IMG/VR virus record: IMGVR_UViG_2574180160_000007
Source of the DNA: a virus
Taxonomy: Duplodnaviria > Heunggongvirae > Uroviricota > Caudoviricetes
DNA: 34,744 nucleotides
Direction: 5' to 3' (one strand)
The position numbers were made by a program, and so were the translations under genes. Shown one piece after another: positions 1 through 34,744 of the stretch. Positions within the stretch are counted from its first letter, which is position 1; the number at the start of each line of letters is the position of its first letter. The notes under the pieces are model-generated. The model was not told the origin of the DNA, made no database searches, and saw nothing but the letters and a program-made list of their open reading frames with translations.

Positions 1-28535: not shown

Positions 28536-29026
28536 GTATCCTCCGGATAATAAAAAGCCAGCTTAGTGCACTGAGTGCGGATATATTCCTGCGCCCCTTC
28601 CAGCTGCTTCTGCATTGTCATCAACCGTTCTCTGAGGATGAAATAATCCCGTTCAGCGGTGTCTGCCAGTCGGGGGCCGGTTGCATTATCCACGCTGGAG
28701 GTGCCGGTGGCTTCACGCACGGTACCGGGGCAGGTGGCGTTGACCCGCAGGCGCTTACGACCAGCGGCAACATCAGCGCGCAGAGTTTCATTTTCAGCTC
28801 TCGCATCGGCTAATTCCTTCGTGTATCTGGCATCAAGCGCAGCGACATCTCGCTGGCGCTGCTGCATGTCAGTAATAGTGGCATTCGCCAGTTTCAGCTC
28901 ACTGACTTTTTTATCGCGCTGCGCTTTGTAGGTGATGGCGTTATCGCGGTAATGATTCAGCCCCAGACTAAGCACACCACAGGCTACCAGCAGGACAATA
29001 ATCACCACACACAGAACACGGTTCAT
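28532..29026 (-). CDS. Rz: Rz i-spanin (start at MNRVLCVV)
   Basis: ..[68 protein letters not shown]...[32 protein letters not shown] closely matches lambda Rz. Confidence 0.9.
28621..28806 (-). CDS. Rz1: Rz1 o-spanin lipoprotein, embedded in Rz in the +1 frame
   Basis: [22 protein letters not shown]...[32 protein letters not shown]: lipobox LVVSAC and Pro-rich motif as in lambda Rz1. Confidence 0.85.
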
Positions 29027-29244
29027 ATCACCACCAACGGATTGCCCAGACCAGAACAGCAATGGCCACAATACGAATGGCAAATGCCATTGCCCGAATA
29101 AGTTCAGCACTCATCTTTTTAAAGTTCACGATTTCAGCGCAATGACCAGTTTTGCCAGCCCATACAGCATCGGAGACACAGCAATACCAACAGCCACCCA
29201 CTTAATAGCAAAAGCCAGCGCTCTGCTGATGTCATCAGTCACTG

Positions 29245-29376
29245 TCACCCCAGCAGCCCCGACGAAGACAACATCACCCAGGCGAAGGACAGAAAAAGAG
29301 CAACCAGCATTAGTGAAAATGAAATACCGACAATCACACACAGGACCTTTGCCGGCGTTATGAGTTTGTCTGACAT
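29245..29376 (-). CDS. Candidate 43-aa hydrophobic peptide (MSDKLITPAKVLCVIVGISFSLMLVALFLSFAWVMLSSSGLLG)
   Basis: ATG preceded by AAGGGG Shine-Dalgarno; single predicted transmembrane helix; an adjacent frame encodes a second hydrophobic segment (..AFAIKWVAVGIAVSPMLYGLAKLVIALKS). Confidence 0.3.
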   Translation of the reverse strand: MSDKLITPAKVLCVIVGISFSLMLVALFLSFAWVMLSSSGLLG

Positions 29377-29378
29377 AG

Positions 29379-29474
29379 CTACCCCTTAATTGCCACAATT
29401 AACTGGGATACTACCCATAAAAAAGGGATGCTCCAGACCAGCAAAAATTTCCAGTTTGGTAATTGACTAATCAT
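29379..29474 (-). CDS. Candidate 31-aa hydrophobic peptide (MISQLPNWKFLLVWSIPFLWVVSQLIVAIKG)
   Basis: ATG with GGGAG upstream; stop 2 nt before the next peptide ORF. Confidence 0.25.
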   Translation of the reverse strand: MISQLPNWKFLLVWSIPFLWVVSQLIVAIKG

Positions 29475-29540
29475 GAGTCGCAACTCCCTAATCAGTTTGC
29501 TAAAATCAATCAAGGCAGCCTCCCATAGCTTACTGCCATA

Positions 29541-29580
29541 AAAACAAAACCCCGCTTGCTGCCAACAAACGGGGTTTTTA
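29541..29580. terminator. Bidirectional intrinsic terminator between the endolysin and the small-peptide/Rz region
   Basis: AAACCCCG-15 nt loop-CGGGGTTT with T-runs on both sides. Confidence 0.5.
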
Positions 29581-29668
29581 CTTTTATTCACTTACATTTT
29601 GCCAGTTCGCAGGATTTCGTGTTATCCATCCGCCTTGGCCAACGTCATTTATTAGCAAAATATTCTGC

Positions 29669-30202
29669 TTATCTGTCGATTCCCCAGCACGCCAGCGCGC
29701 TCTCCTGGTCACGACGGGATACCTGACCGTAACAGTTATTTGAGCGAATACGGCAGTCCCTGCCACCGTCCTTAATCCACCAGCGAATCGCCTCACACGC
29801 TCCCCTGCGATCACCTGCATTAATTCGTTTATAAAACGTCGACGGAAAACACTTACCGGGGCCAATGTTGTACGGACAGAATGACGCGATCCCCGCTTTC
29901 TGGGGTTCACTCAATGGCACTCTGATGTTTTTCTCCACCCATGCCAGCGCCTTATCACGCTCAATGGCGTTAACCCGGTCGCATTTTTCCTTCGACAACT
30001 TCATGCCAGGAACGACAGGTTTGCCATCCACCAGGATGGCACCGCGGCAGATGGTCCAGATACCCGCGCCATCACGGTATGCCGTGGTGTGGTTACCTTC
30101 CTTTTCATCCAGAAACTGGTCGAGAATGTCAGGCGCAGGCGCACCAGCGGCAATCAGCGCCAGAACGGCAGCCGACAGGCCGTATTTGATTTTGGTGTTC
30201 AT
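29669..30202 (-). CDS. R: SAR endolysin (T4-lysozyme/GH24 family, signal-anchor-release type)
   Basis: Gly/Ala-rich weakly hydrophobic N-terminus YGLSAAVLALIAAGAPAP followed by catalytic E-x8-D-x5-T (EGNHTTAYRDGAGIWT). Confidence 0.9.
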   Translation of the reverse strand: MNTKIKYGLSAAVLALIAAGAPAPDILDQFLDEKEGNHTTAYRDGAGIWTICRGAILVDGKPVVPGMKLSKEKCDRVNAIERDKALAWVEKNIRVPLSEPQKAGIASFCPYNIGPGKCFPSTFYKRINAGDRRGACEAIRWWIKDGGRDCRIRSNNCYGQVSRRDQESALACWGIDR

Positions 30203-30265
30203 GGATATTTATCAGGATTTATCGGTTTCTGCCCACGGACAGGTTTATCTGTTCCGGTCAGTGAC

Positions 30266-30616
30266 TTAAGGTTGTGATTCCGGAGGAGTCTTCAGAGAAC
30301 CAGTAATTATTCCCGGTAGCTTTCCTTTGTAGGTTATCCATACATTCTGCGCCTCTAAAATTACGGGGCGCTTTTCCGGCGACTGCTCATCCCCTTCACA
30401 TAACCCGGCAGCAACATCCAGGAAGACCTGTCTGATGCTCCTTCTGGCTGCTGCCTCATAAAACTCCAGCGTGGCACCTTCAACACGGTCCAGCGAGATG
30501 TCCAGGTCAAAAATTTCACCGTCAAAGCGTTTTTTGTCCCGTAACGCTAAAGTTACCGTAACTTTATTCTCAAAATTGCGGATCCCTTTCACAATCAGTT
30601 CATAGTTTTGAGTCAT
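30266..30616 (-). CDS. DUF1327-like (YdfR-like) protein between holin and endolysin
   Basis: 116 aa MTQNYELIVKGIRNFENKVTVTLALRDKKRFDGEIFDLD...; same position as ydfR in E. coli Qin-type lysis cassettes, from memory. Confidence 0.55.
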   Translation of the reverse strand: MTQNYELIVKGIRNFENKVTVTLALRDKKRFDGEIFDLDISLDRVEGATLEFYEAAARRSIRQVFLDVAAGLCEGDEQSPEKRPVILEAQNVWITYKGKLPGIITGSLKTPPESQP

Positions 30617-30620
30617 TGAA

Positions 30621-30836
30621 TTACTCTCCCCGTGCAGCCTTACGACGGTCCTCTCTGATTTTGAAATACAGGTTAGTCAGATATGTCAGCAGCCCAAACA
30701 GCAGACTCCCCAGCACGCCTATTGCCGCCCACTGAGACGGGGAAACCCTGTCCAGCAACTGCAGGAACCAGTAGCCCGTTCCCACCGCTGACGTGGTGTA
30801 TGACACACCTGTTGTGATTTTTTCCATCTGGTACAT
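30621..30836 (-). CDS. S: Class II pinholin, S21-like, dual start (71-aa form from MYQMEK; 68-aa form from the internal Met at 30827)
   Basis: [68 protein letters not shown] matches phage 21 S21 (..[36 protein letters not shown]). Confidence 0.85.
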
Positions 30837-30869
30837 ACCCCGTCTCCCGTTATCCGGAAGCTGACAACA

Positions 30870-30902
30870 ATAAAAAAAGCCACCAGTTAAGTACTGATGG
30901 CT
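30870..30902 (-). terminator. Intrinsic terminator between nanS-p and the holin gene
   Basis: Minus strand AGCCAUCAG-UACUUAA-CUGGUGGCU followed by UUUUUUU, about 35 nt before the holin start. Confidence 0.55.
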
Positions 30903-30986
30903 CTGATAACTCATGCAGGCATCTCAGACGACCCACTGACACTACCGGTGAGTTTAACGATACCTTCCATTTGACTGGCTCACTTT

Positions 30987-32858
30987 TTATGATGATGCCG
31001 GTGCATTTATCTCCAGCACCAGACTTTCTATCTCAACGCCATACGCTGCATTTTTGGTAATATCCGTCAGCGTCAGCGCATTCAGCCCCAGTGTCAGACT
31101 GTCTTTTATGACCTGGAATGCCGGGCCAGCCACTCCATTCAGTTTCGGAGTAACCGTGGCACTGCCGGCGGTGAACACCAGCTCCAGCGTCTGCCAGTCG
31201 TTACTGTAATTCCCGAACTCGCCCAACTTTGTGTTTCCGGCTTTCTTGTGATGCATCAGATTCAGTTTGCCGTCTGTGGTCTGGGTGAAGAACGACATCA
31301 GGAACGGGTTACCAGTCCCGGTCATCGCCACGACGTCAGGTAACGCTACATCGGTATACAGATAAATTCCCAGACCGAACTGGTTGTTGGTCAGTGCGCC
31401 TGACAGTCGAAACTTACAGCTCAGTCTGCCACCCCGTGTCAGCAGGGAGACCGCGTCATCCACCGGATGCATCAGGGACCAGGTTTTATTGCTCTGCTTG
31501 GTAACCTTAAACACACCATCTTCCAGCGCAACACTGCCGCCGGTGATGGTCCAGCCCTGCGCAGCAGCCTCTCCGGCTGTCGGCAGCAGGGAGACTGTAC
31601 GAACGGATGTGTCACCATCAGACGGCCCCGATGGCGTGTCGCCGCCGGGCGAGGGTTTAATCTCCGGTGCGGTACCGCTGATGAAGGCGCTGGTTCGACC
31701 AACTGCGTTCAGAATAGCGGTTGCCAGGCGATCCGAAATAATGCCCCTGCGCGCCCATGAACTGAAATGTGTCGGACGATTTGACGATACCCAATTACCA
31801 TTACTACGGGATTGCGCGCCGTAATAACCTGCATCAGCAATATCCGGGTCTTCTGCCGGTAAGTTGGTGGGCGTGTTGTTGCCGTTACCGTCGGTCATGA
31901 ACGGCACAAAGAAAACGTTGTCGCTCTCCCTGTTTTTGTACGCGCCGTAGACGGAGTCATACTGTGTGCCGTATGTGTTTTTCCAGTAATACGTCGTGTC
32001 GCCACAAATCCACGGTACAACTGCAGCACTGCCGCCATGGCACTGCGCGTTAAATCCGGAAAGGTCAGTACGGAACTGCTTCAGCATGGCCGTGAACAGG
32101 TCCGGTTGCTGTGCGTAGGTGGCAGCGCTCATGTCAAATTCGCCCTGCATCCAGCACACCGCCAGCAACACATTTTTCGGGTTCTTCTGTAATGCCGCTT
32201 TGGTGCGTGCGATCAGGTCCTGATATAACGGTTTACCCACACCCCAGCGTGCCGAATCCTGGCTGGCCCCCGTGTCCGCACTGAATGTCCCCTCCGCGCC
32301 CTGGGTGAATGCCGAACCACCACGACAGCATGGTACCAGCAGGATCCCCGCGTTATTCGGGATATACGGAAGCAGTTTTTTGGCAATATGTAAGCCCTGG
32401 CCGACACAGCCGTACTGCCCTTTGCTCAGGTCTGCCTTCGGATGATTCAGTGCGCTCATATCCTGAACATCATGCAGGCAGTGGTCTGCCGGAATGATGT
32501 CGTTAAATGCGCATGCTTTACCACCGGGAGTCACTGTGTTGCGACGGGCCAGTTGCTTAATGCGTGGGTGGGGCGCATCGTAAGAATCCGGAAGCGGAAG
32601 CCCTTCACCGTAAGCCATGGCATTGGATTGCCCGGCCAGTACGATGACGTAGTACCACTCCGGCTCAGTTGCACCACTGACGACCACATCACCTTCTGCT
32701 GCAATCGCCTGCATCAGGGTATAAGGGGTTATGGCCACCGGACTACCAAACGGCTGCCAGCCCTCTTTCAGTTTATGTGTCAGCTTTTCCGCAAGATCTG
32801 ACGGCGACGCCGCCCTGACAACATCATAGTGTTTAAATGCCATGGTTCTTTCCACCAT
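30987..32858 (-). CDS. nanS-p: Prophage-type sialate O-acetylesterase (NanS-p-like: DUF1737 N-terminus, SASA/SGNH esterase core, C-terminal carbohydrate-binding-like domain)
   Basis: 623 aa; N-terminus MAFKHYDVVRAASPSDLAEKLTHKLKEGWQPFGSPV; esterase block VIVLAGQSNAMAYGEG; located immediately upstream of the lysis cassette as in Stx phages. Confidence 0.8.
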   Translation of the reverse strand: MVERTMAFKHYDVVRAASPSDLAEKLTHKLKEGWQPFGSPVAITPYTLMQAIAAEGDVVVSGATEPEWYYVIVLAGQSNAMAYGEGLPLPDSYDAPHPRIKQLARRNTVTPGGKACAFNDIIPADHCLHDVQDMSALNHPKADLSKGQYGCVGQGLHIAKKLLPYIPNNAGILLVPCCRGGSAFTQGAEGTFSADTGASQDSARWGVGKPLYQDLIARTKAALQKNPKNVLLAVCWMQGEFDMSAATYAQQPDLFTAMLKQFRTDLSGFNAQCHGGSAAVVPWICGDTTYYWKNTYGTQYDSVYGAYKNRESDNVFFVPFMTDGNGNNTPTNLPAEDPDIADAGYYGAQSRSNGNWVSSNRPTHFSSWARRGIISDRLATAILNAVGRTSAFISGTAPEIKPSPGGDTPSGPSDGDTSVRTVSLLPTAGEAAAQGWTITGGSVALEDGVFKVTKQSNKTWSLMHPVDDAVSLLTRGGRLSCKFRLSGALTNNQFGLGIYLYTDVALPDVVAMTGTGNPFLMSFFTQTTDGKLNLMHHKKAGNTKLGEFGNYSNDWQTLELVFTAGSATVTPKLNGVAGPAFQVIKDSLTLGLNALTLTDITKNAAYGVEIESLVLEINAPASS

Positions 32859-33103
32859 CTGAAAAATGATTCTTTAAAATACCTGACATGTAATACAGAA
32901 AAAACACAAAACCATACCTTAATTAAAAACCTCATCATCAAGCAGATATGCATGGATAAACTACAAGACGAGATATAAACCACCCTGCATTTAAATAAAC
33001 AATAAACAACATCAGAAAAATAATTCTGCTCTATGGTTTACAATCAAAAATATCATTTATACTTTTCAGAACATCACCAGCAAGGCATAAACAAGGAAAC
33101 TAA

Positions 33104-33439
33104 ATGAAGTGGATTGTGATTGATACAGTTATCCAGCCATCATGCGGAATATCTTTTTCAGTCATATGGAGTAAAATAAAATTAATAATCTGGTATCAAT
33201 CGGATGCTTTCTTACCTCCTGAAAGTATATTTACACTGACTCACACAGGCATCATGCTCAATAACAAAGTGCTGCCTGTAACCATTTACAACGTAGTACC
33301 ATTCAATAAAACATTCTGGAATTTAATCAAAAACAGCCAGGAATGCCCTACAAATACAGATAACGTATTGAATGAATGCTTTAATAACCGTTGCACTCTG
33401 CAAATATGTCCTTATGGGCTAAAACAACAAAGTCCATAA
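33104..33439 (+). CDS. Hypothetical 111-aa Cys-containing protein, AT-rich, divergent from the late operon (cargo in the stx slot)
   Basis: ATG with AAGGAAA Shine-Dalgarno; upstream TTTACA/TATACT-like promoter elements; strongly AT-rich relative to neighbours; no family recognised. Confidence 0.4.
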
Positions 33440-33475
33440 GGAGTTTACTCACATCTGACAAAATCAATATAAACA

Positions 33476-33498
33476 GCCCCTCCGGAGAGGGGCTGGAG
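33476..33498 (-). terminator. GC-rich hairpin (CAGCCCCTC-CGGA-GAGGGGCTG) with T-run on the minus strand
   Basis: Perfect 9-bp stem, 4-nt loop; on the minus strand followed by UUUAUAUUGAUUUU. Confidence 0.4.
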
Positions 33499-33886
33499 AG
33501 TGGCGCTATGTGCCATTGCATGGTGCCGGGTGCCTCCCGGTGAATTCAGTACCAGCACCTGAATCCGCGATTATCCCATATACCTACTCGCTGATTGCCC
33601 CTCCGCACAGGGGGATTCACCATGCCAGTTTCTTTTAACAAACTCCCCGCAAACCAGACAACAGTCAACCGCCTGAATTGTGAAGTATTTAAAAATTTCT
33701 CCCGCTAACTGATACCCGGCTAACAGTCTGGCGTTTTCTTTTTCAGCAACGGGAAAGCAGCAACCACCACACCCGCCACCAGCACACCGTCAGCCAGCAC
33801 TGACATTATCCGGCTGCTGCAATGCCATTCACAAAAACAGTAAGCAATCACTTTTTACCGTAACCGGTGATAATCCAGATATGTAT

Positions 33887-34213
33887 CTACCCCAGATGAG
33901 TAATCCGAAGTTCATCCATACCACAGGTCCTGGCTATTCTGTTGTACTCCTGAACAAGAGCAAATAATTCTGAATTAGCCACCATGAACTCATCGCAAAC
34001 CCTCTGTATAGCATCACTATTCAGAATAATAACGTCTCTTCCCGAAAGACGATCAGGAGTACAGAACAAAACTGTCAAACGGCTGAAGGCCTTTGCTCGT
34101 TCTGCATTGACTATATCAATACGCTGCCTAAGGATGAAACACCCCGACGCCTCATCAATATTCACTCTACCCACACCATATGAATGATAAATATTTAATG
34201 CTGAAAAAACCAT
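33887..34213 (-). CDS. Hypothetical 108-aa protein downstream of tRNA-Arg (cargo in the stx slot)
   Basis: ORF MVFSALNIYHSYGVGRVNIDEASGCFILRQRIDIVNAERAKAFSRL...; weak RBS; no family recognised. Confidence 0.35.
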   Translation of the reverse strand: MVFSALNIYHSYGVGRVNIDEASGCFILRQRIDIVNAERAKAFSRLTVLFCTPDRLSGRDVIILNSDAIQRVCDEFMVANSELFALVQEYNRIARTCGMDELRITHLG

Positions 34214-34350
34214 TAGACCGTATAACAAACACTCAATCAACACTTAACAGAACTTTTATTTTTGACAAACATATAATATTTTCAACAATATCCTGAGCCA
34301 GGTATATTTCAGTATAAGGCTCTGCCGAAAGGAATCTGGAAGAATGAATA

Positions 34351-34427
34351 TGGCGCGCTGTACTGGATTCGAACCAGTGACCGATTGCTTAGAAGGCAAT
34401 TGCTCTGTCCGGCTGAGCTAACAACGC
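34351..34427 (-). tRNA. tRNA-Arg (anticodon UCU), phage-borne (argN/argO-like)
   Basis: Minus strand GCGTTGT-TA-GCTC-AGCCGGACA-GAGC-A-ATTGC-CTTCTAA-GCAAT-CGGTC-ACTGG-TTCGAAT-CCAGT-ACAGCGC-G-CCA folds as a canonical 77-nt cloverleaf with TCT anticodon. Confidence 0.85.
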
Positions 34428-34744
34428 TGAATACCGATAATGGACCGCCATCGGGGACCCGCCCCATAAGCGCTAACTTAAGGGTTGAACCATCTGAAGA
34501 ATGCGACGCCTCGGTGCCTCGTTAAGACGATGCCTCGCGTTCTTCAATTGCGTTTTGTAGGCTGTCAGGGATACTGTCCCACGAATGGCCACCTGTAAGC
34601 TCCAGATGACCATTTTTGTTATTCTCCACAACGAGTTAGTTCTTCTTTTCGGATCCGGCACTTCTGGGGGGGAAATCCAGCGATGGCTGGATTATGTCGT
34701 CAATTAAAAATGCGGCGAGTAGATTAGCAAATATCCACGCTTTC

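Follow-up and report, generated by a model that had tools for sequence, protein, structure and literature searches.

A hairpin-led insert of four small hydrophobic-peptide genes between the endolysin and Rz/Rz1 genes of a tailed-phage lysis cassette

Lysis cassettes and the endolysin-spanin junction

In the textbook description, lysis of E. coli by phages is accomplished by a holin, an endolysin and a spanin. A described counterpart of the locus considered here is LysA of phage P2, the product of a single, non-essential lysis-timing gene placed between the endolysin gene K and the spanin genes lysB and lysC; it is a membrane protein of about 140 aa with several transmembrane domains (TMDs). 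In the canonical arrangement the endolysin gene R and the i-spanin gene Rz overlap or abut. In K-12, rrrQ and rzpQ of the Qin prophage overlap, and in the large majority of a set of 40 Enterobacteriaceae plus lambda Rz loci the R-Rz gap is of -1 to -22 nt.

The DNA under study is a stretch of 34,744 nt from an E. coli prophage, a member of the Caudoviricetes (IMG/VR record IMGVR_UViG_2574180160_000007), the whole of which is referred to as the window. The initial annotation had pointed to about 640 bp of extra DNA between endolysin and Rz/Rz1, and this was confirmed by measurement: since the R stop codon lies at 29669 and the Rz ATG at 29026, 642 nt separate the two, an insertion relative to canonical R/Rz with no counterpart in K-12, where Qin R overlaps Rz. 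All the genes concerned lie on the minus strand. The cassette starts with an S21-type class II pinholin of 71 aa (30621..30836; Pfam PF04971 Phage_holin_2_1, E 9e-33), followed in the holin-endolysin interval by a DUF1327/YdfR-family accessory gene (30266..30616; PF07041, E 6e-43; named 'YdfR family protein' by PGAP in the identical locus L004) and by R itself, a phage lysozyme of 177 aa (29669..30202; PF00959, E 1e-23) whose N-terminal hydrophobic segment is SAR-like and whose related records are annotated as lysozyme R or rrrQ. On the other side of the insert lie the 164-aa i-spanin Rz (28532..29026; PF03245, E 4e-51) and, embedded in it, the o-spanin Rz1 (28621-28806; PF06085, E 2e-21). The GC of the insert is below that of its flanks. 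Between the R stop codon and a hairpin terminator lies an AT-rich spacer of 90 nt (29579..29668; GC 0.389 vs 0.549 in R), and nearly all gap types share these initial ~90 nt. Behind the hairpin come four tightly packed small ORFs (orf1 to orf4) on the late-gene strand, belonging to three families (orf1; orf2; orf3 with orf4) and spaced, from orf1 to Rz, by 2, 2, 11 and 1 nt.

The insert resembles P2 LysA in occupying the same endolysin-spanin slot, in encoding putative membrane proteins and in being accessory to the holin-endolysin-spanin core. It differs from LysA in comprising between one and four single-helix peptides of 28-60 aa, in its upstream terminator, in its combinatorial shuffling and in the lack of sequence relationship, given that the peptides have no Pfam/NCBIfam match. 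For antiholins and lysis-timing accessories in general (S107, S21-71, P1 LydB, P2 LysA and T4 RI) the analogy is positional only, limited to the endolysin-spanin slot and the late strand.

The hairpin and the four peptide genes

The insert is headed by an intrinsic-terminator hairpin with flanking A/T tracts (29536..29578; stem-loop 29546-29578). A bidirectional terminator had been proposed in the gap, and the terminator scan bears this out: the stem is of 15 bp, T-runs are found on both strands, and the hairpin is bidirectional by sequence because A/T tracts flank both sides. The energy of folding was calculated as -24.2 kcal/mol (z -5.6) for the minus strand, against -15.3 (z -3.5) for the plus strand. 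Among 13 variants from several genera, 95.9% of the cells are paired and four pairs show double-sided change, a degree of covariation equalled by 0 of 500 shuffles. The GC-rich stem-loop, U-run and conserved structure of an intrinsic terminator are thus present at the sequence level, and both termination itself and Q-dependent read-through are predicted. Almost always, the peptide genes are preceded at a distance of 30-75 nt by such a hairpin of conserved structure, which lies upstream of the ORFs in 16 of 17 contexts. No terminator separates orf4 from Rz. A promoter scan returned no minus-strand promoter within 28400-31000 and a single weak plus-strand match (29370-29399), facing the bidirectional hairpin, vs 2.5 expected by chance, while an Rfam E-value search of 28400-30400 gave no match to known RNA families. 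Since no promoter fits the hairpin-orf1 interval, we infer that the sole source of the peptides would be the late transcript antiterminated by Q, and that their expression would be exclusively late.

The first gene, orf1 (29379..29513), encodes a peptide of 44 aa, MIDFSKLIRELRLMISQLPNWKFLLVWSIPFLWVVSQLIVAIKG, matching phrog_6632 (E 1.3e-12). It had initially been described as a 31-aa ORF starting at ATG 29474 (29379-29474); this hydrophobic frame is real, but it is most likely just the 3' part of the 44-aa gene. The most likely true start is the TTG at 29513, which sits 5 nt past a GGGAGG Shine-Dalgarno (SD); the resulting length agrees with the 45 positions of the phrog_6632 profile, and the N-terminal head, IDFSKLIRELR.M, is conserved at the protein level in homologs of 44-45 aa, found in Escherichia and five further genera (Salmonella, Citrobacter, Enterobacter, Klebsiella and Providencia). 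A homolog was also noted in Yersinia, the genus being taken from a source name. A longer GTG form of 70 aa (29379-29591) was rejected because its frame would run through the terminator hairpin. Two nt past the orf1 stop codon, orf2 starts at ATG 29376 (29245..29376; 43 aa, MSDKLITPAKVLCVIVGISFSLMLVALFLSFAWVMLSSSGLLG; phrog_4906, E 5.3e-21), exactly as first described. Among the relatives listed, the large majority of the full-length ones have exactly 43 aa, with identity down to 62-67%, and ~5% of the orf2 alleles at sampled loci are frameshifted. The idea that orf2 is a copy of the Rz membrane anchor was discarded, as it has no similarity to Rz. For an orf2 homolog, XECs191/ECs_1966, ribosome footprints have been catalogued by Ribo-seq in uninduced cultures of O157:H7 Sakai (PMC5597208), which fits with spontaneous induction and also with leaky expression.

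Although the count of 'at least two' hydrophobic-peptide ORFs made initially referred to genuine genes, with PHROG matches and in-frame selection, it left out orf3 (GTG 29242-29126) and orf4 (29114-29028), which bring the number to four. The third gene (29126..29242; 38 aa, VTDDISRALAFAIKWVAVGIAVSPMLYGLAKLVIALKS; phrog_1115/3246/4493, E 6e-25 to 5e-17) starts 2 nt past the orf2 stop codon. According to alignments it is a member of the MKNGLE.DAP...A.AFAI family with a shortened N-terminus, having lost here the usual head and using a GTG start. Its paralog orf4, of the same family (29028..29114; ATG 29114; 28 aa; phrog_4493, E 3.8e-6), is found with its exact sequence on ~1000 contigs and has its stop codon 1 nt ahead of the Rz ATG. 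An exhaustive profile search for remote homologs of orf3/orf4 yielded only 25 small proteins, none of them informative.

The adjacent-frame hydrophobic segment, noticed earlier as part of a possible frameshifted two-helix membrane protein, corresponds to orf3 and is a gene of its own. That orf2 and orf3 are the halves of one such protein could be suspected from the orf3 frame, which stays open 36 nt further upstream over the 3' end of orf2, from a 51-aa version of orf3 predicted by PGAP, and from a fused orf2-orf3 form (P0091) present on one short contig only. However, the overlap is nothing more than the orf2 C-terminus read in its +1 frame, intact fusions are not common, and the two ORFs belong to different families, each with its own full-length forms. 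In other prophages they occur alone, with other partners or in the reversed order (R-orf3-orf2-Rz). AlphaFold models the 60-aa form of the orf3 type with a helix at 2-16 and one long, continuous helix at 23-59 (pLDDT 85-89 there). At the level of sequence and predicted structure, the frameshifted protein is refuted.

Each of the four peptides contains one hydrophobic helix, followed by a C-terminal flank of 2-14 residues with a net charge of 0 to +1. All of them match PHROG HMMs of 'unknown function' (phrog_6632, phrog_4906 and phrog_1115/3246/4493), a membership that says no more than that such ORFs turn up repeatedly among phages. In-frame pN/pS is 0.12 for the orf1 type (orf1v allele set) vs 1.64 and 1.75 off-frame, 0.47 for orf2 vs 0.69 and 1.26, 0.11 for orf3 vs 0.98 and 4.23, and 0.30 for orf4 vs 1.02 and 3.36; overall, values of 0.11-0.47 are found in frame against 0.7-4.2 off-frame, and purifying selection covers the whole peptides, non-hydrophobic heads included. 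By these measures the four small ORFs are real conserved genes kept by selection. The initial annotation had allowed that homologous phages might show the region to be a non-coding spacer with unconserved frames; when checked, this failed, as the hydrophobic frames proved to be conserved and genuinely coding.

This same constraint bears on the proposal that the ORFs are recombination remnants, or leaders whose sequence is immaterial and which deliver ribosomes to Rz once the R-Rz coupling has been broken. The spacing is suggestive in this respect: besides the 1 nt between orf4 and Rz, in those loci where orf2 precedes Rz only 2 nt separate its stop codon from the extended Rz alignment, a distance that we read as 11 nt to a downstream Rz ATG. 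Moreover, TGGTGGTGA at the end of orf4 doubles as an SD-like sequence, and the headless, GTG-started orf3 and the frameshifted alleles can be cited in the same sense. Against it, pN/pS of 0.11-0.30 for orf1, orf3 and orf4 denotes strong amino-acid constraint, and the families persist in contexts without a downstream spanin. The C-terminal RWW motif was likewise considered as a mere Shine-Dalgarno for Rz and this was rejected because RWW is retained where no Rz follows. Altogether, leaders or remnants are a highly improbable explanation.

Recurrence and genomic contexts

At least one peptide gene is present in 75 of the 76 cassettes of a sample anchored on this endolysin R, in at least seven combinations. 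Of 5426 complete E. coli genomes, 1697 contain DNA matching orf3+orf4 and 1537 contain DNA matching orf1+orf2; the peptides are also encoded by propagating phages (PhiR5/PhiR12 and Stx phages). Scans for the loci of close relatives made with single peptides returned near-identical copies only, with little added diversity.

In other genera, the homologous hairpin-peptide units are found next to several kinds of genes. Salmonella units lie beside a pinholin or holin_3_1 and a lysozyme or GH19, and Enterobacter units beside GH19 together with overlapped spanin genes of an unrelated kind. Other units adjoin an M15 peptidase (locus L341), overlap the start of an anchored lysozyme (L343) or follow a protein with a PG_binding_1 peptidoglycan-binding domain (L348), and in L347 they are arranged in tandem with one hairpin per unit. 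Of ~9 independent non-E. coli contexts, five adjoin an endolysin gene or one otherwise related to peptidoglycan; a hydrolase domain was identified in four of these, the fifth having a PG-binding domain only. By a rough estimate, this adjacency exceeds what would be expected for random late-operon junctions. Further units sit amid tail I/J, baseplate, tail-chaperone/tape-measure and post-capsid genes. The homologs in tail and baseplate operons show that the peptides can exist away from lysis genes, and homologous flanks recombining with each other could by themselves account for the linkage to R and Rz. A spanin-specific partnership, suggested by the Salmonella and Enterobacter contexts, is weakened by the tail, baseplate and capsid homologs.

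This spread over late operons is also an argument for considering the insert as generic cargo of the moron type, unrelated to lysis, lodged at an R/Rz junction that acts as a permissive slot and serving purposes such as keeping out the DNA of competing phages, acting on membrane proteins or stress responses of the host, or counter-defence. The junction elsewhere also receives an antirepressor, a 231-aa protein or a DNA methylase, and the units look mobile. Like the lambdoid morons (lambda bor and lom, HK97 gp15), the insert is made of extra genes amid conserved late genes, is variable and has lower GC than its flanks; R overlaps Rz in most loci of the Enterobacteriaceae as well as in K-12 Qin and lambda, what fills the gap differs from prophage to prophage, and HK97 gp15, a superinfection-exclusion protein, is likewise small and located in the inner membrane. 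Classical morons, in contrast, have their own sigma-70 promoter upstream and a terminator downstream and are expressed in the lysogen, while here the order is the reverse, with the hairpin upstream, no promoter detected and the last ORF abutting Rz. The upstream terminator and the missing promoter disfavour expression in the lysogen, the state in which exclusion factors exert their effect. PADLOC defence HMMs matched none of the peptide forms (0 families), and both the frequent proximity to peptidoglycan-related or endolysin genes and the near-universal presence with this R clade speak against a function unrelated to lysis. Cargo of this kind is a possible but rather doubtful explanation.

Candidate functions

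None of the four peptides reaches a curated Pfam/NCBIfam cut-off, with two chance-level matches (E 0.16-0.18), and the precomputed Pfam field is blank ('-') for essentially all listed homologs. The only trace in the literature searched (PMC8136144 included) is the Sakai Ribo-seq catalogue, no functional study of these peptides having been found. Regarding spanins, the peptides end 2-14 residues past the helix, with neither a periplasmic domain after an N-terminal TMD nor, by inspection, a lipobox Cys.

Small hydrophobic peptides also evoke toxins. Like type I toxins (Hok/Gef, Ldr, Ibs, TisB, ShoB), these are hydrophobic single-helix peptides in the 20-50-aa range, expected to damage membranes if uncontrolled, and a selfish toxic-peptide element, whether type I toxin-like or a self-spreading hairpin-peptide micro-element, mobile or addictive, would fit with the recurrence of units at many junctions and in tandem as well as an upstream terminator suited to a product that needs silence. 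The plus-strand promoter-like site facing the hairpin may be added to this. Nevertheless, no Pfam toxin family (Hok_Gef, Ldr, Ibs, TisB or similar) matches any of the four peptides, Rfam reveals no antitoxin, antisense RNA or sRNA, and the one promoter found is below the chance number. The genes run in the same direction as the late genes and adjoin them in a polycistronic operon, unlike an autonomous toxin/antisense pair with its own promoter; no transposase or recombinase accompanies them, and purifying selection extends to the non-hydrophobic heads. The type I toxin-like peptides suggested initially are hence disfavoured, and the selfish element as a whole is improbable.

A late role, at the time of lysis, is favoured instead by the position and strand of the genes, by the terminator ahead of them and by their tight packing. 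We propose, with a rough probability of 0.4, that the insert is a mobile late-operon accessory cassette, composed of a hairpin terminator, an RBS leader and four single-pass peptide genes, whose products are most likely auxiliary lysis modulators. The four genes evolve independently and are reshuffled combinatorially between prophages, and the three families would be interchangeable solutions to one task. The upstream terminator would keep the peptides silent in the lysogen until Q-dependent antitermination yields the late transcript, from which they would be produced along with holin, endolysin and spanin, their translation relying on coupling or re-initiation. They would then insert in the inner membrane and act at lysis time, the likeliest target being the triggering of the holin or pinholin, the freeing of the endolysin from its membrane tether or the action of the spanin.

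A bolder version, which we regard as unlikely, is that the hairpin-peptide units represent a hitherto unrecognised class of mobile, terminator-silenced lysis micro-protein modules, swapped combinatorially to tune the timing of membrane failure as mini-pinholins/antiholins or as regulators of SAR-endolysin release or spanin firing. If so, lysis timing, burst size and toxin release of Stx and other lambdoid E. coli prophages would be influenced. 

Beyond the textbook triad, the data point to an extra layer of tiny, putative membrane proteins in cassettes of the P21/Stx-phage type, near-constant in presence and highly variable in content. Stx-converting phages have DNA matching them, as do roughly 30%, or about one in three, of the complete genomes of E. 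coli, and every database labels them 'hypothetical'. Tuning of lysis by the peptides would affect burst timing and Shiga-toxin release; with another role, they would still constitute a widespread late phage micro-protein family with a distinctive terminator-first architecture.

With lambdoid holin/antiholin pairs (S105/S107; S21-68/S21-71, PF04971) the peptides share the condition of small, late, putative inner-membrane proteins. They depart from them in having one TMD vs two or three, in belonging to no holin family and in lacking a long charged tail, as the flanks of 2-14 residues are far from the hydrophilic, highly charged C-terminal domain of a holin; besides, a bona fide S21 pinholin is already encoded at 30621-30836. 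Long and short N-termini within the orf3 family (a basic M.KYKRILLRLT extension vs the MKNGLE start) resemble at the sequence level a dual-start motif, a likeness that applies to the full-length members and not to the shortened orf3 of this window. In searches against holin, antiholin and spanin families no similarity was obtained for the peptides, the sole likeness being a 20-residue match of the orf3 type to pinholin TMD2 (E 0.01 in a single comparison).

The R-Rz interval and its genes

The window as a whole corresponds to the late region of a lambdoid prophage, with a nanS-p-type esterase gene upstream of the lysis genes and terminase, head and tail genes downstream. All relevant genes of the lysis cassette lie on the minus strand: an S21-type pinholin gene (30836-30621; PF04971), a DUF1327/YdfR gene (30616-30266), the lysozyme gene R (30202-29669; PF00959) and, after an interval of 642 nt, Rz (29026-28532; PF03245), in which Rz1 is embedded (28806-28621; PF06085). 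The insertion that the initial annotation had placed between endolysin and Rz is borne out, since in K-12 Qin, lambda and most other Enterobacteriaceae Rz loci the endolysin overlaps Rz; no member of the orf2 or orf3/orf4 peptide families was found in these overlapping loci. The DUF1327/YdfR gene is another uncharacterised accessory gene of the same cassette, replaced or truncated in some relatives (a pseudogene in locus L006, a different 178-aa protein in L005).

The first 90 nt of the interval form an AT-rich spacer. Four small minus-strand ORFs with predicted start codons lie further on: orf1 (29513-29379; 44 aa, TTG start 5 nt past GGGAGG), orf2 (29376-29245; 43 aa), orf3 (29242-29126; 38 aa, GTG start) and orf4 (29114-29028; 28 aa). 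They are separated by 2, 2 and 11 nt, orf4 ending 1 nt before the Rz ATG, and each peptide comprises a single hydrophobic stretch (about 19 residues or more) with very short flanks. PHROG families of unknown function match all four, and Pfam/NCBIfam searches gave no meaningful family (two matches, E 0.16-0.18, far below curated cut-offs). PGAP and phage depositors label them hypothetical proteins, and the exact peptide sequences each occur on about 1000 or more contigs, named only as 'hypothetical', 'putative membrane' or 'phage protein'. PHROGs and RefSeq already contain the families, which are uncharacterised; a literature search found no functional study of them.

Several other features surround the cassette. 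A second terminator-like hairpin (30876-30904, minus strand; 12-bp stem and T-run) lies between the esterase and holin genes and, together with the hairpin that follows R, brackets the S-YdfR-R block. There is a 4-nt overlap between the Rz stop codon and a 74-aa ORF (28311-28535, minus strand), which PGAP lists as hypothetical protein WP_000736383; only some of the related cassettes contain this ORF, and neither Pfam nor PADLOC gave a match for it. An HNH endonuclease gene (27505-27870, minus strand) adjoins the terminase genes, and on the opposite strand lies a YlcI/YnfO (DUF3950) gene (27852-28112), whose transcript would cross Rz and the peptide genes in antisense orientation on its way to the bidirectional hairpin. 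A tRNA-Arg(tct) gene (34351-34427, minus strand) lies upstream of the nanS-p/SASA esterase gene (30987-32858), at the stx position of Stx phages; 32859-34350 contains no stx-like ORF, only short ORFs.

Coding constraint and exchange among prophages

The interval holds four real single-helix peptide genes of three families that are maintained by selection. Substitution patterns in some 330 related loci are those of coding sequence in the proposed frames: from pairwise comparisons pooled over a few to about 20 alleles, pN/pS was 0.12 for orf1-type genes (off-frames 1.64 and 1.75), 0.47 for orf2 (0.69 and 1.26), 0.11 for orf3 (0.98 and 4.23) and 0.30 for orf4 (1.02 and 3.36). This conservation of the peptide frames conflicts with the view that the ORFs are pure leaders or remnants. 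The 43-aa ORF of the initial annotation is orf2, whose exact length is kept in most full-length relatives down to 62-67% identity. The 31-aa ORF of that annotation is part of a real gene, orf1, and is too short, because homologs of 44-45 aa in Citrobacter, Enterobacter, Klebsiella, Providencia and Salmonella share the orf1 head IDFSKLIRELR.M. A 70-aa GTG reading of orf1 is too long and would run through the hairpin.

An orf2 homolog, XECs191 (now ECs_1966), which sits between the antirepressor gene and Rz in prophage Sp10 of O157:H7 Sakai, is among the translated novel ORFs in RIBOseq of uninduced cultures (PMC5597208). Its LB values (RNA RPKM 30.0, footprint RPKM 12.6, coverage 0.55; PMC5597208) are low for footprints and may be affected by multi-copy mapping, and constitute weak independent evidence for translation. 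Frameshifts affect about 5% of the orf2 copies sampled (L010, L012 and related loci) and replace the C-terminal third (..RLDDVVFVGDAGVRGI); a few contigs carry read-through or fusion forms of the orf2 region (P0181, P0185, P0091).

The interval is a mosaic hot-spot in which nine arrangements were seen. Between R and Rz, these are orf4 (37 aa); an orf1 variant (45 aa); orf1-orf2; orf3 (60 aa)-orf4; orf3-orf2; the orf1-orf2-orf3-orf4 order of the window; the same order behind a 231-aa ORF; ant-orf2, with the antirepressor gene, in Stx2a phage P13374 and Sakai Sp10; and orf3-orf2-methylase. Since orf2 and orf3 occur apart and in either order, a single FRAMESHIFTED protein made of both is ruled out. 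The frameshifted two-helix protein suggested earlier is thus abandoned, and AlphaFold models the 60-aa orf3 form as a short basic helix and one continuous 37-residue helix with no hairpin (mean pLDDT 76; long helix 85-89).

orf3 and orf4 are paralogous members of a family with the consensus MKNGLE.DAP....(S/T)(R/K)A.AFAI(K/R) followed by ...LYG.AKLI.A.K(S) or ...IRWW. In the window, orf3 lacks the usual head, lost where it joins orf2, and starts at a GTG that normally codes for an internal valine. A C-terminal (I/V)RWW motif is common to orf1-type and orf4-type peptides and is kept where no Rz follows, which marks it as a protein feature and not just the Rz ribosome-binding site. On one viral contig (L293:2725-3300) an orf3-type gene is cut after ..AVGVAV and runs into tail-fibre-assembly-like sequence, an apparent recombination junction within the peptide gene.

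Of 5426 complete E. coli genomes, 587 have DNA matching 80% or more of the whole interval, 1697 match the orf3+orf4 segment and 1537 the orf1+orf2 segment. In an IMG/VR sample anchored on the endolysin, with no use of the peptides, 75 of the 76 cassettes with both R and Rz carried at least one peptide gene, and Rz abutted R in just one; the locus samples consist mostly of prophages from E. coli isolates and lack phylogenetic independence. The 75 comprised 24 window-like cassettes, 22 with the orf1 variant only, 20 orf3-orf2, four ant-orf2, three orf4 only, one orf3-orf4 and one orf1-orf2. Propagating phages also carry the peptides (PhiR5_1, the PhiR12 series and many Stx1/Stx2 phages). A genome contig scan also returned a lambda-type R with a 69%-identity Rz, identical across many genomes of unrelated taxa (L174-L199 and others; Pseudomonas, Kitasatospora, Bacillota, MAGs); as several of these contigs are about 48.5 kb, they are almost certainly phage lambda control-DNA contamination.

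A hairpin-led mobile unit

The peptide genes lie behind a structurally conserved terminator hairpin and belong to a mobile unit reshuffled among late operons. The window's hairpin (29578-29546) has a 15-bp stem and U-runs on both strands, and its predicted stability (-24.2 kcal/mol, z -5.6, on the minus strand; -15.3 kcal/mol, z -3.5, on the plus strand) agrees with the bidirectional terminator proposed initially. The same hairpin stands 3' of R in all non-ant gap types, and the ant-containing types have a different one at the same place. Of 17 contexts, 16 have a stable hairpin (mostly -18 to -31 kcal/mol) whose end lies 30-75 nt before the first peptide start. Alignment of 13 variants left 95.9% of cells paired, with changes on both sides in four pairs (12 such cells), a level reached by none of 500 shuffles.

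In Salmonella, the hairpin, a conserved leader and an orf3-type peptide precede Rz behind four kinds of upstream neighbourhood, one of them holin_3_1 with a GH19 endolysin, and also downstream of an antirepressor gene. In Enterobacter the unit follows a GH19 endolysin and precedes an unrelated spanin pair whose genes overlap and encode a 92-aa TMD protein and a 63-aa lipoprotein. This unannotated spanin-like pair (L335-L338:2661-3081; N-terminal TMD in the first member, 61-63 aa and a LIASC lipobox in the second) comes directly after an orf1-type peptide, and neither member has a Pfam match. Elsewhere the unit lies behind an M15 peptidase (L341), behind a PG_binding_1 (peptidoglycan-binding domain) protein (L348), or directly upstream of an N-terminally anchored lysozyme gene, which it overlaps (L343). 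In about five of the nine independent contexts outside E. coli, the neighbour is a peptidoglycan-related or endolysin gene.

Possible part in lysis

Expression would come solely from antiterminated late transcription, because no minus-strand promoter was found for the peptide genes, only 32 nt separate the hairpin from orf1, and a terminator lies upstream. The hairpin would terminate transcription and Q would allow read-through; translation may be coupled through the peptide genes into Rz, and the peptides would insert in the inner membrane. Placing the terminator first implies that the product has to stay silent in the lysogen and is wanted only late. Together with the contexts beside peptidoglycan-related or endolysin genes, the near-constant presence in this cassette type and the interchangeable families, this favours the peptides as auxiliary modulators of the membrane events of lysis, a tentative reading given a probability of about 0.4. 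A 20-residue resemblance between orf3-type peptides and pinholin TMD2 (E 0.01, single comparison) and the long and short N-terminal forms of the orf3 family may offer a lead only.

The main rival, that the peptides are lysis-independent membrane cargo at permissive junctions, is somewhat less likely and draws on contexts away from lysis genes: units lie between tail genes in Citrobacter, between tail-chaperone-like and tape-measure genes (L342), after a major capsid gene in a tandem array with one hairpin per unit (L347), and in a myovirus baseplate operon of Klebsiella and relatives, where one phage has an orf1-type peptide, and another an orf3/4-type peptide, in the same slot. The R-Rz slot itself accepts ant or a methylase. 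The capsid-side array (L347:2415-3403) contains five small membrane-peptide ORFs and two near-identical hairpins, each before one unit, which suggests that hairpin plus peptide is the repeating mobile unit. The type I toxin-like role raised initially, or a selfish element, finds no antisense RNA, promoter or family match, and PADLOC gave the peptides no defence assignment.

The peptides would be placed among the accessory membrane proteins that phages encode in late or lysis operons. P2 LysA is the closest analogue by position, and holin/antiholin accessories and small membrane morons such as HK97 gp15 the closest by logic. None is related to them in sequence, and the present system differs from all of these in its one to four peptides of 28-60 aa, its upstream hairpin and its combinatorial exchange.

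Follow-up and report, generated by a model that had tools for sequence, protein, structure and literature searches.

We conclude that the holin, YdfR-family and lysozyme genes described here belong to the standard lysis module carried by a toxin-less lambdoid prophage of Escherichia coli that resembles Stx phages. This is the best overall explanation of the data, and we give it a probability of about 60%. The genes lie in a 34,744-nucleotide stretch of viral DNA, the whole of which is called the window below. The cassette is already known, annotated and very common; it is a textbook combination of a pinholin, a SAR lysozyme and spanins, and matters little as found. The gene between the holin gene (S) and the lysozyme gene (R) is a late accessory gene that cassettes can do without, rather than part of the lysis core. 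It encodes a YdfR-family protein, the product of a late gene that is very common among Stx-type prophages. The protein has no detectable fold relatives and has newly been linked experimentally to RNase E.

The 1.4-kb stretch spanning S, ydfR and R is 100% identical at the DNA level in several E. coli chromosomes, in which RefSeq labels the three genes as class II holin family protein, YdfR family protein and lysozyme. In an identical genome, the gene order is Q antiterminator, DNA methyltransferase, tRNAs, iraM, SASA esterase, holin, YdfR, lysozyme, Rz, terminase and head/tail genes, and iteAS and iraM are carried as accessory cargo on the prophage backbone. The YdfR family has long been annotated; a large proportion of E. 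coli genomes carry it, K-12 among them, as do classic Stx phages. A DUF1327 ORF, whether annotated or not, was found in H-19B, BP-4795, Stx2-86, YYZ-2008, mEp460 and many Stx1a and Stx2c phages. An earlier note on this DNA identified the genes correctly: the holin is of class II and of the P21 family and has two in-frame starts, the gene next to it belongs to DUF1327, and the N-terminus of the lysozyme is SAR-like. Its description of the cassette as P21-type is apt for the holin, which matches the Pfam family P21 holin S, but not for the lysozyme, which is of the RrrQ/933W type and distant from R21. Similarly, the gene that it called extra does lie between holin and lysozyme, but is not unusual: it occupies the YdfR slot of the K-12 Qin prophage, is annotated in RefSeq, and at least 80% of the S-ydfR-R stretch occurs in 2210 of 5426 complete E. 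coli genomes (approximately 40%). The literature on essQ/rrrQ and on the H-19B lysis ORFs yielded nothing useful, and DUF1327 had a single, incidental mention. Earlier work had already assigned the S proteins of Stx phages to the P21 holin S family, as pinholins (PMC10462455).

All features of the cassette are on the minus strand. Upstream of the holin gene lies a gene for a NanS-p-type esterase with the Pfam domain order DUF1737-SASA-DUF6645, and the two genes are separated by a terminator-like hairpin with a 12-bp stem and a tail of seven T residues (30876..30904), detected by sequence scan and folding. The gene for the class II holin (pinholin) S, identified from its ORF and from Pfam and PHROG matches, occupies 30621..30836 and encodes 71 amino acids. 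The ydfR ORF, of 116 codons, starts 4 nt beyond the holin stop (30266..30616) and encodes a soluble protein assigned to the YdfR family (DUF1327) by Pfam and PHROG. A spacer of 63 nt (30203..30265), which lacks any SD-like sequence and ends at its 3' side in CCGATAAATCCTGATAAATATCC, leads to the gene for a T4-type lysozyme of 177 amino acids (29669..30202; Pfam Phage_lysozyme), which lies outside the coordinates quoted in the earlier note. A scan revealed a strong terminator-like hairpin with a 15-bp stem and a T-run approximately 90 nt 3' of the lysozyme stop (29546..29578). Lysozyme and Rz are separated by approximately 640 nt of small ORFs. The Rz i-spanin gene (28532..29026; Pfam Phage_lysis, E 7e-51), for which the start was adopted from the RefSeq annotation of the identical genome, contains the ORF of the Rz1 o-spanin lipoprotein in a different frame (28621..28806; ORF, Pfam). 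The Pfam matches of the cassette genes are far past chance.

The earlier note had placed the upper limit of the cassette at 30914; the coding start of the holin is at 30836, as annotated by RefSeq in the identical genome. The 97-aa extended holin ORF that begins with the ATG at 30914 was rejected because it spans the terminator hairpin at 30904-30876 and has no SD; the extension also falls outside the Pfam model and lacks a RefSeq annotation. The holin SD, GGGAG at 30844-30848, is located 6 nt 5' of the first ATG, with an anti-SD duplex of −7.4 kcal/mol, and is predicted by RNAfold to pair in a 6-bp hairpin, CUUCCG/CGGGAG (30844..30860). A GGGG run directly 5' of the first ATG could serve the second holin start, the in-frame ATG at codon 4 (30825-30827).

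The holin matched Pfam PF04971 (Phage_holin_2_1, 'P21 holin S') over residues 5-67 of 71 (112.5 bits, cutoff 26, E 9e-33), and also matched PHROG holin families. S21/R21 of phage 21 include a holin of the same Pfam family, which forms the S21-68 holin and the S21-71 antiholin, and the likeness extends to two TMDs, a weakly hydrophobic TMD1 and a Met1-x-x-Met4 dual start. The TMD1 candidate here, T8-L27, is weakly hydrophobic (mean Kyte-Doolittle 0.36) and consists for 55% of G/A/S/T; the TMD2 candidate, Q35-Y57, is strongly hydrophobic (mean 1.21); and the C-terminal tail is basic. This pattern fits a pinholin design. The in-frame ATGs at codons 1 and 4 make two isoforms, of 71 and 68 amino acids, plausible. 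However, the extra positive charge to which the antiholin nature of S21-71 and lambda S107 is ascribed (PMC9636201) is missing from the 3-residue extension here, Met-Tyr-Gln, which has no Lys or Arg. Of the reading of the MYQM dual start as an antiholin/holin pair, the two in-frame starts stand; because MYQ brings no basic residue, antiholin behaviour does not follow from it, and an antiholin role of the long isoform is only putative. Among the 120 closest holin clusters, the N-termini were MYQM in 33, MYRM in 20, MKSM in 18, MLRM in 6, MDQM in 4 and MNQM in 3, and 13 had a single start. The M-x-x-M frame is therefore broadly retained in these clusters, with an extension that is basic in about half and uncharged or acidic in many. 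The uncharged MYQ, MDQ and MNQ dual-start variants could be pinholins with a long isoform that is not an antiholin.

The lysozyme matched Pfam Phage_lysozyme PF00959 with an E-value of 1.3e-23 and contains the canonical T4-lysozyme triad, E35-x8-D44-x5-T50. Its SAR-like N-terminal domain, Y7-P24 (YGLSAAVLALIAAGAPAP), is weakly hydrophobic, Ala/Gly-rich and 56% G/A/S/T, and is preceded by K4 and K6. In this N-terminus, Pro comes after the Ala-x-Ala motifs and would make cleavage by signal peptidase I less favourable. An N-terminal SAR-like domain and an E-x8-D-x5-T triad are also likenesses to phage 21, from which the cassette differs in the absence of a basic residue in its 3-aa holin extension and in the distance of its lysozyme from R21. 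The PDB relatives of the lysozyme include R21 (3HDE/3HDF; E 8.6e-16 for 3HDE) and RrrD (4ZPU), both of them only distant. We infer the pinholin and SAR behaviour of these proteins from family membership and sequence features.

The lysis steps would be those of the established phage 21 family mechanism, by homology. Transcription of the cassette runs leftward, within the Q-dependent late operon. As a P21-family pinholin, S would release its weakly hydrophobic TMD1 from the membrane, after which TMD2 would oligomerise into small pinholes, heptameric in this family, that depolarise the membrane without letting a cytoplasmic endolysin through, and the proton-motive force would collapse. This collapse would free and activate the Sec-exported, membrane-tethered SAR lysozyme, and the Rz/Rz1 spanin would act last by disrupting the outer membrane.

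Judged from its sequence, the YdfR-family gene is genuine and translated. The 116-aa protein matched Pfam DUF1327 (PF07041) with 145.4 bits (cutoff 25, E 6.2e-43) and PHROG 406, a family of unknown function, with an E-value of 3.7e-68. Its SD, GGGGAGAG, lies within the final holin codons (30624..30631) at a spacing of 8 nt, with a duplex of −8.1 kcal/mol. For codons 1-69, dN/dS was 0.26 in comparison with K-12 and 0.20 in comparison with H-19B, and for the tail 0.43. Antisense ORFs across ydfR were rejected, as dN/dS favours the minus-strand frame.

The optional nature of ydfR is evident from its distribution. By tblastn, 434 phage records contain the holin and 101 contain DUF1327, and among the 124 Stx2a phages that carry the holin, DUF1327 occurred in two. 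One 933W-type Stx2a phage, Stx2_EH1846 (LC567840), has a 100% identical holin, a lysozyme of the same family and an upstream nanS-p gene, but has no ydfR in its lysis region: R begins 4 nt past the S stop and is served by the S-embedded SD. In a four-way alignment the difference is a clean indel, which begins right behind the S stop and ends right in front of the R ATG. To our knowledge, phage 21 (M65239) likewise has no gene between S and R. In the cassette, as in K-12 Qin and H-19B, ydfR occupies a hypervariable slot that lies exactly between S and R. The slot variants have lengths of 103, 114-116, 176-196, 206 and 287 amino acids, with a common left part after which they diverge, and the slot has a conserved right boundary before R, CCGATAAATCCTGATAAATATCC-ATG. 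A locus with a 176-aa variant (L010) keeps the S-ydfR-R order, with a 321-nt gap and the right boundary CCGATAAATCCTGATAAATATCC-ATG.

To judge from pairwise identities, ydfR in the window is a mosaic of a K-12-like N-domain and an H-19B-like tail. Residues 1-69 of the protein are 83% identical to K-12 YdfR (57/69) and 54% to the H-19B protein (37/69), whereas the tail, residues 70-112, is 84% identical to that of H-19B (36/43) and unrelated to that of K-12. Residues 1-72 form the core domain, and residues 73-116 a variable tail module. The family is tiny: a set of 5.8 billion proteins yielded 331 clusters, and one of 1.84 billion yielded 89 representatives.

Filling of the slot very likely alters the translation of the endolysin, because ydfR takes over the SD and the leader that remains has none. 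In cassettes that lack ydfR, the endolysin ATG is located 4 nt past the S stop and is served by the SD GGGGAGAG within S; in cassettes with ydfR, this S-embedded SD is taken by ydfR. The lysozyme leader in the window is A/U-rich and SD-less, and no anti-SD complementarity was detected in the 25 nt 5' of the lysozyme ATG (best +0.3 kcal/mol). H-19B and the locus with the 176-aa variant have this leader before R as well. Endolysin translation would hence be uncoupled from S.

The cassette shares its gene order and the 4-nt gap between holin and ydfR with essQ-ydfR-rrrQ-rzpQ/rzoQ of the K-12 Qin prophage (b1556-b1553). In addition to the N-domain of YdfR, the holin (56/71 identical residues) and the lysozyme (156/177, compared with RrrQ) are closely related. 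There are differences in each part. EssQ of K-12 starts with MKSM, which includes the basic Lys2, and the holin here with MYQM; K-12 YdfR has 103 amino acids and ends in an unrelated C-terminal tail; the stop of K-12 ydfR overlaps the rrrQ start (ATGA), in contrast to the 63-nt SD-less spacer here; and RzpQ is a DUF2514 protein, whereas Rz here matches Pfam Phage_lysis. H-19B, Stx1a and Stx2c phages, BP-4795, Stx2-86, YYZ-2008 and mEp460 share the order S, DUF1327 ORF, R and Rz, with the same right-boundary leader. In H-19B, ATA replaces the first ATG of S, and the 68-aa form alone is possible; the DUF1327 ORF was left unannotated in the H-19B record.

YdfR is predicted to be soluble and slightly acidic, with a maximum 15-residue hydropathy of 0.9, and hydropathy analysis revealed no TM segment. 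A first AF2 model, from a shallow alignment, was poor (pLDDT 56). With a diverse alignment that included distant homologues, the N-domain was modelled confidently as a beta-beta-beta-alpha unit over residues 5-71 (pLDDT 80-95), with antiparallel strands at residues 5-14, 18-27 and 34-43 and a long helix at 50-71, and the tail (74-116) was unconfident. Foldseek searches of the model against PDB and BFVD gave no match at E ≤ 1e-3. The top matches were PTP domains, endonuclease V and de novo beta-sheet designs; they have no common theme, and therefore none was taken as the fold of YdfR. Profile searches with two YdfR alignments against all PDB sequences returned only noise (E about 0.3). Neither NCBIfam nor PADLOC (E ≤ 0.01) matched YdfR or the small neighbouring ORFs. 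The PDB profile and Foldseek searches found no structural or sequence similarity of YdfR to a known RNase E regulator or RNA-binding fold. Homology to antiholins or lysis regulators was also not detected, the sole Pfam match being DUF1327 and the PHROG matches all being of unknown function. An assignment of YdfR as antiholin by position was rejected, given the lack of antiholin homology, of a TM segment and of a fold match in PDB or BFVD.

The best functional lead for YdfR is the link to RNase E. Residues 1-72 of K-12 YdfR were reported in 2026 to bind Rne(1-597) in two-hybrid assays, and Rne(1-598) and DNase-resistant nucleic acid co-purified with Strep-YdfR of K-12 (PMC13232886). The interaction was seen under overproduction, full-length YdfR scored with Rne(1-597) only, and the YdfR-bound RNA could, according to the authors, have come from a contaminant (PMC13232886). 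Overexpression of ydfR in K-12 altered few transcripts and did not affect growth, and almost no ydfR reads were recorded during standard growth (PMC13232886). As the 116-aa YdfR is 83% identical to K-12 YdfR over the core domain, RNase E binding may extend to it. By this analogy, we see a realistic chance, somewhat short of even, that YdfR is a soluble cytoplasmic factor with a conserved domain of 72 residues that binds host RNase E, in its catalytic N-terminal half, and possibly RNA as well. It would then act on RNA metabolism late in infection. Phages also target host RNase E with the small proteins T4 Srd, T7 gp0.7 and phiKZ Dip; the analogy with K-12 YdfR is one of function alone, and the PDB and BFVD searches with YdfR detected no similarity in sequence or fold. 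More tentatively, and with rather low confidence, YdfR/DUF1327 might constitute a class of phage RNase E- or RNA-binding proteins with an orphan beta-beta-beta-alpha domain, encoded in the S-R slot, which would stabilise or reprogramme late transcripts while the accompanying loss of the endolysin SD would reset the holin:endolysin balance.

Outside E. coli, a profile search detected stand-alone homologues of the YdfR N-domain, 72-76 amino acids in length, in Pantoea, Yersinia and Sodalis, with invariant Tyr53 and Glu54. Single-protein scans of genome contigs with two of the proteins (P0170 and P0186) gave no match, so that the genomic contexts rest on four viral contigs (L004 and L007-L009), of which three were examined (L004, L008 and L009). 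In one Pantoea-type phage contig (L009), the homologue is located between the Q antiterminator and a cassette of Phage_holin_3_1, a GH19 endolysin and Rz/Rz1; in another (L008), between hicAB and a cassette of a holin, a T4-lysozyme without SAR domain and Rz/Rz1. In both of these contigs it is paired with a conserved 100-aa ORF of divergent orientation. On the Yersinia-type contig (L004) its place is after the tail genes L and K and after a 217-aa ORF, which had no Pfam match and is read from its position as I-like. The YdfR core domain is often near lysis genes, yet is not bound to pinholins or SAR endolysins. Since these distant homologues lie outside the holin-endolysin pair and beside unrelated lysis types, the core domain behaves as a late-region 'moron'.

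These contexts bear on the other explanations of YdfR. We consider it unlikely that YdfR is a cytoplasmic lysis regulator, antiholin-like or modulating the endolysin with a logic like that of T4 RIII or P1 LydB. A regulator of this kind would tune lysis timing by binding either the pinholin, at its basic cytoplasmic C-tail, or the lysozyme prior to export. Such a role would suit the position of ydfR in phages of E. coli and Shigella, where the gene fits exactly into the interval from S to R and is translated from the S-embedded SD, and the presence of distant homologues in Pantoea-type phages that still adjoin lysis cassettes. It would also suit the Keio ydfR deletion mutant, which was CPRG-positive and thus envelope-defective in an envelope screen (PMC3879167 supplement), as expected of leaky or lysing cells. 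This phenotype may, however, stem from polarity of the kan cassette on rrrQ, the SAR lysozyme gene that lies downstream. Moreover, the identical holin allele functions without ydfR in most Stx2a phages, homologues lie beside unrelated holin and endolysin types and in one case among tail genes, no resemblance to known antiholins was found with Pfam, PHROG or Foldseek, and overexpression of ydfR caused no growth defect in K-12. The role in lysis timing that the earlier note implied thus finds no comparative support, as the same holin allele occurs without ydfR and the homologues outside the holin-endolysin pair accompany unrelated types.

It is quite improbable that the YdfR protein has no role at all and that the S-R slot is a recombination hot spot which gathers mosaic 'moron' DNA, so that any effect that counts would be in cis, through uncoupling of endolysin translation from S and a changed S:R ratio. 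The hypervariability of the slot, with variants of 103 to 287 aa before a conserved right boundary, the mosaic composition of ydfR and the absence of an SD for R whenever the slot is filled agree with this explanation. It is contradicted by purifying selection on the N-domain (dN/dS 0.2-0.26), by conservation of the 72-aa domain alone, with Tyr53 and Glu54 invariant, in Escherichia, Pantoea, Yersinia and Sodalis, and by the specific protein interaction reported for K-12 YdfR. A benefit to the lysogen, or an anti-phage function, expressed from the prophage independently of late transcription, would be consistent with the moron-type position in every context and with the iteAS and iraM cargo on the backbone of the identical genome. 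We nevertheless regard it as very improbable: no sigma-70-like minus-strand promoter was found near ydfR, terminator-like hairpins flank S-ydfR-R, ydfR yields almost no reads during standard growth of K-12, and the PADLOC and NCBIfam searches gave no match to a defence family.

Were YdfR to influence the stability of late mRNA or the ratio of holin to endolysin, this would affect lysis timing and hence toxin release from Stx lysogens. As a separate observation, the near-constant placement of ydfR exactly between S and R in E. coli still hints at a connection with lysis.

The dual start of the class II holin, a Met1-x-x-Met4 arrangement at window 30825-30836 on the minus strand, is retained in P21-family holins even when the extension carries no basic residue. 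Among the homologues P0214-P0333, the 120 closest holin clusters, non-basic dual starts were found as MYQM (33 clusters), MDQM (4) and MNQM (3), and basic ones as MYRM (20) and MKSM (18); a single base change separates MYQM from MYRM. In Stx-type phages the long isoform may therefore no longer act as an antiholin, a point on which this retention of the dual start without a basic residue casts doubt.

The S-ydfR-R unit was found in a terminator scan to be flanked on each side by one strong hairpin resembling an intrinsic terminator, both on the minus strand. The first (window 30876-30904), with a 12-bp stem and a T-run, lies approximately 40 nt 5' of the holin start, and the second (window 29546-29578), with a 15-bp stem and a T-run, approximately 90 nt 3' of the lysozyme stop. 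Eight terminator-like sites were found by the scan versus 2.7 expected. Q-modified polymerase is presumably needed for read-through at both flanking hairpins.

The interval between R and Rz (window 29027-29668, minus strand) is a second variable slot; in other phages Rz and R overlap directly or are separated by a gap of approximately 300 nt. Three hypothetical proteins are annotated here by RefSeq in the identical genome, an E. coli chromosome. The small minus-strand ORFs of the interval encode 90 aa (29126-29398; PHROG 3246, E 4e-58), 43 aa (29245-29376; PHROG 4906) and 70 aa (29379-29591; PHROG 6632, matching over residues 28-69 only), with hydrophobic C-termini among their features and no match in Pfam, NCBIfam or PADLOC.

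YdfR variants carry alternative C-terminal modules (proteins P0003, P0021, P0025, P0104, P0130, P0131 and P0154; locus L010, 2501-3352), including coiled-coil-like extensions that bring the total length to 176-287 aa. The tail 'EKRPIILEAQ.VWITYKGKLPG.ITGSLKTPP' also follows a different N-terminus in P0154, and the 176-aa variant is present in at least two copies in one E. coli genome (CP065611.1). In the Pantoea-type phage contigs L008 and L009, the stand-alone 72-aa DUF1327 homologue is always adjacent to, and divergently oriented from, a conserved 100-aa ORF (MEGLDF.KPLSSQLDKVLPHL...; L008 5053-5355 and L009 5240-5542, both minus strand). This ORF had no match in Pfam, NCBIfam or PADLOC, and may be the partner of the DUF1327 homologue in a two-gene module.

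Other cargo of the window comprises an IraM-like anti-adapter ORF (window 33104-33439, plus strand; annotation of the identical genome) and, on the minus strand, the sRNA STnc100 (33465-33654; Rfam), tRNA-Arg(tct) (34351-34427) and an IS009 match near the tail-fibre end (3459-3657; Rfam). The identical prophage of NZ_AP022177.1 also encodes the anti-phage pair iteS/iteA, flanked by the replication genes on one side and the Q region on the other; this stretch (locus L002, 29624-33017) lies outside the window, beyond its right end.

What the first reader, a model, noticed from the sequence alone, without database searches (positions are those of the whole stretch)
30987..32858. NanS-p-like sialate O-acetylesterase as late-operon cargo
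This 623-aa esterase has a GQSN catalytic block and a DUF1737-like N-terminus, and sits just upstream of the lysis genes as in enterohaemorrhagic E. coli prophages. Such esterases release Neu5Ac from O-acetylated mucin sialic acids and give a gut growth advantage, so this is host-fitness cargo rather than a virion component.
Basis: established knowledge. Interest (0 to 1): 0.4.

Follow-up and report, generated by a model that had tools for sequence, protein, structure and literature searches.

The report
Known prophage sialic-acid esterase NanS-p
This is an ordinary, already-annotated copy of the prophage sialic-acid O-acetylesterase NanS-p sitting just before the phage lysis genes, but its small N-terminal domain is probably a phage-specific capsid anchor, so calling it "cargo, not a virion part" is no longer safe.

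Summary
The ORF is real. It lies on the minus strand, is 623 aa from the first ATG, and most likely starts 15 nt later (32843), giving 618 aa. It has three domains: DUF1737, a SASA/SGNH esterase (E=9e-125 to E. coli NanS, 3PT5) and a DUF6645 lectin-like domain (E=1e-30 to the NanS-p C-terminal domain, 6YP6). GQSN (Ser73) and His359 are invariant in 116 homologues. The gene sits between a tRNA/IraM region and holin-lysozyme-Rz in a siphovirus-type E. coli prophage, and identical copies are annotated in RefSeq. It is already known.

The claim "not a virion component" is shaky. A 2026 cryo-EM preprint shows the phi24B homologue decorating capsids through DUF1737. In about 200 loci I found four DUF1737 variants that track head family. 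A P2-family allele is 98% identical to this protein after codon 60 but only 29% identical before it. However, this window's variant (A) occurs beside two unrelated capsid families, so docking here is unproven. Phage phi330 has a 99.8% identical capsid protein and published virion mass spectrometry, which offers a direct test.

The parts
30987..32843 (-).
   Evidence: ORF list; RefSeq start in the 100% identical locus L001; SD and conserved start in homologues; three Pfam domains
32679..32843 (-). DUF1737 domain (residues 1-55), type A anchor loop 'SPVAITPYTLMQ'; beta-alpha-beta-beta fold
   Evidence: Pfam E=4.7e-16; AlphaFold model pLDDT 84; alignment to phi24B gp84 shows residues 1-33 near-identical, a loop 3 aa shorter and no SISSP motif
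31704..32657 (-). SASA / SGNH type II esterase domain (about residues 63-380)
   Evidence: phmmer to 3PT5 NanS E=9e-125 over residues 64-384 of the 623-aa ORF; Pfam SASA
32625..32627 (-). Codon of the nucleophile Ser73 (GQSN block; Gln72 is the oxyanion residue)
   Evidence: Aligns to NanS Ser19 and Gln18; invariant in 116 unique homologues
31767..31769 (-). Codon of the catalytic base His359 (RPTH block)
   Evidence: Aligns to NanS His301; invariant in 116 homologues; the RPTH variant is also reported in Stx2 phage 86 NanS-p (PMC10462455)
30990..31583 (-). C-terminal DUF6645 jelly-roll, lectin-like domain (about residues 421-618), preceded by a Pro/Gly/Ser-rich linker (residues 381-420, 31584-31703)
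   Evidence: Pfam DUF6645 E=2.2e-19; phmmer to 6YP6 (NanS-p C-terminal domain) E=1e-30; 3 of 4 proposed sugar-binding aromatic positions stay aromatic: F489, Y494, F519, but L585 (my residue mapping on the alignment; positions from PMC10462455)
30992..32664 (-). Exchangeable 'esterase + lectin' cassette (codons 60-618): 97.2% nt identity, ungapped, to the NanS-p of P2-family prophages, with no similarity on either side
   Evidence: blastn, window vs L033; protein identity 98% in the body vs 29% in the N-domain plus linker
30876..30904 (-). Terminator-like hairpin plus T-run between the nanS-p stop and the holin start
   Evidence: Pattern scan, sequence; consensus match only
33474..33495 (-). 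GC-rich terminator-like hairpin upstream of nanS-p on the late-transcript strand (also just past the end of iraM)
   Evidence: Pattern scan: 9-bp stem, 7 GC pairs
30621..30836 (-). Class II (P21-type) holin S
   Evidence: Pfam Phage_holin_2_1 E=2.3e-32; RefSeq start; SD plus ATG
30266..30616 (-). DUF1327 / YdfR-family gene inside the lysis cassette
   Evidence: Pfam E=6.2e-43; RefSeq
29669..30202 (-). Endolysin (phage lysozyme)
   Evidence: Pfam Phage_lysozyme E=1.3e-23
28532..29110 (-). Rz spanin ORF
   Evidence: Pfam Phage_lysis E=7.2e-51
22992..24929 (-). Prohead protease-major capsid protein fusion (645 aa): the capsid this NanS-p would have to dock on
   Evidence: Pfam Peptidase_S78 + Phage_capsid; PHROG 617 major head protein; no BLASTP similarity to the phi24B MCP; 644/645 identical to the phi330 protein
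33104..33439 (+). IraM-like anti-adaptor gene, AT-rich, opposite strand, in the slot occupied by stx in Stx phages
   Evidence: RefSeq annotation of the identical locus; GC 0.33; no Pfam hit
34351..34427 (-). tRNA-Arg(TCT) of the late-region tRNA cluster downstream of Q
   Evidence: ARAGORN; L001 shows Q, methyltransferase, tRNA-Ile and tRNA-Arg upstream

Best explanation
The gene encodes a three-module NanS-p sialate O-acetylesterase. (1) Shown by homology: the central SGNH type II domain uses Ser73 as nucleophile and His359 as base, with Gln72 and a Gly as oxyanion hole. This is a Ser-His dyad, as in NanS, and it removes 9-O-acetyl groups from Neu5,9Ac2 and mucin sialoglycans. [quoted passage not shown] (2) Inferred from position: the gene is part of the Q-antiterminated late transcript. 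It has no promoter-like site of its own and no signal peptide. It is therefore made only after prophage induction, together with virion and lysis proteins, and leaves the cell at lysis. (3) Inferred, about 50%: the N-terminal DUF1737 is a phage-family-specific docking module that tethers the enzyme-lectin body to the outside of the capsid through a flexible linker, as seen for phi24B gp84. The particle would then carry a mucin-sialate esterase and lectin that helps it bind or move through O-acetylated mucus. Enzyme shed from virions or free in the lysate also makes Neu5Ac available to surviving sibling cells. On this reading it is both a virion accessory and a host-fitness factor, not pure cargo.
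For: Identity and catalysis: 3PT5 E=9e-125 and 6YP6 E=1e-30; Pfam architecture; GQSN and His invariant in 116 homologues; dyad mechanism (PMC9063846); all tested NanS-p alleles active (PMC8065619). Late expression: order Q - tRNAs - (IraM) - nanS-p - S - R - Rz; flanking hairpins and no upstream promoter-like site; homologues induced 1-2.4 log by mitomycin C (PMC10462455). Docking: phi24B gp84 is abundant in purified virions, and its DUF1737 (Ala2-Ser57, Tyr42 'tooth') forms a hexamer in hexon pores. Window residues 1-33 are near-identical to gp84, and the differences concentrate in the MCP-contacting loop. The predicted fold matches the description. Four DUF1737 variants track head family: B with phi24B-type 8/9, C with ClpP-capsid_4 type 9/9, D with P2 gpN 9/9 against 0/189 others. 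The loop associates with head type (AMI 0.68) more strongly than upstream DNA, the rest of the gene or the intervening lysis cassette (0.17-0.31). The esterase body is 98% identical between this lambdoid allele and P2-family alleles while the N-domain is 29% identical, with the breakpoint at codon 60. In coliphage Jk06 a DUF1737-collagen-like gene lies between the head protease and major head protein genes.
Against: The type A DUF1737, identical over 53 aa to this window's, lies next to lambda gpE-type heads (17 loci) and S78-HK97-type heads (8 loci), which share no sequence similarity. A specific lock-and-key fit is hard to reconcile with that. The phi24B domain binds only the flat hexon on the 3-fold axis of a T=9, roughly 74 nm capsid. 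The window's capsid type makes heads of about 55 nm (phi330), presumably T=7, which lack such a hexon. The A loop is among the shortest in the family alignment, and the SSP processing motifs are absent. Distant stand-alone DUF1737 proteins sit in cellular, non-phage contexts. No solved structure resembles the domain. The phi24B evidence is an unreviewed preprint. The covariation sample is phylogenetically non-independent and covers few lineages. Homologous recombination can only cross over where homology exists, so the mosaic is partly mechanical.
Confidence: 0.5

Rival explanations
1. Pure late-operon cargo. This would be a soluble esterase with no structural role, released at lysis of the induced sub-population. 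It de-O-acetylates mucin sialic acids so that surviving lysogens can catabolise Neu5Ac. DUF1737 would then serve only for folding, oligomerisation or nothing in this allele.
For: Enzymology and growth-advantage data for homologues (PMC8065619). Position next to stx-type morons. An identical type A DUF1737 lies beside two unrelated capsid families. T=7-size heads lack the hexon class used in phi24B. DUF1737 occurs in cellular contexts. A terminator-like hairpin follows the gene, as in morons.
Against: phi24B gp84 is physically on virions. N-domain types are discrete, internally conserved and tied to phage family, while the catalytic body is freely exchanged. The gene is silent in the uninduced lysogen, so the 'lysogen benefit' is indirect. 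GC content is like the structural genes, not foreign. There is no promoter-like site of its own.
Confidence: 0.4
2. A phage-benefit enzyme acting on bacterial rather than host glycans. It would remove O-acetyl groups from LPS O-antigen or from O-acetylated polysialic acid or other capsules, either to expose receptors during adsorption or to free progeny from cell debris.
For: Raised as an open possibility in the Stx-phage review (PMC8065619). SGNH esterases serve this role in tailspikes of other phages (own knowledge). Late co-expression with virion proteins.
Against: 64% identity of the catalytic domain to NanS (my count on the alignment), whose substrate is Neu5,9Ac2. Tested alleles act on Neu5,9Ac2 and mucin. 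There is no tail-attachment domain, and the gene lies about 14 kb from the nearest tail genes.
Confidence: 0.07
3. Decaying or inactive paralogue among the many nanS-p copies in E. coli, retained only by hitch-hiking in the late region.
For: Many genomes carry several copies (median 2, up to 14 places per genome). Truncated and split copies are common.
Against: Intact 618-aa ORF with every catalytic and block residue conserved. Copies of 99.7-100% identity occur in many unrelated strains.
Confidence: 0.03

Closest known systems
NanS-p of Stx2 phages 933W (z1466/L0105) and phi24B (vb_24B_21 = gp84)
   Same: Same three-domain architecture (DUF1737-SASA-DUF6645). Same late-region position between the Q/tRNA region and holin S. 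Same catalytic blocks. 53% identity overall, with the first 33 residues near-identical.
   Different: The DUF1737 anchor loop is type A: 3 aa shorter, ITPYTLMQ instead of STAGYGAEFIQ. The first linker is about 9 aa shorter and has no SISSP/SSP motifs. Block IV reads RPTH rather than RSSH/RASH. The C-terminal domain is only distantly similar (E=1e-30). The resident phage is a long-tailed type with an S78-HK97 capsid instead of a T=9 podovirus, and there is no stx upstream.
Chromosomal E. coli NanS (YjhS), PDB 3PT5
   Same: Catalytic domain homologous over its full length (E=9e-125). Ser-His dyad, GQSN, CCRGGSAF, WMQGEFD and His blocks all conserved.
   Different: NanS lacks the DUF1737 and DUF6645 domains. 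It belongs to the nan regulon rather than a phage late operon (PMC10462455; own knowledge).
NanS-p of P2-family prophages (type D, e.g. locus L033)
   Same: 98% identical over the esterase and lectin body (codons 60-618).
   Different: Different DUF1737 (29% identity). The gene lies between the lysis region and tail gene gpR of a P2-like myovirus with a gpN capsid.
Capsid-displayed accessory domains such as T4 Hoc (mucin-adhering Ig domains), and the DUF1737-collagen-like protein JK_26 of coliphage Jk06
   Same: A small capsid-anchoring module linked to an outward-facing glycan-binding or fibrous module. JK_26 carries DUF1737 and lies next to the major head protein gene.
   Different: Hoc binds as a monomer and is not an enzyme (preprint discussion). 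Capsid binding of JK_26 and of type A DUF1737 has not been shown.
Late-region morons of lambdoid phages (stx, bor, lom)
   Same: Non-essential genes embedded in or near the late operon that can benefit the host. This gene lies in the same Q-S interval as stx.
   Different: Classic morons have their own promoter and terminator and often deviant GC. Here there is no promoter-like site, GC resembles the structural genes, and a homologue is a virion protein.

Membership tests
NanS-p (prophage sialate O-acetylesterase) | Central SASA / SGNH type II domain homologous to E. coli NanS | tested here: met
   phmmer to 3PT5 E=9e-125 over the full domain; Pfam SASA 49.6 bits against a cut-off of 24.8
NanS-p (prophage sialate O-acetylesterase) | Catalytic Ser (GQSN) and His, with Gln/Gly oxyanion hole; a Ser-His dyad with no Asp required | tested here: met
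   Ser73, Gln72 and His359 align to NanS Ser19, Gln18 and His301; invariant in 116 homologues
NanS-p (prophage sialate O-acetylesterase) | N-terminal DUF1737 and C-terminal DUF6645 (lectin-like) domains flanking the esterase | tested here: met
   Pfam E=4.7e-16 and 2.2e-19; 6YP6 E=1e-30
NanS-p (prophage sialate O-acetylesterase) | Located in a prophage late region between Q/tRNAs (the stx slot) and holin S | tested here: met
   Window ORFs and annotation of the identical locus L001
NanS-p (prophage sialate O-acetylesterase) | Esterase activity on Neu5,9Ac2 and O-acetylated mucin | not testable with these tools
   Shown for 933W, other EDL933 and O104:H4 alleles only (PMC8065619). The nearest characterised allele I could compare is 53% identical.
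phi24B gp84-type decorating capsid protein | DUF1737 fold: one helix plus a three-stranded antiparallel sheet | tested here: met
   AlphaFold model pLDDT 84, E5-11 H14-26 E36-38 E42-49, compared with the preprint's description
phi24B gp84-type decorating capsid protein | Anchor loop with the Tyr42 'tooth' that inserts between MCP helices | tested here: inconclusive
   A Tyr (Y41) is present, but the loop is 3 residues shorter and of different sequence
phi24B gp84-type decorating capsid protein | Cognate capsid: Phage_capsid_3 MCP, T=9, with a flat hexon on the 3-fold axis | tested here: not met
   The window MCP is a Peptidase_S78-Phage_capsid fusion with no similarity to phi24B gp69. The same capsid protein in phi330 gives heads of about 55 nm.
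phi24B gp84-type decorating capsid protein | SSP-containing linker motifs proposed as autoprocessing sites | tested here: not met
   No SSP tripeptide anywhere in the 618-aa sequence; the linkers read VVVSGATEP and EIKPSPGGDTPSGPSDGDTS
phi24B gp84-type decorating capsid protein | Physical presence in purified virions | not testable with these tools
   The phi330 virion mass spectrometry exists (PRIDE PXD061229), but the paper and its supplement do not report NanS-p
Moron (autonomous late-region cargo gene) | Own promoter and terminator, and atypical base composition | tested here: inconclusive
   A terminator-like hairpin lies downstream, but there is no promoter-like site directly upstream on the coding strand. 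GC of 0.53-0.59 resembles neighbouring phage genes, unlike the AT-rich iraM island. The scans are consensus matches only.

The most novel reading that the evidence does not exclude
DUF1737 may be an interchangeable, phage-family-specific capsid-docking adaptor. If so, the NanS-p genes found in over 40% of complete E. coli genomes, including this one, would encode virion-displayed mucin-sialate esterase and lectin modules carried by lambdoid siphoviruses, phi24B-like podoviruses and P2-like myoviruses. That would make them a phage device for working in O-acetylated mucus rather than a lysogenic-conversion gene. The enzyme body would be traded as a cassette between phage families while each family keeps its own anchor.
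Probability: 0.4. Interest if true: 0.65.

Novelty: already known. Interest (0 to 1): 0.3.

Why it matters
As written, the finding adds nothing new. NanS-p is a described family, and this exact protein is annotated in RefSeq. What matters is how it is interpreted. NanS-p is routinely cited as a textbook example of prophage cargo that feeds the lysogen. If its DUF1737 domain is a capsid anchor matched to the phage's head family, the primary beneficiary may be the phage particle, through mucus adherence or penetration. The many paralogous copies per genome would then reflect one copy per phage type rather than gene dosage. The codon-60 cassette boundary and the phi330 proteomics dataset make this directly testable.

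Tried and rejected
(1) Searching the 58-aa DUF1737 against the word-indexed protein database returned only truncated E. coli NanS-p fragments. (2) The exhaustive HMMER search found distant members, but locus scans seeded with them were unproductive: weak matches, or matches outside the domain. (3) Gene-context look-ups for five distant DUF1737 proteins all gave cellular neighbourhoods, so I could not generalise a capsid role to the Pfam family. (4) The Foldseek search of the DUF1737 model against the PDB gave nothing significant (best E=0.54), and the phi24B capsid model is not in the PDB copy. (5) Saile 2016, Feuerbaum 2018 and Rangarajan 2011 are not held, so I could not align to the other EDL933 and O104:H4 characterised alleles and relied on reviews. 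(6) The supplement of the phi330 paper has no NanS-p proteomics. (7) Considered and rejected: a plus-strand gene (stops); a tailspike or tail-fibre enzyme (no tail-attachment domain, about 14 kb from the nearest tail genes); a Sec-secreted enzyme (the N-terminus is a folded DUF1737 with no hydrophobic leader); a pseudogene (intact, conserved residues). (8) I did not run a full-length structure prediction, because sequence matches to two solved structures already fix the two large domains.
Full report
OBSERVATION. The window carries an uninterrupted ORF at 30987..32858, but on the minus strand; the plus-strand translation is full of stops. The true start is almost certainly the next ATG, at 32843 (MAFKHY..., 618 aa). 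RefSeq annotates the 100% identical gene from that codon (WP_000874316.1, 'SASA family carbohydrate esterase'). A GGTGGA motif lies 7 nt upstream of it, while nothing SD-like precedes 32858. All homologues begin M[ATS][FI]KHY after a GGAG-type SD, and 110 of 153 have no in-frame upstream ATG. The phi24B cryo-EM model begins at Ala2. Residue numbers below refer to the 618-aa protein.

WHAT IT IS. Pfam finds three domains above their gathering scores: DUF1737 (E=4.7e-16), SASA (5.2e-13) and DUF6645 (2.2e-19). Against solved structures, the centre matches E. coli NanS/YjhS (3PT5) at E=9e-125 over the whole catalytic domain. The C-terminus matches the crystallised C-terminal domain of NanS-p (6YP6) at E=1e-30. 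The blocks GQSN (71-74), CCRGGSAF, WMQGEFD and RPTH (356-359) are conserved. Gly71, Gln72, Ser73, Asn74 and His359 are invariant in 116 unique homologues. E. coli NanS works with Ser19 and His301, uses Gln18 and a Gly as oxyanion hole, and lacks the usual Asp (PMC9063846 citing Rangarajan 2011). The RPTH variant of the His block has been noted in Stx2 phage 86 NanS-p (PMC10462455).

CONTEXT. The window is a long-tailed, lambdoid-organised E. coli prophage read on the minus strand. From high to low coordinates it carries tRNA-Arg (34351-34427), a DUF3927 ORF, an AT-rich IraM-like gene on the opposite strand, nanS-p, a P21-type holin, a YdfR/DUF1327 gene, lysozyme, Rz, HNH, TerS and TerL. These are followed by a Peptidase_S78-HK97 capsid fusion, portal, connectors, tail tube, tape measure, the lambda J-like tip, Lom and the tail fibre. 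In the identical RefSeq locus, Q, a DNA methyltransferase and tRNA-Ile lie just beyond the window edge. This is the Q-(stx)-nanS-p-S layout of Stx phages (PMC10462455), with IraM and DUF3927 in place of stx. Terminator-like hairpins lie on the coding strand both upstream (33495-33474) and downstream (30904-30876) of the gene. No promoter-like site lies directly upstream, and GC (0.53-0.59) resembles the neighbouring phage genes. Homologues are induced 1-2.4 log by mitomycin C. I infer Q-dependent late expression. Because the N-terminus is a folded domain rather than a leader peptide, I also infer release at lysis. The gene is common: 2364 of 5426 complete E. coli genomes have a homologue (median 2 places, up to 14), and 38 records are at least 99% identical. 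About 1600 database clusters exist in Escherichia, Shigella, E. albertii and Citrobacter. NanS-p in non-Stx prophages is already described. All tested alleles (seven in EDL933, five in O104:H4) are active esterases that allow growth on Neu5,9Ac2 and de-O-acetylate mucin glycans (PMC8065619).

A 2026 preprint on phi24B (bioRxiv 10.64898/2026.04.10.717836) reports that the NanS-p homologue gp84 is one of the strongest bands in purified virions. It is full-length in fresh preparations and processed on storage. Its DUF1737 domain (Ala2-Ser57) is resolved as a hexamer plugged into the pore of the central hexon of each face of the T=9 capsid, with Tyr42 of a loop acting as a 'tooth' between two MCP helices. 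I therefore asked whether this could apply here. The window protein is 53% identical to gp84. Residues 1-33 are nearly identical, but the anchor loop differs (SPVAITP---YTLMQ against SALISTAGYGAEFIQ). The following linker is shorter and lacks the SISSP motif. A family-alignment AlphaFold model of residues 1-58 is confident (pLDDT 84) and has the described helix plus three-strand topology. The window's capsid protein has no detectable similarity to the phi24B MCP.

COVARIATION TEST. I collected about 210 NanS-p loci with 10-kb flanks from IMG/VR. The DUF1737 loop falls into four discrete types, and there are five head modules:
- Loop types: A VAITPYTLMQ (this window), B LISTAGYGAEFIQ (phi24B), C FSSYTDDGAALIQ, D RVAYEPGTPWYLMQ.
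- Head modules: M1 lambda gpA/gpB/gpC/gpE; M2 the window's S78-HK97 type; M3 phi24B Phage_capsid_3; M4 ClpP-Phage_capsid_4 fusion; and P2 gpO/gpN.
After removing duplicates the pairings are A-M1 37, A-M2 21, A-M4 2, B-M3 8, B-M2 1 and C-M4 9. For D, 9 of 9 informative loci carry the P2 head, against 0 of 189 A, B or C loci.

Linkage alone does not explain this. The loop segment associates with head type (AMI 0.68 with M1 and M2 merged) far better than the other segments, which score 0.17-0.31. Those are the 3 kb upstream, the catalytic and C-terminal parts of the same gene, and the roughly 3 kb lysis cassette between the gene and the head module. The association returns only inside the terminase region (0.59). 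The same catalytic and C-terminal sequence clusters occur with A, B and C anchors and with four head types.

The sharpest case involves this window's allele itself. The P2-family (type D) protein is 98% identical to it over the 557-residue body but 29% identical over the N-domain and linker. At DNA level, an ungapped 97.2% block runs from codon 60 to the last codon (window 32664-30992), with no similarity on either side. The esterase-lectin body has therefore moved recently between a lambdoid and a P2-like prophage, while each phage kept its own DUF1737.

An independent hint comes from the fold search against predicted viral structures. The DUF1737 fold recurs at the N-terminus of other modular phage proteins. 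One of them is Jk06 JK_26, with Pfam DUF1737 at E=3.4e-5 plus a collagen-like repeat. It is encoded between the head protease and the major head protein genes.

WHY DOCKING IS STILL UNPROVEN HERE:
- The identical 53-residue type A domain lies next to lambda-E-type heads (17 loci) and S78-HK97-type heads (8 loci). These capsid families share no sequence similarity.
- In phi24B the domain binds only the flat hexon on the 3-fold axis of a roughly 74 nm T=9 shell. The window's capsid type makes heads of about 55 nm (phi330: MCP 644/645 identical), presumably T=7, which have no such hexon.
- The A loop is among the shortest in the family alignment, and the SSP motifs are missing.
- Five distant stand-alone DUF1737 proteins lie in cellular neighbourhoods, not head modules.
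- No solved structure resembles the domain.
- The covariation sample contains few independent lineages. Recombination can only cross over where homology exists, so the mosaic is partly a mechanical consequence of prior N-domain divergence. Even so, the existence of discrete, internally conserved N-domain types per phage family still calls for a phage-specific partner.

VERDICT. Identity, catalytic competence (by sequence) and late-operon position are secure, and all of this is already known and annotated. The mechanism I consider most likely is a late-expressed, lysis-released three-module enzyme. Its DUF1737 is a phage-family-matched capsid anchor, so the particle displays an esterase and lectin for O-acetylated mucus, with the host-feeding effect as a by-product (about 0.5). 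Action on bacterial surface O-acetyl groups (about 0.07) and a decaying paralogue (about 0.03) are minor alternatives. The most direct test is to re-search the published phi330 virion mass-spectrometry data (PXD061229) for NanS-p peptides, because phi330 combines a type A NanS-p with essentially this window's capsid.

Noticed in passing
window 33104-33439 (+) and 33720-33851 (-): An AT-rich (GC 0.33) IraM-like anti-adaptor gene on the opposite strand, plus a DUF3927 mini-ORF. They occupy the slot between the late tRNA genes and nanS-p where Stx phages carry stx. Pfam does not recognise the IraM-like protein; the name comes from RefSeq.
   Followed up: partly
window 33474-33495 and 30876-30904 (- strand): Terminator-like hairpins flank nanS-p on the late-transcript strand, and no promoter-like site lies directly upstream. 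This fits Q-dependent read-through rather than autonomous expression.
   Followed up: partly
L033:10001-11881 (also L027, L074, L200-L204, L209): NanS-p with a fourth DUF1737 variant (type D) lies inside P2-family prophages, between the lysis region and tail gene gpR. Its body is 98% identical to the window's allele. I did not find NanS-p in P2-like phages mentioned in the papers I read.
   Followed up: yes
L230:14751-15587 (-), coliphage Jk06 JK_26: Annotated as 'DNA polymerase', but it is a tandem DUF1737, collagen-like repeat and C-terminal domain protein. It is encoded between the head maturation protease and the major head protein, so it is probably a head-decoration fibre and mis-annotated.
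   Followed up: partly
L231:49224-49604 and L231:49648-50000 (continues in L232:749-2260), phage phi330: In the deposited phi330 genome the type A NanS-p is split by a frameshift near codon 121. This may be a nanopore homopolymer error or a genuine disruption. The phi330 capsid protein is 644/645 identical to the window's.
   Followed up: partly
proteins P0152, P0154, P0157-P0159, P0162, P0164, P0168; loci L171-L177: Distant DUF1737 proteins are often 2-3 tandem copies of the domain or fusions to repeat-rich tails. The five whose context I checked lie among cellular genes, not phage head modules.
   Followed up: partly
window 20034-21419 (-) and 21416-22780 (-): The portal region reads as two overlapping ORFs: a 454-aa Phage_portal ORF and a 461-aa low-complexity Ala/Glu-rich ORF. 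In the strain with the identical nanS-p, RefSeq annotates a single 861-aa 'portal protein'. phi330 annotates two genes here.
   Followed up: no
window 30266-30616 (-): A DUF1327/YdfR-family gene of unknown function lies between the holin and the endolysin inside the lysis cassette.
   Followed up: no
window 493-1593 (+), 2693-3361 (+), 6953-7552 (-), 27505-27870 (-): Two adjacent DUF892 genes and a SAM-methyltransferase lie at the tail-fibre end of the prophage, possibly the host junction or cargo. Lom lies between the J-like tip protein and the tail fibre. An HNH endonuclease sits next to the small terminase, which is typical of HK97-like packaging modules.
   Followed up: no

Follow-up and report, generated by a model that had tools for sequence, protein, structure and literature searches.

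Stx phages carry the Shiga toxin genes in a slot of the late operon. What fills the equivalent slot in a lambdoid prophage that does not encode the toxin? The question is raised by positions 32860-34340 of IMG/VR record IMGVR_UViG_2574180160_000007 (Caudoviricetes), a stretch of 34,744 nucleotides that we call the window. An earlier note on this DNA placed the segment in the stx-equivalent position, between tRNA-Arg and nanS-p, and described its contents as uncharacterised cargo. The position was confirmed by the flanking genes and by synteny with Stx1 phage 75/02. The description was not: the main open reading frame (ORF) is iraL, which was described and tested in 2014 in uropathogenic E. coli CFT073 (Hryckowian et al., mBio, PMC4045071). 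The segment is a moron (accessory cargo) site in the late operon of a non-Stx lambdoid prophage. We hold with high confidence the full account given below, in which this site contains iraL, the small RNA STnc100 and two small genes, together with the expression and module swapping that we infer for them.

Read in the direction of the late operon (minus strand), the order is tRNA-Arg, a 92-aa gene, a DUF3927 gene, STnc100, iraL on the opposite strand, and nanS-p. The upstream boundary is the tRNA-Arg gene (anticodon tct; 34351-34427, minus strand), which was found by ARAGORN and scored 68 bits against the Rfam tRNA model. The downstream boundary, taken from the ORF list, is a nanS-p-type esterase of 623 aa (30987-32858, minus strand) with DUF1737, SASA and DUF6645 domains (Pfam PF08410, PF03629 and PF20350). 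The segment is 100% identical to a prophage of E. coli O104:H4, where PGAP labels the esterase 'SASA family carbohydrate esterase', and the segment as a whole shares 99% identity with the potB prophage of CFT073. When the window is aligned to the O104:H4 prophage and to strain 205, the 3' stub of a second tRNA-Arg (~34441-34459) is seen beyond the first, followed by IS421 (IS4-like) up to the end of the window (34441-34744 for both, minus strand). tRNA-Ile and Q are cut off from the slot by the insertion, and the annotated order in strain 205 is likewise tRNA-Arg, IS421 transposase, tRNA-Ile and antiterminator. Only 2 of 5426 genomes have this junction in common. With IS421 between Q/PR' and the slot, late transcription may reach the small genes less well, and the prophage itself may be defective.

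Two phages define the slot in outline. Stx1 phage 75/02 has the order Q, stxA, stxB, STnc100, AgvB (antisense) and esterase, while JLK-2012 has tRNAs, tciA, tciB (DUF3927), STnc100 and yjhS. The same STnc100 family follows stxB in 75/02, and this conserved linker, directly 3' of stxB, is one that the window shares with Stx phages. Tree et al. (2014; PMC4104026) described morons located 3' of PR' and, between these and a conserved phage ORF, convergent RNA genes. In the window, iraL fills the sub-slot that belongs to the antisense anti-sRNA AgvB/AsxR in Stx phages. Across 32700-34744 neither AgvB nor AsxR (Rfam RF02702, RF02703) gave a match at E<=1, and the positive control, 75/02, returned AgvB.

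The first gene of the slot lies in the minus-strand frame ending at 33887. The maximal ORF in this frame begins at GTG 34243 (118 aa), and a 108-aa ORF begins at ATG 34213. The latter (33887-34213) is the one that had been proposed earlier; its frame and ATG are present, but the most likely start is GTG 34165, giving a gene at 33887-34165. This GTG and an SD-like element before it are conserved in three lineages, and position 17 of the family profile is where distant homologues, 91-95 aa long, begin, so that the product is probably 92 aa long. It could be objected that the frame is open by chance in a non-coding spacer, and that only iraL, DUF3927 and STnc100 are functional. PGAP leaves the gene uncalled in both O104:H4 and CFT073, its SD in the window is weak, and the protein has no Pfam or NCBIfam match and no PDB sequence match at E<=10. 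The family to which it belongs, phrog_2873, is tiny and restricted to phages, counting 20 representatives among 1.84 billion proteins. When the window ORF and two distant members were searched against phage genomes with tblastn, mEp460_ev081 was the sole match, and a profile scan of genome contigs for the family found a single locus.

The pattern of substitution argues against a chance frame. Its dN/dS is 0.27, compared to 1.2 and 0.85 off-frame. The frame remains open in lineages that share 67% nucleotide identity, and the differences between them fall mostly at third positions (25/22/43 by codon position). The PHROGs match is full length (E 1.7e-70, profile positions 1-108); homologues are found at 55-64% identity, and more distant ones, at 33-42%, keep both the length and the motifs. 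Conservation extends to the GTG start, which in one lineage has AGGAG upstream. An AF2 model of the ORF (pLDDT 72.5) has helices at 19-51 and 66-97, a confident two-helix hairpin across the conserved core, and the protein is accordingly predicted to be a helical hairpin. The fold is a generic one, and Foldseek found no PDB match to the model at E<=0.001, just coiled-coil look-alikes (efflux adaptors and designed helical bundles). We consider a chance frame improbable; to judge from its pattern of change, the 92-aa gene is a real coding gene under purifying selection.

The second small gene (33720-33851, minus strand) encodes 43 aa with the hydrophobic stretch VLADGVLVAGVVVAAFPLL, and its product is by prediction a small membrane peptide. 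It matches Pfam PF13064 (DUF3927) with 92.7 bits (cut-off 25) and PGAP calls it in both the O104:H4 locus and that of CFT073. It also belongs to phrog_1470, which PHROGs labels 'TciB-like inhibition of cell division or resistance to colicin'.

Moron sites commonly carry host-directed or exclusion functions. The 92-aa and DUF3927 genes might therefore be an anti-phage defence, superinfection-exclusion or toxin module, as opposed to passive late passengers. The small size and hydrophobicity of the DUF3927 peptide and its TciB-like label are in keeping with such a role, as is its place as the second gene of the two-gene cassette tciA-tciB in JLK-2012. However, the TciB label is a putative name, none of the three proteins of the segment matched a PADLOC-DB family at E<=0.1 (0 families), and the Foldseek result above gives no structural match at its threshold. 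A defence or toxin module seems to us slightly less probable even than a chance frame, and we continue to treat the pair as small genes carried along in the late operon. They are the only parts of the segment that have no known function.

Downstream of the pair, the gene for the prophage sRNA STnc100 (33465-33654, minus strand, sense to the late operon) was identified with Rfam model RF02076 at 132.4 bits (gathering score 47), covering model positions 1-206 of 206. Published qPCR primers for STnc_100 match the window exactly at 33532-33551 and 33605-33624, with an amplicon of 93 bp; STnc100 was detected with the same primers in outer-membrane vesicles of STEC, i.e. in other strains. A terminator scan placed an intrinsic hairpin at 33474-33495 (minus strand), with a 9-bp stem (7 GC) followed by TTTATATTGATTTTGT. 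It falls inside the Rfam match, at the 3' end of STnc100, and its stem shows compensatory changes in other phages. The earlier note had also reported a GC-rich hairpin terminator, and the hairpin is there, but its T-run is on the minus strand and it is the terminator of STnc100, not primarily that of the 111-aa ORF. On the plus strand, where the hairpin lies 35 nt beyond the iraL stop, it is not followed by a T-run. We considered whether AgvB could serve as an argument that iraL and STnc100 share one terminator, and rejected that argument; AgvB in 75/02 has its own U-tract terminator beside the STnc100 hairpin, and iraL is without one. Similarly, a region of about 450 bp had been described as free of ORFs of 60 aa or more. 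There are none in 33440-33886, but the region holds STnc100 and the 43-aa DUF3927 gene. PGAP marks a partial pseudo-CDS at 33510-33635 on the plus strand, antisense within STnc100, which is probably an annotation artefact.

The last occupant of the slot, at 33104-33439 on the plus strand and so antisense to the late operon, is the 111-aa ORF. It is AT-rich, as previously noted, with 35% GC (29% in its upstream spacer) against 54% for the window. Neither of the two larger proteins had been thought to match a recognised family. For this one that is wrong: it is identical at 111/111 aa to IraL of CFT073 (WP_000871291.1), and it scores 162 bits (cut-off 121) against NCBIfam NF007393 (IraM), with residues 1-110 aligned to profile positions 1-113 of 114. 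PGAP routinely annotates iraL as an IraM-family anti-adaptor. Residues 1-78 also align to the core of IraM in PDB 8TWD (chain positions 4-81; phmmer E 9.1e-32). By its sequence, then, the ORF is iraL, encoding an RssB anti-adaptor that stabilises RpoS. Sigma-S stabilisation, binding to RssB's N-terminal domain and copurification have been reported for the CFT073 protein (PMC4045071), and a further set of iraL expression data is available (PMC7157518).

The gene has its own ribosome-binding site and promoter, as had been suggested. The mRNA start mapped by 5'-RACE in CFT073 (PMC4045071) matches 33071-33102 at 31/32 bases, with 0 such matches expected by chance, which puts the transcription start site at 33071 (plus strand). 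The promoter and 33-nt 5'UTR together occupy 33037-33103 on the same strand. Reading the sequence by eye, we assigned a -35-like TTTACA (33037-33042) and a -10 TATACT (33058-33063); the Shine-Dalgarno element AAGGA is at 33093-33097. The promoter and 5'UTR differ from those of CFT073 by three substitutions, none within the hexamers, which are identical in the two. A promoter scan did not list this promoter because its best -35-like hexamer has a spacer of 15 bp.

Given the family name, the ORF might instead be an orthologue of K-12 IraM, induced through PhoP at low Mg2+ and contacting both domains of RssB. It is 62% identical to K-12 IraM, and both PGAP and NCBIfam use the name 'anti-adapter protein IraM'. 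However, the 100% identity is to CFT073 IraL and not to IraM, the start mapped for iraL agrees with the promoter and 5'UTR, and matches to iraL and iraM form two non-overlapping groups, each with at least 95% identity (PMC4045071). The surroundings, a potB-type lambdoid prophage, are also those of iraL and not of the K-12 iraM locus. An IraM orthologue is thus very unlikely, and we refer to the gene as iraL.

It is least likely of all, to the point of being almost negligible, that the ORFs derive by decay from stx or from late genes, for although the segment sits exactly where stxAB lies in Stx phages and contains the PGAP pseudo-CDS, tblastn with StxA/StxB gave no match in 32860-34340 at E<=10, blastn with stx gave chance matches only (11-21 nt, E 0.22-0.78), the three ORFs all match intact, full-length families, and the pseudo-CDS, antisense within STnc100, is probably artefactual. 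The earlier note was therefore right that the segment is free of toxin genes and that its cargo does not consist of stx or late-gene fragments.

We also asked how common the arrangement is. The iraL gene with its promoter is present in 1441 of 5426 complete genomes, and the gene is found in ~27% of complete E. coli genomes. The whole arrangement is present in 863 of the 5426. Parts of it occur separately: mEp460_ev081 and strain 205 have the 92-aa gene, DUF3927 and STnc100 without iraL, and phage 640R1 has STnc100 and iraL without the 92-aa gene. These combinations suggest that STnc100 is a conserved sequence at which neighbouring cargo modules may be swapped by recombination, and its probable role as a joint for module exchange is made explicit here.

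As has been shown for the identical protein of CFT073, iraL would be transcribed in the lysogen from its own sigma-70 promoter during exponential growth. IraL would then bind the N-terminal receiver domain of RssB, which could no longer deliver sigma-S (RpoS) to ClpXP; RpoS would be stabilised and the general stress response raised. This would be lysogenic conversion that acts through a global regulator of the host. Q-antiterminated RNA polymerase would transcribe the 92-aa gene, DUF3927 and STnc100 together with the late genes, as their orientation and the analogy with stx suggest, and STnc100 may additionally be made in the lysogen as a short terminated RNA. A more speculative proposal is that phrog_2873 and DUF3927, which lie exactly where other phages have stxAB or tciAB, form an undescribed two-gene, host-directed late cargo, and that Q-driven antisense transcription through iraL also ends RpoS stabilisation on induction. 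We think this doubtful, if somewhat less so than the chance frame discussed above. Such a cargo could act, for example, in lysis timing, an envelope function, exclusion or anti-defence.

The segment is largely explained already, since iraL, STnc100 and the moron-site architecture have all been published; for this reason, and because iraL is routinely annotated, it carries little weight as a discovery. What the analysis adds is that an RpoS anti-adaptor rides in the late-operon slot that Stx phages use for Shiga toxin. Both iraL and AgvB/AsxR occupy the antisense sub-slot, and the slot is therefore a recurrent source of regulators that rewire global networks of the host. The genuinely unknown biology is in the small phrog_2873 and DUF3927 pair, which is missed or unnamed in reference annotations.

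The closest known system is iraL of CFT073, which encodes the identical protein behind the same promoter and 5'UTR, in a potB-type lambdoid prophage between a tRNA cluster and a nanS-p/DUF1737 gene. The two loci differ in that nanS-p is intact in the window while CFT073 keeps only a DUF1737 stub, and in that the window has IS421 in the second tRNA-Arg while CFT073 has IS200C after Q. The CFT073 location was named the 'potB genomic island' (PMC4045071), without description of a stx-equivalent moron slot. IraM of K-12 (PDB 8TWD, PMC10844676) belongs to the same family and shares with IraL its RssB target and the stabilisation of sigma-S. It responds to low Mg2+ (PhoP), whereas IraL is regulated by log phase, and it contacts both RssB domains, whereas IraL contacts the N-terminal domain only (PMC4045071). 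The K-12 iraM locus lies beside e14 with no STnc100 nearby, unlike iraL here, and the idea that it is a remnant of the same slot is accordingly not supported.

Compared to stxAB morons, the 92-aa and DUF3927 genes have the same late-operon insertion point and orientation, and Q-dependent late expression is presumed for both. The cargo itself, two small genes, has no sequence relation to stxAB. STnc100 (RF02076, related to PasD) is represented by a full-length, high-scoring match with no notable difference. Its place 3' of the moron CDS is also the one it takes in Stx2 phages, where 75 nt separate it from stx2B. The convergent sRNA pair downstream of PR' in EHEC (PMC4104026) has the same layout of moron CDS, sense sRNA with terminator, opposite-strand gene and esterase; the antisense partner is the anti-sRNA AgvB/AsxR there and the protein-coding iraL here.

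The late operon of the phage in the window lies on the minus strand. The segment at 32860-34340 is flanked by tRNA-Arg(tct) (34351-34427, minus strand; the sole tRNA found by ARAGORN) and by a 623-aa ORF (30987-32858, minus strand) whose DUF1737, SASA-esterase, and DUF6645 domains identify it as a nanS-p-type esterase. A non-Stx lambdoid prophage in E. coli O104:H4 2011C-3493 carries the segment with 100% identity, its genes running Q antiterminator, methyltransferase, tRNA-Ile, two tRNA-Arg, segment, esterase, holin, lysozyme. Of 5426 complete E. coli genomes, 863 contain the segment at a coverage of at least 80 per cent. An earlier note had called this segment uncharacterised cargo. It is instead a moron region (accessory cargo of the late operon) that is known, common, and already annotated, with a main gene, iraL, that is already functionally characterised and an sRNA, STnc100, that is a curated Rfam family. 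The note's coordinates were largely accurate, but its description missed STnc100 and a DUF3927 gene.

In the tRNA cluster near Q, the second tRNA-Arg gene is interrupted by an IS421 element (IS4-like; 34441-34744), which leaves just a ~19-nt 3' stub of the gene and parts the slot from tRNA-Ile and Q. The junction is found in only 2 of 5426 complete E. coli genomes and so marks a rare, recent event; the insertion could hinder late-operon read-through. Far from the segment, 3459-3657 (minus strand) strongly matches IS009 (Rfam RF02111, 225 bits where the gathering score is 117) and overlaps a 194-aa ORF (3416-4000, minus strand).

The 111-aa ORF (33104-33439, plus strand) is identified as iraL by its family match and by identity to a protein of uropathogenic CFT073. 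It scores 162 bits (cut-off 121) against NCBIfam NF007393, 'anti-adapter protein IraM', and can be aligned with the crystallised core of IraM (PDB 8TWD, residues 1-78; E 9e-32). Its identity to K-12 IraM is 62 per cent, which agrees with the 58.9 per cent published for IraM and its CFT073 paralogue IraL (PMC4045071). The CFT073 potB prophage encodes the same RefSeq protein (WP_000871291.1; 111/111 residues identical) in the same arrangement: tRNA-Ile, two tRNA-Arg, DUF3927, an opposite-strand IraM-family gene, a DUF1737 stub, and holin. At the DNA level, the 1.6-kb segment is 99 per cent identical to CFT073. The published 5'-RACE sequence of iraL mRNA aligns at 33071-33102 (31/32 bases, with no match expected by chance), which places the transcription start at 33071. 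Read from the sequence, a -10 element (TATACT, 33058-33063) and a -35-like hexamer (TTTACA, 33037-33042) lie upstream of this start, and a Shine-Dalgarno motif (AAGGA) is at 33093-33097. GC content is 35 per cent in iraL and 29 per cent in its upstream spacer, against 54 per cent for the window. The gene and its promoter occur in 1441 of 5426 complete genomes, with at least 90 per cent identity in every case. K-12 iraM (locus L012, 5680-7107) sits just beyond the annotated e14 boundary, adjoining ycgX (DUF1398). In these prophages, DUF1398 genes such as ydfO of CFT073 also adjoin the lysis cassette, which suggests that K-12 iraM lies in an old phage remnant, though neither STnc100 nor a tRNA is left at that locus.

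The adaptor RssB hands sigma-S to ClpXP. In CFT073, IraL increases both the amount of sigma-S and its stability during exponential growth. Two-hybrid and copurification assays show that IraL interacts with RssB, and, in contrast to IraM, it contacts only the RssB N-terminal domain; its transcription has been proposed to depend on sigma-70 (PMC4045071). In the structure of the IraM-RssB complex, the anti-adaptor blocks the face of RssB to which sigma-S binds (PMC10844676). Because the window's iraL product is identical to the CFT073 protein, it would be expected to act in the same way.

The roughly 450 bp that had been reported as lacking any ORF of at least 60 aa are not empty. They hold STnc100 (33465-33654, minus strand; a full-length match to Rfam RF02076 that scores 132.4 bits, the gathering score being 47) and, upstream of it, a 43-aa DUF3927 gene with a hydrophobic stretch (33720-33851, minus strand; Pfam score 92.7 bits, cut-off 25; 'TciB-like' in PHROGs; annotated by PGAP). 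Published qPCR primers for STEC STnc_100 match exactly at 33532-33551 and 33605-33624; according to that paper, the sRNA follows the stx2 operon at a distance of 75 nt. The GC-rich hairpin proposed as a terminator does exist (33474-33495), but its T-run is on the minus strand, so it terminates STnc100; no T-run follows it on the plus strand, where it lies 35 nt past the iraL stop. Its stem shows compensatory substitutions among phages. In O104:H4 and CFT073, PGAP places a partial 'hypothetical protein' pseudo-CDS at 33510-33635 (plus strand); the annotation of phage 640R1 has a 70-aa CDS at the equivalent position. This pseudo-CDS is antisense within the STnc100 gene and is probably an annotation artefact.

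The second ORF had been read as 108 aa from an ATG at 34213 to 33887. Its minus-strand frame is open as far back as a GTG at 34243 (118 aa) and matches phrog_2873 over its full length. It has no match in Pfam or NCBIfam, nor in PDB or PADLOC, and PGAP left it uncalled in O104:H4 and CFT073. A search of 5.8 billion proteins returned close copies and a diverged group at 55-62 per cent identity, one of which has a similar setting (IS element, ORF, STnc100, DUF1737 esterase). The core DNA of the two lineages is 67 per cent identical, differences number 25/22/43 by codon position, and the Nei-Gojobori dN/dS is 0.27 in frame versus 1.20 and 0.85 out of frame, which identifies a protein-coding gene subject to purifying selection. 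Only 20 members emerged when 1.84 billion representatives were searched with a profile; alignments of the distant ones, 91-95 aa long, begin at profile position 17, where each of the three diverged lineages has a GTG; in one of them AGGAG precedes it and there is no earlier start codon. The true gene thus most probably runs from 34165 to 33887 and encodes 92 aa. In the AlphaFold2 model (108-aa numbering; mean pLDDT 72.5), a disordered N-terminus is followed by two helices, 19-51 and 66-97, that form a hairpin; the PDB matches that Foldseek returned for it were all generic coiled coils with E above 0.001. The sole match to the family in a search of genome contigs (JAEWMQ010000075.1, 2.7 kb, 63 per cent identity) is labelled 'MAG: Bacillota bacterium'; it may be mis-binned, because the family is otherwise found in Escherichia/Shigella prophages.

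Beyond the known parts, what remains is this phrog_2873 and DUF3927 pair. Our best guess, which is speculation, is that the 92-aa product is a late-expressed accessory protein working with the adjacent DUF3927 membrane peptide. We consider it improbable that the two genes are a new late-operon cargo directed at the host, and/or that induction is linked, through late transcription antisense to iraL, to a loss of RpoS stabilisation.

Phage matches to the segment end inside STnc100 (mEp460_ev081 at 33517-34340; vB_EcoS phages at 32860-33683), and in loci L002, L003, L009, L010, and L011 the sequence is common to phages on one or other side of it. The cargo around it differs between phages and includes stxAB, tciAB, a TolA-like gene, the 92-aa gene with DUF3927, iraL, and AgvB. 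mEp460_ev081 and E. coli strain 205 carry the 92-aa gene, DUF3927, and STnc100, with the TolA-like gene replacing iraL and nanS-p; phage 640R1 lacks the 92-aa gene and has iraL, DUF1737, and two copies of STnc100. STnc100 is doubled, with extra cargo between the copies, in L003 and L005 (an AraC-type regulator and an IS). These mosaic boundaries suggest that STnc100 serves as a conserved joint for recombination of cargo modules.

In position, the segment is the stx slot, as the earlier note had proposed, and it holds no trace of stx. The order in Stx1 phage 75/02 is Q, stxA, stxB, STnc100 (minus strand), an opposite-strand AgvB-family sRNA, and esterase; in JLK-2012 it is tRNAs, tciA, tciB (DUF3927), STnc100, and yjhS. 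The AgvB-family anti-sRNA of 75/02, a Shigella phage (locus L009, 4385-4444, plus strand; Rfam 56.6 bits against a gathering score of 56) is antisense between STnc100 and the esterase gene, with its own U-tract terminator back-to-back with that of STnc100. Rfam detects no AgvB or AsxR homologue in the segment region. Tree et al. (2014) described moron CDSs 3' of the Q-antiterminated late promoter PR', then convergent sRNAs and a conserved phage ORF, with AsxR antisense to stx2AB, 282 bp 3' of it. The layout of the segment is exactly this design: the 92-aa gene and DUF3927 stand where other phages carry stxAB or tciAB, and iraL fills the antisense sub-slot held by AgvB in 75/02.
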